Shown: positions 1-64,000 of the stretch, piece by piece
Layout: each line of letters opens with the position of its first letter
How positions within the stretch are numbered: the first letter of the stretch is position 1
Source: an uncultured SAR116 cluster alpha proteobacterium
GTDB lineage: Bacteria; Pseudomonadota; Alphaproteobacteria; Puniceispirillales; Marisalimonadaceae
Assembly: GCA_902578805.1 (NCBI GenBank)
Contig: CACHEH010000005.1
Coordinates: 5,500 to 69,499 of the forward strand
Direction of reading: 5' to 3'
DNA: 64,000 bases
Translations under genes and position numbers: made by a program
Notes under the pieces: generated by a model
Seen by the model: the letters and a program-made list of their open reading frames with translations, nothing else
Told to the model about the DNA's origin: nothing
Databases searched by the model: none

Positions 1-228
1 CCTGATTTAATTGTCCATGGTCCCTTACAAGCTACTTTTTTATTAAGAGCGGCCGAAAAACTAAAAGGTAAAACGGTAACCTCTTTCAATCATAAAGTTA
101 TGGCTCCTGTTTTTGCAAACAGTGACTATATAATTGGTGCTAAAGAAAACACTGATGGAAGTGTAAGTTGTTGGGGTGCTGTAAAAGGTTCAGGAATGAC
201 CATGCAAGCTGAAGCATATTTCGAGTAG
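1..228 (+). CDS. C-terminal fragment of a double-hotdog hydratase (itaconyl-CoA / mesaconyl-C4-CoA hydratase, HTD2-like), truncated by window edge
   Basis: Frame 1 translated by hand: PDLIVHGPLQATFLL...MQAEAYFE*, stop TAG ends at 228; the P-x-L-x-V-H-G-P-L motif is typical of this family; directly upstream of prpD-like, CoA-transferase and lyase genes. Confidence 0.75.
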   Translation, partial: PDLIVHGPLQATFLLRAAEKLKGKTVTSFNHKVMAPVFANSDYIIGAKENTDGSVSCWGAVKGSGMTMQAEAYFE

Positions 229-249
229 TTTTAAGAGAAAGGATAGATT

Positions 250-1569
250 ATGTCGATTACAAAGTTATTTGGTAGCTATGGATTTAACACTAAATTAGAT
301 AGTTTTAATGATGAAATGAAGTTTTTTGCAAAGATGTCTATACTAGATTGGTGTGGTGTCGCTTATGCAGCTAAACAGGAACCAGTTTCCAAAATTGTTT
401 CTGAAATGGTAAAAGAGGAAAATGGCGTTAATCAAGCAAGGGTAATTTTAACTGGTGATGGAGTTTCTTCACGAGGTGCAGCTTTAGCCAATGGAGCTAC
501 TGGTCATGCACTAGATTATGATGACACGCACTTTCTTTTTGTTGGGCATCCCACAGCCAGTGCTTTGCCAACTGCTTTAGCTTTGGGTGAAGAATTAGAA
601 TTATCTATAGATAATTTATTGCTCGCATATATGACTGGAGTTGAAGTGTCCACAAGGATTGGTCATATCTTAGGCTATTCTCATTATAACGCTGGTTTCC
701 ATCAAACTGCTACTAGTGGGTCATTTGGTGCAACAGTTGTGGCATCAAAATTACTAAAACTGAATGAGGCCCAAACAATAAATGCTCTTGGCTTGGTCTC
801 TACAAGAGCATCTGGAATTAAATCCCAATTTGGTACTATGGGTAAGCCATTTCATGCAGGAATGGCTGCATCGAATGGTATTGAGGCTGCTAAATTATCT
901 AAACTTGGATTTGTATCAAGAGAAGATGGCATTGAATGTGATCAAGGTTTCTTTCTAACTCATGGTTGGGATAAAAAAACTCCATCGAGAGCTTTAGACA
1001 ACCTAGGTACTGATTTTCTTTTTCCTGAAATTAAGTATAAATTTCATGCTTGTTGTCATGGTCTTCACTCTTTTTTAGAAGCTCTAGAAGAATTGAAACA
1101 AGAAAATAACTTTAATCCAGAATCAATTGAAGAGATTGCGATTGAAACTAATCCTTCGTGGCTCAAAGTGTGTAACATTCAAGAACCTAAAACTGGTCTA
1201 GAATCAAAATTCTCTTATAAATTAACAGCTGCCATGTCAATTTATGGTAAAGACACAGCTGATTTGGGCACTTACAACGATGATATTTGTTTTGATGATA
1301 AAATGAATAATATTAGGGATAAGGTAAAGGTTATACCTAACGATCAATTGAGCAATACTCAGTCTTTAATTTCTATTAAAGATGGTTCTAGGGATATTAA
1401 AAACAAACACGACTTATCTGATAAGATTGATCAAAATATTTTAGAAACTAAAATTGTTAATAAATCTGCTTCGTTACTATCCAAAAATAAATCTCATGAA
1501 ATTTCTAAAATGTTAAATGCACCCTCTGAAAGTAAAGTTTCTTCTCTAGTAGATTGTTTGGTTAGCTAA
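250..1569 (+). CDS. MmgE/PrpD family protein
   Basis: ANGATGHALDYDDTH, GFHQT, KPFHAG and KFHACC motifs; stop overlaps next start (TAATG). Confidence 0.9.
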   Translation: MSITKLFGSYGFNTKLDSFNDEMKFFAKMSILDWCGVAYAAKQEPVSKIVSEMVKEENGVNQARVILTGDGVSSRGAALANGATGHALDYDDTHFLFVGHPTASALPTALALGEELELSIDNLLLAYMTGVEVSTRIGHILGYSHYNAGFHQTATSGSFGATVVASKLLKLNEAQTINALGLVSTRASGIKSQFGTMGKPFHAGMAASNGIEAAKLSKLGFVSREDGIECDQGFFLTHGWDKKTPSRALDNLGTDFLFPEIKYKFHACCHGLHSFLEALEELKQENNFNPESIEEIAIETNPSWLKVCNIQEPKTGLESKFSYKLTAAMSIYGKDTADLGTYNDDICFDDKMNNIRDKVKVIPNDQLSNTQSLISIKDGSRDIKNKHDLSDKIDQNILETKIVNKSASLLSKNKSHEISKMLNAPSESKVSSLVDCLVS

Positions 1570-2726
1570 TGGAAAAACAAAATTCTGGAAAGGATTTAGA
1601 GGGTTTATTAGTTGTGACAGTTGAGCAGGCTGTAGCAGCCCCTTACACATCTTGTAGGCTAGCAGATGCAGGTGCAAGGGTTATAAAAATTGAGAGACCC
1701 GAGGGTGATTTTGCAAGAAACTACGATAGTAACGCACTTGGTAACAGTGCTTATTTTGTATGGTTGAATAGAGGCAAAGAGTCAATTTCTCTTGATCTAA
1801 AAAATACTGAAGATTTTAAAATTTTTGAAAATATTATTTCAAAATCTGATATTTTAATTCAAAATTTAGCACCAGGTGCATTTGACCGCCTTGGTCTGGA
1901 TTTAAATGAATTGAGAAAAAAATATCCATCTTTAATTACATGTTATATTTCCGGGTTTGGAGACGAAGGTCCATATAAAAATCAAAAAGCTTATGATATG
2001 TTAATCCAAGCTGAAACTGGCGTTATTGATATAACTGGCCTTCCAGATAAAAATGGGATTGATGGAAGAGCAAAGGTTGGGCCATCAGTCTGTGATATTT
2101 CTGCAGGAATGACAGCTTATCAAGCAATTTTGCAAGCCCTTATCAAAAGAAGTATAAGCGGAAAAGGCAGACACATATCAGTGTCCATGTTTAACTCGCT
2201 CGCAGATTGGATGAACCCTTTTTATCTTGGTTATGTTTATAATAAAAAAATTCCAAAAAGAAACGGTATGACCCACCCAATAATTGTTCCTTATGGAGCA
2301 TATAATTGCAAAGATAATTTGACTATTTTAATTGCCATACAAAATGATCGTGAATGGGTGAAATTATGTAAATTTGTACTAGACGACGAAAGTATGGTTA
2401 ATGACACTCGCTTTAAAACCAACTCAGACCGTGAAGCTAACCGAGAATTAACAGAAAAAATTATTCAAAAAAAATTTATTACTTTTGAACGTGAGGAGTT
2501 AATTGAAAAACTTGAAAAAGCAAGCATTGCTTATGGAAGAATTTCTGATATGGAACAATTGAAAAACCATCCTCAAAATAATTTTTTAGAAATTGAAACT
2601 AAAAACGGCAAAGTTAAAGTTTTAGGTCCAGGCGCAATTCATGACAATTTTATACCAGAAGTAAATAAAATGCCTGAATTAGATGAACATGGGGAAAAAA
2701 TTAGAGCTGAATTTAGTTCTTTATAA
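1569..2726 (+). CDS. Class III CoA-transferase (CaiB/BaiF), itaconate CoA-transferase-like
   Basis: EQAVAAP, LADAGARVIKIERPEGDFAR, WLNRGKES, AYDMLIQAE motifs. Confidence 0.9.
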   Translation: MEKQNSGKDLEGLLVVTVEQAVAAPYTSCRLADAGARVIKIERPEGDFARNYDSNALGNSAYFVWLNRGKESISLDLKNTEDFKIFENIISKSDILIQNLAPGAFDRLGLDLNELRKKYPSLITCYISGFGDEGPYKNQKAYDMLIQAETGVIDITGLPDKNGIDGRAKVGPSVCDISAGMTAYQAILQALIKRSISGKGRHISVSMFNSLADWMNPFYLGYVYNKKIPKRNGMTHPIIVPYGAYNCKDNLTILIAIQNDREWVKLCKFVLDDESMVNDTRFKTNSDREANRELTEKIIQKKFITFEREELIEKLEKASIAYGRISDMEQLKNHPQNNFLEIETKNGKVKVLGPGAIHDNFIPEVNKMPELDEHGEKIRAEFSSL

Positions 2727-2742
2727 AAAATAGGAGATAAGT

Positions 2743-3555
2743 TTGAGAAGTATTTTATTTTTACCAACGGATAAAATTGAAAGGTTACCTAAAGCAATAG
2801 GATCTGGAGCGGATAAAGTTATTTTTGATCTTGAAGATGGTTTAGCCCATGATAAGAAAGCTATTGGACGATCTAATTTTGCTGATTTAGCAAATAGAAA
2901 TTATGATGGTCAATCAGATATGCTATTATTGCGTATTAATGCTTTAGATACTCAAGAATATCAAGAAGATATAAAATTGTTAAGGTCTCTGTCTTCTCTT
3001 CCTTACTCTATAGCTATTCCTAAAATTGAATCTGCTGATGAATGTAGAACATTTTTAAAAGATCTTGGAACTGATATTTCAGTTTTACCTCAAATTGAAA
3101 CGCCGCGGGGTATAGCAAATATCGAAAGTTGGGATTGTTCAAATATAAAGTTTTCTGGGATTGGATTTGGGTCAGCAGATTATTGTGCATCGACTGGTGG
3201 TGACATGGGCAAAGCTAGTTTAGCATATGGAAGGGGTAAAATTATTAACGCTGCGGCATTATACAACACAATTGCTCTTGACGGTGTCTGGTTAGACTTC
3301 AGAGACCCTGAAGGATGTAAAGAAGAGACATTATATATCAAAACCATGGGTTTCAAAGGACGTTTTGCTATACATCCAGATCAGATTAAGCCAATTCATG
3401 ATGCTTATAGACCTACCACTGAAGAACTTAAATGGGCAAAAGGTGTATTAGAGGAAGCCAAAACTGCAGGTTCTGGTGCTTTTAAATATCAAGGTAAAAT
3501 GGTTGATGCACCAGTGTTAGCAGTTGCAAGACTGATTATATCAAGGGAGGATTAA
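2743..3555 (+). CDS. CitE/HpcH family acyl-CoA lyase (citramalyl-CoA/citryl-CoA lyase-like)
   Basis: RSILFLP, DLEDG, LRIN, IETPRG, GFKGRFAIHPDQI, GKMVDAP motifs; TTG start with GGAG RBS. Confidence 0.88.
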   Translation: MRSILFLPTDKIERLPKAIGSGADKVIFDLEDGLAHDKKAIGRSNFADLANRNYDGQSDMLLLRINALDTQEYQEDIKLLRSLSSLPYSIAIPKIESADECRTFLKDLGTDISVLPQIETPRGIANIESWDCSNIKFSGIGFGSADYCASTGGDMGKASLAYGRGKIINAAALYNTIALDGVWLDFRDPEGCKEETLYIKTMGFKGRFAIHPDQIKPIHDAYRPTTEELKWAKGVLEEAKTAGSGAFKYQGKMVDAPVLAVARLIISRED

Positions 3556-4095
3556 ATGGATGAAAATTCGTACGGAATAAAAAAAATAGGACCTCAAAGA
3601 TATAGAGAAGATCCAGGTAGATATTTTGAAGATTTTCAAATAGGAGATGTTTATGAGCATTGGCCTGGTAGAACAGTAAGCGAAGCTGATAACATATGGT
3701 TTACAAATTTAACAATGAACACTCACCCAATTCACTTTGATGCAAATTATGCTTCTAAATCTGAGTTTGGAAAATATTTGGTAAATTCTGCATTTACTCT
3801 AGCTCTTGTAACAGGGATGTGTGTAAGTGGTACTAGTCAAAAAGCAATAGCTAACTTGGGATGGGAAGAAATAAAAATACCCGCACCAGTGTTTGTTGGT
3901 GATACATTATATTCTGAAACTGAAGTTTTAGATAAAAGAGAATCAAAATCAAGACCTACACAAGGAATTGTTAAGGTAAGACATATTGGTAAAAATCAAG
4001 ACAAAGTTGTTGTAATGGATATGGTAAGATCTTTCCTGGTTGCAAAACGTGGGCATAGTGTGGTTGACGAAATTATTAAAGAAGCAGCTAATTAG
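3556..4095 (+). CDS. MaoC family dehydratase, RipB/itaconyl-CoA hydratase-like
   Basis: GRYFEDF-x-x-GDVYEHWPGRT, TMNTHPIHFD, SQKAIANLGW, KRESKSRP motifs recalled from the Yersinia RipB-type subfamily. Confidence 0.85.
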   Translation: MDENSYGIKKIGPQRYREDPGRYFEDFQIGDVYEHWPGRTVSEADNIWFTNLTMNTHPIHFDANYASKSEFGKYLVNSAFTLALVTGMCVSGTSQKAIANLGWEEIKIPAPVFVGDTLYSETEVLDKRESKSRPTQGIVKVRHIGKNQDKVVVMDMVRSFLVAKRGHSVVDEIIKEAAN

Positions 4096-4106
4096 AGAAT
4101 AATACA

Positions 4107-5312
4107 ATGGATTTACCTTTATCAGGTGTAAGAGTAATTGCTTTTGAGCAATATGGGGCGGGACCATTTGGTACTCAATATTTAGCTGATTTAGGAGCAG
4201 AGGTAATTAAAATTGAACCAGCAGGTACAAGTGGTGATTATTTAAGAGCAATTGGTCCTTATTTTATCGATGGTGAAGACAGAAATTCAGCTTCAAGTAT
4301 TTTTTTTCAAGCTCTTAATAGAAATAAAAAAAGCATAACTTTAGACATATTGTCTAATGATGGAAAAATTATTCTGCAAAAATTAATTGAGAATGCTGAG
4401 GCAGTTTCTAACAATTTAAGAGGAGATGTTCCTGAAAAACTTGGAATAACCTATGATCAGCTAAAGAAATATAATAAAGCAATTGTCTCAGCGCATTGTT
4501 CTGCGTATGGCAGAGAAGGGCCAAGAAAAAATTGGCCAGGATATGATTATCTAATGCAAGCAGAAGCTGGTTATTTTTCGCTTACAGGCGAGCCTGATGG
4601 TCCTCCCTCAAGATTTGGACTTTCAGTTGTAGATTATATGTCTGGACTTACTATGTCATTTGGGCTCGTAAGTGCGATATTGTCTGCCAGGGCCACAGGT
4701 GTTGGAAGAGATGTAGATGTTAATTTGTTTGATACGGCTATGTTTAATCAAAGTTATATGGCGGCTTGGACACTAAACACTGATTTTAAAAGTGAGAGAT
4801 TAGACCGGTCTGCTCATCCGATTTTAGTTCCATGTCAATTATATAAAACTAAAGATGGATGGATATTTTTGATGTGTAATAAAGAGAGCTTTTGGCCTGT
4901 ATTATGTAAAAAACTAGATAGGGAAGATCTAATTGATAATTCAAAGTTTGTTAATTTTTCGTCTAGGCAAAAATATAGAGACGAAATAACTAGAATTCTT
5001 GACGAAGAATTAATGAAAAAAAACACATCTGAGTGGCTAGATGAGTTTGGTGGAATAGTTCCAGCTGCTCCAATTTTAAATTTAAAGGAGTCCCTAGAAA
5101 ACCCATTTTTAAAAGATAGAAAAAATATCCAAAAATTAAAAACAAAAAGGGGGGGTGATATCAGTTTATTGAAAACGCCTGTACATTTGACAGATAGCAA
5201 CTTTCAAGATAGAACTGCCCCTGAACTTGGTGAAGATACAGATGATGTGCTTAAAGGGATCGGTTTTACTGGTGAACAAATAAGCACTTTCAGAAACAAA
5301 GGTATAATCTAA
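4107..5312 (+). CDS. Class III CoA-transferase (CaiB/BaiF), second paralog
   Basis: EQYGAGPFGT, LADLGAEVIKIE, LNRNKKS, GYDYLMQAE, APELGEDT motifs. Confidence 0.9.
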   Translation: MDLPLSGVRVIAFEQYGAGPFGTQYLADLGAEVIKIEPAGTSGDYLRAIGPYFIDGEDRNSASSIFFQALNRNKKSITLDILSNDGKIILQKLIENAEAVSNNLRGDVPEKLGITYDQLKKYNKAIVSAHCSAYGREGPRKNWPGYDYLMQAEAGYFSLTGEPDGPPSRFGLSVVDYMSGLTMSFGLVSAILSARATGVGRDVDVNLFDTAMFNQSYMAAWTLNTDFKSERLDRSAHPILVPCQLYKTKDGWIFLMCNKESFWPVLCKKLDREDLIDNSKFVNFSSRQKYRDEITRILDEELMKKNTSEWLDEFGGIVPAAPILNLKESLENPFLKDRKNIQKLKTKRGGDISLLKTPVHLTDSNFQDRTAPELGEDTDDVLKGIGFTGEQISTFRNKGII

Positions 5313-5421
5313 ATAAAATTACATAACATATTAACTAATTAATCGGTTTTATTGCAATTAAGGGTTTACCTGAAAAGCATATCGTTATAGTTTGTGATTC
5401 TATATATTTGGAGGAAATTTA

Positions 5422-6591
5422 ATGAAATTAAATAAACTATCATTGTTAGGTGCGGCTGGCGCTGTTGCTCTAACTTTTGCAGCTGGAACAAATTTAGCTT
5501 TAGCTGATGGGCATGCTGTAAAACCTATTAAAATGCGTTGGGCTTCTGACCACTCTGGTCCGCCACATCCTGCAGCTATCGCAGAAATGTTTTTTGCAGA
5601 GCAGGTTGAGAAGAAAATTCCTGGAAGTAAAGTTCAGATCTATTGGGCTAAGTCACTTTATAACGTTCCAAAAGGAACTCAAGCTCTCACAAAAGGTAAT
5701 CTTGAGATGATGACTGGTCAATTTGGTAAAACTTCAAGTGTTGAGCCCTATGCTAATACCATTGTTGGTGCTGGAAAATTAACATCTCCTGGTGCTATCA
5801 ACGGACTTGATGGAACAAAAACTTTTGCTCAATTAAAGAAAGTTTTTAATGACAAGCATGGTATAACTATTTTTGGTTCTGGTCACTTAAGTATGTACAT
5901 GGGTGCTGGTGCTGTTAAAAGTAGAATGTTAGTTCCTGCTGACTTTGCCGGTAAAAAGGTTAGAAGTATGGGACCTGCTGAAAATGCATTGTTAGGAGCT
6001 TTAGGTGCAAACCCGACTACAATGGCTTTTGGTGATGTTCCGCCAGCTCTTCAAACAGGAGTTATTGATGGATTGCTAACTAGTTTAGGTGGATTTAATG
6101 CTACTAAAGAACAAGCTCCATATTTCACAGTTGCTGGAATTAATGGTATTGTTGGTGATTACTACTGGATTGGTGCATCAAACAAATGGTGGGCTACTCT
6201 TGATAAAAAACAACAGGCAGCTCTAACTGATATTATTATGAATGATTTTATTCCTTATCAAAAGGCTATTAACTTTTGTAATGATAAAAGATTAGTTGAT
6301 AAGTTTAAGGTAACTGATAAAGGTGCACCTGGAATTTATGTGATGAGCCCTGCAGAAGCTGGAGTTCTTCAAGCAAAAGAGGGTGGTGCAACTAACAACT
6401 GGATTAAATCAAAAGTTGACGATATGGGAGACAAAATGGTTGACCAGTTTACTGCTGAAGCAAAAGCTCTAGTTGCAGCCAATCCAATGGGATCAAGTGA
6501 TTTAGAAAAAACAGATTGTACAGCGTTTGCTTCCGACTTTGCTAAATTTGCAAAAGGAACAGCTTTATACAAGAAAAAGTCAAGAAAATAA
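5422..6591 (+). CDS. dctP: TRAP transporter substrate-binding protein (DctP family)
   Basis: Signal peptide ending ALA-D; DFAGKKVRS and ALQTGVIDG motifs; GGAGG RBS; followed by dctQ/dctM. Confidence 0.85.
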   Translation: MKLNKLSLLGAAGAVALTFAAGTNLALADGHAVKPIKMRWASDHSGPPHPAAIAEMFFAEQVEKKIPGSKVQIYWAKSLYNVPKGTQALTKGNLEMMTGQFGKTSSVEPYANTIVGAGKLTSPGAINGLDGTKTFAQLKKVFNDKHGITIFGSGHLSMYMGAGAVKSRMLVPADFAGKKVRSMGPAENALLGALGANPTTMAFGDVPPALQTGVIDGLLTSLGGFNATKEQAPYFTVAGINGIVGDYYWIGASNKWWATLDKKQQAALTDIIMNDFIPYQKAINFCNDKRLVDKFKVTDKGAPGIYVMSPAEAGVLQAKEGGATNNWIKSKVDDMGDKMVDQFTAEAKALVAANPMGSSDLEKTDCTAFASDFAKFAKGTALYKKKSRK

Positions 6592-6600
6592 ATCAATTTA

Positions 6601-6630
6601 AAAGGGCCTGGCTTATGTCAGGCCTTTTTT
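6601..6630 (+). terminator. Intrinsic terminator / stabilising hairpin after dctP
   Basis: GGCCTGGC-TTAT-GTCAGGCC stem (one G-U pair) followed by T run. Confidence 0.75.
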
Positions 6631-6636
6631 ATTTAA

Positions 6637-7197
6637 ATGATTATCATGGATAATTTTTACAAAATCTCAAACAAAATTCAGTCTTCCATCACAGCTGTAT
6701 TAGGTAAGTGTTCTGCCTTCCTAATGATAGCTGTCACACTCTTTGCGTTAGCTGAAATTATTAGAAGATATATTTTTGGTGTTGTTTTTGAATGGGGTCA
6801 AGATGCTGTTATTTACATGATGGTCTCTTCAGTTGCCTTTTACATTTGTGTAACACAGATCAATAGGAATCACCTTGTAATGAGTGCTGTTTTACAACTT
6901 TTAAATTCAAAAGGTTTTCACAGAACAGTAGGTTTTTGTAAAATTTTTGTTTCTCTCTTTGTTTCTGTATTTACTGGTTCTTTAACATATACTGCTTATT
7001 CAACGGTTGAATATTCAATACAAATAGGTGAAAGAACTGAGAGTCTATTTTTCTTTATGTGGCCATTTTATTTTATATTAGCTCTGGGTATGGGATTAAT
7101 GTCTTTAGTAGCCTTTCTTCAATTTATTGAAGATATACATAGTTACATAAAGGGTGAGCATTTTACTGCAGAAGTTGAAGCTGCTACTGATGTTTAA
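6637..7197 (+). CDS. dctQ: TRAP transporter small permease
   Basis: About 4 TM segments, EIIRRYIFG...EWGQD pattern, position between dctP and dctM. Confidence 0.85.
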   Translation: MIIMDNFYKISNKIQSSITAVLGKCSAFLMIAVTLFALAEIIRRYIFGVVFEWGQDAVIYMMVSSVAFYICVTQINRNHLVMSAVLQLLNSKGFHRTVGFCKIFVSLFVSVFTGSLTYTAYSTVEYSIQIGERTESLFFFMWPFYFILALGMGLMSLVAFLQFIEDIHSYIKGEHFTAEVEAATDV

Positions 7198-7221
7198 TAC
7201 TAATAATACAGGAAATGTATA

Positions 7222-8505
7222 ATGGGGGCTTTAGGAGGATCTTTATTTAGTCTATTATTTGCTGGCGCCCCAATAGGTATAGCTCTAGCAGGTGCTACAG
7301 GTCTTCTTGTACTGTTTGACGATTTTTTAACATATAGTACTTTGTTCGAAGCTTTTTTTAGTTTTCTTACTAAATATACATTAGTAGCAATTCCATTTTT
7401 TATATTTGCTGGTTTTTTAATGGAAAAAACTGGTTTAGTTGCAAGTCTTTTTAAATTTGCTGACTCAATAGTGGGATGGGTTCCAGGTGGCTTTGCTTAT
7501 GCAACATTGCTTGCAGCTGTATTATTTGGTGCAATTTCTGGTTCATCCACAGCAATGGCTGCTGCAATGAGTGTTATAGCTTATCCCGAATTAATTAAAA
7601 GAGGTTATCCAAAATGGATGGCTGCGGGAGTTATTGCCTCCGCAGGAGGTATTGCCCTTCTTATTCCACCAAGTATAACTTTAATTCTTTTTGGTGTAAT
7701 AACAGAAATGTCTATAGTTGATTTATTTTTCGCAGGTATTATTCCTGGATTGATGTTAGCTATGAGTGATGCAGTTATAATTGTTAGTGTGTCACTTTTT
7801 ATTAAATTACCTCGAGGGAAATTTGATTTATGTGAAGTTTGGAGGTGTTTCAAAGAAGCTCTACCTGCTTTGTTAATGCCTGTAATTATTTTAGGTGGTT
7901 TATATGGAGGCTTGTTCACGCCTACTGAAGCAGGTGCTGCCGCTGCTAGTTATGCTCTTTTTTATGGTTTAATCTTTAAAAGAAAAACATTTGCGAAAGA
8001 ATTAATGCCAACAACTTTAAGAACAATGAATCTTACTGCAGTTGTGTTTTTTCTATTGGGTTGTGTTGGTATCTTCCAATTTTATCTTGCAAATATGGGT
8101 TGGCCTCAAATGATTGCTGAATGGGCTGGTGAGTTGGGTCTGAGTAAGATAGGATTTTTATTTGCTCTTATGGGATCGTTATTGTTCTTATCCATGTTTC
8201 TCACAGGTGTAGCTATTTTAGTTTTAACTGTACCTATATATTTTCCTGTTGCTTTGGCTCTTGGAGTGGATCCGATTCATTTAGGGATTTTAACTGCATT
8301 ATGTATAGAGATAGGCAGTGTTATACCACCTGTTGGTTTAAATTTATTTGCTGTCAGTGGGGTAACAGGGTTACCAGTTACAACTGTTATAAAAGGATCA
8401 TTTCCATTTTGTATTTCTGACACAGTTGTATTAATAATAGTGCTTCTATTCCCAGCTTTAGCACTTACACTTCCAGAACTATTAGTTGAATCTCACTTTA
8501 ATTAG
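7222..8505 (+). CDS. dctM: TRAP transporter large permease
   Basis: AIPFFIFAG, FGAISGSSTA, LIPPSI, FTPTEA, PPVGLNLF motifs. Confidence 0.93.
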   Translation: MGALGGSLFSLLFAGAPIGIALAGATGLLVLFDDFLTYSTLFEAFFSFLTKYTLVAIPFFIFAGFLMEKTGLVASLFKFADSIVGWVPGGFAYATLLAAVLFGAISGSSTAMAAAMSVIAYPELIKRGYPKWMAAGVIASAGGIALLIPPSITLILFGVITEMSIVDLFFAGIIPGLMLAMSDAVIIVSVSLFIKLPRGKFDLCEVWRCFKEALPALLMPVIILGGLYGGLFTPTEAGAAAASYALFYGLIFKRKTFAKELMPTTLRTMNLTAVVFFLLGCVGIFQFYLANMGWPQMIAEWAGELGLSKIGFLFALMGSLLFLSMFLTGVAILVLTVPIYFPVALALGVDPIHLGILTALCIEIGSVIPPVGLNLFAVSGVTGLPVTTVIKGSFPFCISDTVVLIIVLLFPALALTLPELLVESHFN

Positions 8506-9776
8506 AGTTCTAAGAAGCCTTGTGCATAATTAAAAAGTTGATCGTCTTCGCCAAACCTAGCAACAAGTTGACACCCAATTGGTAATTCTTGTTCACCCTT
8601 AAATAGGGGCAGGGTTATACATGGATTTCCATTTAGAGACCACGTTGTATTAAATATTGGTGATCCTGTATATTCCAATCCTTTTAATGCTTCGCCAGGT
8701 GCACTAGGAGTAATTATTAAATCAGTCTTGTCAAATACAGCGTCTATTTGATTTTTTAAAATTGACAAGTCTTTTAAAGCTAACTGGTAATTTTTATTAC
8801 TTACTTGATACCCGTCATTAAGCCTACCGTTCCTTAATTGGTCACTCAATTGGTCATAATAATTGAATCTTTCGTGAGATATTGATCTTTTAAATTCATA
8901 TCCACTTATATCTAAATGAAGTGCATCAGATTTTGAAATAAGGTTATCAATTTCTAAGTCAATTACATTTAATTTATCTGAACGGAGTAAATTAAGAAAA
9001 TTCTCAAAAGCTTCCTTTGTAGAATCATCAGTTTTATCCCAGTGTGGTGTTCTAACAAATCCAATTTTAATTTTGCTTAAATCTACTTTTTGTATTGAAA
9101 CTAATTCTTCTTCGAGAAGGATTGATCGAAAAAGTGCAATATCTTCTACTGACCTAGACATCAATCCTAAAGTATCAATTGATGGAGAATTTGGTAGAAT
9201 GCCTGATTTATCAAAATCACCATAAGATGGTTTATACCCAATAATTCCACAGTAAGCGGCAGGTCTTATTACCGACCCAGTAGTTTGTGTGCCAAAACAA
9301 ACAGGTGTCATCATCGACGCTACAGCTGCAGCCGATCCAGAACTTGAGCCTCCAGGTGTAAAATCTTTATTATGTGGGTTTGTTGTCAATCCAGGAGCTC
9401 TATGTCCTAGTTCAGTAGATACAGTTTTGCCAATAACAATACATCCTGATTGTTTTGCAACAGCTACCGAAGCAGCGTCTCTCATGGGAACATTATTTTG
9501 ATAAAAATTAGTTCCAAATCCAGTTGGTGTATTGTTTGAATCAATTATATCTTTAATTCCAAATGGAATTCCAAGTTGTGATTTTTCATTTTCATTATCT
9601 AACTGCTTAGCTTTTTCTAGAGCTCTATCTTCATCCAAGTATACCCAAGCTTTTACAAGATCTTCTTTTTCACGTATTCTTTCAAAACAACTTTGTACCC
9701 ACTCATACCTTGATAACTTATTGTTACCAATCAGTTTAATTGCATCAGTTGCAGTTAATTCAAAAGGTTTTGTCAC
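8502..9776 (-). CDS. Amidase signature family enzyme (malonamidase E2-like motif)
   Basis: GIKDII, TPGGSSSGSAAAVA, GTQTTGSVIRPAAYCG. Confidence 0.88.
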   Translation of the reverse strand: MTKPFELTATDAIKLIGNNKLSRYEWVQSCFERIREKEDLVKAWVYLDEDRALEKAKQLDNENEKSQLGIPFGIKDIIDSNNTPTGFGTNFYQNNVPMRDAASVAVAKQSGCIVIGKTVSTELGHRAPGLTTNPHNKDFTPGGSSSGSAAAVASMMTPVCFGTQTTGSVIRPAAYCGIIGYKPSYGDFDKSGILPNSPSIDTLGLMSRSVEDIALFRSILLEEELVSIQKVDLSKIKIGFVRTPHWDKTDDSTKEAFENFLNLLRSDKLNVIDLEIDNLISKSDALHLDISGYEFKRSISHERFNYYDQLSDQLRNGRLNDGYQVSNKNYQLALKDLSILKNQIDAVFDKTDLIITPSAPGEALKGLEYTGSPIFNTTWSLNGNPCITLPLFKGEQELPIGCQLVARFGEDDQLFNYAQGFLEL

Positions 9777-9882
9777 GGTGTTTTCTCATATGAATTTAAT
9801 AGGAATATATTAATGGTTATTTTTTAGTTTTGTAAAATTAAATTTTAGTTTAACCTTTTCAATATATACTGAGGAGAAATAC

Positions 9883-11265
9883 ATGGAAAACATGACCGAA
9901 AAGTTTGCTGAGTTTTGTGCTGAAATTAGATACGAAAATTTATCTTCTGACGTTATAAAAAGAACAAAATTGTTAATTCTTGATACTGTTGGAATAATAA
10001 TTCGAGCAAGACATGATGCAGAATCAACTGCTAGTTTAGTTGCAGCAATCGATAGATTAGAAATGAGTAATGGAAGTTGCCAAGTTTTTTCAGATAAAAA
10101 CAGTTACTCACCTAGTGCGGCTGCTCTACTTAATGGAACTTTAGCTCATTCTCTTGATTTTGATGACACTCATGCAGAAGCCTCTTTACATTCCAGCGCC
10201 CCAATACTTTCTGCCGCCTTGGCTGCGGCACAAATGAATAAATCATCAGGACAAGAGTTAATAACAGCATGTGTTGCTGGTTATGAAATACAAATAAGAC
10301 TTGGATTAGCTGGAGGCTCATCAGCGCATTATAAAAAAGGATTTCATCCAACTGCTACATGTGGTGTGTTTGGGGCTGTAGCTTCAGCGGGCTACCTTAT
10401 GGGCTTAACAAAAGATCAGTTTGTTTCTGCATTTGGAATAGCCCTAAGTCAATCAGCTGGATCGATGCAATTTTTAACAGATGGTGCTTGGACAAAAAGA
10501 TCGCATGTAGGACAAGCAGCACAAAACGGTCTAAATTGTGCAACAATGGCGGCAGAAGGTTTCAAAGGTCCTTCTCAAGCTTTTGAGGGTCAGTGGGGTT
10601 ATTTACATGCATATGCTTCAGGAGGAGACACAAAAAAAGCATTAGACGGTTTAGGAAACAAATTTGAAACACTTAACTTAGGAGTAAAACCTTATCCATC
10701 TTGTAGATATAGTCATGCAGCAATTGATGGGATAATAGATCTAAAAAAAGAATTGGATTTCTCTATTGATGATTTAGATGATATTGATATTGGTCTGTCC
10801 GAAACGGCATTGAATATAATTGGTTATCCTTTAGAGGATAAACAAAATCCAAAAAGTATTGTTGATGGGCAATTTTCAATGCCTTTTTGTGCTGCTGTAG
10901 CTGCTAAAAGTGGTGGATTAAAGTGGGATGATTATAAAGATCACTTAAATAACAATCACACACTAGCGCTATGTAACAAAATAAAAGTAAATCCTGATAA
11001 AGATGCTGAGAAGTGCTGTCCAGAATTTATGAGTGCAAAGGTAAAAATGGTGGTAAAAGGAAAGAATTATGAAAAGTTTGTAAAGATTCCAAAAGGAGAA
11101 CCAGAAAACTTTATGAAAGACGAAGAATTTATATCAAAGTTTAAAGGTTTAACAGAACCATACTTATCAAATGAAAGAGTTAACCAGTTGACAGATTTAA
11201 TGCTTAAAATTGATCAAGCAAATAATGTAAATTCAATATTTGAGTATAGTCAGATAGATCTATAA
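9883..11265 (+). CDS. MmgE/PrpD family protein, second paralog
   Basis: LNGTLAHSLDFDDTH, GFHPT, KPYPSCRYSH, PKGEPEN motifs; GAGGAG RBS. Confidence 0.92.
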   Translation: MENMTEKFAEFCAEIRYENLSSDVIKRTKLLILDTVGIIIRARHDAESTASLVAAIDRLEMSNGSCQVFSDKNSYSPSAAALLNGTLAHSLDFDDTHAEASLHSSAPILSAALAAAQMNKSSGQELITACVAGYEIQIRLGLAGGSSAHYKKGFHPTATCGVFGAVASAGYLMGLTKDQFVSAFGIALSQSAGSMQFLTDGAWTKRSHVGQAAQNGLNCATMAAEGFKGPSQAFEGQWGYLHAYASGGDTKKALDGLGNKFETLNLGVKPYPSCRYSHAAIDGIIDLKKELDFSIDDLDDIDIGLSETALNIIGYPLEDKQNPKSIVDGQFSMPFCAAVAAKSGGLKWDDYKDHLNNNHTLALCNKIKVNPDKDAEKCCPEFMSAKVKMVVKGKNYEKFVKIPKGEPENFMKDEEFISKFKGLTEPYLSNERVNQLTDLMLKIDQANNVNSIFEYSQIDL

Positions 11266-11286
11266 TCATTAATTTAGGAGATATTA

Positions 11287-12459
11287 ATGAATGAACATAA
11301 AATAATTGAAGTCGAAAATGAAAAATCAGATTCTGAAGATAATTTAATAATTGAAACTGTAAATAAATTCTTAGAAAAAGATGTAAAACCTTATGTAAAA
11401 GAATTTGAGTCACAAGACAAATATCCACAAGATATTGCTGATAAAATGGCAGATCTAGGTCTCTTTGGTGCTACAATTTCTCCTAAGTATGGTGGTTTAG
11501 GTTTGTCAGCAGTTACTTACTCAAAAATAGTAGAAAATGTTTCTGCTGTATGGATGTCAGTTTCTGGTATCTTTAATTCTCATCTTATAATGTGTGCTGC
11601 TGTAGAAAGATTTGGCACTGAAGAGATGAAAAGAAATTATCTTCCTAAGTTTGCTACTGGAGAGATAAGAGGTGGTATCGCACTTACGGAACCAGATTGC
11701 GGTACTGACCTTCAATCGATAAAAACTAAAGCAAAAAAAGTTGGGAACGAATATATTATTGATGGTACAAAAACATGGATTACAAACTCAGTTCAAGGAA
11801 CTATTTTAGCTGTTTTAGTAAAAACGAATACTGAAATTCAACCAGCCCATAAAGGTATGAGTTTAATTCTTGTTGAAAAGAAAGATGGATTTGTATCAAG
11901 AAAACTCAAAAAATTGGGTTACAGGGGAATTGATACAGGAGAAGTTCAACTTGAAAATGTAAAGGTACCAACTTCTAACTTGATTGGTGAAATAGAAGGA
12001 AAAGGGCTCAAACAAATTTTGGCGGGTCTTGAATTAGGAAGAATTAATGTAGCTGCACGCGGCGTAGGTGTGGCTAGAGCCTCTCTCGAAGATTCAATAG
12101 AATATGCAAAAATAAGGAAGACATTTGGAAAACCAATTAGTGAACACCAAGCAATTCAAATTAAATTAGCTGAGATGGCAACGAAACTTGAGGCTTCTAG
12201 ATTATTAACTGAACAAGCTGCAAAGGCATATGATTCTGGTAATAGATCAGATTTACAAGCTGGAATGGCAAAGCTTTTTGCTACTGAGACAGCATTGTTT
12301 AACTCTACAGAAGCAATGAGAATTCATGGTGGGTTTGGGTATTCACCGGAGTATAACATTGAGAGATATTATAGGGATGCTCCTTTGTTGGCTATTGGTG
12401 AGGGAACTAATGAGCTTCAAAAATTGATAATAGCTAAGCAACTTGTGTCTGAAGATTAA
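11287..12459 (+). CDS. Acyl-CoA dehydrogenase
   Basis: ALTEPDCGTD, GTKTWITN, KKLGYRG, IHGGFGY, IGEGTNELQ motifs. Confidence 0.93.
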   Translation: MNEHKIIEVENEKSDSEDNLIIETVNKFLEKDVKPYVKEFESQDKYPQDIADKMADLGLFGATISPKYGGLGLSAVTYSKIVENVSAVWMSVSGIFNSHLIMCAAVERFGTEEMKRNYLPKFATGEIRGGIALTEPDCGTDLQSIKTKAKKVGNEYIIDGTKTWITNSVQGTILAVLVKTNTEIQPAHKGMSLILVEKKDGFVSRKLKKLGYRGIDTGEVQLENVKVPTSNLIGEIEGKGLKQILAGLELGRINVAARGVGVARASLEDSIEYAKIRKTFGKPISEHQAIQIKLAEMATKLEASRLLTEQAAKAYDSGNRSDLQAGMAKLFATETALFNSTEAMRIHGGFGYSPEYNIERYYRDAPLLAIGEGTNELQKLIIAKQLVSED

Positions 12460-12464
12460 AATAT

Positions 12465-12812
12465 CTAAGATAAAAATATTCCAACGCTAAAGAAGAGCAC
12501 ACCTATTGCTAAACCAAAAATTGGTTTTTTTGGGAAAAATAAAAATATAATTATACCAATTAGAAAAGGTACTATTCTTTCAATTAATTCAGTTTCGGCC
12601 AATGCTCCTGTTGGGAAAATTATGATTCTAGTCATTAAAGCTGTCGTCATAGCAAATGCAATAGCATTGATCCATTTTGCAAAAAAACTATCTTTTTGTA
12701 TTTTACTAGATAAAACTACTCCTAAAAATCTCCAAACAAAAATACCTGAGCTAGCGACTAAAAGCATTATCCAAGGCATTATTTCAGGTATAATTATTGA
12801 ATTCTCATACAT
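12465..12812 (-). CDS. azlD: AzlD domain branched-chain amino acid export protein
   Basis: Small hydrophobic protein with WRFLG motif, overlapping end of azlC. Confidence 0.7.
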   Translation of the reverse strand: MYENSIIIPEIMPWIMLLVASSGIFVWRFLGVVLSSKIQKDSFFAKWINAIAFAMTTALMTRIIIFPTGALAETELIERIVPFLIGIIIFLFFPKKPIFGLAIGVLFFSVGIFLS

Positions 12813-13530
12813 TAATTTTATCCTTATTCAAAAAATAACTGATCATCAAGCCAACGGAACCGCCAACTAATCCTGCAACAATCAAACTCCAATCACCAAT
12901 ATATGGAAATAAAAGGGGCCCGATAATCCCTCCAGTAACAACTGCTAATCTGTAATAAATTTCAATAGCTCTTAGCATTAAGATAGTTAAATATAATGGC
13001 ATTATAAATACGGGAATAGAAACAATATCATTAGGTAAAAAATCATATAATTTGTAACCAATAATTGTTGTAGTTGAATTAAATATTACCAATGCCAAAC
13101 TAAGACCCTGAAAAAATTTAAATAAATCTTTTTCGTCTATTTCATTTTTTACTTTGGTTAATTCAGCCCAACCAGTGGGACTAATGAGGTGAGCCCAAAA
13201 TAATTTTGTAATGAAAGATAATTTATGTTTGTGAATATTCATTAATGTAAGGCCAGATAAGACCAAAAAGAATTGTCTCATGTTAGCCAATAAAACAGTA
13301 GTAAATAGCAAGAAGATTGGTGTGCCTATTGAAAAAAGAGACACAAAAATAACCATACCAGGCATGCTCCATAAAATTAAAACTGAACCTAAACAAAGAT
13401 ATAGATCTAGTCCAGCTTCTGCAGCAAAAACACCATATCCAAACATTGCTGAGCTCATTCCTATGCCAGGGAAACCAAAGCCAGTAAAAATACCTTTTTT
13501 AAAAGGGGTATATTTTCTTTTCATAGACAA
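12805..13530 (-). CDS. azlC: AzlC family permease
   Basis: Multi-TM protein with FGYGVFA, PGMVIF and LLANMRQ patterns; paired with azlD. Confidence 0.75.
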   Translation of the reverse strand: MSMKRKYTPFKKGIFTGFGFPGIGMSSAMFGYGVFAAEAGLDLYLCLGSVLILWSMPGMVIFVSLFSIGTPIFLLFTTVLLANMRQFFLVLSGLTLMNIHKHKLSFITKLFWAHLISPTGWAELTKVKNEIDEKDLFKFFQGLSLALVIFNSTTTIIGYKLYDFLPNDIVSIPVFIMPLYLTILMLRAIEIYYRLAVVTGGIIGPLLFPYIGDWSLIVAGLVGGSVGLMISYFLNKDKINV

Positions 13531-13541
13531 ATTTTTCTTAT

Positions 13542-13928
13542 TTAAATTTTTGCTACTAGATCAATCTCAACTGAAGCACCTACAGCAAGTCCAGTTACAC
13601 CAATACATGTTCTAGCAGGAAGTTTGTCTTCATTGAAATAGGATTTATAAATTTTATTGACTTTGTCGAAGTCTTGGAAGTTAACTAAATATACTCTTAC
13701 GAAAGTTACTCTCTCGAGAGAAGAGCCACAACTATCTAAAACACTAATTAGATTTTTCATAACTTGATGTGTTTGTTTTTCAACATCATTACTTACTAAT
13801 ACGTCAGGATTTTCTGGCAATGTTGGCATTTGTCCAGTAATAAAAATAAATTCACCAGCTTTAACAGCATGACTAAATGGGCCAACTCTTTTAGGTCCAT
13901 TTTCAAATACTAAATGTTCTATGTCCAA
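13542..13928 (-). CDS. RidA/YjgF family enamine-imine deaminase
   Basis: GPFSHAV, ITGQMP, PARTCIGV, VEIDLVA motifs. Confidence 0.9.
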   Translation of the reverse strand: MDIEHLVFENGPKRVGPFSHAVKAGEFIFITGQMPTLPENPDVLVSNDVEKQTHQVMKNLISVLDSCGSSLERVTFVRVYLVNFQDFDKVNKIYKSYFNEDKLPARTCIGVTGLAVGASVEIDLVAKI

Positions 13929-14005
13929 TCGATTACTCCAATAAAGATTAATGTTGTCAAAAAGGCTAATTCAAATAAACTTTGCATTAACAGGGGGATT
14001 TTTCA

Positions 14006-14767
14006 ATGAGATTTACAAACAAAACTGTGTTTATTACTGGAGCAGCAGGTGGAATTGGTCGTCAAACAGGTTTAAGTTTTGCAAAAGAAGGTGCAAATGT
14101 AGCTGTTTCAGATTTAGATTTTGATATGGCTAGCAGGGTGGCTAAAGAAATAAAATCTGCAGGTGGTAATGCTGAGCCATTTAAATTAGATGTAACAAAT
14201 CAAAATGAAACTATTGAAAACATGAAAAATGCATATGAACATTTTGGAAGCTTAGATATTGCATTTTGTAATGCCGGAATAAGGGAGATTGTATCTCCAT
14301 TAGAATTGTCTATTAAAGAATGGAGAAAGGTTATTGATATAAATGTTACTGGGGTTTTTATAACTGCACAAACATTTGCAAAGCACTGCATCGAAAAACA
14401 AATAAAGGGTAATATAGTAATTACTTCTTCGACTTTAAGCGTTACCTCCGCACCAAATAGGTGTGCTTACACTGCTTCTAAACATGCAACTGCTGGAATA
14501 ACTAAGCAATTAGCTGTAGATTTAGCAAAGTATGACATTAGAGTAAATGCTGTTGGACCAGGTGTTATTAGAACTCCATTAACAGAAAGGTACTTTCAAG
14601 ATGAGGAAGCTTCTCAAAAAGTAAGGAATTTGCACGCTATGAAACGTTGGGGAGAACCTAATGAAATTTCTAGTGCAGTATTATATCTTGCAAGTGACGA
14701 AGCAAGTTTTTGTACTGGAACAAATTTAATCGTAGATGGTGGATGGACAGCTGGAAAAGACTGGTAG
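14006..14767 (+). CDS. SDR family NAD(P)-dependent oxidoreductase
   Basis: TGAAGGIG, NAG, YTASK, NAVGPG, VDGG motifs. Confidence 0.93.
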   Translation: MRFTNKTVFITGAAGGIGRQTGLSFAKEGANVAVSDLDFDMASRVAKEIKSAGGNAEPFKLDVTNQNETIENMKNAYEHFGSLDIAFCNAGIREIVSPLELSIKEWRKVIDINVTGVFITAQTFAKHCIEKQIKGNIVITSSTLSVTSAPNRCAYTASKHATAGITKQLAVDLAKYDIRVNAVGPGVIRTPLTERYFQDEEASQKVRNLHAMKRWGEPNEISSAVLYLASDEASFCTGTNLIVDGGWTAGKDW

Positions 14768-15607
14768 TCAACTAATTTTATTTAAAACTGGATGTAAGTA
14801 TTTAAGAAATTCTTTTGGATTTTCACTCATTGGAAAATGGCCTACATTTTTCATTTTGATCATTTCGATACCAATAGTGTCAGCTAGAGATTTTGTTTCC
14901 TCGGGTGTTGCTGAGTAATCATATTCACCAGTTAATAAATAAATTGGACATTTTGAATTATCAATTTTTTTTATTTCATTTCCAATATTTCCATCGAACT
15001 TATAAAAGAATAAATCTCCCTTAAAAATTCCAGGTCCACCTTGCATGTAATGCCACATAGTTTCAAACTTATCACTTTCAGGACTTGTTGGTGCCATTAA
15101 GCCATAAGCAATGCCTCCGCAGACTTCTCCTCCATGCACATCTTGTCTGTGTAACCAATTGATATCGTAATAAGGATCCAAATGACCAGCACTTTGAAGC
15201 CCAATTAATGCTCTAAATTTATCTGGAAAATTTATTGCTAAATGAAGAATAATTCTTCCTCCTATAGAACAGCCCATTACAACAGGCTTCACTAATTCTA
15301 AACCATTTATGAAGCTCATAATTTGAGAAATATAAAAGTCAGTTGATAGTTTATAATTTCCAACTTTAGCATTTTCGGGTGGCGAAGATTTTCCATGCCA
15401 TGGCATATCAAATACAATTACCCTAAACTTTTCTAATAATTTTTTATTATTCAAAAGAGCTCTATATTGTCTACCATCAGATCCCGCGGTATGTAGGCAA
15501 ACTAAAGGAATACCCTGACCGGCTTCTTCCCAATATATCCTATAGTCAATACCGTCAATTTTAAATTTTCCATATTGACCAGAAATAGGTTCTTTTTCAA
15601 TTTTCAT
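14768..15607 (-). CDS. Alpha/beta hydrolase
   Basis: LHTAG oxyanion region, GCSIGG nucleophile elbow, GEYD, GHFPM. Confidence 0.88.
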   Translation of the reverse strand: MKIEKEPISGQYGKFKIDGIDYRIYWEEAGQGIPLVCLHTAGSDGRQYRALLNNKKLLEKFRVIVFDMPWHGKSSPPENAKVGNYKLSTDFYISQIMSFINGLELVKPVVMGCSIGGRIILHLAINFPDKFRALIGLQSAGHLDPYYDINWLHRQDVHGGEVCGGIAYGLMAPTSPESDKFETMWHYMQGGPGIFKGDLFFYKFDGNIGNEIKKIDNSKCPIYLLTGEYDYSATPEETKSLADTIGIEMIKMKNVGHFPMSENPKEFLKYLHPVLNKIS

Positions 15608-15971
15608 TTTTACTCTCCGCTGGTCTTAGGGAGGCCAGAAGTAATTTGAAGTATAGTAAGTGAGACATTAAAGGATGGAGATCTCCTTCAAATTTCAAAA
15701 CTTTCCTTCTAAGCATTGCAATAATATCATGAGACCCCGGTTGAGGCGTTTGTTGTAAAAATTTTAGCCACTCGTTTTTAGGTGCAGTTAATTTAAAGAC
15801 ATAGCTTGGCATTACAAAAGGTCCTTCTTCTACATTTTTTACAACTCCTTTTTCAATATTTACTAAATACTCGTTCTCGATTGTACTAATCATAAAACAT
15901 GTATTTAGATATTGAGCCATCATAGAGAGTTGGCTTCGTTTTTCATTTTTTTCTATTAAAGATTTAAACAT
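15597..15971 (-). CDS. Hypothetical protein, possible SCP2-like (sterol carrier) fold
   Basis: 124 aa ORF overlapping the hydrolase start; ends with LKFEGDL pattern typical of SCP2-like domains. Confidence 0.55.
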   Translation of the reverse strand: MFKSLIEKNEKRSQLSMMAQYLNTCFMISTIENEYLVNIEKGVVKNVEEGPFVMPSYVFKLTAPKNEWLKFLQQTPQPGSHDIIAMLRRKVLKFEGDLHPLMSHLLYFKLLLASLRPAESKNEN

Positions 15972-16074
15972 AAAATTCTCAAAACAAATTCAATAAAGTT
16001 TTACATAAAATTAAATTATTACCAATTAGATTTTTATTTTGATATGTTAATTAAAAATAAGATTGGAGGGTCTT

Positions 16075-17622
16075 ATGAACGGAGCAGTAAGTTTAGTTGG
16101 TACCTTATTAGAAGGTAATGTTGAAGTCTGTTTTACCAATCCTGGAACATCAGAAATGCATTTCGTTGCAGCTTTAGATAAATATCAAAATATGCGAAGC
16201 GTTTTATGTCTTTTTGAGGGATGTGCTACTGGTGCTGCTGATGGTTACTTTAGAATGAGAAGGTCACCAGCATCAACTTTACTACATTTAGGTCCTGGAT
16301 TAGCAAATGGCCTTGCAAACCTACACAATGCAAAAAAAGCTAATTCAGGAGTTGTAAATATAGTAGGCGAGCACGCTCTTGATCATATAAAATTAAATGC
16401 TCCGTTAACTTCAGATATTGAAGGAATAGCGAAGCCAGTCTCCCATTGGGTAAAAACAAGTAAATCTTCAAAAGATATTGCAAAGGATGGTGCTGAAGCT
16501 ATTAGACAAGCAAATGTAAAACCAGGGCAAATTGCAACTTTAATCTTGCCTGGTGATACTGCATGGAATGAAGGAAGCAATATTGAAACGATTGAGTTAA
16601 ATAAGAAATCTAACATTGTTTCTTCTAAATTAATTGAAGAAGCAATCTTAGAACTTCAAGAAGCAAAGAATCCTCTAATACTAGTTGGTGGTGAGGCTTT
16701 AGAAGAAAACAACCTTATTAAATTGGCAAAAGTAGCGGACAAAGTAGGCTGTCCAATTAAAACTGATTGGTTTAATGCCCGTTTAGATAAAGGTGCGGGA
16801 AGAATAAATTCAGTAAGAATACCGTACGTCGTAGATAAGGCAGTTGAAGTTCTTAGAGACTTTGACACCATAATAATAATAGGAGCTAGAAGACCAGTTG
16901 CCTTTTTTGCATATCCAAATAAGCCTGGAGTTTTAACACAAGATTCTACTAAATTTTTTGAATTAGCTTCTATTTCAGATGATATCACTACAGTTGTCGA
17001 AGAGTTATCAGATAAAATTGGGATATCAAATAATACTCCAAGTACTATTTCAAAATTTGATATTCCAGACATTCCTAAAGGTCCAATTAACCCAATGTCA
17101 TTGGGAATGGTATTAGGAGCATTAATCCCAGAAAATGCTATTATAGTTGATGAATCTGTAACTACTGGAAGAGAATTCTTTTATCAAACCTCAGGATCAC
17201 ACCCACATACATGGCTGAATAACTGTGGAGGGTCTATAGGATTTGGTATGCCTGTAGCAATTGGAGCGGCAATATCATCTCCTGATCAAAAAGTTATCTC
17301 TTTAGAAGGTGATGGAAGCGCCATGTATACTGTCCAATCTTTATGGACTATGGCAAGAGAAAATTTAGACATAGTTGTACTAATTTTTGCAAACCAAAGT
17401 TACAAGATCCTTCAAGGAGAATTAACAAACGTAGGTGTTGATAACCCAGAAAAATCGGCAATGGAAATGTTGTCTTTAAAAGATCCAGCATTAGATTGGG
17501 TCTCTATATCAAAGGGAATGGGAGTAGACGCCGTTAAAGTTGAAAACATTGAAGATTTAGTAAAATATTTTAAACATGGACTTAAAGAAAAAGGCCCATT
17601 TCTAATTGAAGTTTTGATTTAA
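16075..17622 (+). CDS. ThDP-dependent enzyme, acetolactate synthase large subunit-like
   Basis: NPGTSEMH, LFEG, GDGSAMY...N ThDP motif; start set at ATG 16075 because GGAGG lies at 16065-16069. Confidence 0.88.
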   Translation: MNGAVSLVGTLLEGNVEVCFTNPGTSEMHFVAALDKYQNMRSVLCLFEGCATGAADGYFRMRRSPASTLLHLGPGLANGLANLHNAKKANSGVVNIVGEHALDHIKLNAPLTSDIEGIAKPVSHWVKTSKSSKDIAKDGAEAIRQANVKPGQIATLILPGDTAWNEGSNIETIELNKKSNIVSSKLIEEAILELQEAKNPLILVGGEALEENNLIKLAKVADKVGCPIKTDWFNARLDKGAGRINSVRIPYVVDKAVEVLRDFDTIIIIGARRPVAFFAYPNKPGVLTQDSTKFFELASISDDITTVVEELSDKIGISNNTPSTISKFDIPDIPKGPINPMSLGMVLGALIPENAIIVDESVTTGREFFYQTSGSHPHTWLNNCGGSIGFGMPVAIGAAISSPDQKVISLEGDGSAMYTVQSLWTMARENLDIVVLIFANQSYKILQGELTNVGVDNPEKSAMEMLSLKDPALDWVSISKGMGVDAVKVENIEDLVKYFKHGLKEKGPFLIEVLI

Positions 17623-17631
17623 ATATTTTTA

Positions 17632-17649
17632 ATGTAATAAATTTGAAAT
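17632..17649 (+). promoter_or_regulatory. Putative Pho box upstream of ppk1
   Basis: ATGTAAT-AAAT-TTGAAAT, two half-sites with 11-bp period. Confidence 0.5.
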
Positions 17650-17723
17650 ATAAATTATTTACAAAGACATAGTTTTGAGAATTCATCTGGTTTAAATTGA
17701 TGAGATTAAGTTAGATTTGCCAA

Positions 17724-19856
17724 ATGAAACTCAAAACCTCAAATCCTGAGGTTAGATTGTCTTTAAATAAAATCACAAAAAAATTAATTAATAATCAAAA
17801 TGACAGATATTTTGACAGAGAAATTAGCTGGTTATCTTTTAATGAAAGAGTTTTACTACAAGCATATGATAAGACAATTCCTTATGGTGAAAGACTTAGA
17901 TTTGTAACAATTTCTTCAGAAAATTTAGATGAATTTTATATGGTTCGAATAGCTGGGCTACATCAGCTTATAAGTCAAGGTTTCAATACAGTTCCTGAAA
18001 CTGGGATGAGGGCAGATGAATTATTAAAAACAGTACTTAATGCTTCCAAAGATTTAAAAAATAAACAGCAAAGATGTTTGAATTATTTATTAAATGAAAA
18101 GGAAGATTGTGATGTTTCAATTTTGTTTGACAATAAATGGACTAAAAACGAATTAGAATGGCTTAAAGAATATTATGAACAAAATATTCTACCTCTTTTA
18201 ACTCCTACCACGTTAGACCCTGCACACCCTTTTCCTTTTATCCAAAATAAAGGTAAATGTGTATTAATGGAGATGAAAGATACAAAAAACAAAAATATAA
18301 ATTGTGTAGTTTTACTTCCTGATAATGTAGATAGATTTATAAGATTACCTGGTGAGCATCAGAGATATGCTATGCTGGAGACCTTAGTTACAAAGTTTGT
18401 TCATTTAATTTATCCTGAATATAAATTATTAAAATCAGGCATGTTTAGAGTGATCAGAGATGCCGAAATTGAAATAGATGATGAAGCAGATGACTTAATA
18501 GGGCAATTTGAAACTGCAATTAAAGCCAGAAAAAGAGGTGGTATTGTATCCTTAACCTTTTCTCACGATTTATCTAAATCTGCTCAAAAACTCTTAACCA
18601 GGCAATTAAATATCCCTGACGATCATATATATGTTGCGCAAGGATTTGTTGGGATCAATGACTTTACGGAAATAATAAATAATCTTCCCAAACAAAATTT
18701 ATTTAAACCGTACAAACCTAGAATGCCACAAAGAATATTAGACTTTAAAGGAGATTGCTTTTCGGCAATTAAAAATAAAGAGATAATTGTTCATCACCCT
18801 TACGAAAGTTTTGATGTAGTTTTAAGTTTGCTCCAACAGGCAGCTATTGATAAAAATGTTTTGACGATACGACAAACGTTATACAGGACTTCACCTGACT
18901 CTTCTATCGTGCAAGCATTGGTATCCGCTGCTGAATCAGGAAAATCTGTTATTGCAGTAATTGAGCTGAAAGCTCGATTTGATGAAGAAAATAATGTCCA
19001 ACTAGCTAGAGTATTAGAACAAGCTGGTGCGCAAGTTGCTTACGGCCTAGTTGATTTAAAAGTACATGCAAAATTATCTCTAATAACAAGAAAAGAGGGT
19101 AAAAAATTAGTTTCTTATGCTCATTGTGGAACTGGTAATTATCATCCACATACTGCTAAAATTTATACTGACTTTTCGTTATTCACTATCGATAAAAATA
19201 TTTGTGAGGATGCTAGATCAGTATTTAATTTTCTTACCAGTCATGTTCAACCAAAACAATTAAATAAGATGATCATTTCACCCAACTCTTCTTATGATTG
19301 GTTAATTGAGAAAATTAATTATGAAACACAAAATGCTAAAGATGGTTTTGAAAGTGGAATTTGGATTAAATGTAATGCGATTGTAGATCAAAAAATAATT
19401 GAAAAATTCTATGAAGCATCTAATGCAGGGGTAAAAATTCACTTGATGGTTAGGGGTATTTGCTGCCTACGCCCTAATGTTAAAGGAATGTCTGAAAACA
19501 TTACAGTAACTGCAATTATAGGAAGATTTCTTGAACATGGGAGAATTTATGTTTTTGCGAATAAAGGAAAATTTCAGTCTGAAAGTAATTTAGTTTATAT
19601 ATCATCTGCTGATATAATGCCTCGTAATCTATACCATAGAGTTGAAGCTTTTATACCTTTAGAAAATAAAACAGTTCGAAGTCAAATCCTAGATCAAGTA
19701 TTACCGGCTTTAATAAATGACACAAAAAACACTTGGAAATTAAATAAAAATGGAGAATACTCCAAAAAAAAATATAAGGACAAAACATTTTGTGCGCACA
19801 CTTATTTTATGAAAAACCCAAGTTTATCAGGTCAGGGAAGCTTAGCTAAAATATAA
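17724..19856 (+). CDS. ppk1: Polyphosphate kinase 1
   Basis: REISWLSFNERVL, NLDEFYMVR, HHPYESF, ELKARFDEENN, KVHAK, GRFLEH motifs. Confidence 0.97.
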   Translation: MKLKTSNPEVRLSLNKITKKLINNQNDRYFDREISWLSFNERVLLQAYDKTIPYGERLRFVTISSENLDEFYMVRIAGLHQLISQGFNTVPETGMRADELLKTVLNASKDLKNKQQRCLNYLLNEKEDCDVSILFDNKWTKNELEWLKEYYEQNILPLLTPTTLDPAHPFPFIQNKGKCVLMEMKDTKNKNINCVVLLPDNVDRFIRLPGEHQRYAMLETLVTKFVHLIYPEYKLLKSGMFRVIRDAEIEIDDEADDLIGQFETAIKARKRGGIVSLTFSHDLSKSAQKLLTRQLNIPDDHIYVAQGFVGINDFTEIINNLPKQNLFKPYKPRMPQRILDFKGDCFSAIKNKEIIVHHPYESFDVVLSLLQQAAIDKNVLTIRQTLYRTSPDSSIVQALVSAAESGKSVIAVIELKARFDEENNVQLARVLEQAGAQVAYGLVDLKVHAKLSLITRKEGKKLVSYAHCGTGNYHPHTAKIYTDFSLFTIDKNICEDARSVFNFLTSHVQPKQLNKMIISPNSSYDWLIEKINYETQNAKDGFESGIWIKCNAIVDQKIIEKFYEASNAGVKIHLMVRGICCLRPNVKGMSENITVTAIIGRFLEHGRIYVFANKGKFQSESNLVYISSADIMPRNLYHRVEAFIPLENKTVRSQILDQVLPALINDTKNTWKLNKNGEYSKKKYKDKTFCAHTYFMKNPSLSGQGSLAKI

Positions 19857-19858
19857 AT

Positions 19859-21316
19859 ATGAATGAAGTAGCTTTAAGTTTTTATAGGAAGATAAATAAA
19901 GGTAAATTAGCAATAATCGATATTGGTTCTAATTCTATTAGACTTGTTATATACCCTCAAAATGGTAAATATCCTTTTCCGTTATTTAATGAAAGAGTAA
20001 ATTGTAAACTCGGTGAGGGTCTATCATTGAGCAAAAATATTTCCAGTCAATCAATTTCAAAAGCTTTGTCAGCTATAAAGCGTTTTGCATATATAATAAA
20101 AACTATGTCTGTAAAACATCAGTTAATTATAGCAACTGCAGCTGTTAGAAAAGCCAAAAATGCAAAAGAATTTTTACGTCCTGCAGAAAAACTTCTTAAT
20201 CATAATATTAAAATCTTGTCTGCTAAAGAGGAGGCTGATTATGCCTGTTTAGGAGTTCTTAGCAACATAAAAGTTGATAAAGGGCTTATAGCAGATTTAG
20301 GAGGAGGAAGTTTAGAACTTATTCTTATTCAAGATGGAAAAAAGATAAAATCAACGAGTATTGATATTGGACACTTATCTCAGATTACTAGTGAAGAAAT
20401 CAGAAAAGAAATTAATAAAGTTGAATGGCTGAATAAATCTAAAGGTCTTACATTGTTTGGAACAGGTGGAAGTTTTAGAGCTCTAGGATCTGCCTATATA
20501 AAGAATTATAATTATCCACTCTCATTATTGCATGGATTAAAATTCGATATCGAAAGAGGGATTATTCTTTTGGATCAAATGTCAGATGAAAACAAAGAAG
20601 TATTAGGTATACCTCCTGGTAGAATAGATACTATTTCAACTGCAGCAAAGATAATAACTCACCTGATTTTATCATCAAATGTAAAAAATATTATGATTAG
20701 TGGAACAAGTATAAGAGATGGATTGATAGCAGAATTAAATAAAGAAAATAGGATCAATCCAGATAAAGTTGCTTACTATAATGTACTTGCAAAAAACCAA
20801 AGATTTAATGGTATGCAAACTAAAATAAAAAAAATATTCAGTCCTATTTTTGAAAAAATTGCAGATAAAGATCTTGAAAGGGTATTTAAAATTAGTACTA
20901 ATCTTTCAGATATTTCTTGGGACGAACAGCCAGATATGAGAGGTAATATTGCCGCAAACAAAATCTTATCACTACCAGTAAGAGATTTAACTCATATTGA
21001 GAGGGTATGGATGGCCAAAGTTGTTTATCACAGATATGTTGGTACTAAAGATAAACAACAAATTGATAAAAGAATAATCAATTTACTTTCAGAAAAGCAA
21101 AAAAATTCATCTTATGCTATAGGTTTAGGATTAAGATTTTTATATAATTTTAGCGCAGGATTACCAAAAAATTTGGATAATATTAAATTTAAGATTAAGA
21201 AAAATAAATTAACTTGTAAAATAAAACCTGAAGCCAAAGCTCTCATGGATAAAGAAAATGAACGAAGATTAAAAAACTTTTCTAATGCTTCTAATTTAAA
21301 TTATGAGATTATATAA
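19859..21316 (+). CDS. ppx: Exopolyphosphatase Ppx/GppA
   Basis: IDIGSNSIRL, ATAAVR, EEA, DLGGGSLE motifs; 2 bp after ppk1. Confidence 0.92.
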   Translation: MNEVALSFYRKINKGKLAIIDIGSNSIRLVIYPQNGKYPFPLFNERVNCKLGEGLSLSKNISSQSISKALSAIKRFAYIIKTMSVKHQLIIATAAVRKAKNAKEFLRPAEKLLNHNIKILSAKEEADYACLGVLSNIKVDKGLIADLGGGSLELILIQDGKKIKSTSIDIGHLSQITSEEIRKEINKVEWLNKSKGLTLFGTGGSFRALGSAYIKNYNYPLSLLHGLKFDIERGIILLDQMSDENKEVLGIPPGRIDTISTAAKIITHLILSSNVKNIMISGTSIRDGLIAELNKENRINPDKVAYYNVLAKNQRFNGMQTKIKKIFSPIFEKIADKDLERVFKISTNLSDISWDEQPDMRGNIAANKILSLPVRDLTHIERVWMAKVVYHRYVGTKDKQQIDKRIINLLSEKQKNSSYAIGLGLRFLYNFSAGLPKNLDNIKFKIKKNKLTCKIKPEAKALMDKENERRLKNFSNASNLNYEII

Positions 21317-22165
21317 TCATTTAATTGCCGAAACATAATTAATACATGCTTTATAATTTGTTTCATCATTAACTCTTCTTTTTTTGCATAATTCAATCAT
21401 TTCATTCTTAATGATTAATAATTTATCACTAGATAAATTCTTTTCTGATAATATTTTTGCTCTTGGTCCAATTCCCATAAGAATATTTGCGTTGTCTCTT
21501 ACACTATCTTTAGTTGAAATTGAAGTATAAACTTTATCAACATTAATATTTTTAAACCCTGAGAATTCAAGAATTTCTTTTATATATTCTTCATCATTAA
21601 ATGCAAATGGACCAGGTTGTTTTGTTATTTCTGGAAGATCTTCTTGAGTATATTTAGTTATAATTTCCATACCTTCAATGAAGAATTCGTTTTTCATCAA
21701 ATCTGTCCAACAAACAAAATGTAGAGAACCGTTTGTTTTCATTGATGAATGTATATTTTGAAAAGCATCAAATGGATTTTCAAAGAACATTACGCCAAAT
21801 CTTGATATAACTTTATTAAAATAATTTTTTTTAAATTTATAATTTTGTACATCACAGTTTATAAATTCAATTACATTGATATTTGAAAATTTACTTTTTG
21901 CATGTTCTAACAGAGTATTAGATATATCAGCTCCAACAACATGACCAGTATTATCTAATAATTTAGAAGTTTGATAAGTTGTTTCCCCACCCCCACAACC
22001 AATATCTAAAACATGATCAGATTTTTTAATATTAGCTTTTAAAAAAAGTTTTTTAGTTAGAATAGAAAATCGTTCGTTCATGGAATCATCAAATCTTACC
22101 CACTTTGGGCCAGATTTTTCGTTCCAATACTCAGATTGCTCAATATTAATAATTTTTTGGTTCAT
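21317..22165 (-). CDS. Class I SAM-dependent methyltransferase
   Basis: VLDIGCGGG motif I, ISRFGVMFF, PGPFAF. Confidence 0.88.
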   Translation of the reverse strand: MNQKIINIEQSEYWNEKSGPKWVRFDDSMNERFSILTKKLFLKANIKKSDHVLDIGCGGGETTYQTSKLLDNTGHVVGADISNTLLEHAKSKFSNINVIEFINCDVQNYKFKKNYFNKVISRFGVMFFENPFDAFQNIHSSMKTNGSLHFVCWTDLMKNEFFIEGMEIITKYTQEDLPEITKQPGPFAFNDEEYIKEILEFSGFKNINVDKVYTSISTKDSVRDNANILMGIGPRAKILSEKNLSSDKLLIIKNEMIELCKKRRVNDETNYKACINYVSAIK

Positions 22166-22204
22166 ATCATTAACTCTTATAACGCTATAGTATAGTTGGT
22201 AATT

Positions 22205-23257
22205 TTAAATATACTTAAAATATTTTTCTTTAAATTTCAAAGCAACGGAAACTAGTAATATTAGTATAGGTACTTCAACAAGAGGACCAATAACAGTTGC
22301 GAAAGCCTCTTTTGATGCAAGCCCAAAAGTGGCAATTGAAACTGCAATAGCTAATTCAAAATTATTTGAAGCTGCAGTGAATGATAAAGAAGTAGCCTTT
22401 GGATAATTAATATTATAAAACGTGCTGATACCAAAACTAATAAAAAACATGATTAGAAAATATATGACTAAAGGAATTGATATTGTTAAAACATCTAAAG
22501 GTAGTTTCAAAAGTTCATTTCCTTTTAGAGTAAACATAACAATTATTGTAAATAACAGCGCAATTAAAGTTATAGGACTTATTCTAGAAAGAAACTTGTT
22601 CTCGTACCATTCTTCACCATATCTTTTAACTAATAATGATCTTGTCACAAAACCTGCTAAAAATGGAATACCAAGATAAATTAGAATAATTTTGGCGATG
22701 TATAATATTGAGATATCAATAATTTGTCCACCATATCCAAAAAATTCCGGCAAAATTTTTAAAAAAAACCACGCATAAGGCGCGAAGAAGATAATTTGAA
22801 AAATTGAATTAAAGGCAACTAATCCTGCTACATATTCTGAACTTCCTCTAGCCAACTCATTCCAAACAAGAACCATTGCTATACATCTAGCTAGACCAAT
22901 TAGTATGACGCCAGTCATATATTCAGGCTTATCAGAAAGAAAAGTAACAGCTAAAAAAAACATCAATGCAGGGCCTATTATCCAATTTTGAAATAAAGAC
23001 AAAGCTAAGACTTTCTTATCTTTAAAAACTTCAATAATTTTTTTATATTTAACTTTTGCTAAAGGTGGATACATCATTAGAATAAGCCCTATTGCAATAG
23101 GAATATTTGTATTACTGAAAGTTATTGAATCAAGAAATTTGGGCATATTAAGAAAAACATTACCAATAACTATACCTATAATCATTGCAAGAAATATCCA
23201 TAGAGTTAGGTATTTATCTAAAAATGATAGATTTAATTTTTTATGTTTTGGATACAT
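22205..23257 (-). CDS. acr3: Acr3 family arsenite efflux transporter
   Basis: [44 protein letters not shown] motifs. Confidence 0.95.
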
Positions 23258-23264
23258 CTTTTAT

Positions 23265-24410
23265 TTAAGCAACTTCTCGACCACTTGCCCATACTTTTCT
23301 AATGATTGGTAAATCCTTTTTAATACTTAATCTTACCAAATCTGCTTTTAAACCTTCTTTAATCATTCCTCTATCATTTAAGCCTGTAACTTTACAGGGG
23401 TTAGCAGTTACTGCAGCGATACTTTTGGGTAAATTATTAGATTTTATGCCCCACATTATTGCTGCCATCATCAATGATGAAGGCACGTAATCAGAACTTA
23501 AAATATCTAGAAGGTCTTTATCAATAAGTGATTGAGCTGAAACATTACCTGAATGAGATCCTCCTCTTACTAAATTTGGTGCTCCCATTATTATTTTTAT
23601 GTTACTGCTTTTACACTTTGTTGCTGCTTCAAGAGTGGTTGGAAACTCAGCTAAATTTATACCTTGTGAACAACTCTCTTCCACATCAGAAATTGTAGTA
23701 TCATCATGACTAGCCAATACTGCATTTAATCTTTTACTAAATTTTATTGTTTCAATTTTATGTTTTTTACCAAACATTTTTTGAAGATCTTTTAAGTATG
23801 AAAAGTGTTGTTGAATTTGTGTTTCCGAAAGACCAAATTTCCCTGATAAATAAACTTTGAACTGTGAAACATCACGAAACTGTCTTTGGCCTGGTGTGTG
23901 ATCCATAAGACTAACTATTTTTACCTTATCCTGATCGTTGAATTCTTCTAACTCCTGAATTAAATTTTCTGAACATATTTCAGCTCTTAGATGAATAAAA
24001 TGATCAATCTTAAAAGATTTGTCTTTTGATAAGTTATTGATAGAGGTGGCTGTTTCTCTTGCATATTTGTCATATCTATGCACACCATCTCTGTTAATAG
24101 ATCCTACTCTTAAAGCATCGAAAACAGTTGTAATACCTGCAGATGCTAATTCTCCATCGTGAGCTGTAAGAGCATTATTTATAGGCCAATTTACACCAGG
24201 TCTTGGTTTGAGATGCCTTTCTAAATTATCTGTGTGTAGTTCAACTAAACCTGGAATTAAATAATCTTCATTGCAATCTATAGATCTAGGTATAGAGCTT
24301 TTTCCTTTATTGACCCTTTTAATAAACCCATCTTTTAATTGAATACTTCCCAAAAAGACTTCGTCTTCAGTTACAATATTAACATTATTTAAAATGACAT
24401 CAGACAACAT
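23265..24410 (-). CDS. phnM: Alpha-D-ribose 1-methylphosphonate 5-triphosphate diphosphatase
   Basis: PGLVELHTDNLE, MDHTPGQRQ, ASHDD, GAPNLVRGGSHSGN, LSSDYVP. Confidence 0.96.
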   Translation of the reverse strand: MLSDVILNNVNIVTEDEVFLGSIQLKDGFIKRVNKGKSSIPRSIDCNEDYLIPGLVELHTDNLERHLKPRPGVNWPINNALTAHDGELASAGITTVFDALRVGSINRDGVHRYDKYARETATSINNLSKDKSFKIDHFIHLRAEICSENLIQELEEFNDQDKVKIVSLMDHTPGQRQFRDVSQFKVYLSGKFGLSETQIQQHFSYLKDLQKMFGKKHKIETIKFSKRLNAVLASHDDTTISDVEESCSQGINLAEFPTTLEAATKCKSSNIKIIMGAPNLVRGGSHSGNVSAQSLIDKDLLDILSSDYVPSSLMMAAIMWGIKSNNLPKSIAAVTANPCKVTGLNDRGMIKEGLKADLVRLSIKKDLPIIRKVWASGREVA

Positions 24411-24433
24411 GCAATCCTTAAATATCCATACAT

Positions 24434-24451
24434 ATGACTCTAATATTACAG
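24434..24451 (-). promoter_or_regulatory. Putative Pho box upstream of phnM-acr3
   Basis: Minus strand CTGTAAT-ATTA-GAGTCAT, close to the CTGTCAT-N4-CTGTCAT consensus. Confidence 0.7.
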
Positions 24452-24471
24452 TTTTTTTAAAAGTTAAAATA

Positions 24472-24500
24472 TATTAATTAAATTGAAACAAAACTATAAT
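24472..24500 (+). promoter_or_regulatory. Putative Pho box upstream of DUF1045 gene
   Basis: TATTAAT-TAAA-TTGAAAC-AAAA-CTATAAT, 11-bp period but degenerate in AT-rich DNA. Confidence 0.4.
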
Positions 24501-24511
24501 ATGTAAATCTC

Positions 24512-25219
24512 ATGGAAGAATATTATAAAAGATATGCAATATATTATGCACCTTTAGAAAATTCAGAGCTAGATGTGTTTGGTAAATGTTGGTTAGGATG
24601 GGATCCTTATAAAGGTTTAGAAACTACTAAGTCAGATCTTTCAAGTTCACCCAATTTACAGAAATTTTCTAGATTTGTACTTGCACCAAAACAATATGGA
24701 TTTCATGGCACAATAAAAGCTCCATTTAGATTAAAGGATGGGTATACCTTTAATGATCTTGAAAATAAAGTTTGTGAAATATCAAAACAAATACATAGTT
24801 TTCATTTAGACGAACTAATTATTAAAAAATTAGGTAATTTCATTGCATTAATTCCTACTAATAATCTCAAAGTAAATGAAGTATCTAATAAATTTGTAAA
24901 GGGATTAGATTATTTAAGAGATGAGCTTTCTGAAGATGAATTAAAAAAAAGAAATCCTGAAAAATTAACCCCAAATCAAAAAAAAATGCTCTATAAGTGG
25001 GGTTATCCTTACGTATTTAATGAATTCAAATTTCACTTAACTCTTACCAGTAAATTAAATATTGAGGAAATTGATGGCGTGTTTAAATCTCTTCAAAACA
25101 TTTTAAAACAAGTTAATTTAAGTAAGATAAACTTTAATAATATTTGTATTTTTGGACAAAAGAGTGATGAAAAATTTTATTTTATTAAAAGATTTAAATT
25201 TAATAATTTAAAGCATTAA
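24512..25219 (+). CDS. DUF1045 phosphonate-cluster protein (2H phosphoesterase-like)
   Basis: RYAIYYAP, YGFHGTIKAPF, WGYPYV, FKFHLTLT (two HxT motifs). Confidence 0.9.
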   Translation: MEEYYKRYAIYYAPLENSELDVFGKCWLGWDPYKGLETTKSDLSSSPNLQKFSRFVLAPKQYGFHGTIKAPFRLKDGYTFNDLENKVCEISKQIHSFHLDELIIKKLGNFIALIPTNNLKVNEVSNKFVKGLDYLRDELSEDELKKRNPEKLTPNQKKMLYKWGYPYVFNEFKFHLTLTSKLNIEEIDGVFKSLQNILKQVNLSKINFNNICIFGQKSDEKFYFIKRFKFNNLKH

Positions 25220-25736
25220 TTAAGTTATTTACGCCTGTTTCTAAATCAATGTCATTTTTAACATAGATTGTATCCGAAGGTAATTTTCCAACTTCTCTAT
25301 TAAGTCTTTTTTTAATATCATCCTTACTTTCTCTATTTCTTGATATAAGACGGCTTTCAATAGCTTTTTTTGAAGCAATAATGCAAATAATCTTTGCATC
25401 AGGATAACTTTCCCTAATTTGCTTCAAAGCGAGTCTTGATCCATTAAAAATTACATTAACACCTTTTTTCAATTCATCTTCAATATTTTTTGGAATACCA
25501 TATGATAAGGAATGTGCTTGCCAGCTTATTGCAAAAAAACCATCTTTAACCTTATTTTGAAAATCAGTATTTGATATAGCGATATGGTCTTCATTATTTT
25601 TATCGAGGGTTCTGGTAATATACCTTTTTACAAAGTAAAAATTTTCTAGCCTAGCTTTTATTTCATTTAATAAAGTATCTTTACCTACTCCAGAAGCTCC
25701 TACAATCACAAATAAATTGCCATTAGTTTTTTTCAT
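25200..25736 (-). CDS. phnN: Ribose 1,5-bisphosphokinase
   Basis: VGASGVGKDT P-loop, RYITR, WQAHSLSYGIP, NGSR. Confidence 0.93.
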   Translation of the reverse strand: MKKTNGNLFVIVGASGVGKDTLLNEIKARLENFYFVKRYITRTLDKNNEDHIAISNTDFQNKVKDGFFAISWQAHSLSYGIPKNIEDELKKGVNVIFNGSRLALKQIRESYPDAKIICIIASKKAIESRLISRNRESKDDIKKRLNREVGKLPSDTIYVKNDIDLETGVNNLINALNY

Positions 25737-25740
25737 TAAT

Positions 25741-26406
25741 TCATAAATTTTCTAAATTGACTTCTCTTGTAGCAACTTTGTTTCTAGCTGTTTCATCATG
25801 AAATATTCCTATTATAGCTGAACCATTTAGCTTAGCTTTTTCTATTAAATCTAATACAACATTTTTATTATTTTGGTCCAGACTTGCGGTTGGTTCATCT
25901 AAAAGTAAATACGGATAATTATGAATAAAACCCCTAGCAATATTTACTCTTTGTTGTTCACCTCCTGAGAAAGTTAAGGGAGATAAGTTCCACAAATTTT
26001 TTGGAATATTAAGTCTTTCTAATATTTCTTGAGCTTTTTTTAATGCAATTTTTTTTTCACATCCAATCTCAAGCAAGGGTTCTATTACAACATCTATTGT
26101 TGGCACTCTAGGTACAACTCTCAAAAATTGACTAACATACCCCAATTTATTCTTTCTTAGTTTTAAAATATCTCTAGGTGATGATTTTCTAATATTAATA
26201 TCTGAAATAAGAACATCACCTTTACTTATCACATAACTTCCATAGATTAATTTTAATAAAGTAGATTTACCTGTGCCAGAGTTACCAGTAAGTGCAACAA
26301 CCTCACCTTTCTTAACTCTGAAGTTTATATTTTTAAATACATTTATGTTTGTATCGTTTTGATTATAAAGTTGGAATGATTTGTTTAAATTTTTAATTTG
26401 TATCAT
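25741..26406 (-). CDS. phnL: C-P lyase system protein PhnL
   Basis: GNSGTGKST, GYVSQFLRVVPRV, TFSGGEQQRVNIARG, LLLDEPTASLD. Confidence 0.95.
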   Translation of the reverse strand: MIQIKNLNKSFQLYNQNDTNINVFKNINFRVKKGEVVALTGNSGTGKSTLLKLIYGSYVISKGDVLISDINIRKSSPRDILKLRKNKLGYVSQFLRVVPRVPTIDVVIEPLLEIGCEKKIALKKAQEILERLNIPKNLWNLSPLTFSGGEQQRVNIARGFIHNYPYLLLDEPTASLDQNNKNVVLDLIEKAKLNGSAIIGIFHDETARNKVATREVNLENL

Positions 26407-26407
26407 T

Positions 26408-27184
26408 TTACACCTGTAATACTGAACTAACTAATAATTGCGAATATTTATGCTGTGGATCATCTAAAACCTGATCACACAAACCAGCTTCTATTACATT
26501 TCCATTTTGCATTACAATTATACGATCAGCTAAAAGTCTAACTACTGCAAGATCGTGTGTAACTATTACTGCAGCAATGCCAAGTTCTCTTACAAGGTTT
26601 CTTAATAAATCCAAGATTTTAGCTTGTACAGATACATCCAAACCTCCAGTAGGTTCATCCATAAAAATCAATCTTGGTCTAGTTACAAGATTTCTTGCAA
26701 TTTGAAGTCTTTGTTGCATTCCTCCAGAAAAAGTACTTGGCTTATCATCAATTCTGTTAACATCAATTTCAACTTTTTCTAGCCAATTTGCAGCGATTTC
26801 TCTAATTTCACCATAATTTCTATGACCAATTGCCATTAATCTTTCACCAATATTTCCTCCTGCACTTATATTCATTCTGAGACCATCACGAGGATTTTGA
26901 TGCACAAATGCTAGATCAGATCTTTGAATTGAACGAAGTTTTGGTTCCGAAATTTTTGTAAAATTGAGGATTGTTTTTGATTTGTCGTTTAAGAAAATAT
27001 CTCCTTCATCAACTTCTAAATTTCCATAAATACAGTTTAATAATGTAGACTTCCCAGAACCTGACTCGCCAACAATTCCAAGAACCTCTCCAGGATTAAT
27101 ATCTAAAGATACATTTTTGCAACCTATATTTTGGCCATAGTATTTAGAAATATTAGAGGCTTGAAATAAGAAATTTTGATTCAT
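26408..27184 (-). CDS. phnK: C-P lyase system protein PhnK
   Basis: GESGSGKST, VHQNPRDGLR, FSGGMQQRLQIAR, QVLDDPQH; start set at ATG 27184 to avoid overlap with phnJ. Confidence 0.95.
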   Translation of the reverse strand: MNQNFLFQASNISKYYGQNIGCKNVSLDINPGEVLGIVGESGSGKSTLLNCIYGNLEVDEGDIFLNDKSKTILNFTKISEPKLRSIQRSDLAFVHQNPRDGLRMNISAGGNIGERLMAIGHRNYGEIREIAANWLEKVEIDVNRIDDKPSTFSGGMQQRLQIARNLVTRPRLIFMDEPTGGLDVSVQAKILDLLRNLVRELGIAAVIVTHDLAVVRLLADRIIVMQNGNVIEAGLCDQVLDDPQHKYSQLLVSSVLQV

Positions 27185-27186
27185 AA

Positions 27187-28065
27187 TTAATCTTCTTTTT
27201 TTGAATTTAATTTGGTTTGTTCTTTGCAATAGTCTGTGTCTGAACATATGTATGATCGTTTACCATCATCTGAAACAATAATTTCATCTAAATAACTATC
27301 ACTGGATCCACATATTGAACATTTGAAATTAGCTTTCATAGCTTCAAAAGGATAGTCTTCAAAATCAAGACTTTTAACATTTGTATAAGGTGGAATAGCA
27401 TAAATTCGTTGTTCTCTTCCAGCGCCAAATAGTTGAATAGCTGGACTATTATTCATTTTGGGATTATCAAATTTTGGAATAGGAGAAGGGTCAGTAACAT
27501 AATTTCCATTTGTTTTTACTGGATATGCATATGCTGTCTCAATATGACCATGTTTTGCAATATCTTCATAAAGTTTTACATACATTAATCCATATTCAGA
27601 AAGAGCATGCATTTTTCTAGTTTCTGTCTCTCTTGGTTCTAAGAATCTAAGAGGTTCTGGAATTGGTACTTGATATACTAATATTTGTTTTTCTTTTAAT
27701 TTTGTTTCAGGAATTCTGTGTCTAGTTTGTATAAGAGATGCATCTGAAGTTTTTTCAGTTACAGCTACATTTGCAGTTTTTTGAAAAAATTTTCTTATTG
27801 ATACTGCATTTGTAGTATCGTCGGCGCCTTGATCTATTACCTTTAAAATATCTTTGGGTATTAAACAAGCAGATGTTACCTGAATTCCACCAGTACCCCA
27901 ACCATATGGCATTGGCATTTCTCTTGAGGAAAAAGGTACTTGATAGCCAGGTATACATAATGCTTTCAGAAGAGCTCGTCTTATCATTCTTTTTGTATTT
28001 TCATCTAAATAAGCAAAATTATAAATTTGAATATCTAAATTTTCATTTTTACTCATTTCATTCAT
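27187..28065 (-). CDS. phnJ: C-P lyase radical SAM subunit PhnJ
   Basis: YNFAYLDE, PMPYGWGTGG, CSICGS...CSDTDYC cysteine pattern. Confidence 0.97.
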   Translation of the reverse strand: MNEMSKNENLDIQIYNFAYLDENTKRMIRRALLKALCIPGYQVPFSSREMPMPYGWGTGGIQVTSACLIPKDILKVIDQGADDTTNAVSIRKFFQKTANVAVTEKTSDASLIQTRHRIPETKLKEKQILVYQVPIPEPLRFLEPRETETRKMHALSEYGLMYVKLYEDIAKHGHIETAYAYPVKTNGNYVTDPSPIPKFDNPKMNNSPAIQLFGAGREQRIYAIPPYTNVKSLDFEDYPFEAMKANFKCSICGSSDSYLDEIIVSDDGKRSYICSDTDYCKEQTKLNSKKED

Positions 28066-28069
28066 TTTA

Positions 28070-29146
28070 TTACCTTTTCATATTAACTTTGGCGTCAGCT
28101 CTAATTTTTCTAATGAGCTCTAGTTCAGATTGAAAATCAACATAATGTGGTAGTTTTATGTGCTCTAAAAAACCAGTCGCTTGAATGTTGTCGCAATGTG
28201 AAATAACAAATTCTTCGTCTTGTGCTGGTGCGCCAGAATAATCTTCACCTAATTCTTTCCATCTTAAAGCTCTATCGATCAAGGCCATTGCTAAAGCTTT
28301 TCTTTCAGTCTGTCCGAATACTAAACCATAACCTCTTGTAAATTGTGGAGGTTCAATTTTGGATCCTTGAAATTGATTTACCGTTTCACATTCAGTTAAA
28401 ATGATCTCAGCAACATTAATTTCAAAACCTAATTCTGGAATATAAAGCTCAATGTCAACTATGCCAATTCTTAGTTCCCCTACAAATGCATGATTTCTTG
28501 CATATCCTCTTTGAGTAGAATATGCGAGACCAAGTAAAAAACCCTCATCTCCTCTTGATAATGCTTGTAACCTTGCCGAACGAGATGTTGGATAGCTAAT
28601 AGGTTCTCGAGTTATATCGATAGGATCAAGATTGTTATCTTTTTCGTTTTGCATTAAATCTTCTTGATTTAAAAAACTTAAAACGTGAGGCATTTTGTTG
28701 TCATTATATTTTTTTTTTGGACTAATAGGTGCTTCATTTTCAGCTAGTAATTTAAAGTCTAAAAGCCTATGCGTGTAATCAAAAGTAGGACCTAATTTTT
28801 GTCCACCTGGTATATCTTTAAAAGTTGCTGAAATCCTTCTAAGGCATGTCATATTTGCTGTATTAACTGGTTTGCTGTAACTAAATCTTGTAAGAGTTGT
28901 TCTGTAAGCTCTTAACAAAAATATAGCTTCTATCAAATCACCTCTAGACTGTTTTATAGCTAATGCAGCAAGGTCTTTATCATATAGAGAACCTTCAGAC
29001 ATTACTCTATCAACGCCAAGTGTGAGTTGTTCTGATATTTGATCAAGGGAAATATTTGGAATGGATGTATCACCTCTTCTTATTTCTGACATCCAAGAAT
29101 GAGCGTTATCAATTGCTACTTCCCCACCTTTAACAGCTACATACAT
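28070..29146 (-). CDS. phnI: C-P lyase complex subunit PhnI
   Basis: MYVAVKGGE, LGPTFDYTHRLLD, KLPHYVDFQSEL. Confidence 0.97.
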   Translation of the reverse strand: MYVAVKGGEVAIDNAHSWMSEIRRGDTSIPNISLDQISEQLTLGVDRVMSEGSLYDKDLAALAIKQSRGDLIEAIFLLRAYRTTLTRFSYSKPVNTANMTCLRRISATFKDIPGGQKLGPTFDYTHRLLDFKLLAENEAPISPKKKYNDNKMPHVLSFLNQEDLMQNEKDNNLDPIDITREPISYPTSRSARLQALSRGDEGFLLGLAYSTQRGYARNHAFVGELRIGIVDIELYIPELGFEINVAEIILTECETVNQFQGSKIEPPQFTRGYGLVFGQTERKALAMALIDRALRWKELGEDYSGAPAQDEEFVISHCDNIQATGFLEHIKLPHYVDFQSELELIRKIRADAKVNMKR

Positions 29147-29716
29147 CTAAAGCTCCGATTTTATGATATTAATTTTTGTTGAACGAGGAATAGATAAAAT
29201 TTCTAAGTCATTTGTGAAATAGAAATCTAAACCTAAAGGATAAAGATTATTATTTTCGATAAATAATTCAGGATTAGGTAAATCAATATTTAATTTATTT
29301 TTTATGCCTGGACCATCAATGTTGCATTTTACTTTTTTATATTTTGTTTCTTCAATTATTAAAGTTGCAGATCTTTCTGGATACTCAGGAACTCCTATTT
29401 TGAAATCATTTAATGGCAATAAAGATTTCCATGTACCAATTACAAAATCAGCATTCTTTTTGTTACTAATAATGGCACCAGTGTTAAAAATTAACCAATT
29501 CCTTACTTCATCTGTATTATATTCTTTTGAGAGGTAAACATTACTCTCATTATCACATAATGTAATTAATATTGTCGCTGCTGCATTTGACAATACACTT
29601 GGTTTGTTAAGTTTATTTATCTGAAAAGTTCTACCTGGATATGATGTTGCATTTACTAATGATCTAAAAGCAATAGAACTATTTATAGAATTTTCAGAAA
29701 AAGGATAATTTTCCAT
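29147..29716 (-). CDS. phnH: C-P lyase system protein PhnH
   Basis: FRSLVNATSYPG, EYPERSATLII, GPGI, YPLGLD, IPRST. Confidence 0.92.
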   Translation of the reverse strand: MENYPFSENSINSSIAFRSLVNATSYPGRTFQINKLNKPSVLSNAAATILITLCDNESNVYLSKEYNTDEVRNWLIFNTGAIISNKKNADFVIGTWKSLLPLNDFKIGVPEYPERSATLIIEETKYKKVKCNIDGPGIKNKLNIDLPNPELFIENNNLYPLGLDFYFTNDLEILSIPRSTKINIIKSEL

Positions 29717-30156
29717 TAATCGCTTTCTCCTCTTACAAGAGTAAAAAAATCAACTTTTGTAGCTTCAGCTTTTGAGAGAATTTTGTCTTTATTATCTTTT
29801 TTAATTTTTTCTAAAGGAATAATAATATTTTTATTTATTTCTTTAGACATTTTAGTTTGCATAAGAGCATCACATAATGCGCTTATTTCAGCTTTTTTCT
29901 TACTTCTTCCTTGAACATAACTATGACCTATTGTTCCACAATTCAATTTTAAGGAACATCTAGTTATAGTAACTTCACCAATATTAAATTTATCTCCAGT
30001 TACACCCATTCTTCCTTGAGCCATTATGCTTCCAATTTCAGGTGTTCTTAACCATACATAATTGACTTTTATTTTTTTTTGTTCCCAGAGATTTAACAAA
30101 TCACTTTGGCTAGATGTTGCTAACAAACTCATCCAAGATTTTCTTTTTTCAATCAT
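29716..30156 (-). CDS. phnG: C-P lyase system protein PhnG
   Basis: RKSWMSLLA, PEIG, FNIGEVTITRC, ATKVDFFTLVRGE. Confidence 0.95.
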   Translation of the reverse strand: MIEKRKSWMSLLATSSQSDLLNLWEQKKIKVNYVWLRTPEIGSIMAQGRMGVTGDKFNIGEVTITRCSLKLNCGTIGHSYVQGRSKKKAEISALCDALMQTKMSKEINKNIIIPLEKIKKDNKDKILSKAEATKVDFFTLVRGESD

Positions 30157-30171
30157 TTAATTACTTCTTTA

Positions 30172-30188
30172 CTATACAACTATACAAC
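30172..30188. promoter_or_regulatory. Candidate PhnF operator (TATACAAC tandem repeat)
   Basis: CTATACAACTATACAAC between divergent phnG and phnF, a further TATACAA at 30210-30216; resembles HutC/GntR GTxTAxAC half-sites. Confidence 0.5.
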
Positions 30189-30242
30189 TTATAATTATAA
30201 AACATTAATTATACAATTATATTTTTATTAAGTTTTTATTAC

Positions 30243-30950
30243 ATGAATTCTAAACTCATTTATTATCAAATTTATGAAGCATTAAAAAAAGATGTGGCGG
30301 ATAACATATACAATTCAGGTGATAAACTACCTTCTGAAAATCATCTTTCAAAAAGATTTGGAGTAAATAGACACACGGTTAGAAGAGCTTTGCAAATATT
30401 AAAAAATGAAGGAATTTTGTTTTCTAAAAGAGGTTCTGGTGTAATTGTTCAAGCTTCTAAGTTAAAATATAAACTTGGAAAAAGAGTAAGATTTTCAGAG
30501 AATATTACTCATGAAAACAATATTCCTAAAACAACAATTATTAGATCAGAGTATAGAAAAGCATTTAAGATAGAAGCTGATAATTTAAAAATAAATTCAA
30601 AAGATGAGATTCTTTTAATAGAAACAACTGGTAAAATTAATAATATTCCAACTATTATAACTAAAAGAATAATTCCAAATAAAAGGTTTCCCAGTTTTCT
30701 AGAAATATTTCAAAAAGAATTATCTGTCACAAACACACTAAAGTTGTTGGGTGTAAATGATTTTATTAGGTCAAACACTAACATAATCGCAGAGCTAGCT
30801 GATAGTATTCAAGCAAATTTACTTGATTGTAAAATTAATAGCCCACTTCTTAAAACAACATATGTGAATCAAGATTTAAATTGTATTCCAATAGAGTTCA
30901 CTCAGACATGGTTTGTTGGCGAAAGAATTCAATTAACATTAGAAGATTAA
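30243..30950 (+). CDS. phnF: GntR/HutC family phosphonate regulator
   Basis: LPSE, FGVNRHTVRRAL, RVRFSEN, UTRA-like C-terminus; divergent from phnG. Confidence 0.93.
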   Translation: MNSKLIYYQIYEALKKDVADNIYNSGDKLPSENHLSKRFGVNRHTVRRALQILKNEGILFSKRGSGVIVQASKLKYKLGKRVRFSENITHENNIPKTTIIRSEYRKAFKIEADNLKINSKDEILLIETTGKINNIPTIITKRIIPNKRFPSFLEIFQKELSVTNTLKLLGVNDFIRSNTNIIAELADSIQANLLDCKINSPLLKTTYVNQDLNCIPIEFTQTWFVGERIQLTLED

Positions 30951-31001
30951 GCTTTTGATATTTGTAATATAAAATTAATAAAATTAAGATAACTAAAATA
31001 T

Positions 31002-32216
31002 ATGAATCAAATACAATCAAATCAATTTTCAGGATATATTTTACAGGGCAGTAAATTTTTGCATCATAATAAAATGCAATCGGGAACCATAACTATTGAA
31101 GATAAATTTTTAACTTCAATTGAAGTTAATAAAACTAATCAATACCCAAAAAAAAATTATCCAGTTATAGATTTGACGGGTTTTTGGGTGTTACCTGGAA
31201 TAATAGACTTACATGGAGATGGATTTGAAAGACAATTATTTCCAAGGCCAGGCGTAAGTTTTGATATGAATGATACTCTTAAAATAGTTGACAAAGAACT
31301 TTCCATTAATGGCATTACTACGGCTTACCTAGCATGTAGCTATAGCTGGGAAGGTAGAATAAGAAGTCCTGAATACGCTAAAATATTTTTAGAAAATCTC
31401 AATAAATACAGACCTTCTATGATAACTAATATAAATGTTCAGGTAAGGTACGAAACGCATCTTGTAGAAAAAGTTCAAGAACTTATTGATTTAATTACAG
31501 AATACAAACTTAATTATGTGGTATTCAACAACCATATACCTGATGCCATAGAAAAAATTCAAAACAAACCAACAGCATTTGCAACATGGGCTAATAAAAT
31601 GTCTATGGAAAAAAGTGAACTTGCAAATATTGTGAATTATCGATTAACAAAAGAAAATGAAGTAAGTGATAGTTTAAAAACATTAAGCAATTTTATGAAA
31701 TCTAATAATATTAAATTTGGTTCGCATGATGATGAAAGCAAAAAGGATAGAAAATGGTTTAGAAGTTTTGGTGCTAATATTTGTGAGTTTCCAACAAGTA
31801 TTTTAGCTGCTAAAGAAGCATACTTCAATAATGAAAATGTAATAATGGGTGCGCCTAATTTAGTCAGAGGTGGTTCACATAATGGAAATATATCTACATT
31901 AGAATTATTAAAACTAGGATACTGTAGTATTCTAGTATCAGATTATTATTATCCATCACTACTCCAGTCAATTTGGTATTTGTTAGATCATAAGATTTGT
32001 TCTATTGAAAATGCATGGGCATTAATATCAGAAAATCCCGCAAAGGCACTAAATATTGACAAAAGAGGAGCTATCAAAGTAGAAAATTATGCAGATTTAG
32101 TAATTATTAACCCAAAAACAAGAGAGATAGAAGCAACAATATGTAATGGAAAGATTGCAAGTGTTTGTAAAAGCGTTGTTGACAGATTTATTAAATCATC
32201 AAATGCAGTATCCTAA
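31002..32216 (+). CDS. phnM: Second PhnM-like amidohydrolase
   Basis: LPGIIDLHGDGFERQ, GSHDD, CEFP, MGAPNLVRGGSH, VSDYYYP. Confidence 0.85.
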   Translation: MNQIQSNQFSGYILQGSKFLHHNKMQSGTITIEDKFLTSIEVNKTNQYPKKNYPVIDLTGFWVLPGIIDLHGDGFERQLFPRPGVSFDMNDTLKIVDKELSINGITTAYLACSYSWEGRIRSPEYAKIFLENLNKYRPSMITNINVQVRYETHLVEKVQELIDLITEYKLNYVVFNNHIPDAIEKIQNKPTAFATWANKMSMEKSELANIVNYRLTKENEVSDSLKTLSNFMKSNNIKFGSHDDESKKDRKWFRSFGANICEFPTSILAAKEAYFNNENVIMGAPNLVRGGSHNGNISTLELLKLGYCSILVSDYYYPSLLQSIWYLLDHKICSIENAWALISENPAKALNIDKRGAIKVENYADLVIINPKTREIEATICNGKIASVCKSVVDRFIKSSNAVS

Positions 32217-32217
32217 T

Positions 32218-32832
32218 CTATTTATATTTTGATATAAAATCTTCAACACTTAAAGTTCTAAAGTCGTCTAAGGAAGATCCTATTTTCTCATGAGACCAAT
32301 TCCACCATTGAATTTCAGACAATTGAATTGCAATTTTTTCTGAAAACCTTCTTCTAATAATTTTAGCGGGATTTCCTGCTACAATAGTATAACTTTCCAC
32401 ATCTTTGGTAACAACAGAACCAGCTCCAATTATAGCACCATCCCCAACTGTAATGTCAGGTTTAACAATAGCAGCATGTCCTATCCATGTGTCATTGCCA
32501 ATTATAGTTTTTCTGGAATATCGGTTTTTAAAAAAATCTTTGTCATGTTCTTTGTCTTCCCAATAGTCAGTTGATCTATATAAAAAATGATGAAGACTTG
32601 CTTTTTCCATTGGATGGTCCGTTGGACCTATTCTAACAGAGCTTGCAATATTAGAAAATTTTTTTATGTCTGTATTGGCTATATCACAAAATCTTGTACA
32701 ATAAGAATAGTCACCGAAATTAGAATTTGAAATAATAGAATATTCACCTATTTCAACAAATGAACCAAAATCACTGTCTACAACTTGACAATCTGAGTGA
32801 ATTAAAGGTCTGTTTTTATCAAGTTTTTTCAT
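32218..32832 (-). CDS. Hexapeptide-repeat acetyltransferase of phosphonate clusters (CAT/DapH-like)
   Basis: FGDYSYC, HPMEKASLHHF, IGNDTWIGH, IVAGNPAK, WWNWSH. Confidence 0.9.
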   Translation of the reverse strand: MKKLDKNRPLIHSDCQVVDSDFGSFVEIGEYSIISNSNFGDYSYCTRFCDIANTDIKKFSNIASSVRIGPTDHPMEKASLHHFLYRSTDYWEDKEHDKDFFKNRYSRKTIIGNDTWIGHAAIVKPDITVGDGAIIGAGSVVTKDVESYTIVAGNPAKIIRRRFSEKIAIQLSEIQWWNWSHEKIGSSLDDFRTLSVEDFISKYK

Positions 32833-32909
32833 GTTAATAACTAGGTGCTAAAAAAATAAAAACATTGAGATATGTTAACTCTAGTATATTCAATCGTTAC
32901 TCCTATCTT

Positions 32910-33830
32910 TTAAAAAATTTCATCTAACCAGTAAGGATTAGACCAAGCATATTTACCATACTCGTTTAATACTGTTACTCTAAAAAAACTTGTATCAAGC
33001 TTATTTAAATCAAATTTGGCACTTGTAATGTTGTAACCATTTTTGGAAAGGCAGGTATTAGAGGAGCCTGAAATAATTATGTGTGAAGCTGGACTACATT
33101 GTATTAAGAGTTCATTATCATCAAGATCTATATTATATATTGCTATCCCTGTAGAAGAGTAATAATTGCCATTTTTAAGAGAATATAAAATATCTTGTAT
33201 AGACAGGTTTTTGCATTTTACGAATACCCAACCTCCTAAAGCATCTTCTTTATGAAAATGCGAATCGTCAGATGCAGTTAGTAAAATTTTTTTATTATTA
33301 TTTAGTAGGAAGTCAGCTGTAGCTATACCACTACCTCTATTTGAGCTAATTGTTGCGGCGTGATTATAGATTTCAACTGCGTGAGCATTACTTACTTTAA
33401 TGGCCTCATCAGAAGATAATGAATACCACTCTGGATGAGCTATTGTTACAAATGCTCCAGTCTCTATGATTCTGTTAAGTAGTTCATCTACTGTTTCGTT
33501 ATCAGATGCAATTTTGAAATCTAAAGGCAAACCGTTAGCAACAAGATGCCACAAGCCAGCTCTTTCGTACTTTTTTCCTTTTACATGAATTTCAGCACTT
33601 GGAATTGTAATAAAATCTTTAAAATTAAAATCAGAAACATCATTTACACTTTCTGCAGCAAATCTCTTATCATGCCATAAATGATCAGAAAGACATGTAA
33701 AATCATAGCCATATGATTTGTAAAACTCAATCACAGTTTTTGGTTTAAGCAGTCCGTCAGAGTAATCGCTATGTCCATGCAAATTGCCTTTGTAAAATAT
33801 TCCAGATTTGTCAAATGGTTTTAATTTCAT
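32910..33830 (-). CDS. PHP-domain metallophosphoesterase (CehA/McbA-like annotation family)
   Basis: KGNLHGHS-x-x-SDG, LSDH, AHPEW, VEIYN, SDDSH metal-binding motifs. Confidence 0.82.
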   Translation of the reverse strand: MKLKPFDKSGIFYKGNLHGHSDYSDGLLKPKTVIEFYKSYGYDFTCLSDHLWHDKRFAAESVNDVSDFNFKDFITIPSAEIHVKGKKYERAGLWHLVANGLPLDFKIASDNETVDELLNRIIETGAFVTIAHPEWYSLSSDEAIKVSNAHAVEIYNHAATISSNRGSGIATADFLLNNNKKILLTASDDSHFHKEDALGGWVFVKCKNLSIQDILYSLKNGNYYSSTGIAIYNIDLDDNELLIQCSPASHIIISGSSNTCLSKNGYNITSAKFDLNKLDTSFFRVTVLNEYGKYAWSNPYWLDEIF

Positions 33831-33911
33831 ACTATCCCCTTTTTTAGAAGATCATTACGAAATAATTTTTCATTTTTTTAACAAATATTTTAATAAAAAA
33901 TTAAATTTCAA

Positions 33912-34376
33912 TTACCAGAATTTCCACCATGGCTTATCTTTTGTACCATTAGAAGAGTTTGTATCTTTTAGAGGTTCGATATCTTTTTTAACAGTTTCTA
34001 ATCCACCTGTACCAGTTTGGCCAAATTTTTCCGAGGCAGCTTTTTTTGCGATTTCGTATGCTTCTGTTAATTTTACTTTAGCTTCCTCAGGTTTTTTTTG
34101 TGCACACATTTCAAAACCTTCTAACAGCATTTTTTCGACTGTATCAGCGTCAGATTTATCTATTCTAGGTAACTCTAATCTTATTCTAGCTCTTAACATA
34201 AGAAGGTTAACATCATCACATTTATCTATAAGTTTTTGAAAAATTTCTTCTGTATTAACTAATGTTCCAGCTTCCTGAGAAGACACCTCATTGCTTATAT
34301 TTTTTGTATCTTTGCTTTGAGCTTGAACAAGTAACGGGTAAATTAAAAAAACTATTATTAAAATATATCTATTCAT
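33912..34376 (-). CDS. Hypothetical exported protein
   Basis: Signal peptide (VQA-Q), two Cys, C-terminal KPWWKFW; AAGGA RBS, 10 bp after phnE stop. Confidence 0.7.
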   Translation of the reverse strand: MNRYILIIVFLIYPLLVQAQSKDTKNISNEVSSQEAGTLVNTEEIFQKLIDKCDDVNLLMLRARIRLELPRIDKSDADTVEKMLLEGFEMCAQKKPEEAKVKLTEAYEIAKKAASEKFGQTGTGGLETVKKDIEPLKDTNSSNGTKDKPWWKFW

Positions 34377-34386
34377 AGTAAATCCT

Positions 34387-35745
34387 TTATTTCTTATCCT
34401 CTATACCAATTAATAATCTTCTTAGTTTGGCTGACATAGTATCAATGCACATTACAGCAACTAAAACTAAAATTGCCATGTAAGCAACGTTTTCAAAATC
34501 ATTTCCAGTCATTAATGCCCCAAGGAAATGTAAGCCTATACCTCCAGCACCCATTGCCCCAATAATAACGGCAGCTCTTGTGTTAGACTCTAGGTAATAT
34601 AAACTTTGTGAAATGAAAATTGGTAGTATTTGTGGAATGATACCAAATCTATGTTGAAGAACTTTGTTTGCACCAGTTGACTGGATACCTTCTTTATCTT
34701 TTTTATCAGTATTTTCTATAGCTTCAGACATTAATTTACCAAGAGTGCCTGTGTCTGTAAATGCGATTGCAAAAATTCCGGTAAAAAGTCCAGGACCGAA
34801 AGCTCTAAGGAATATTAAACTCCAAATTAACATATCTATTCCGCGAAGCATGTCGAAGAGTCTTCTCAGAAAAAACCTTATTGAGGAAAGTGGAGTAACA
34901 TTGTAAGCAGCAAGAAAAGCTAGTGGAAGACCAACCATTGAGGCAATTAATGTTCCAAGAATGGCCATTAATAATGTTTCAACCATAGCAAACAAAACGG
35001 TGTTGTGGTGCCATATTTCATTTTCTAAAAATTCATTTACAACAAGATTAAAATTTGAAATTTTTGGATCTACTCTGTCTTCATTAAACATAAGTGATAT
35101 AGCGTCAAGAAATCCCTTTCCAACAAGAGGGCTATCGAAATCAAACCAAAAATATTTCCATCCTAACTCGTATCTATGAACTTCGACTTTTGATCCATAT
35201 ACCTGAAGCCTTTCATATAAAGAAGGTCTCACTTCGACTTTATTTTCAGTTGCACGCATCCAACTTGGCAACATACTTTCCTTTCCAACATACCCATCAA
35301 CATAAGGTTTACCATTTTTATTAAGCTTAAAAATGAATGGTTCATTGATATTAGGAAAATTTCTCATTTCCACTCTATTTGGAAAGAAAACAAACTGACC
35401 ACCATTATCAAAGTTAACAATTGTAGATTGATTATTTTTATTTCTAATAAGCCAAGTGGGATCATCTTTATAAACATGCCTATGACCACCCTCAAATCTT
35501 ACATCAATTTTCTGAGGATCTTTCCAATTCATTTTTATATGGTCTTTGTGAGCATATATATCTAACATAAACATAGACGCTCGATCTTTATTCCACTTTT
35601 TAGCTAAGTTAGGTAGATCAAAGTGTATTATTGACCCAATTAAATAAACCATAAACATAAATCCAGTTATAATAAGAATTCTAATATGTTTTTTATGTTT
35701 TAGATCAACTGCATCAATAACATTTTGATTTAATACTTGCTCCAT
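34387..35745 (-). CDS. phnE: Phosphonate ABC permease PhnE with large soluble insertion
   Basis: C-terminal ETLLMAILGT, GTLGKLMSEAIEN, ESNTRAA motifs; about 200 aa hydrophilic region after first TM. Confidence 0.9.
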   Translation of the reverse strand: MEQVLNQNVIDAVDLKHKKHIRILIITGFMFMVYLIGSIIHFDLPNLAKKWNKDRASMFMLDIYAHKDHIKMNWKDPQKIDVRFEGGHRHVYKDDPTWLIRNKNNQSTIVNFDNGGQFVFFPNRVEMRNFPNINEPFIFKLNKNGKPYVDGYVGKESMLPSWMRATENKVEVRPSLYERLQVYGSKVEVHRYELGWKYFWFDFDSPLVGKGFLDAISLMFNEDRVDPKISNFNLVVNEFLENEIWHHNTVLFAMVETLLMAILGTLIASMVGLPLAFLAAYNVTPLSSIRFFLRRLFDMLRGIDMLIWSLIFLRAFGPGLFTGIFAIAFTDTGTLGKLMSEAIENTDKKDKEGIQSTGANKVLQHRFGIIPQILPIFISQSLYYLESNTRAAVIIGAMGAGGIGLHFLGALMTGNDFENVAYMAILVLVAVMCIDTMSAKLRRLLIGIEDKK

Positions 35746-36599
35746 TACTTATTGTCTCCAATTAATCTACCCCTAAGAAATCTGGAGAAATAATCTAAGG
35801 AAATTATAGTGATAACTAATAAAAACATAATAGCTATAATTTCGTCTCCATATCTAAACTGAATTACAGCAGACAATGCTTCTCCAATACCTCCAGCACC
35901 TACAAAACCAAGGATGGTTGACGCTCTTACATTAATTTCTAACCTCAGAAGGGTGTATGAGATAAACAAAGGTATTACTTGAGGAATAACTGCAAATCTA
36001 ACTCGTTGCCACCAACTTGCTCCACAAGATTGTAAACCTTCAATTGGTTTATTATCAGCATTTTCAATAGCTTCAGAGAATAATTTTCCTAGAGCTCCAG
36101 CAGTATGAATTACTATTGCAATAACTGCAGGTAATTCTGATTTTCCCATCAGATACAAAAATATCATAGCAATAACCAACTCAGGAAATGATCTCAAAAT
36201 GTCCATGGTTCTTCTTGAGAAAGTAACTATATATTGGTTTTTAATTAAATTTTTACTTGCAAACAGGCTCAAGAGAAGAGCAAAAATTGCCCCGAATAGT
36301 GTTGAAAAAAAAGCCATGTTTATTGTTGATATTAAATCTGGAAGATATTTGAATACATATGCATACCATCTCCAACCAGACTCAAATGCTTCTTTGAAAA
36401 GATCAACAGGGTAGTCAAAAAATTTACTCAATCCCCTTTGAAAGCTTCCTGCATTATTTTCTTCTGCTATTGTAAGTCCACTGGAAAGAAGAAATAAAAT
36501 AGCCAAAATGCTTATGAAAGAATAAATTAATCTTTTAAAAGCCATTGCTTTTAGGTTTTTCTCAATTGTCTCAAAACCTAAAATATTGTCTGAATACAT
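35745..36599 (-). CDS. phnE: Phosphonate ABC permease PhnE
   Basis: RSFPELV, GALGKLFSEAIEN, RLEINVRASTILGFVGAGGIG. Confidence 0.94.
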   Translation of the reverse strand: MYSDNILGFETIEKNLKAMAFKRLIYSFISILAILFLLSSGLTIAEENNAGSFQRGLSKFFDYPVDLFKEAFESGWRWYAYVFKYLPDLISTINMAFFSTLFGAIFALLLSLFASKNLIKNQYIVTFSRRTMDILRSFPELVIAMIFLYLMGKSELPAVIAIVIHTAGALGKLFSEAIENADNKPIEGLQSCGASWWQRVRFAVIPQVIPLFISYTLLRLEINVRASTILGFVGAGGIGEALSAVIQFRYGDEIIAIMFLLVITIISLDYFSRFLRGRLIGDNK

Positions 36600-36642
36600 T
36601 ATACTTCCAACTATAATATTATTATTGATTGAGTTAATAAAG

Positions 36643-36677
36643 TATGCAAAAGACAGCTAATTACTGTCTTTTGCATA
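36643..36677 (-). terminator. Strong hairpin after phnD (attenuator/stabiliser)
   Basis: Perfect 14-bp inverted repeat TATGCAAAAGACAG / CTGTCTTTTGCATA with 7-nt loop; only a short U tract follows. Confidence 0.7.
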
Positions 36678-36684
36678 TTAGTAA

Positions 36685-37644
36685 TTAGCCTTTTTTCTTC
36701 TTGGCTTCTAATTTTGCTTTTCTAGCTTTTACAATTACTTCATAGAAACTATGATCAACTGGAACCCAAGCTTTTACAATGCCATTTGCAACATCTTCAC
36801 TGCATTTTGGATCATTTTTGTGTATCCATTGCTTCAATCCAACCATAACATCTCTAGCTTCCTGTGGTAATTTCTTTGGCATTACAATCGGGCCATTAGG
36901 AATTAACTTTGATGACCAAACCTGAACTAGGTCGTCCATATTTAAGATACCTTTATCAACCATTTTTCTTAAATTACCAGATGAGTATCCTTCTTCCCAT
37001 TTACCAACACCAGATACCCATGTAACACCAGCATCAACGTCTCCATTTAAAACAGCTAATACATTGTTTTCGTGTCCGCCAGAAAACTGTGTTTTTGAGA
37101 AGTAAGTATTAATATTAACATTATATAATTCTGGTAATTCAATAGATGGGATTAGATATCCAGAAGTAGAATTAGGATCAGCAAAACCTAATTTTTTTCC
37201 TTTAAGATCATCTAGAGATTTAATACCTGAATCTTTCCTAGCTACCATTACCGAATAATATCCAGTATCGCCAGTAGGTTGCATTCTAGTTAAAATTGGC
37301 ACAACGGCATTTGGATCTTGTAGATAAATTCCAGCATAGCCAGAAGAACCAAACCATGTGTAATCAAGGTTGCCACCAAGCATTGATTCCATGGTTCCAG
37401 CATAATCTTTGAATGTAAACAATTTAGCTGGTACACTATATGCTTTTTCAACATAATCTTTTAGACATCCATTTCTTGCAATGATATCTTGGGATGCTTC
37501 ATCTCCAAGAAAACCAATTCTGAACTCAGGCTGAAATTTACTGAGGTCCATTTTTGGTCCATCGTATTTTTTATCTGCATTAGCTGCAGAAACCATTAAA
37601 AAAGCGGTCACTACAGCTAAAAAACTATATAATTTTTTTAACAT
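36685..37644 (-). CDS. phnD: Phosphonate ABC substrate-binding protein
   Basis: Signal peptide (ANA-D), GYYSV, FADPNSTSGYLIP, FSGGHE, IPNGP. Confidence 0.94.
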   Translation of the reverse strand: MLKKLYSFLAVVTAFLMVSAANADKKYDGPKMDLSKFQPEFRIGFLGDEASQDIIARNGCLKDYVEKAYSVPAKLFTFKDYAGTMESMLGGNLDYTWFGSSGYAGIYLQDPNAVVPILTRMQPTGDTGYYSVMVARKDSGIKSLDDLKGKKLGFADPNSTSGYLIPSIELPELYNVNINTYFSKTQFSGGHENNVLAVLNGDVDAGVTWVSGVGKWEEGYSSGNLRKMVDKGILNMDDLVQVWSSKLIPNGPIVMPKKLPQEARDVMVGLKQWIHKNDPKCSEDVANGIVKAWVPVDHSFYEVIVKARKAKLEAKKKKG

Positions 37645-37691
37645 TTATGTTTCTCCATTGATTTAAGTTTGGTCTTCTAATTTTCATAAGT

Positions 37692-38495
37692 TCATGCAGT
37701 CTTCTTAATATCTGCGCTCTCTAATGAAACTGATGTCATAGTGCCTTCAAAAGCTTCGTCAGCTTCAGCACCATAAATTTCTCTAGCTTTTTGATTTGTA
37801 AGTTTTGATGGTAAATCATCAAACACTATTTCTCCGTTCTGCATACCAATAATACGATCACAATACTGCTTTGCAGTATCTAGAGTATGTAGGTTACAAA
37901 TCACTGTGATATTTTGTTCATCATGAATTTTTCTAAGAGATTCCATAACAAGTCTAGCATTTAAAGGATCTAATGAAGCTATAGGTTCATCCGCAAGGAT
38001 TAGTTTAGGGTCTTGCATCATAGCTCTACATATTGCAACTCTTTGTTGCTGACCACCGGACAGTGTTTCAGCTCTTTGTAGAGCAGTCTGTATCATGCCA
38101 AATTTGTCTAATAAGTTTAATGCGGCATATCTTTCTTCAGATGTAAAAAGTTTTAGACTAGCACGTACAGTAGACATCTCATTCAATTTGCCTAAAATAA
38201 CATTTGTAAGAACATCCAATCTTGGAACAAGATTAAACTGTTGAAATATCATGGCACAATTTTTTTGCCATGCGAGTTTATCCTTTTTCTTCAAATCTAA
38301 TATATTTTGATCTTGGAAAAGAATTTCGCCAGAGGTAGCGTCAGTGAGTCTGTTTATTGTTCTTAATAATGTAGATTTACCAGCACCTGATCTTCCAATA
38401 ATTCCAATCATTGAGGAATTTTCAACATTTATCGATACATTATTAACAGCTTTAACTTGATCAAAATATTTAGAAATATTAATTATTTTAAGCAT
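37692..38495 (-). CDS. phnC: Phosphonate ABC ATP-binding protein
   Basis: GRSGAGKST, IFQQFNLVPRL, LSGGQQQRVAI, ADEPIASLDP. Confidence 0.95.
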   Translation of the reverse strand: MLKIINISKYFDQVKAVNNVSINVENSSMIGIIGRSGAGKSTLLRTINRLTDATSGEILFQDQNILDLKKKDKLAWQKNCAMIFQQFNLVPRLDVLTNVILGKLNEMSTVRASLKLFTSEERYAALNLLDKFGMIQTALQRAETLSGGQQQRVAICRAMMQDPKLILADEPIASLDPLNARLVMESLRKIHDEQNITVICNLHTLDTAKQYCDRIIGMQNGEIVFDDLPSKLTNQKAREIYGAEADEAFEGTMTSVSLESADIKKTA

Positions 38496-38534
38496 AAAAA
38501 ATCTCCATGATTCTCTACTTTTTGATCTTCAAAT

Positions 38535-38574
38535 ATTTCAGTTTTGTTTAATTTTTATTTCTAAATTGTTAAAT
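38535..38574 (-). promoter_or_regulatory. Putative Pho box array upstream of phnC
   Basis: Minus strand ATTTAAC-AATT-TAGAAAT-AAAA-ATTAAAC-AAAA-CTGAAAT, four units at 11-bp period. Confidence 0.55.
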
Positions 38575-38691
38575 TAAAATTTAGTTATAGAAATCAGTAG
38601 TTTAATTATAGAAAAAAATTATTTTTTATTTGAATGTTATATGAATGATCAAAATAAAAAATAAATTTTTGATGATTAAAGAATCATCTTG

Positions 38692-39264
38692 TTAACATTT
38701 CCAATTTAAAACAAAGTTTTTTTGCTCATCTGTATCAATTGATCCTGGTCTATATTTTCTTATAAATTTAATGGCATCTTTTGTGGATATTCCTAATTTA
38801 GCCAATAATAATGATGCGATTGTACCAGTTCTACCTAATCCCGCCTTACAATGTATGATAATATTTTTTTCTTTTTTTAAAAAATTTTCTAGATCCGAGA
38901 GAAGTAAATTTAACTTTAAAAGTGAATTTTTAGTAGGTATATTAAAATCATTAATTGGAAAATGTAACCAAATGAAATTATTTAATTTAATTTCCTTTAT
39001 TAAATTTCCACATCCTAGTGATTTTAATTCTGATGTTTCCGTGAGAGATAAAACAACATTAACGTTATGATTTTTAAAAATTTTCAATGTTTTTTGAATC
39101 CCAATAATTTGATTATTAGTATCTAATAAAGTGCCAGGACAACCACATAATCCTAACTTTCCAAAATTTTGAGAATAATGAAATTCATTAAAGAAAATAT
39201 TTTTTAATGGTAACCATGTAATTAGATCATCTTTGGCCAATTCATATATTGATTTAATTTCCAT
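38692..39264 (-). CDS. CX5R protein-tyrosine/dual-specificity phosphatase (CDKN3-like)
   Basis: IHCKAGLGRTG P-loop, LHFPIND, RPGSIDT-x-EQ. Confidence 0.9.
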   Translation of the reverse strand: MEIKSIYELAKDDLITWLPLKNIFFNEFHYSQNFGKLGLCGCPGTLLDTNNQIIGIQKTLKIFKNHNVNVVLSLTETSELKSLGCGNLIKEIKLNNFIWLHFPINDFNIPTKNSLLKLNLLLSDLENFLKKEKNIIIHCKAGLGRTGTIASLLLAKLGISTKDAIKFIRKYRPGSIDTDEQKNFVLNWKC

Positions 39265-39286
39265 ATATATAATTATATTGTTATTG

Positions 39287-39304
39287 ATTACAAAAATATT
39301 AAAG
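39287..39304 (-). promoter_or_regulatory. Putative Pho box upstream of the CX5R phosphatase
   Basis: Minus strand CTTTAAT-ATTT-TTGTAAT. Confidence 0.55.
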
Positions 39305-39562
39305 TTTATTTTATTAATTGAAATTTGGTTATTATCAATGTGAATAGACTGTAATAACTCTTATATTTTATCCCAATATTTGCGCCAATCTTTATCCAAA
39401 TGTCCGTGGTTATTTTTAAAAAATTTTAGATTAAGAACTTGAAAGATTCTTCAAGACTAGTTTCAAGGCATAATTATCATTTTTTGCAAAGAAATGACTA
39501 AGTTAATTATGAAATACATGATATTAAAATTTTATAAAATTATATTCTTCAAGGTTTAATCA

Positions 39563-40336
39563 TTGGATATATCAACTAACTCAAATGAAGTTGCCCTAAT
39601 AGTAAGTTTTGCTTTTTTTGTTGCCGGTGTTGTTAAAGGGGTAATTGGAATTGGTCTTCCAACAACAGCAATTACAATTATGACTTTTTTTGTTTCACCA
39701 TTAATGGCATTAGGACTTAATCTAATACCAATGACCGTTGCAAACATTTGGCAGTTGAGTAAGGCAGATAATCCTAGAGAATTAGTAAAAAATTATAAAT
39801 ATTTCGCTACGTCGTTGGTAGTTTGTATCTTAATTACTTCTTTTTATGCAAATCAAATTGGAGACGATGTAGTTCGTCTCATTTTTGCGGTTGCAGTTCT
39901 TTTATTTGTTTGTCTGCAAGTTTTTGGTTTTAATTTTAAAATGAAACCTAATCATGACAATTTTTGGCAAGGTGGTCTTGGGGCATTAGGAGGTTTAGTA
40001 GGAGGTGCAGCATCAATATGGGCAGTTCCAGTAACTATGTATTTATTAATGAAAAATGTAAAACCTAAACAATTTGTTGATGTTAGTGGTTTTTTAATAA
40101 CCATTGGGTGTATACCTGTATCAATTGGATATATAGCAACAGGTGTTTTTCAGCCTAATATGTTTATTTATGGAGCTCTTGGGTCAGTGGTTGCAGTAAT
40201 AGGGTTTCAAATAGGAGAAAAGCTTAGAAATAAAATAAATGCTAAAACATTTAAAAATTTGTTACTCATTTTTTTTAGTATATCAGCTATTAACATGATT
40301 ATACGATCATTGTTAGAATATAATATTTTAAATTAA
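39563..40336 (+). CDS. TauE/SafE family membrane exporter
   Basis: AGVVKGVIGIGLP N-terminal motif, about 8 TM segments, GEKLRNKI. Confidence 0.85.
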   Translation: MDISTNSNEVALIVSFAFFVAGVVKGVIGIGLPTTAITIMTFFVSPLMALGLNLIPMTVANIWQLSKADNPRELVKNYKYFATSLVVCILITSFYANQIGDDVVRLIFAVAVLLFVCLQVFGFNFKMKPNHDNFWQGGLGALGGLVGGAASIWAVPVTMYLLMKNVKPKQFVDVSGFLITIGCIPVSIGYIATGVFQPNMFIYGALGSVVAVIGFQIGEKLRNKINAKTFKNLLLIFFSISAINMIIRSLLEYNILN

Positions 40337-41106
40337 ATTATCTTAATCTCTACTTCTGATAGATCCTCAACTTTATATATTATGTGATCACCTTTATTAG
40401 GAGCACGAGTCTTAATCACGCTTCCGGTAATTATAACACTATCTTTTGGGATACTTCTTCCCAATGAAGTTAATAGGTTCGAAACCCAAGATAATGACTC
40501 AAGTGGGTTAGCGTCCTTTATCATTGCATCTTGGGGAATTTCATCATTCCAAAGTAATTGTGATCTAATAATATCTAGGTTTAATTTTTCCCAATTTGGA
40601 AGTTCTTTGCCCATAACTATACCAGAACACCAAGCATTATCTGTTATCATTGATAGCGGATTTATATTAGAATAATCTGCATTTCGATCAATAATTAATT
40701 CAAAAGCAGGTGACAGGGATTTTATAAATTCTCTAATATTATCTTTATTAAATGGTCCCATTTCAGGTTTCAAATCATCTGATAATGTTACAGCTATTTC
40801 GAATTCTAACCCTAATCCATGAAAGTTTTCTAATTCAAAGGTTGAAGGACTTGACTTGATTTCATTTACAAAAATACCACCAGCAACAGGATGGTCTATC
40901 CCACATAATTGTTGCTGCACTTTAGAGGCTAAAGCAATTTTAAAACCACCCAAGCTACCTCTTCCAGAATTTTCTTGAAAGATTTCTTGTATTTTATAAG
41001 CTTCATCAAAATCTTTAGGCATTAATGTTTCTGGTAAGTTTTCATAGTTTTGTTTTGAATCATGTTGGTCCAACATAAATTGTGCAATTTGCTCTAATCT
41101 ATTCAT
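40333..41106 (-). CDS. 2-keto-4-pentenoate hydratase-like protein (FAH superfamily)
   Basis: AYKIQ, GFKIAL, LEFEIA, PAFELI, DNA, IITGS. Confidence 0.82.
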   Translation of the reverse strand: MNRLEQIAQFMLDQHDSKQNYENLPETLMPKDFDEAYKIQEIFQENSGRGSLGGFKIALASKVQQQLCGIDHPVAGGIFVNEIKSSPSTFELENFHGLGLEFEIAVTLSDDLKPEMGPFNKDNIREFIKSLSPAFELIIDRNADYSNINPLSMITDNAWCSGIVMGKELPNWEKLNLDIIRSQLLWNDEIPQDAMIKDANPLESLSWVSNLLTSLGRSIPKDSVIITGSVIKTRAPNKGDHIIYKVEDLSEVEIKII

Positions 41107-41209
41107 AATTAATCCTTCACAAAAATCATGTAGAAATATATTATAAAAAATTTATATTATTACAAACTATAGTTTGATATTATAGAGATCTAAAATTATA
41201 CCGAATTTA

Positions 41210-42985
41210 TTGAGGCTTGCTGTGTTAGACAACCAAATTATTAATATCAGAAGTGAAGTGGATAATTGGTTGCAGAGTTTCAATCAAGCTATTTCTCAGC
41301 AAAAAAATAAAGATGAATCTATAAAAATTCTTTCCAATTTATTTTTTGAAGATAGCCATTGGAGAGACATTTTAGCTCTTACATGGAAGATACAAACTGT
41401 ATCGGGAAAATCAAAAGTAATCGAAAATCTTTACAACAAAATAATGGACGTTTCCGCCAAGAGTTTCCAAATTGACCAGCAAAGAACACTTCCAAGAGAA
41501 GTCATAAGAGCTGGGAAAAATGTTATTGAAGTTATTTTAAGATTCAAAACAAAGTTTGGAAATTGTGAGGGAGTAGTTCGTTTATTTGAAGATCAAGAAA
41601 GAAAGGGTTATTTTAAAGCCTGGAGTCTTCTGACTGCCCTAAGTGATCTAAGTTCTTCTGACAAAAAAAACAATGAACAATATCAAAATGTACTAGAAGG
41701 ACCTAATTGGTTAGATAAAAGAAATGAAGATAGGCTTTATAAAAATAGGGAACCAGAAGTAATTGTTGTTGGAAGTGGTCAGGCTGGTCTTTCAATTGCA
41801 GCAAGGCTTAAACAACAAAATATAGATACACTTATTGTAGATAAAAATGAAAGAATAGGAGATAACTGGAGAAATAGATATCATTCTTTAAAATTACATA
41901 ATCAGACACATGTCAATCATTTACCATATATGCCTTTTCCTTCTACCTGGCCAACATATATTCCGAAAGATAAGTTGGCAGGGTGGTTTGAGTATTATGT
42001 TGAAAGTATGGAATTAAATGTATGGACTAATACAAAATTTATTGGTGCGGAATATGACGAAAATAAAAAGCACTGGAAAGTAAAACTCAAATTATCTGAT
42101 GACACTATTAAGATCATAAAGCCAAAGCATATTGTGATGGCTGTTGGCGTAAGCTCAGTTCCAAATCGCACAAAAATACCTGGCATGGATCACTATAAAG
42201 GCAAAGTCATTCACTCAGCAGATTATGATAATGGAAAACACTACAATGGAAAAAACGTTTTAGTTTACGGTACTGGAACAAGTGCACATGATGTTGCACA
42301 AGATCTCTATGTTCATGGAGCAAATGTAAAAATCGTACAACGCTCACCATCTATGGTAGTTAATGTGGAACCTAGCGCACAATTGCCATATCAATTATAT
42401 AATGAAGGTCCAAATACTGACGATTGTGATTTAATAACTATTTCAACACCTCTCCAAGTACTCAAAAAGACACACCAGTTATTAACTGAAAAAACAAAGA
42501 GAATTGATAAACCGCTTTTGGATAAACTTACAAGAGTTGGCTTTAACCTTGAATATGGAGAAGAAAACTCTGGGTGGCAATTTAAATATTTAACCAGGGG
42601 TGGTGGTTATTATTTCAATGTAGGAGCATCAGATTTAATCGCAGATGGTAAGATAAAAGTTTTACAATTTTCAAACATTGAAAATTTTTTATCCTCTGGC
42701 ATTGAAATGAAATCAGGAGAAAAGCTTGATATAGATTTGATGGTTACAGCTACTGGATATAAAGGTCAAGAATATGTTGTAGAAGAATTATTTGGCAAAG
42801 CAGTTGTAGACAAAATTGGTCCGATTTGGGGGTTTGATGATGAAAGGCAAGAGTTAAGAAATATGTGGATGCAAACCAAACAGCCAGGACTTTGGTTTCA
42901 TGCAGGAAGTTTAGCTCAGTGCAGAATTTTTTCAAAGTTTCTAGCTTTGCAGATCAAAGCTATTAATGAGAATATTTTAATTTAA
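41210..42985 (+). CDS. Flavin-containing monooxygenase with N-terminal extension (type II FMO-like)
   Basis: WRDILALTW N-terminal domain, GSGQAG, GDNWRNRY, YKGKVIHSADY fingerprint, GTGTSAHD, ATGY; start may be GTG 41222. Confidence 0.88.
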   Translation: MRLAVLDNQIINIRSEVDNWLQSFNQAISQQKNKDESIKILSNLFFEDSHWRDILALTWKIQTVSGKSKVIENLYNKIMDVSAKSFQIDQQRTLPREVIRAGKNVIEVILRFKTKFGNCEGVVRLFEDQERKGYFKAWSLLTALSDLSSSDKKNNEQYQNVLEGPNWLDKRNEDRLYKNREPEVIVVGSGQAGLSIAARLKQQNIDTLIVDKNERIGDNWRNRYHSLKLHNQTHVNHLPYMPFPSTWPTYIPKDKLAGWFEYYVESMELNVWTNTKFIGAEYDENKKHWKVKLKLSDDTIKIIKPKHIVMAVGVSSVPNRTKIPGMDHYKGKVIHSADYDNGKHYNGKNVLVYGTGTSAHDVAQDLYVHGANVKIVQRSPSMVVNVEPSAQLPYQLYNEGPNTDDCDLITISTPLQVLKKTHQLLTEKTKRIDKPLLDKLTRVGFNLEYGEENSGWQFKYLTRGGGYYFNVGASDLIADGKIKVLQFSNIENFLSSGIEMKSGEKLDIDLMVTATGYKGQEYVVEELFGKAVVDKIGPIWGFDDERQELRNMWMQTKQPGLWFHAGSLAQCRIFSKFLALQIKAINENILI

Positions 42986-42990
42986 TCTTT

Positions 42991-43008
42991 TAGAAATAAA
43001 TTTGTAAC
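42991..43008 (+). promoter_or_regulatory. Putative Pho box upstream of plcP
   Basis: TAGAAAT-AAAT-TTGTAAC, 11-bp period. Confidence 0.55.
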
Positions 43009-43058
43009 AAAACCTATATATAAAAATTTAATTTAATATTAAATTACTCTTTATATTA

Positions 43059-43859
43059 ATGGTTAAACACAAAAATAAAAACTATAGAGCTATTTGGATC
43101 TCCGATATTCATTTAGGGTCAACAGGCTCGCAAGCTGAACATCTTCTCGAATTTTTAAGATATAATGAAAGTAATTATTTATATTTAGTTGGGGATATTA
43201 TTGATGGGTGGAGCTTAACTAAAAAGTGGTATTGGCCTCAATCTCATAATGATGTAATTCAAAAAATACTAAGAAAAGCGAGAAAAGGTACAAAAATTAC
43301 ATTTATTCCAGGTAATCACGATGAAGGGGCAAGAACTTTTCTGGGTATTACATTTGGTGATATTAAGATAAAAAATGAAGCTTTTCATAAAACTGCTAGG
43401 AATGAAAAATTGTGGGTAATACACGGAGACCTTTTTGATGAAGTAATGCAACATGCTAGATGGTTAGCTTACATAGGAGACTCTGCATATACCTTTCTCC
43501 TCTGGTTAAACAAATGGTTTAACAGAATAAGACGTATGCTTAACTTACCATATTGGTCGCTATCACAATTTTTAAAATTAAAAGTAAAAAAGGCTTTGTC
43601 ATTTATTTACGCTTTTGAAACTCTTATGGTTAGAGAGGCATCTAGACGTGGCTGTGATGGTGTTGTTTGTGGGCACATTCATAAGTCAGAATTGAAAAAA
43701 ATTAATAATAAAATTTATGCTAATGATGGTGATTGGGTTGAATCTCTTACTGCTCTTGTGGAACATCAGAATGGAGAGTTGGAAATTATTAATTGGGCTC
43801 TACTGGACCACAATAATGTAAATAATAAAGATTTAACCGTAACAAAAAAAATAGCATGA
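43059..43859 (+). CDS. plcP: PlcP-type phospholipase C (LpxH-like metallophosphoesterase)
   Basis: ISDIHLG, LVGDIIDGW, PGNHDE, IHGDLFD, CGHIH, NDGDWVES; coupled (ATGA) to a GT4 glycosyltransferase. Confidence 0.85.
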   Translation: MVKHKNKNYRAIWISDIHLGSTGSQAEHLLEFLRYNESNYLYLVGDIIDGWSLTKKWYWPQSHNDVIQKILRKARKGTKITFIPGNHDEGARTFLGITFGDIKIKNEAFHKTARNEKLWVIHGDLFDEVMQHARWLAYIGDSAYTFLLWLNKWFNRIRRMLNLPYWSLSQFLKLKVKKALSFIYAFETLMVREASRRGCDGVVCGHIHKSELKKINNKIYANDGDWVESLTALVEHQNGELEIINWALLDHNNVNNKDLTVTKKIA

Positions 43860-45241
43860 AAATTTTAATAGTAACAGATGCGTGGTATCCTCAAGTCAAT
43901 GGAGTAGTAAGAACTCTAGATGAAACATCCAAGAAAATAAAAAAATTAGGTCATGAGGTAAAGCTGATTACTCCAGAAGGTTTTTTAACAATACCATGCC
44001 CAACCTATCCTGAAATAAAATTATCTCTTTTTCCAGGTGCAAAAGTTTCATCTATGATCAGAGATTTTAATCCTGATTGTTTACATATTTCAACTGAAGG
44101 TCCTTTAGGTCTTGCAGCACGTGGATATGCTAGTAGAAATGGTTTGGCTTTTACTTCAGCTTATCACACTAGGTTCCCTGAGTATGTTTATGCAAGAACA
44201 AAACTTCCACTTAAAATCACTTATTCATTCTTAAGATGGTTTCACAATAGATCTGAACTGGTAATGGTGCCAACTGAAGAAGTTAAAAAAGACTTGATAA
44301 AACACAAAATTGGGAAACCTAAAATATGGTCAAGAGGTGTAGATTTAGATATTTTTAAACCAAAAAAAGGAAGAAGAAAAAATAAAAATCCAATTTTGTT
44401 AAATGTAGGAAGGGTAGCTGTAGAAAAAAATTTAGAAGAATTTTTAAAAATAGACCTGCCATATGAAAAATGGGTTGTAGGAGATGGACCCGCATTTAAA
44501 GAATTAAAGAAAAAATACCCTAAGGTAATTTTTCATGGAGCTAAGAGTAAAGAAGAGTTAGAATATTACTATAACAAAGCAGATGTATTTGTCTTTCCGA
44601 GTAAAACGGACACATTTGGCCTTGTATTATTAGAGGCTATGGCATGTGGTCTTCCTGTTGCTGCTTTCCCAGTAAGTGGTCCTTTAGATGTTATTGGTAA
44701 TTCGAATGCAGGTATTCTAAATTCTAACTTAAAAGAAGCATGTAAGAAGGCTTTGTTGATACCAAGAAAAGTGCCAAGAGAATACGCTAAAAAATTTTCA
44801 TGGGAATCAACAAGTAAAACATTTGAGTCTTACTTAGTTAGCATAAGAGACAAAGACACTACATACAACATTGAAGACAATCCTCATAAGGGTAATACTG
44901 GAATTACAAGAGCACTTCATGCGGCTAAAAACTCATGCTCAGGTTTAATTTTTGCTCTCCGAGAAGAAAGCGCTTTTAGGCAAGAAATATTTTTAGTAAT
45001 AATTTCCTTATCTGTAATAATTATTGCAGAAGTTAGTGCTATTGAAATAATATTCATGACTTTTGCAACTTCTCTCGTTTTAATTATAGAACTATTAAAT
45101 TCTAGCGTTGAAGCAGCTGTTGATAGAATATCGTTTGAATATCATGGTTTGTCTAAAAGAGCTAAGGACTACGGTTCAGCTGCTGTTATGCTGTCAATTT
45201 TTTTATGGACTTTAATTCATGGATTGGTGTTGTTTAATTAG
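43856..45241 (+). CDS. Fusion of GT4 glycosyltransferase (Agt-like) and prokaryotic diacylglycerol kinase (DgkA)
   Basis: N-terminal TDAWYPQVNGVV, TEGPLG, FPSKTDTFGLVLLEAMACG; C-terminal about 120 aa with EESAFRQE, ELLNSSVEAAVDR, SKRAKDYGSAAV; no stop between the domains. Confidence 0.88.
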   Translation: MKILIVTDAWYPQVNGVVRTLDETSKKIKKLGHEVKLITPEGFLTIPCPTYPEIKLSLFPGAKVSSMIRDFNPDCLHISTEGPLGLAARGYASRNGLAFTSAYHTRFPEYVYARTKLPLKITYSFLRWFHNRSELVMVPTEEVKKDLIKHKIGKPKIWSRGVDLDIFKPKKGRRKNKNPILLNVGRVAVEKNLEEFLKIDLPYEKWVVGDGPAFKELKKKYPKVIFHGAKSKEELEYYYNKADVFVFPSKTDTFGLVLLEAMACGLPVAAFPVSGPLDVIGNSNAGILNSNLKEACKKALLIPRKVPREYAKKFSWESTSKTFESYLVSIRDKDTTYNIEDNPHKGNTGITRALHAAKNSCSGLIFALREESAFRQEIFLVIISLSVIIIAEVSAIEIIFMTFATSLVLIIELLNSSVEAAVDRISFEYHGLSKRAKDYGSAAVMLSIFLWTLIHGLVLFN

Positions 45242-45247
45242 AGTTTT

Positions 45248-46132
45248 TTAAGGTCTGATTTTTGTACCAGTTAATTTTTCATAAGTAAGAGCGACATTGC
45301 TCATATCAGCATCTTCTCCAAACTCGTCAATAGTCCTACTTAACAATTCCTGAGATAATTTTCCTAAAGGAATTTCAATTTTATTTGCATAGGCTATTTT
45401 AGTCGCTACGCTTGCATCCTTCTTCATTAAACCAGTGCTAAAACCCTGAAACATTTTACCAGATAGAATGTTATCAGGCAGTGTGATTTCAGTGGCATAG
45501 TTTCTACCAGAGCTTTTTTGAATAATTTCAACTGCTCTATTTGAATCAACACCATCCTTAACAAGAAGTGAGACAACCTCAAAAGTTGCCATCCTACAAA
45601 TTAAATTAAGCAAATTGTTGCCAGCTTTAATAGAGTGTCCCGATCCTATTTTACCAGCATAGAAAATATTTGAACTTATATCATCCATTATAGGTTTTAT
45701 TTTTGCGAATTGCCTTTCTGTGCCACCTACCATTATAGCTATATTTCCTTGATGAGCCCCTTTTGGACCTCCACTAACTGGAGCATCTATAAAATTAATC
45801 TCTTTTTCTTTAAGTATTTTAGCTATTCTCCTTGTGGTTTCAGGTTCCCCTGTGGTCATATCAATAATGTAAGAACCTTTTGTTGCTGATTTAATTAATC
45901 CATTTTCTCCATTAATAACTTTGTCTACGATTGTACTTGTGGGCAAGCATAAAAAAATTATAGATGTGGTTGAAGCTAATTCTGAGGGTGTAGAGCATGA
46001 TATTGCTCCTTTGTTTGTAAAATACTCTAATTTTTTTTGATCAAGATCATAAACAAAAAGCTCATTATTTATGAGCAATCTATCAGCAAGTGGTTTGCCC
46101 ATATTACCTAAACCAATGAAACCAACTTTCAT
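45248..46132 (-). CDS. 3-hydroxyisobutyrate dehydrogenase family NAD(P)-dependent oxidoreductase
   Basis: VGFIGLGNMG, DAPVSGG, KAGNN; start set at ATG 46132 with GGAGGT RBS. Confidence 0.9.
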   Translation of the reverse strand: MKVGFIGLGNMGKPLADRLLINNELFVYDLDQKKLEYFTNKGAISCSTPSELASTTSIIFLCLPTSTIVDKVINGENGLIKSATKGSYIIDMTTGEPETTRRIAKILKEKEINFIDAPVSGGPKGAHQGNIAIMVGGTERQFAKIKPIMDDISSNIFYAGKIGSGHSIKAGNNLLNLICRMATFEVVSLLVKDGVDSNRAVEIIQKSSGRNYATEITLPDNILSGKMFQGFSTGLMKKDASVATKIAYANKIEIPLGKLSQELLSRTIDEFGEDADMSNVALTYEKLTGTKIRP

Positions 46133-46208
46133 TGAAGTCCTTACCTCCAATTTAATCAAAATTGTCTTATAAATAATCTAATATAAAATTAGAAGAAAAT
46201 AAATGATA

Positions 46209-46550
46209 TCATATTTTTGTTAAAACAGGCCCATGAAAAACAGCCCACCCTGATTTTCCAACAGGTTTTTTAAAAGTTTTCCTTATGAGGTGTCTTTGCC
46301 TAAGAGTTTTAGCGCTACCATTTCTTTTTTTACAATCATTATTGTCGATTTTATTTATATTCTTAATTTTTTGAATTCTTTGGTACTCATCTTTTTCAAA
46401 TTGATATTTGATCATTTTATTTATAAGCTCTGAGGTGTTTCTTCTTTCAACTTTTTTCTTTTTATAGTTTTGTTGACCACGTTTTCGAAAATGCCAACTC
46501 TTTTTTGGTTTAGGACTACTTCTATTGTCATTTTTAAATGAAAAAAACAC
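46209..46550 (-). CDS. Hypothetical basic protein
   Basis: 113-codon K/R-rich ORF filling the gap between two genes on the same strand; start uncertain (GTG, no clear RBS). Confidence 0.45.
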   Translation of the reverse strand: MFFSFKNDNRSSPKPKKSWHFRKRGQQNYKKKKVERRNTSELINKMIKYQFEKDEYQRIQKIKNINKIDNNDCKKRNGSAKTLRQRHLIRKTFKKPVGKSGWAVFHGPVLTKI

Positions 46551-46638
46551 AAAAAATAAAACTTATATTAATTAATAATGAAAAATACTTTCATTAAATT
46601 ATTACAAATTATTTAGATTTTTGTTTCAAAATTATTAA

Positions 46639-47112
46639 TTAAGGATTTTTAAAGAAACTGAGAGCTTCATAAAGTACTTTAAAGTTATTTTTTGATAGTA
46701 ATATAGCATTTTTAAAGTAAGAAGCTGCAATTTCATTATTACCTAGCTTCAGTTCTAATTTACCCAAAATGAGATTTATATCAGCTCTCTGGCATAACTC
46801 TATATCCAAGCAACTTAAATAGTCTGCCTTTGCAGAATCATAATTTTTAGTAAAGAAGTATGCATTGCCTCTATTAATCAAACTTTCTACCAGGTAACTA
46901 TCAGGTATATCTCTACTTTTAATATTAATAGAAAGAAGATTTATAACACTATCATAATCTTTTAATATTAATTTTTCTTTTGCTGATTCTACATTTTCAA
47001 CAAAATTAACTTTTCTTGATTTATTAAAATTGTCGTTAGTTGGTAATGCTGCTAGGGATGTAAAATTAAAACTCATAAATATAAAAAAAGGGAAAAAAAA
47101 CCTAAGAATCAT
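46639..47112 (-). CDS. Exported tetratricopeptide repeat protein
   Basis: Signal peptide (SLA-A), TPR-like LINRGNAYF...AKADY and LGKLELKLG...AASYFKNAI; AGGA RBS. Confidence 0.75.
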   Translation of the reverse strand: MILRFFFPFFIFMSFNFTSLAALPTNDNFNKSRKVNFVENVESAKEKLILKDYDSVINLLSINIKSRDIPDSYLVESLINRGNAYFFTKNYDSAKADYLSCLDIELCQRADINLILGKLELKLGNNEIAASYFKNAILLSKNNFKVLYEALSFFKNP

Positions 47113-47128
47113 GATAAATTTCCTAATT

Positions 47129-47168
47129 ATTACAAATTTATTACGATAATATTAAAATTTTATTACAA
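47129..47168 (-). promoter_or_regulatory. Four-unit Pho-box-like array upstream of the TPR gene
   Basis: Minus strand TTGTAAT-AAAA-TTTTAAT-ATTA-TCGTAAT-AAAT-TTGTAAT, exact 11-bp period. Confidence 0.7.
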
Positions 47169-47184
47169 ATCAAGGTTTTAAATT

Positions 47185-47688
47185 CTACATATACATTCTA
47201 GGAAAAAAATAATCGACAACTTCCCCGTTTGTAAAAACTGGTGTTTTAAAATAATTTTCAGAATATTTTATCATAACAACACCACAAGTTACTAAATTAG
47301 TTGGTAATTTATTATGACCTTTAGTTGTTAGTTCATACATTAATAAATTTAATATTGGATTATGACCTATTATAACCACAGTACTAAATCCAAGTACTTT
47401 GGAAGCTAATTTTTTTTCAATCTGTTCTAATGATGCGTTATATAAATCTTCTTCAACGAATAAATTATTATCTTTATCATCCCAATTTAAAAAGATATTT
47501 TCGTAAGTTAATTTTGCTCTTAATGCAGGTGAGATTAAAAACAAATCTGGTTTATTTATTCTTTTTTTTAGTTCTTTAGAAATAACTCTACAAGAATTAT
47601 AACCTCTTTTATTCAAACCCCTTTGAAGATCATTAACATTACCACTCCAATCAGATTTAGCATGACGTATTAAAATTAATTTAGACAT
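47185..47688 (-). CDS. sixA: Histidine phosphatase, SixA family
   Basis: LIRHAKS, SPALRA, LYNAS, IGHNP. Confidence 0.85.
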   Translation of the reverse strand: MSKLILIRHAKSDWSGNVNDLQRGLNKRGYNSCRVISKELKKRINKPDLFLISPALRAKLTYENIFLNWDDKDNNLFVEEDLYNASLEQIEKKLASKVLGFSTVVIIGHNPILNLLMYELTTKGHNKLPTNLVTCGVVMIKYSENYFKTPVFTNGEVVDYFFPRMYM

Positions 47689-47702
47689 ATATGAATATAA
47701 TT

Positions 47703-48320
47703 TTATCCAAAAGTACCAAGAATATTTTTTTTAAAACAATCACGGTTACTTATTTTATCATACCAACTTTTTAAGTTTAAAAGATTTGGGCGTTCAATAG
47801 GTAAAGAAAGGTATCTATAAGAAGCAGCGCCCATGATAATATCTGACATACCAAATTTATTATTTAAAATATATTCATGATCTTCTAAAAATTTATCAAA
47901 AATTTCAAACTTTTTATTTAATAAAATAATATTTTTATCAATCAGTTCTTGATCACGATCTTCTGGTGGATTTCTAACTAATCCCCAAAATATCGGCGTC
48001 ATATTTAGTTGCAAATCAGTTGTTTGAAATTCCATCCATGCCTCGGCAATTGCAATATCTTCATCTTTAGAGATTTCATAGACATCTGTATATTTTCTAT
48101 ATAAGTATCTCACAATTGCGTTTGATTGGTTAATTATAGATCCGTTGTGATCTAGAGTTGGGACGATAAGTTGCGGATTTATTTTTTCATAATTTTTTAC
48201 GTTAACTTTTCCAAACTTCCCAAGCTCATCATGCCATTTAAATTCAAGATTTAGTTCACAAAGAGCCCATGAGACCTTTTGAACGTTTATAGAATTTCTT
48301 CTACCATATAATTGTATCAA
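47703..48320 (-). CDS. Glutathione S-transferase family protein
   Basis: GRRNSINVQKV, NP-x-x-x-VPTL, SNAIVRYL. Confidence 0.9.
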   Translation of the reverse strand: MIQLYGRRNSINVQKVSWALCELNLEFKWHDELGKFGKVNVKNYEKINPQLIVPTLDHNGSIINQSNAIVRYLYRKYTDVYEISKDEDIAIAEAWMEFQTTDLQLNMTPIFWGLVRNPPEDRDQELIDKNIILLNKKFEIFDKFLEDHEYILNNKFGMSDIIMGAASYRYLSLPIERPNLLNLKSWYDKISNRDCFKKNILGTFG

Positions 48321-48334
48321 AAAATTTATCCTTT

Positions 48335-48712
48335 TTATTTCATTATAGATAGGGGAGTGGAGCTTAAGTTCTGAACAAGTATAGAATTCCTATCTACAAG
48401 TTTTGCGACTGTTGGAGCAATATTTTCTAACCACTCTTTGCTTTCATAAACAGCCTTGTAAAGTTTTACTTTTTCATCTTGATTTTCAAATCTTCTAATC
48501 CAGACATATGTATTTCCTTTTTGTTCAGAATTCATTACACGTTCACCATTCTCTAAAGCGAATTGGTCTGAACTATCCATCACAAAACTGCCATGTATAA
48601 CCATACCTTTTTCTACTTGAAAAGGCATTATAGTTTTCTCCATAAACGAAACCCATTCATTCATTTTTCCAGGAGCAATTTGATAAATTCTTAATTCAAA
48701 AAAAGCACTCAT
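48335..48712 (-). CDS. NIPSNAP family protein
   Basis: FFELRIY, YVWIRRF, LYKAVYES. Confidence 0.85.
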   Translation of the reverse strand: MSAFFELRIYQIAPGKMNEWVSFMEKTIMPFQVEKGMVIHGSFVMDSSDQFALENGERVMNSEQKGNTYVWIRRFENQDEKVKLYKAVYESKEWLENIAPTVAKLVDRNSILVQNLSSTPLSIMK

Positions 48713-48816
48713 TACAACACCTCTTAAAAGTAAATAAAATTAAACACTATATAATTAAATTTAAATATTCAAATTTTCATTTATATTATCATCAGTAGTT
48801 TTTTAAGGAGAGCTGA

Positions 48817-49950
48817 ATGGATTACTCAAAGGGATGTTTTGTTGGGCGAATATGGGACAATTCGAAAAATGGCCCATGTTTAATTAAAATAAAAGATGGA
48901 GATGTGTATGAGATTACATCTAAACAGATCCCTACTGTAAGAGATTTGCTTGAATTAGAAGATATAAAAAAATATTTAAATAACGTTCAAGGTATAAAAT
49001 TAATTCCAGTTGAAGAATTGTTTGAATTAAGCTTTAAAAAAAATTCAGAATATCACCTACTTGCTCCCTGTGATTTTCAAGCAATTAAAGCATGCGGTGT
49101 AACATTTGCTAAATCAATGGTTGAAAGAGTTATTGAAGAAAGAGCAGCAGGTGATCCTAAAAAAGCAGAGAGTCTTAGAAATCATATTGGTGGATTGATT
49201 GGTGACAGTCTGCAAAATATTATTCCTGGGTCAGAAAAAGCTATTGAAGTAAAAAATGCACTTATTAAAGAAGGTTTATGGTCACAATACCTAGAGGTTG
49301 GAATTGGTAAAGATGCTGAAGTTTTTACTAAAGCTCAGACTTTATCATCAGTTGGTTTCGGATCAGAAGTAGGTCTAAATCCTATTTCAAATTGGAATAA
49401 TCCTGAACCAGAAATCGTTTTAGCGGTTAACAGCAAAGGCATAATCAAAGGAGCTACTCTTGGTAACGATGTTAACTTAAGAGATGTTGAAGGGCGCTCG
49501 GCTCTTCTTTTGGGCAAAGCTAAAGACAATAACGCCTCATGTTCAATTGGACCCTTCATAAGAATTTTTGACGATACTTATTCACTAGATGATATGAAAT
49601 CAGCTCATATTACATTAAAAGTTGAAGGTGAAGAAGGATATATATTAAATGGATCAAGCTCTATGTCAGAAATAAGTAGGGATCCAGAAGATTTGGTAAA
49701 TCAAACAATTGGAAGACATCATCAATATCCAGATGGTTTTATGTTATTTTTAGGAACCTTATTTGCCCCAACTGAAGATAGAGACGTCGTAGGTGAGGGA
49801 TTTACTCATAAAATTGGTGATAAGGTAACTATTTCAGAGCCTAATTTGGGCGAATTAGTAAATTATGTGAATTTATCCACAGCTTGTCCACAATGGGAGT
49901 TTGGCATATCTTCAATGATTAAAAATTTAAGTCAAAGAGGTTTGATATAA
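48817..49950 (+). CDS. Fumarylacetoacetate hydrolase family protein (XylX-like 2-keto-3-deoxy-pentonate dehydratase type)
   Basis: QAIKACGVTF, AEVFTKAQ, WNNPEPE, GNDVNLRDVEGRSALLL, HQYPDG. Confidence 0.85.
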   Translation: MDYSKGCFVGRIWDNSKNGPCLIKIKDGDVYEITSKQIPTVRDLLELEDIKKYLNNVQGIKLIPVEELFELSFKKNSEYHLLAPCDFQAIKACGVTFAKSMVERVIEERAAGDPKKAESLRNHIGGLIGDSLQNIIPGSEKAIEVKNALIKEGLWSQYLEVGIGKDAEVFTKAQTLSSVGFGSEVGLNPISNWNNPEPEIVLAVNSKGIIKGATLGNDVNLRDVEGRSALLLGKAKDNNASCSIGPFIRIFDDTYSLDDMKSAHITLKVEGEEGYILNGSSSMSEISRDPEDLVNQTIGRHHQYPDGFMLFLGTLFAPTEDRDVVGEGFTHKIGDKVTISEPNLGELVNYVNLSTACPQWEFGISSMIKNLSQRGLI

Positions 49951-49971
49951 ATTAAATTTAAGGAATTCATC

Positions 49972-51099
49972 ATGAAAGAAGTATTAAAAGGATCCTTAGA
50001 GGGCATAAAAGTAATAGATTTTTCAACTCTCTTACCTGGGCCACTTGCAAGTTTGTTCTTAGCAGAAACAGGAGCAGAGGTAATTAAGATTGAAAAACCT
50101 GATGTTGGTGATGAAATAAGATTGTCTAATCCTCAATGGGGTGAACAAAGTGTATCTTTTTCTTTGCTTAATAGAGGAAAAAAAAGTTTATCACTAGATT
50201 TAAAAGATCCTAAAAATCTTAAAATCTTGACACCAATTTTAAAAGAAGCTGACATAATAATTGAACAATTCAGGCCTGGAGTAATGAAAAGGCTTGGATT
50301 AGATTACGAAAGTATTAAAAAAATTAATCAAGACATAATTTACGTTTCTATCACAGGTTATGGTCAAAATGGACCAAAAAGTATGGTTGCTGGCCACGAT
50401 CTAAACTATATTGGTAATGCAGGTCTTTTAAGTATAAGCATGGGTCGAGAAAATGATACCGTTGTTCCGCCAGCACTTGTAGCAGATATAGCGGGTGGAT
50501 CTTATCCGGCTGTAATTAATATCTTATTAGCATTAAGAAAAAGGGACTTAAATAAAGAAGGCTCATATATAGATCTATCTATGACAGAAAATCTTTTTCC
50601 TTTTATGTTTTGGGGTTTAGGTTCTGGGTTTGCCCATAACAAATGGCCAGGTAATAGTGATGGAGTTTTATCAGGAGGTTCTCCTAGATATAATATCTAC
50701 AAAACAAGTGATGGAAGTTATGTAGCTGCAGCGCCTTTAGAGGATAGATTTTGGAATAAGTTTTGTGAGGCAATAGAACTCCCAAAAAAATTTATTAAAA
50801 TGCAAAATGATCAAGAAAAGGTCATTCAAGAAATTAGAAAAATTATTGGACAAAAAGAAAAAAATTACTGGCTTGATGTATTTAACAAAGCAGATTGTTG
50901 CTGCTCAATTGTTAAATCAATTGAAGAAGCAATCAATGATAACCACTTCAAAGTTAGAAAGATTTTTGAAAATAAAATCATAAATAATTTAGGTGAAGAA
51001 ATTCCTGCTCTTCCTATACCTGTAGATATGCAATTTAGAAAAGACCAAAAAAGAGCTTCTGCTCCAAGTCTTGGAGATATTAATGATCAATTTTTCTAA
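49972..51099 (+). CDS. Class III CoA-transferase / alpha-methylacyl-CoA racemase family
   Basis: LLPGP, LNRGKKS, EQFRPGVM, AGHDLNY, ADIAGG. Confidence 0.9.
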   Translation: MKEVLKGSLEGIKVIDFSTLLPGPLASLFLAETGAEVIKIEKPDVGDEIRLSNPQWGEQSVSFSLLNRGKKSLSLDLKDPKNLKILTPILKEADIIIEQFRPGVMKRLGLDYESIKKINQDIIYVSITGYGQNGPKSMVAGHDLNYIGNAGLLSISMGRENDTVVPPALVADIAGGSYPAVINILLALRKRDLNKEGSYIDLSMTENLFPFMFWGLGSGFAHNKWPGNSDGVLSGGSPRYNIYKTSDGSYVAAAPLEDRFWNKFCEAIELPKKFIKMQNDQEKVIQEIRKIIGQKEKNYWLDVFNKADCCCSIVKSIEEAINDNHFKVRKIFENKIINNLGEEIPALPIPVDMQFRKDQKRASAPSLGDINDQFF

Positions 51100-51187
51100 T
51101 TAAAAAATCATTAACTTGACGTTATTAATACATGTTGTCAAAATAGTTAAATAGCGAGTTGTAAGTTTTAGCTCTCGGAGATTTATA

Positions 51188-52501
51188 ATGAAAAGATTAA
51201 ATAATTTAGAATCTTACTGGATGCCATTTACGGCTAATAGGGATTTCAAGAAAGATCCCAGAATGGTTGTTGCAGCTGATGGTATGTATTACAAAAGTGA
51301 AACTGGGCAAGATATTTTAGATAGTGCAGCCGGATTATGGTGTGTTAATGCAGGACATAATAGACCAGAAATAACATCTGCTATTTCTGAGCAAGCAGCA
51401 ACTTTGGATTTTGCTCCAAGTTTTCAATATGGTCATCCAAAATCTTTTGAACTTGCAAGTCGTGTTGCTGATATATTTCCAAAAGGTTTAGACCATGTTT
51501 TTTTTACAAATTCTGGATCTGAAGCTGTTGATAGTACTCTTAAAATAGCTTTAGCTTATCATCGTGCTAGAGGTAAAGGAACTAAGACAAGATTAATTGG
51601 TCGTGAAAGAGGCTACCATGGTGTCGGATTTGGTGGAATTTCAGTTGGTGGAATGCCAAGAAACAGACAATATTTTGGATCATTGCTAACGGGCGTAGAT
51701 CATATATCCCATACATTTCTTCCAGAAAAGAATAGATTTTCTAAAGGTTCACCTGAACATGGTGACTATTTGGCAGATACATTAGAAGACATTATTGCAC
51801 TTCATGATGCATCCAATATTGCTTCTGTGATTGTAGAGCCTGTAGCAGGTTCTACTGGGGTTTTACCGCCCCCAAAAAATTATTTAAAAAGACTAAGAGA
51901 AATATGTGATAAACACGACATTTTATTAATTTTTGATGAAGTTATAACTGGTTTTGGGCGGCTTGGAAAAGCAACAGCTTCTGAGTATTTTGGAGTTACT
52001 CCTGATATTATTTCGTGTGCGAAGGCAATCACTAATGGAATTATTCCTATGGGTGCTGCTGTAGTGTCTAAGGAGATATATGATACCATGATGGATGAAG
52101 CAGATATGCCCATAGAACTTTTTCATGGATATACATATTCAGGACATCCTATTGCATCTGCCGCTGGTCTTGCTGCACTAGATATTTACAGAGATGAGGA
52201 CTTGTTCAATAAGGCTGGTAAAACAGCTAAATATTTAGAGAATATCGTTCACCAGCTTAAAAATGACAAAAATGTAATTGATATAAGAAACTTAGGTTTA
52301 GTAGCTGCAATAGAAGTTGCTCCAAGGTCAGGAGCTGTAGGCGCTAGAGGATATGAAGCTATGAAAAAAGCTTGGCATAAGGGTTTAATGCTAAGAGTGA
52401 CAGGAGATACACTTGCATTTTCTCCACCTTTAATTGCAGAAAATCATGATATAGACAAAATTTTTGAAATTGTTCAATCTGTTTTAAAAGAATTAGACTA
52501 A
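51188..52501 (+). CDS. Omega-amino acid:pyruvate aminotransferase (class III, beta-alanine type)
   Basis: YWMPFTANR, GLWCVNAGH, ERGYHG, FDEVITGFGR, AKAITNG, HGYTYSGHP. Confidence 0.92.
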   Translation: MKRLNNLESYWMPFTANRDFKKDPRMVVAADGMYYKSETGQDILDSAAGLWCVNAGHNRPEITSAISEQAATLDFAPSFQYGHPKSFELASRVADIFPKGLDHVFFTNSGSEAVDSTLKIALAYHRARGKGTKTRLIGRERGYHGVGFGGISVGGMPRNRQYFGSLLTGVDHISHTFLPEKNRFSKGSPEHGDYLADTLEDIIALHDASNIASVIVEPVAGSTGVLPPPKNYLKRLREICDKHDILLIFDEVITGFGRLGKATASEYFGVTPDIISCAKAITNGIIPMGAAVVSKEIYDTMMDEADMPIELFHGYTYSGHPIASAAGLAALDIYRDEDLFNKAGKTAKYLENIVHQLKNDKNVIDIRNLGLVAAIEVAPRSGAVGARGYEAMKKAWHKGLMLRVTGDTLAFSPPLIAENHDIDKIFEIVQSVLKELD

Positions 52502-53386
52502 ATTTTTCATGCTATTAATTGGCACCTTGATAAAGACATCTCCACTGTCCTCTGCGGGCGGCAGATTACCAGCTCTCATATTTACTTGAATTGATGGTAT
52601 TATGAGTTTAGGCATGTTTAACGTTTTGTCTCTTGCCTCTCTTACTTTAACAAACTCATCTTCTCCAATTGAAGTCTTTACATGAATATTCTTTTTTTTC
52701 TGCTCACCCACCGTTGTAACCCACTCAACTTTTCGTGAAGTCGGTGGATAATCATGGCAAACAAAAATTAAGGTATCGTCTGGATAGCTCAATATTTTTT
52801 GAATTGATCTATAAAGTTCACGAGCGTCCCCACCAGGAAAATCAGCTCTGGCACTACCAAGATCTGGCATAAATAAGGTGTCTCCCACAAAAATAGAATT
52901 TCCAATCACATGTGCGGTACAAGCTGGTGTATGGCCTGGAGTATTGATTACTTTACATTTTATACTTCCAATTTTGTATTCATCATTATCTTTAAATAAT
53001 CTATCAAACTGACTACCATCCCTTTGAAATTCAGTCCCAGCATTAAATGTTTTACCAAAAATATTTTGTATATCAGAGATTTTTTCAGATATACCAATTT
53101 TCCCACCTAGTTTTTTCTGGATATAGGGAGATGCAGACAAGTGATCTGCGTGAACGTGTGTTTCGATAAGCCACTCAAGATCTAATTTCATCTTTTCAAT
53201 AAAAGAAATAATTTTTTCTGCATTATGATAATCTATTGTACCTGATGAAAAATCAAAATCTAAAACACTATCTATTACGGCGCATTTTTTTGAGGTCATG
53301 TCATAAACGACATAACTGATAGTGGATGTTTCCTCGTCAAAAAAACCTTTAATTTTGAAATTTTTATCTAATCTTGTCTCAATCAT
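52493..53386 (-). CDS. Persulfide dioxygenase-like MBL-fold hydrolase (ETHE1/SdoA/Blh)
   Basis: ETHVHADH, TPGHTPAC, GDTLFMPD-x-G-x-ARADFPGG, CHDY, QVNMRAG. Confidence 0.9.
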   Translation of the reverse strand: MIETRLDKNFKIKGFFDEETSTISYVVYDMTSKKCAVIDSVLDFDFSSGTIDYHNAEKIISFIEKMKLDLEWLIETHVHADHLSASPYIQKKLGGKIGISEKISDIQNIFGKTFNAGTEFQRDGSQFDRLFKDNDEYKIGSIKCKVINTPGHTPACTAHVIGNSIFVGDTLFMPDLGSARADFPGGDARELYRSIQKILSYPDDTLIFVCHDYPPTSRKVEWVTTVGEQKKKNIHVKTSIGEDEFVKVREARDKTLNMPKLIIPSIQVNMRAGNLPPAEDSGDVFIKVPINSMKNLV

Positions 53387-53395
53387 TTTTAAACC

Positions 53396-54817
53396 TTAAA
53401 CTATTTGTGGAACTGGTCTTTTAGTAGCTTCATTTTTAATTAAAATTGACTCCAAACTTTTTGCAATTTCAGATAAATCTATATCGTTTCCAGCTGGCGC
53501 AATTAATTGAATTCCAAAGGGCATTTTTTGATGATCTAATCCACATGGCAATGCCCAAACACAAGGGATTGCCATTGTGGTTGCATAGCTAAGTGATAAC
53601 CACCTCATATAGGTTGGCATTTTCTCTCCATTAATTTCATCAACAAATAATTGTTCATGCGGATATGGAGAAACTGATGCAGCAGGACAAATCAGAACAT
53701 CATATTCATTAAAAAAATTACGAAAGTTTCTGTAAATTTTTGTTTGCATTACATGAGCCCATGATACATCTGAAAGAGAGTACTTTAATCCTCTTTCAAC
53801 ATTATCAATTACATTTGGCCCCAACAAATCTTTTGAATTATCAAATCTTTCTTTATGTGATGCAACATAGTTAAATCCTCGTATGATTTCAAAGCAATTA
53901 TGCACATCTAAAAAATCTGGTTCAGCTTGCTCTGACTTTCGAAAATTACTTTTAAAAGTACTTACCTTATCAAGAAAAATTGATTTAATTTCACTGTCTA
54001 CTGGAGCACATCCAAGATCAGCCGAGTATGCCATTTTTATATTTGATAGGTCTGCCCCAATCAATTCTTGAGGCATTGAAATACTGTCAAAACTTGAGAA
54101 CGGATCCATTCTATTTAAATTTGCTTGAGCTTGTAATAGTAAATAAGTGTCCAACACACTTCTGCCCATTGGGCCTTGAACTGAAAAAGGGTTCAAACCT
54201 ACAGCAGCTTCGGTTGCAGGTACCAAACCTGGAGAAGGTCTAAAACCATTTACGCCACAAAAGCCAGCAGGCGTCCTAAGACTTCCTCCATAATCACTTC
54301 CATTAGCCAATGGCATCATGTTACAGGCTAAAGCTGCAGCACTTCCACCAGAAGAGCCTGCAGGAGTTTTTGTTATATCAAATGGATTAGAAGTAGCTCC
54401 ATAAACAAAATTTTTTGTATTACCACCTGCACCAAATTCAGGTGTGTTCGTTTTACAAAAAATTATTGCCCCTTCTCTTCTTATATCTTCTACAATAGTG
54501 TCGTCACTCTCAGGAATTCTATTTTCATAGATTTTAGACCCAGATGTTGAACGAAGATTTTTAACAATATTTAAATCTTTTATGCCAACGGGTAAACCAT
54601 GAAGTAAACCAAGTTCTGATCCTGTCATTATTTCATCTTCAGCTTTTTTTGCCTGTTTTAGAACATCTGCCTTATCGATTGCTACAACTGCATTTATAGA
54701 AGGATTTAATTTCTCTATTTGTTCAATACAACTTTTTGTTAGCTCTAATGGCGAAAGTTTTTTATTTCCAATTAACTTTCTTGCATCGACAGCATCCAGA
54801 TCACATGGCCTTGTCAT
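53396..54817 (-). CDS. Amidase signature family enzyme
   Basis: GIKDL, KTNTPEFG, GSSGGSAAALA, GSDYGGSLRTPA; start set at ATG 54817 with GGGAG RBS. Confidence 0.9.
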   Translation of the reverse strand: MTRPCDLDAVDARKLIGNKKLSPLELTKSCIEQIEKLNPSINAVVAIDKADVLKQAKKAEDEIMTGSELGLLHGLPVGIKDLNIVKNLRSTSGSKIYENRIPESDDTIVEDIRREGAIIFCKTNTPEFGAGGNTKNFVYGATSNPFDITKTPAGSSGGSAAALACNMMPLANGSDYGGSLRTPAGFCGVNGFRPSPGLVPATEAAVGLNPFSVQGPMGRSVLDTYLLLQAQANLNRMDPFSSFDSISMPQELIGADLSNIKMAYSADLGCAPVDSEIKSIFLDKVSTFKSNFRKSEQAEPDFLDVHNCFEIIRGFNYVASHKERFDNSKDLLGPNVIDNVERGLKYSLSDVSWAHVMQTKIYRNFRNFFNEYDVLICPAASVSPYPHEQLFVDEINGEKMPTYMRWLSLSYATTMAIPCVWALPCGLDHQKMPFGIQLIAPAGNDIDLSEIAKSLESILIKNEATKRPVPQIV

Positions 54818-54914
54818 ATTTACTCCCTTTGATATGGTGAAGATCACATTTTATTTGACATACGTAAAGCATGAATGAACAAAATAACATAATATCACAA
54901 TAAATTAATTGTTT

Positions 54915-54933
54915 ATTGAGAATTATTATCAAT
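54915..54933. promoter_or_regulatory. Fur-box-like palindrome upstream of irr
   Basis: ATTGAGAAT-T-ATTATCAAT, one mismatch to the 7-1-7 TGATAAT-N-ATTATCA motif. Confidence 0.7.
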
Positions 54934-54951
54934 TAGTGTACTGTTATAAGA

Positions 54952-55350
54952 ATGAATAACAAAGAAAAATTAAGAAATGCTGGGCTAAGGCCTACAAAAC
55001 AAAGAATGATAATTGCAAACATTCTTTTAAATGGTGTTAATCGACATTTTACTGCTGAAAATTTACAAAATGAAATTAATTCTTCAGGAAACTCAATGTC
55101 GATCGCTACTATCTACAATTGTCTCAAAAAATTTAGAAACTGTGGACTTATTAAACAAGTAGAGTCTTCGAAAGAAACTGCTATTTTTGATACTAATATA
55201 AATCAACACCATCATTTTCTAGACGAAGAGACTGGTGAATTAATTGATATTGAAAATGAAGAAATAAACTTATTTAAGCTTCCAGAAATTCCTAAAGGTT
55301 ATATGAACAGCGGTGTCGAAGTTTTAATTAAGTTAAAGAGACAAATATAA
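54952..55350 (+). CDS. irr: Iron response regulator Irr (Fur family)
   Basis: LRNAGLRPTKQR, RHFTAE, ATIYNCL, FDTN-x-x-x-HHHF, GELIDI. Confidence 0.88.
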   Translation: MNNKEKLRNAGLRPTKQRMIIANILLNGVNRHFTAENLQNEINSSGNSMSIATIYNCLKKFRNCGLIKQVESSKETAIFDTNINQHHHFLDEETGELIDIENEEINLFKLPEIPKGYMNSGVEVLIKLKRQI

Positions 55351-55361
55351 AGTTTTTTTAC

Positions 55362-55378
55362 TTTAAAATCGTTCTAAA
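55362..55378. promoter_or_regulatory. Irr binding site (iron control element) upstream of katG
   Basis: TTTAAAA-TCG-TTCTAAA, one mismatch to TTTAGAA-N3-TTCTAAA. Confidence 0.72.
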
Positions 55379-55382
55379 CTAC

Positions 55383-55411
55383 TTGACATAAACTCTTAGT
55401 CTCAATATTTT
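55383..55411 (+). promoter_or_regulatory. Sigma70-type promoter of katG
   Basis: TTGACA-N17-TATTTT. Confidence 0.6.
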
Positions 55412-55419
55412 TAACATAA

Positions 55420-57588
<2,169 letters not shown>

Positions 57589-57613
57589 TAAGATAGACAA
57601 TAATTTTTTGAAT

Positions 57614-57647
57614 AAGGCGATTTAATTTTGTTAAATCGCCTTTTTTT
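57614..57647 (+). terminator. Intrinsic terminator between convergent katG and xerC
   Basis: AAGGCGATTTAA-TTTTG-TTAAATCGCCTT stem followed by T run. Confidence 0.85.
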
Positions 57648-58563
57648 ATGAGCGTGGATGTATCGCTTTATGTAATCTCAAAAGTTCTGTTTCGTTCATA
57701 TCGGTATATCTTTGAGTGGTTGAAAGGCTGGAGTGGCCGAGTAATTGCTGTATAGCCCTTAAATCTGCTCCACCAGATAATAGATGAGTGGCAAATGCAT
57801 GTCGTAAAGCATGAGGAGTAGTATGGGATGGTAAGCCCAATTCATACCTCAGATTTTCTACTCTTCTTTGAATAATTCTTGGAGATAATTTTCCACCTCT
57901 TTTCCCCAAAAAAAGTGGTTCATCATCCTTATTATCAAATGGACAGTGATCTATATATTCCTTAACCCCATCACAAATAATTGGTAAAAGGGGGACATCT
58001 CGATATTTATTACCTTTACCTTTTACTCTTAACCACTCCCCATTGGGTGCATCTTTTCTTTTTAAAGATAATGCCTCACTTATTCTTAAACCTGAGCCAT
58101 ACAATAGAAGTAAAACAGCCCTGTCACGGAGATTAATCCAGTAGTCAGATTCATTATTCATAATTGATTCTAAGGCCTGTACTACTAGATTTGACTCTAT
58201 GGACTTTGGAAATGATCTTTTAAGTTTTGGACTTTTAAAGATAGACATATCGAGTGAAGAAATAATTTTGTCTCTTATAAGGAATTTGTAAAAATTTTTT
58301 AAACTTGATACTTTTCTAGCTACTGTTGGCCTAGACAATTGTCTTTCAGATAAAACTGACAAAAATTCTCTAAAAATATATTTATCTGGAGATAAAAATG
58401 CATAATTTTTTTCAGTACAAAAATTTGAAAATTCTAATACGTCTCTTTTGTATGCGTTTAAAGTATGTTCCCCATAACCACGGATTGTTTCTAGATATTT
58501 TATCCAGGACAAAATTGTATTATTATTATTTATAGAAATACTATGTTTGTTCAATTCTTCCAC
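57646..58563 (-). CDS. xerC: Tyrosine recombinase XerC
   Basis: LLYGSGLRISEAL, GKGNK, TPHALRHAFATHLL, LLGHSSLSTTQRY; start set at GTG 58563 (ORF track gives 58599, overlapping tal). Confidence 0.9.
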   Translation of the reverse strand: MEELNKHSISINNNNTILSWIKYLETIRGYGEHTLNAYKRDVLEFSNFCTEKNYAFLSPDKYIFREFLSVLSERQLSRPTVARKVSSLKNFYKFLIRDKIISSLDMSIFKSPKLKRSFPKSIESNLVVQALESIMNNESDYWINLRDRAVLLLLYGSGLRISEALSLKRKDAPNGEWLRVKGKGNKYRDVPLLPIICDGVKEYIDHCPFDNKDDEPLFLGKRGGKLSPRIIQRRVENLRYELGLPSHTTPHALRHAFATHLLSGGADLRAIQQLLGHSSLSTTQRYTDMNETELLRLHKAIHPRS

Positions 58564-58568
58564 ATATA

Positions 58569-59225
58569 TTACAAAATTGATTGTCCTGTTTTTTTCCAAT
58601 CGGATAGAAAATCCGATAGACCTTTGTCAGTTAGAGGATGGTTATACATAGATTTTAAAAATTTTGGTGGCACTGTAGCAACATTTGCACCTAATTTAGC
58701 AGAATCTATAATGTCTTGAACACTTCTTATTGAGGCAGCAAGAACTTTCGTATCAAATCCATGAATGTCGTAGATCTCGGTAATTTCAGAGATTAAATTC
58801 ATACCATCAGCACCAATGTCATCTAATCTTCCTATAAAAGGTGATATAAAAGTTGCACCTGCTTTTGCAGCTAATAGGGCTTGAGCCGCACTAAAACATA
58901 AGGTGACATTAACCATAATACCTTCGTCAGAAAATGCTTTGCACGCTCTTAAGCCGTCAAATGTTATAGGAACTTTAATTGCAACATTTTGAGCTATTGA
59001 AGAAAGTTTTTTACCTTCTAGTATCATATTATCAAAATCTGTTGCGGTGACTTCTGCACTCACTGGTCCTGACACTACGTTACAAATTTCTTCAATAGTA
59101 CTAATTATATTTCTTCCAGACTTAGCTATTAAAGACGGATTAGTAGTAACACCATCAATTAACCCAGTAATATTTAACGATCTAATTTCCTCAATTTCAG
59201 CAGTGTCTATAAATAATTGCATCAC
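58569..59225 (-). CDS. tal: Transaldolase / fructose-6-phosphate aldolase family
   Basis: [38 protein letters not shown]. Confidence 0.93.
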
Positions 59226-59337
59226 TTATCCTTTTAACTTTTTTGAAGTTTAAACATTTCATTAATCATAATTTATAATACACTATTTAAAAATTATAAC
59301 TATATTTAGCTTTAAACTTATTTCATAAAGATAGTAA

Positions 59338-61572
59338 ATGAAAAATGTAAACTCAAAAGAAGTGTCTGTCTTAGTTAGTGGGCCTTTCAACGAACCATTT
59401 GACTACGTGTTAAAGGATAAAAATACCAATTTAAGTATTGGTCAAATCGTTTTAGTTCCTTTTGGAAAAAGAAAAATAGTAGGTATAATAATTGGTGACG
59501 GGACAAAAACCATACCTGAAACAAAATTAAAAACAGTTCTTCAAGTTTATGATTTTGAACCAATACCAAAACCTTCAATTGAATTAATGAATTTTTTATC
59601 AAGTTGGTATTGTGTCTTTAAAGGTTTGGTTTTGAAAATGATATTATCTCCAATAGAAGCTATTACTTCTCCAGATTGCGAAAAAGTTTATAAAAGTAAT
59701 TTTCTATATGAAAATGAAATAAACGAAATTAAAGAGATTAAAATTACCCATAAACGTAAGTTGGTTTTAGATTTTCTATTAAATTTAGGTATAGAAAAAT
59801 CACAAGATGATATTATTGAACAAACAGGCGTTTCAAAAGCAATTTTGAGAGACATGGTCCAAAAAAAGCTTATACAAGAAAAGAAAGTCCACAAAACACC
59901 AAATTTAGATTCTCATTTTTTTAAATACTCTAGAGAAAATAAAAAAAATTATGATTTTTTAAATTTAGAACAAAAATTTGCAGTAGACACAATTAATGAT
60001 TCAATTATTAAGACAAAATCAGATTGTTTCTTGCTTGATGGGGTGCCAGGTTCTGGTAAAACTGAAACTTACTTCGAAACTGTTAGGACATGTTTAGATC
60101 AAGGTAAGCAAGCATTAATTTTACTCCCAGAAATAGTTTTGACGCCGGATTGGGAAAAAAGATTTTTGAAAAAATTTTCTTTTGCTCCATTAGTTTGGAA
60201 TTCCGAAATAAAAAAGAAAAAAAAGAAAAAAATTTGGTTGTCTGCATTAAACGGCACAGCTGGAGTTATTGTAGGAGCAAGATCAGCGCTGATGATTCCT
60301 ATTTCAAATTTAGGTTTAATTATCGTTGATGAAGAACATGAGCAAGCTTTTAAACAAGAAGAAAATGTTAGGTATAATGCTAGAGATATGGCTATCTACA
60401 GGTCTTCAAGATCTTCAGCTCCAATAGTTTTAGCCTCTGCAACACCATCATTAGAAACATTTCAGAATGCAAAAAGTGGTAAATATATTCATTTAATTTT
60501 GCCAAAAAGAGCAACGGGGGCAACTTTACCTAACATTAAACTAATTAATTTAACTTCTCACCCACCAGGTAAAGGAAAATGGCTCTCTCCCTTACTTTTA
60601 GGTGAAATAGAAAGTAAACTAAATAATAAAGAACAAAGTTTATTATTTTTAAACAGAAGGGGTTATGCGCCCTTATCAATTTGCAATTCATGTGGCGATA
60701 AAATTAAGTGTATTAATTGTGATGCCTGGTTAGTTGAGCACAGATCTAAAAATATATTAATTTGTCATCATTGCGGATATTCAAGAGCATTTGAAAATGT
60801 TTGTAAGAAATGTGGTGTTGAAGGTCAAATTAAAGCTTGTGGTCCTGGAGTTGAGCGTATCGAAGAAGAAATTAAAGAAACTTTTCCTACGGCAAGATTA
60901 ATAGTTTTATCGAGTGATACTATGAATAATCATAAAATACTTAATCAAACTGTTGAAAAAATAAAAAATAACAAAGTTGATATTGTTATAGGAACACAAA
61001 TGATTGCCAAAGGCCATGATTTTCCAAATTTAAAATTGGTTGGTATTGTTGACAGTGATGTTGGATTATCTGGCGGTGATTTAAGAGCATCAGAGAGAAC
61101 TTTTCAGGTTTTACAGCAGGTATCTGGAAGATCAGGTAGACATTCAAAAAAAGAAGAAGATAAAGGTGTTGTTCTAATTCAGACTTATGATAGTAAAAAT
61201 CCAATTATTAATGCTATTGCCAAGAATAATCGAAATGAATTTTTTGACAAAGAGTTAATATCAAGACAACACGCTAATATGCCCCCTTATGGTAGGTTGG
61301 CATCTATAATATTGTCATCGAGATTAGAGAGAAAATTAGAGATTTTTTCGTCAGAATTGTTGAAATTAGCCCCAATTTTTAAAAATGTTAAGATTCTTGG
61401 ACCTGCCCCTGCACCCATATATTTTTTGAGAGGGAGATTTAGAAGAAGATTTTTAATAAAATCTGATAAAAATGTGAATATTCAGGATGTAATTCTGAAT
61501 TGGACAAGAAAAATCAATATACCAAACCATATTAAATTAACAATAGATATTGACCCATTTTCTTTTATGTAA
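59338..61572 (+). CDS. priA: Primosomal protein N'
   Basis: DGVPGSGKTE, VDEEHE, SATPSLE, four CxxC pairs, GTQMIAKGHDFP, IDIDP. Confidence 0.96.
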   Translation: MKNVNSKEVSVLVSGPFNEPFDYVLKDKNTNLSIGQIVLVPFGKRKIVGIIIGDGTKTIPETKLKTVLQVYDFEPIPKPSIELMNFLSSWYCVFKGLVLKMILSPIEAITSPDCEKVYKSNFLYENEINEIKEIKITHKRKLVLDFLLNLGIEKSQDDIIEQTGVSKAILRDMVQKKLIQEKKVHKTPNLDSHFFKYSRENKKNYDFLNLEQKFAVDTINDSIIKTKSDCFLLDGVPGSGKTETYFETVRTCLDQGKQALILLPEIVLTPDWEKRFLKKFSFAPLVWNSEIKKKKKKKIWLSALNGTAGVIVGARSALMIPISNLGLIIVDEEHEQAFKQEENVRYNARDMAIYRSSRSSAPIVLASATPSLETFQNAKSGKYIHLILPKRATGATLPNIKLINLTSHPPGKGKWLSPLLLGEIESKLNNKEQSLLFLNRRGYAPLSICNSCGDKIKCINCDAWLVEHRSKNILICHHCGYSRAFENVCKKCGVEGQIKACGPGVERIEEEIKETFPTARLIVLSSDTMNNHKILNQTVEKIKNNKVDIVIGTQMIAKGHDFPNLKLVGIVDSDVGLSGGDLRASERTFQVLQQVSGRSGRHSKKEEDKGVVLIQTYDSKNPIINAIAKNNRNEFFDKELISRQHANMPPYGRLASIILSSRLERKLEIFSSELLKLAPIFKNVKILGPAPAPIYFLRGRFRRRFLIKSDKNVNIQDVILNWTRKINIPNHIKLTIDIDPFSFM

Positions 61573-61666
61573 AATTAATTCATTTTGACGCCCTTGTTAC
61601 TTGCAATGATATGAATGCTGTGGTAGCAATCCTTATTATTTTATTTACTTAAAAGGAAGTATTAAG

Positions 61667-62218
61667 ATGAGCGTTTCATCTGGTTTGTCAGGTAGATATG
61701 CTAAAGCTATGTATGAATTAGCCGAAGAAAAAAAGATCTTAACAAAAATAGTTGATGACTTTATGAGCCTCAAAAAGTTACTTGAAGAAAGTGATTCTTT
61801 GTCTAATTTATTCAAGTCACCAGCCATTTCTAAATCTGATAAACAAAACTCAATACTTAAAATTTTAAATAAAGCTAAAGCTCAAAAATTAACTACCAAG
61901 TTTTTCGGAACTTTGGCAAGTAATGGAAGATTAATATTAATCAACGAAGTAATAGATGACTTTTTATCAGAAGTATCTAGAATTAATGGTGAGGTTAAAG
62001 CTGAAGTCACATCATCTTTTAAACTTGACCAGGATCAACAAAAAAAAGTTGTAGCAGCAATATCTAAAGCAACAGGTATTAAAAAAATAATAATATCAAC
62101 AAGCGTTGATGAAAGTTTGATTGGAGGCCTTATTGTTAAAATAGGTTCCAAAATGATAGATAACTCATTAAAAACTAAATTAAATAGACTTGAAATAGCT
62201 ATGAGAGGAACAAACTAA
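61667..62218 (+). CDS. atpH: ATP synthase F1 delta subunit
   Basis: [33 protein letters not shown]. Confidence 0.95.
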
Positions 62219-63753
62219 TGGACATCCGTGCAGCAGAAATATCAACAATATTAAAAGATCAGATTGAAAATTTTGGTGCTGACGCTGAAGTTACAGAAGT
62301 TGGTAAGGTTTTATCAGTAGGAGATGGAATTGCGCGTGTTTACGGGCTTGATCAGATACAAGCTGGTGAAATGGTTGAGTTTCCTGGTAGCATTGCTGGC
62401 ATGGCTTTAAACCTAGAAAGAGACAATGTCGGCGTAGTTATATTCGGTAGCGATAAAACAATTAAAGAAGGTGACATTGTTAAAAGAACTGGTTCTATTG
62501 TTGACGTTCCAATAGGTAAAGGACTGTTAGGAAGAGTTGTTGATGCACTTGGCAACCCTATAGATGGTAAAGGTTCTCTTAAAAACGTCAAAAGATCAAG
62601 AGTTGAGACTAAAGCTCCGGGTATAATGCCAAGAGAATCAGTGAGTGAACCTATGCAAACTGGATTGAAAGCAATCGATTCGCTTATTCCTGTAGGAAGA
62701 GGGCAAAGAGAGCTTATTATTGGAGATAGGCAAACTGGCAAAACGGCTATTGCGATAGATACTTTTTTAAATCAAAAAAGTACTAATGATAAAGCGGGTA
62801 AAGATGATACCAAAAAACTGTTTTGTATTTATGTAGCAGTAGGTCAAAAAAGATCTACGGTAGCGCAAATTGTTAAAACTTTAGAAGAAAGAGGAGCGCT
62901 AGACTATTCAATTGTTGTAGCAGCTACAGCATCTGATCCAGCTCCTATGCAATTTCTTGCGCCTTACTCTGCTGCTGCTATGGGAGAATTTTTCAGAGAT
63001 AATGGAATGCACGCGGTTATTGTCTATGATGACTTATCAAAACAAGCTGTTGCCTACAGACAAATGTCTCTACTTTTAAGGAGACCTCCTGGAAGAGAAG
63101 CATACCCGGGTGATGTGTTTTATTTACATTCTCGTTTGCTTGAAAGAGCTGCGAAATTAAATAGTGAAAACGGATCTGGATCTTTAACAGCCCTTCCAAT
63201 CATTGAAACACAAGGTGGCGATGTTTCTGCATTCATTCCAACCAATGTAATTTCAATTACAGATGGTCAAATTTTTCTAGAAACTGAATTGTTTTATAAA
63301 GGTATAAGACCGGCTGTTAATGTTGGATTATCAGTTTCCAGGGTTGGCTCAGCTGCTCAAATTAAAGCCATGAAACAAGTTGCTGGTACTATCAAGTTAG
63401 ACCTTGCACAATATCGAGAAATGGCTGCTTTTGCTCAATTTGCTTCTGATATGGATGCTTCAACTAGACAACTCTTATCTAGAGGGGAAAGGTTAACTGA
63501 ATTACTAAAACAACCTCAATACTCTCCAATGAATGTTGAAGAGCAAGTAGCTGTAATTTTTGCCGGAGTTAAAGGATATTTAGATCAAATCCCAACACAA
63601 AAAATTGGTGAGTTTGAACAGTCACTTATCCAAAATCTAAATGCTAAGGGTTCCAATATTTTAGAATCAATAAGTAAGGATAAATCTATTTCAGATGATA
63701 CTGAAAAAGCTCTAAAAGACACATTAGATGAATTAGTGAAGAATTTTGCTTAA
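62218..63753 (+). CDS. atpA: ATP synthase F1 alpha subunit
   Basis: [39 protein letters not shown]. Confidence 0.99.
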
Positions 63754-63781
63754 AGAATTAAATAAGTAAGGATTGGATTAA

Positions 63782-64000
63782 ATGCCTTCTTTAAAAGATC
63801 TTAAAAATAGAATTGGTTCAGTCAAGTCTACACAAAAAATTACTTCAGCAATGAAGATGGTTGCTGCAGCTAAACTTCGTAAAGCTCAAGAGCAGGCTTT
63901 ATCCTCTAGACCTTATACTTCTCTTATGGACAGCGTTGTATCCAAAATTTCTTCTAAAGCAATTGGAAACTCGATAGATCTTCTAAGTGGCAAAAAAGAA
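63782..64000 (+). CDS. atpG: ATP synthase F1 gamma subunit, 5' part truncated by window edge
   Basis: Hand translation [37 protein letters not shown]. Confidence 0.95.

What the first reader, a model, noticed from the sequence alone, without database searches (positions are those of the whole stretch)
43856..45241. Glycosyltransferase-diacylglycerol kinase fusion downstream of plcP: a one-protein DAG branch-point switch
Seen: one uninterrupted 461-aa frame joins a full GT4 domain (to about aa 330) through a short linker (SIRDKDTTYNIED) to a complete DgkA domain (from about 44879) that keeps the residues matching E. coli DgkA E28, R32, E34, E69, N72, E76, D80, K94 and D95; no ATG or clear RBS at the junction; gene is coupled to plcP and preceded by a Pho-like box. 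Known: PlcP releases DAG from phospholipids under P stress, Agt converts DAG to P-free glycolipids, DgkA converts DAG back to phosphatidic acid. Inference: two competing fates of DAG sit in one membrane-anchored polypeptide, which could channel DAG, anchor and trimerise the GT, and reverse lipid remodelling as ATP/P recovers. I do not know of a characterised example of this fusion.
Basis: partly seen in the sequence, partly recalled or inferred. Interest (0 to 1): 0.88.

Follow-up and report, generated by a model that had tools for sequence, protein, structure and literature searches.

The report
Fused glycolipid synthase and lipid kinase
A marine bacterium, likely of the SAR116 group, encodes one protein that joins a sugar-lipid synthase domain to a membrane diacylglycerol kinase domain directly behind a PlcP-type phospholipase gene; it is a conserved fused form of a phosphate-starvation operon already described in Burkholderia, and it likely makes phosphorus-free lipids while recycling leftover diacylglycerol.

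Summary
The fusion is real. One 461-aa frame (43856-45241) joins an Agt-type GT4 to a DgkA-type kinase and overlaps plcP by ATGA. It is conserved: in 149 genomes of the order, 52 have a DgkA and 50 of these lie in 451-513-aa frames. A second marine alphaproteobacterial order has it too (12 of 31), as does cultured Puniceispirillum marinum IMCC1322. Catalytic residues of both halves are near-invariant and both halves are under purifying selection. Two corrections: the 'linker' is mostly the N-terminus of this DgkA subfamily, and the Pho box is degenerate here. The gene trio is known: an unfused plcP-agt-dagK operon, all three induced by phosphate starvation, is published for Burkholderia, with DagK proposed to recycle excess DAG. 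Best reading: a membrane-anchored, two-exit DAG sink made during starvation, not a recovery switch; classical channelling does not apply because both sites use the same substrate. I found no paper on the fusion (nine searches). This scan noted the same fusion earlier in another genome (e1-2873943). New variant of a known kind.

The parts
42991..43019 (+). Degenerate Pho-box-like element, three half-sites at an 11-bp period, 68-40 bases upstream of plcP
   Evidence: Alone not above shuffles (p 0.87); conserved block in 12 aligned family members and a near-consensus box at the same place in L038; rank 54 of 702 upstream regions with a matrix trained outside the family. Consensus used was recalled.
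43059..43859 (+). plcP-like metallophosphoesterase (phospholipase C type), 266 aa
   Evidence: Metallophos PF00149, LpxH-like below cut-off; metal motifs DIH16, GDIID45, GNHD85, GHIH205; 57-67% identical to the first gene of unfused operons. Name inferred from context; no characterised PlcP sequence was aligned.
43856..45241 (+). agt::dgkA fusion gene, 461 aa (P0001)
43856..44845 (+). Agt/GTcp-type GT4 glycolipid synthase domain (aa 1-330)
   Evidence: Motifs GRVAVEKN and FPSKTDTFG, H104, D252, W316; 14 of 15 GTcp-mutated positions invariant in 47 fused sequences; GT-B fold
44840..44863 (+). True joint (about aa 329-336) between the GT C-terminal helix and the DgkA N-terminus
   Evidence: W316-to-NP distance 24-27 aa in 47 of 47 fused sequences, about 39 codons in Polynucleobacter-type unfused operons (read); pLDDT 60-70 over aa 331-370
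44864..45238 (+). DgkA-type membrane diacylglycerol kinase domain (about aa 337-461): subfamily N-terminus, surface helix, three membrane helices
   Evidence: PF01219; 17 of the 18 catalysis-affecting E. coli residues of PMC4703834 matched, G83 is Ser; helices 350-370, 372-390, 395-425, 430-460

Best explanation
The gene encodes one polypeptide with an Agt-type glycosyltransferase joined to a DgkA-type membrane kinase, which likely works during phosphate starvation as a two-exit sink for the diacylglycerol (DAG) that the upstream PlcP is predicted to release. Shown: fusion, operon-like layout, conserved active-site residues, purifying selection, and co-inheritance with plcP. Inferred steps: PhoB likely induces plcP and the fusion together; PlcP would cut head groups from phospholipids; the GT domain would add glucose, galactose or glucuronic acid to DAG; the kinase domain would phosphorylate the surplus to phosphatidic acid, preventing DAG build-up and saving the acyl chains. 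The fusion likely adds a membrane anchor for an otherwise soluble synthase (the tether leaves the helix carrying the DAG-binding W316) and a fixed 1:1 ratio; the split of DAG between the two exits would follow passively from UDP-sugar and ATP supply. It likely arose by an in-frame deletion of roughly a dozen codons across the stop/start of a plcP-agt-dgkA operon.
For: Residues: 14 of 15 GTcp-mutated positions and 16 of 18 catalysis-affecting DgkA positions are invariant or nearly so among the fused sequences. Selection against 7 relatives at dS 0.5-1.5: dN/dS 0.05-0.085 (GT), 0.09-0.16 (kinase). Co-inheritance in 149 genomes of the order: DgkA in 52, one copy each, 50 in 451-513-aa frames (24 of them inspected directly); 51 of 52 also have plcP; 85 have neither, so the kinase is not housekeeping. 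None of the 52 has a soluble DAGK_cat protein (7 of 149 do). In the own genus 15 of 15 carriers have phnJ against 1 of 12 non-carriers (kin are not independent). Near-consensus Pho boxes (p<=0.05) upstream of plcP in 18 of 44 fused loci; PhoB-like gene in the genome (285.6 bits, cut-off 296.2). Precedent: Burkholderia plcP-agt-dagK all induced by phosphate depletion, DagK proposed to recycle excess DAG (PMC13691135); 54 of the best 80 GTDB loci are the same operon unfused. GTcp is soluble when expressed alone.
Against: No activity, lipid or expression data for any fused protein. The kinase is dispensable for the pathway elsewhere: 12 of 63 plcP genomes of the order lack DgkA (one is a scaffold gap), most alphaproteobacterial agt loci have no adjacent dgkA, and Agt alone makes glycolipids in E. 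coli. The recycling role of Burkholderia DagK is the authors' model; the passages read report no dagK mutant. The own Pho box is degenerate (p 0.87). Three very close relatives give kinase dN/dS above 1 on 2-6 changes, and one genome (G127) has a premature stop in the kinase. G83 is Ser in all fused copies, though also in 57 of 57 unfused operon copies. UDP-glucose dehydrogenase was not found in this 70% complete genome, so the glucuronosyl product is open.
Confidence: 0.62

Rival explanations
1. The fusion is functionally neutral: a chance in-frame deletion in a compact operon, fixed in streamlined genomes, with the two halves working just as the separate enzymes do.
For: 35 of 54 unfused operons already have agt and dgkA in the same frame a few codons apart (mostly Polynucleobacter, not independent). 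Split forms with their own ATG occur in 3 of 31 genomes of the second order and nest among fused ones: a fused-only clade is rejected, p-AU 9e-6. The joint is the least confident part of the model.
Against: Kept across three families and a second order at about 60% identity; no unfused agt-dgkA pair seen in 149 genomes of the own order; joint length 24-27 aa in 47 of 47 and few amino-acid changes across it within the family.
Confidence: 0.2
2. One reading: the domains regulate each other, so ATP or phosphate recovery turns DAG from glycolipid to phospholipid synthesis and reverses remodelling.
For: Short, length-constrained joint placing the GT acceptor-side helix (W316) about 35 residues before the kinase surface-helix R352; GTcp dimer residue L56 invariant in 47 of 47 while DgkA is a trimer, which could give a higher-order assembly.
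Against: DagK is induced during starvation, not recovery, in Burkholderia and Pseudomonas; no regulatory domain; a kinase cannot convert finished glycolipid back; no confident interdomain packing (pTM 0.72, joint pLDDT 60-70).
Confidence: 0.11
3. The kinase runs backwards (phosphatidic acid + ADP to DAG + ATP) and hands DAG to the tethered GT, saving the phosphate as ATP: the only reading in which channelling makes sense.
For: Explains why a kinase is induced when phosphate is scarce and why it is fused to the DAG consumer; it is the only recognisable DAG kinase in carriers.
Against: From general thermodynamics (recalled, not computed from data) the reverse step is uphill by about 20 kJ/mol or more at normal ATP/ADP; PlcP is reported to convert phosphatidic acid to DAG itself (PMC13700237); a search for the reverse reaction found no paper.
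Confidence: 0.04
4. Only the GT matters; the kinase domain serves as a membrane anchor or acts on another lipid alcohol.
For: G83S and variable Y86/E85 positions; one premature stop; PF01219 also holds undecaprenol kinases (recalled).
Against: All nucleotide-, metal- and lipid-site residues invariant, dN/dS about 0.13; E85/H87 contacts are through the backbone; best solved matches are E. coli DgkA.
Confidence: 0.03

Closest known systems
Burkholderia cenocepacia plcP-agt-dagK operon (BCAL2364-2366; PMC13691135, bioRxiv 10.1101/2023.05.30.542800; passages read)
   Same: Same three functions in the same order, tied to phosphate starvation; unfused operons of Polynucleobacter, Ralstonia and unnamed relatives are 51-67% identical per domain and their kinase has the same N-terminal motif.
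   Different: There agt and dagK are separate genes; here one polypeptide. The BCAL sequences themselves were not fetched, so that BCAL2366 is DgkA-type is inferred from relatives.
GTcp/Agt of Ca. Pelagibacter HTCC7211 and Agrobacterium (GT4 glycolipid synthase; PMC8231724 passages and section 6, PMC4796936 passages)
   Same: Both UDP-sugar motifs, H104, D252 (D256), R160, W316 (W320), L56; downstream of plcP.
   Different: GTcp is a 334-aa soluble dimer with no kinase; residue matching was by motif and numbering from the paper, not by aligning the GTcp sequence; position T162 is S/A/P here.
E. coli DgkA (PDB 2kdc, 3ze4; PMC4703834 passages)
   Same: Gap-free alignment over 109 aa, 17 of 18 catalysis-affecting residues, surface helix plus three membrane helices.
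   Different: Extra N-terminal YxIxxNP[HY]KxN motif, G83S, N-terminal 330-aa GT domain; not housekeeping in this order (97 of 149 genomes lack it).

Membership tests
Agt/GTcp GT4 glycolipid synthases | GRVAxEKN and FPSxTDTFG motifs with His-Asp dyad | tested here: met
Agt/GTcp GT4 glycolipid synthases | GT-B fold | tested here: met
Agt/GTcp GT4 glycolipid synthases | Gene directly downstream of plcP | tested here: met
   ATGA overlap; plcP upstream in fused loci
Agt/GTcp GT4 glycolipid synthases | UDP-sugar:DAG glycosyltransferase activity; homodimer | not testable with these tools
DgkA (PF01219, E. coli type) | Profile match above cut-off and three membrane helices after a surface helix | tested here: met
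   95.4 bits against 22.3
DgkA (PF01219, E. coli type) | Catalysis-affecting residues of PMC4703834 | tested here: met
   17 of 18 in P0001; G83 is Ser as in 57 of 57 unfused operon kinases
DgkA (PF01219, E. coli type) | Homotrimer with DAG kinase activity | not testable with these tools
   Inferred from homology only
plcP-agt-dagK phosphate-starvation operon | Gene order plcP, agt, kinase on one strand | tested here: met
plcP-agt-dagK phosphate-starvation operon | agt and kinase as separate proteins | tested here: not met
   Single frame, no internal start: hence a variant
plcP-agt-dagK phosphate-starvation operon | PhoB box and induction by phosphate depletion | tested here: inconclusive
   Own site p 0.87; 18 of 44 fused loci p<=0.05; rank 54 of 702; expression not tested

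The most novel reading that the evidence does not exclude
The fusion is a coupled machine: a dimer-forming glycolipid synthase tied to a trimer-forming kinase builds a higher-order membrane assembly in which the kinase sets the synthase's access to DAG (or, run in reverse, feeds it DAG while banking phosphate as ATP), so that one protein sets the phospholipid-to-glycolipid ratio of abundant ocean bacteria from the cell's ATP and UDP-sugar state.
Probability: 0.13. Interest if true: 0.75.

Novelty: new variant of a known kind. Interest (0 to 1): 0.4.

Why it matters
It ties the little-studied kinase of the PlcP pathway physically to the glycolipid synthase, and shows that in this order the kinase exists almost only as part of the phosphate-stress module. 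That makes an open question testable in one protein: why cells induce an ATP- and phosphate-consuming DAG kinase while starving for phosphate. A cultured carrier exists (P. marinum IMCC1322, SAR116_2440). It also matters for annotation: databases name these proteins 'diacylglycerol kinase' or 'glycosyltransferase', so SAR116 glycolipid synthases can be missed. The chemistry of each half and the gene trio are known, which caps the surprise.

Tried and rejected
Assembly artefact or read-through: rejected. Internal start at the joint: none. Programmed read-through in the unfused same-frame operons: not supported; the stop is mostly TAA, two have a second in-frame stop and 19 of 54 are out of frame. 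G138 as a natural GT-only form: a 10-N scaffold gap lies at the GT end. Fusion outside marine Alphaproteobacteria: the six longest kinase frames among 150 listed of 240 matches in a 401-genome phylum sample are GC-rich open frames, not GT fusions (90 matches unseen); the one 98%-coverage plasmid-collection hit (Ralstonia megaplasmid) is unfused; none in viral contigs. Sigma-70 promoter and terminator scan: nothing above shuffles. Sulfatase-family search for DAG-producing transferases (MdoB/EptA type): uninformative. Origin by transfer from beta/gammaproteobacteria: identities suggest exchange (GT median 61% against 53% for the best other alphaproteobacterial hits), but the beta/gamma set was picked by likeness and the quick trees leave the sister group open (3 long-branch rows dropped; rows above 85-90% identity collapsed), so no donor is claimed. 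Complex prediction (trimer or GT dimer) was not available; oligomer state is untested. PMC6052262 (PlcP biochemistry) is not held; the supplement of PMC4796936 (Table S2, plcP neighbourhoods) could not be read and may list SAR116 loci. Searches that found no paper on the fusion: (open-licence PMC and bioRxiv only).

Full report
Observation. The window (32% G+C) holds one stop-free frame at 43856-45241 giving a 461-aa protein, P0001. Pfam finds GT4 domains over aa 14-288 and DAGK_prokar at aa 359-459; aa 346-454 align without gaps to E. coli DgkA. The start overlaps the stop of an upstream 266-aa calcineurin-like phosphoesterase as ATGA, and there is no in-frame ATG, GTG or TTG between aa 307 and 371. 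A search with aa 300-461 gave 219 hits among 797 candidates; 116 of the 119 other proteins listed are 455-485 aa with both domains, down to 52% identity. Contigs of three of four metagenome runs laid bridge the joint without an indel. The fusion is real.

Organism. The closest named records are SCGC AAA536-G10 and AAA536-K22 (84-86% over the C-terminal part); AAA536-G10 names a family of the low-GC SAR116 subclade, order Puniceispirillales (PMC8547437, passage). The placement is inferred. A named member of the fused family is SAR116_2440 of cultured Ca. Puniceispirillum marinum IMCC1322, 476 aa, annotated only as diacylglycerol kinase.

Anatomy. The GT half has both motifs and the His-Asp dyad of GTcp, the Pelagibacter enzyme that makes glucosyl-, galactosyl- and glucuronosyl-DAG (PMC8231724, passages and section 6); 14 of 15 positions mutated there are invariant in 47 distinct fused sequences (matched by motif and numbering). 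The kinase half has 17 of the 18 residues that PMC4703834 lists as affecting catalysis (passages); the exception, G83S, is shared by 57 of 57 unfused operon kinases. Against seven relatives at dS 0.5-1.5, dN/dS is 0.05-0.085 for the GT and 0.09-0.16 for the kinase; three near-identical relatives give kinase values above 1 on 2-6 changes. The W316-to-NP distance is 24-27 aa in all 47 fused sequences, against about 39 codons in Polynucleobacter-type operons, pointing to an in-frame deletion. A model from 130 sequences (pLDDT 89.8, pTM 0.72) shows a GT-B fold, a C-terminal helix at 316-326, a less confident stretch at 331-370 and the DgkA helices (the 16-sequence model gave 72.4, and matched GT4 structures).

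Distribution. Of 149 genomes of the order (70% complete or more), 52 have a DgkA, one each; 50 lie in 451-513-aa frames (24 inspected directly; one, G127, has a premature stop), one is split over contig ends, one (G057) stands alone. plcP is in 63; 51 of the 52 have it; 12 have plcP without DgkA; 85 have neither. A soluble DAGK_cat protein is in 7, none of them among the 52. In the own genus all 15 carriers have phnJ, against 1 of 12 non-carriers. In 401 alphaproteobacterial genomes DgkA is in 55 and in a frame of 450 aa or more in 3, one from a second order, where 12 of 31 genomes have the fusion and 3 have the halves adjacent with a separate ATG. Among 1.84 billion representatives only one of the best 150 matches covers both halves. 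The best 80 of 535 GTDB loci split into 14 fused, 54 unfused plcP-agt-dgkA operons (mostly Polynucleobacter and other beta/gammaproteobacteria) and 12 kinases without the GT nearby. In a quick GT tree all fused rows fall in one group (SH-aLRT 99) that also holds a split and two GT-only rows; two changes suffice, one fusion plus one fission or two fusions.

Regulation. The element at 42991-43019 scores no better than shuffles alone (p 0.87), but 18 of 44 fused loci have a box at p<=0.05 (recalled consensus, related sequences), the element is a conserved block across the family, and a matrix trained outside the family ranks it 54 of 702, with ppk 11, phnG 28 and phnC 81. A PhoB-like gene is present just under its cut-off. 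The locus sits in a phosphate-stress island with ppk, ppx and C-P lyase genes by translation (those names are my reading of the sequences, not family searches).

Mechanism. The published model for the unfused Burkholderia operon has PlcP making DAG, Agt making glycolipids and DagK recycling the excess, with all three proteins up under phosphate depletion (PMC13691135 and the 2023 preprint, passages); Pseudomonas putida also induces DagK (PMC5082522, passages). I commit to the same chemistry in one chain (0.62): a membrane-anchored two-exit DAG sink, with partition set passively by substrate supply. Channelling needs sequential steps, which these are not unless the kinase runs backwards (0.04). 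A regulated switch (0.11) has no direct support; a neutral fusion (0.20) is the main rival and is favoured by the split forms; an inactive or non-DAG kinase is unlikely (0.03). GTcp is a dimer and DgkA a trimer, and the dimer residue L56 is invariant, so a higher-order assembly is possible but untested.

Novelty. Nine literature searches found no description of the fusion; subscription papers and the supplement of PMC4796936 were not seen. Other papers seen as passages only: PMC4796936, PMC13700237, PMC6852614, PMC13086504. Verdict: new variant of a known kind, interest 0.40.

Noticed in passing
window 17724-45241: Phosphate-stress island: ppk, ppx, arsenite exporter-like gene, C-P lyase phn genes, phosphonate ABC transporter, a dual-specificity phosphatase (38692-39264) and plcP-fusion; several share TGTAAT-type boxes (ranks 11, 27, 28, 54, 81 of 702).
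   Followed up: partly
window 46639-47112 (-) and 33912-34376 (-): Two small secreted-looking proteins; the first has a TPR match and a Pho-box-like site ranked 15 of 702, and lies beside plcP in some relatives (L006-L009).
   Followed up: no
P0101 (370 aa, 2 members): About 205 aa of PlcP joined to the last 165 aa of the fusion, the GT deleted; a deletion variant or misassembly.
   Followed up: partly
L117:3005-3589 (G057): The one free-standing dgkA of the order, between a porin-like gene and GAPDH/ArsJ-like genes downstream of a PhoR-like gene; groups with kinases of the second order.
   Followed up: partly
L138, L139, L176 (G163, G432, G565): agt and dgkA adjacent in different frames with a separate ATG, at nearly the fused spacing and nested among fused forms: likely a natural fission, a ready control for experiments.
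   Followed up: partly
L120-L123 and L017 (genus g7): plcP stands alone, agt lies elsewhere (seen in G031) and no DAG kinase of either type was found.
   Followed up: partly
P0199, P0192, P0227: Other Agt fusions among the representatives: with a phospholipid methyltransferase (PEMT), a Kdo transferase and a GT2 domain; single representatives, not checked for artefact.
   Followed up: no
L118 (G127): Premature TAA at the codon matching E. coli E34 in an otherwise intact fusion: decay or assembly error.
   Followed up: partly
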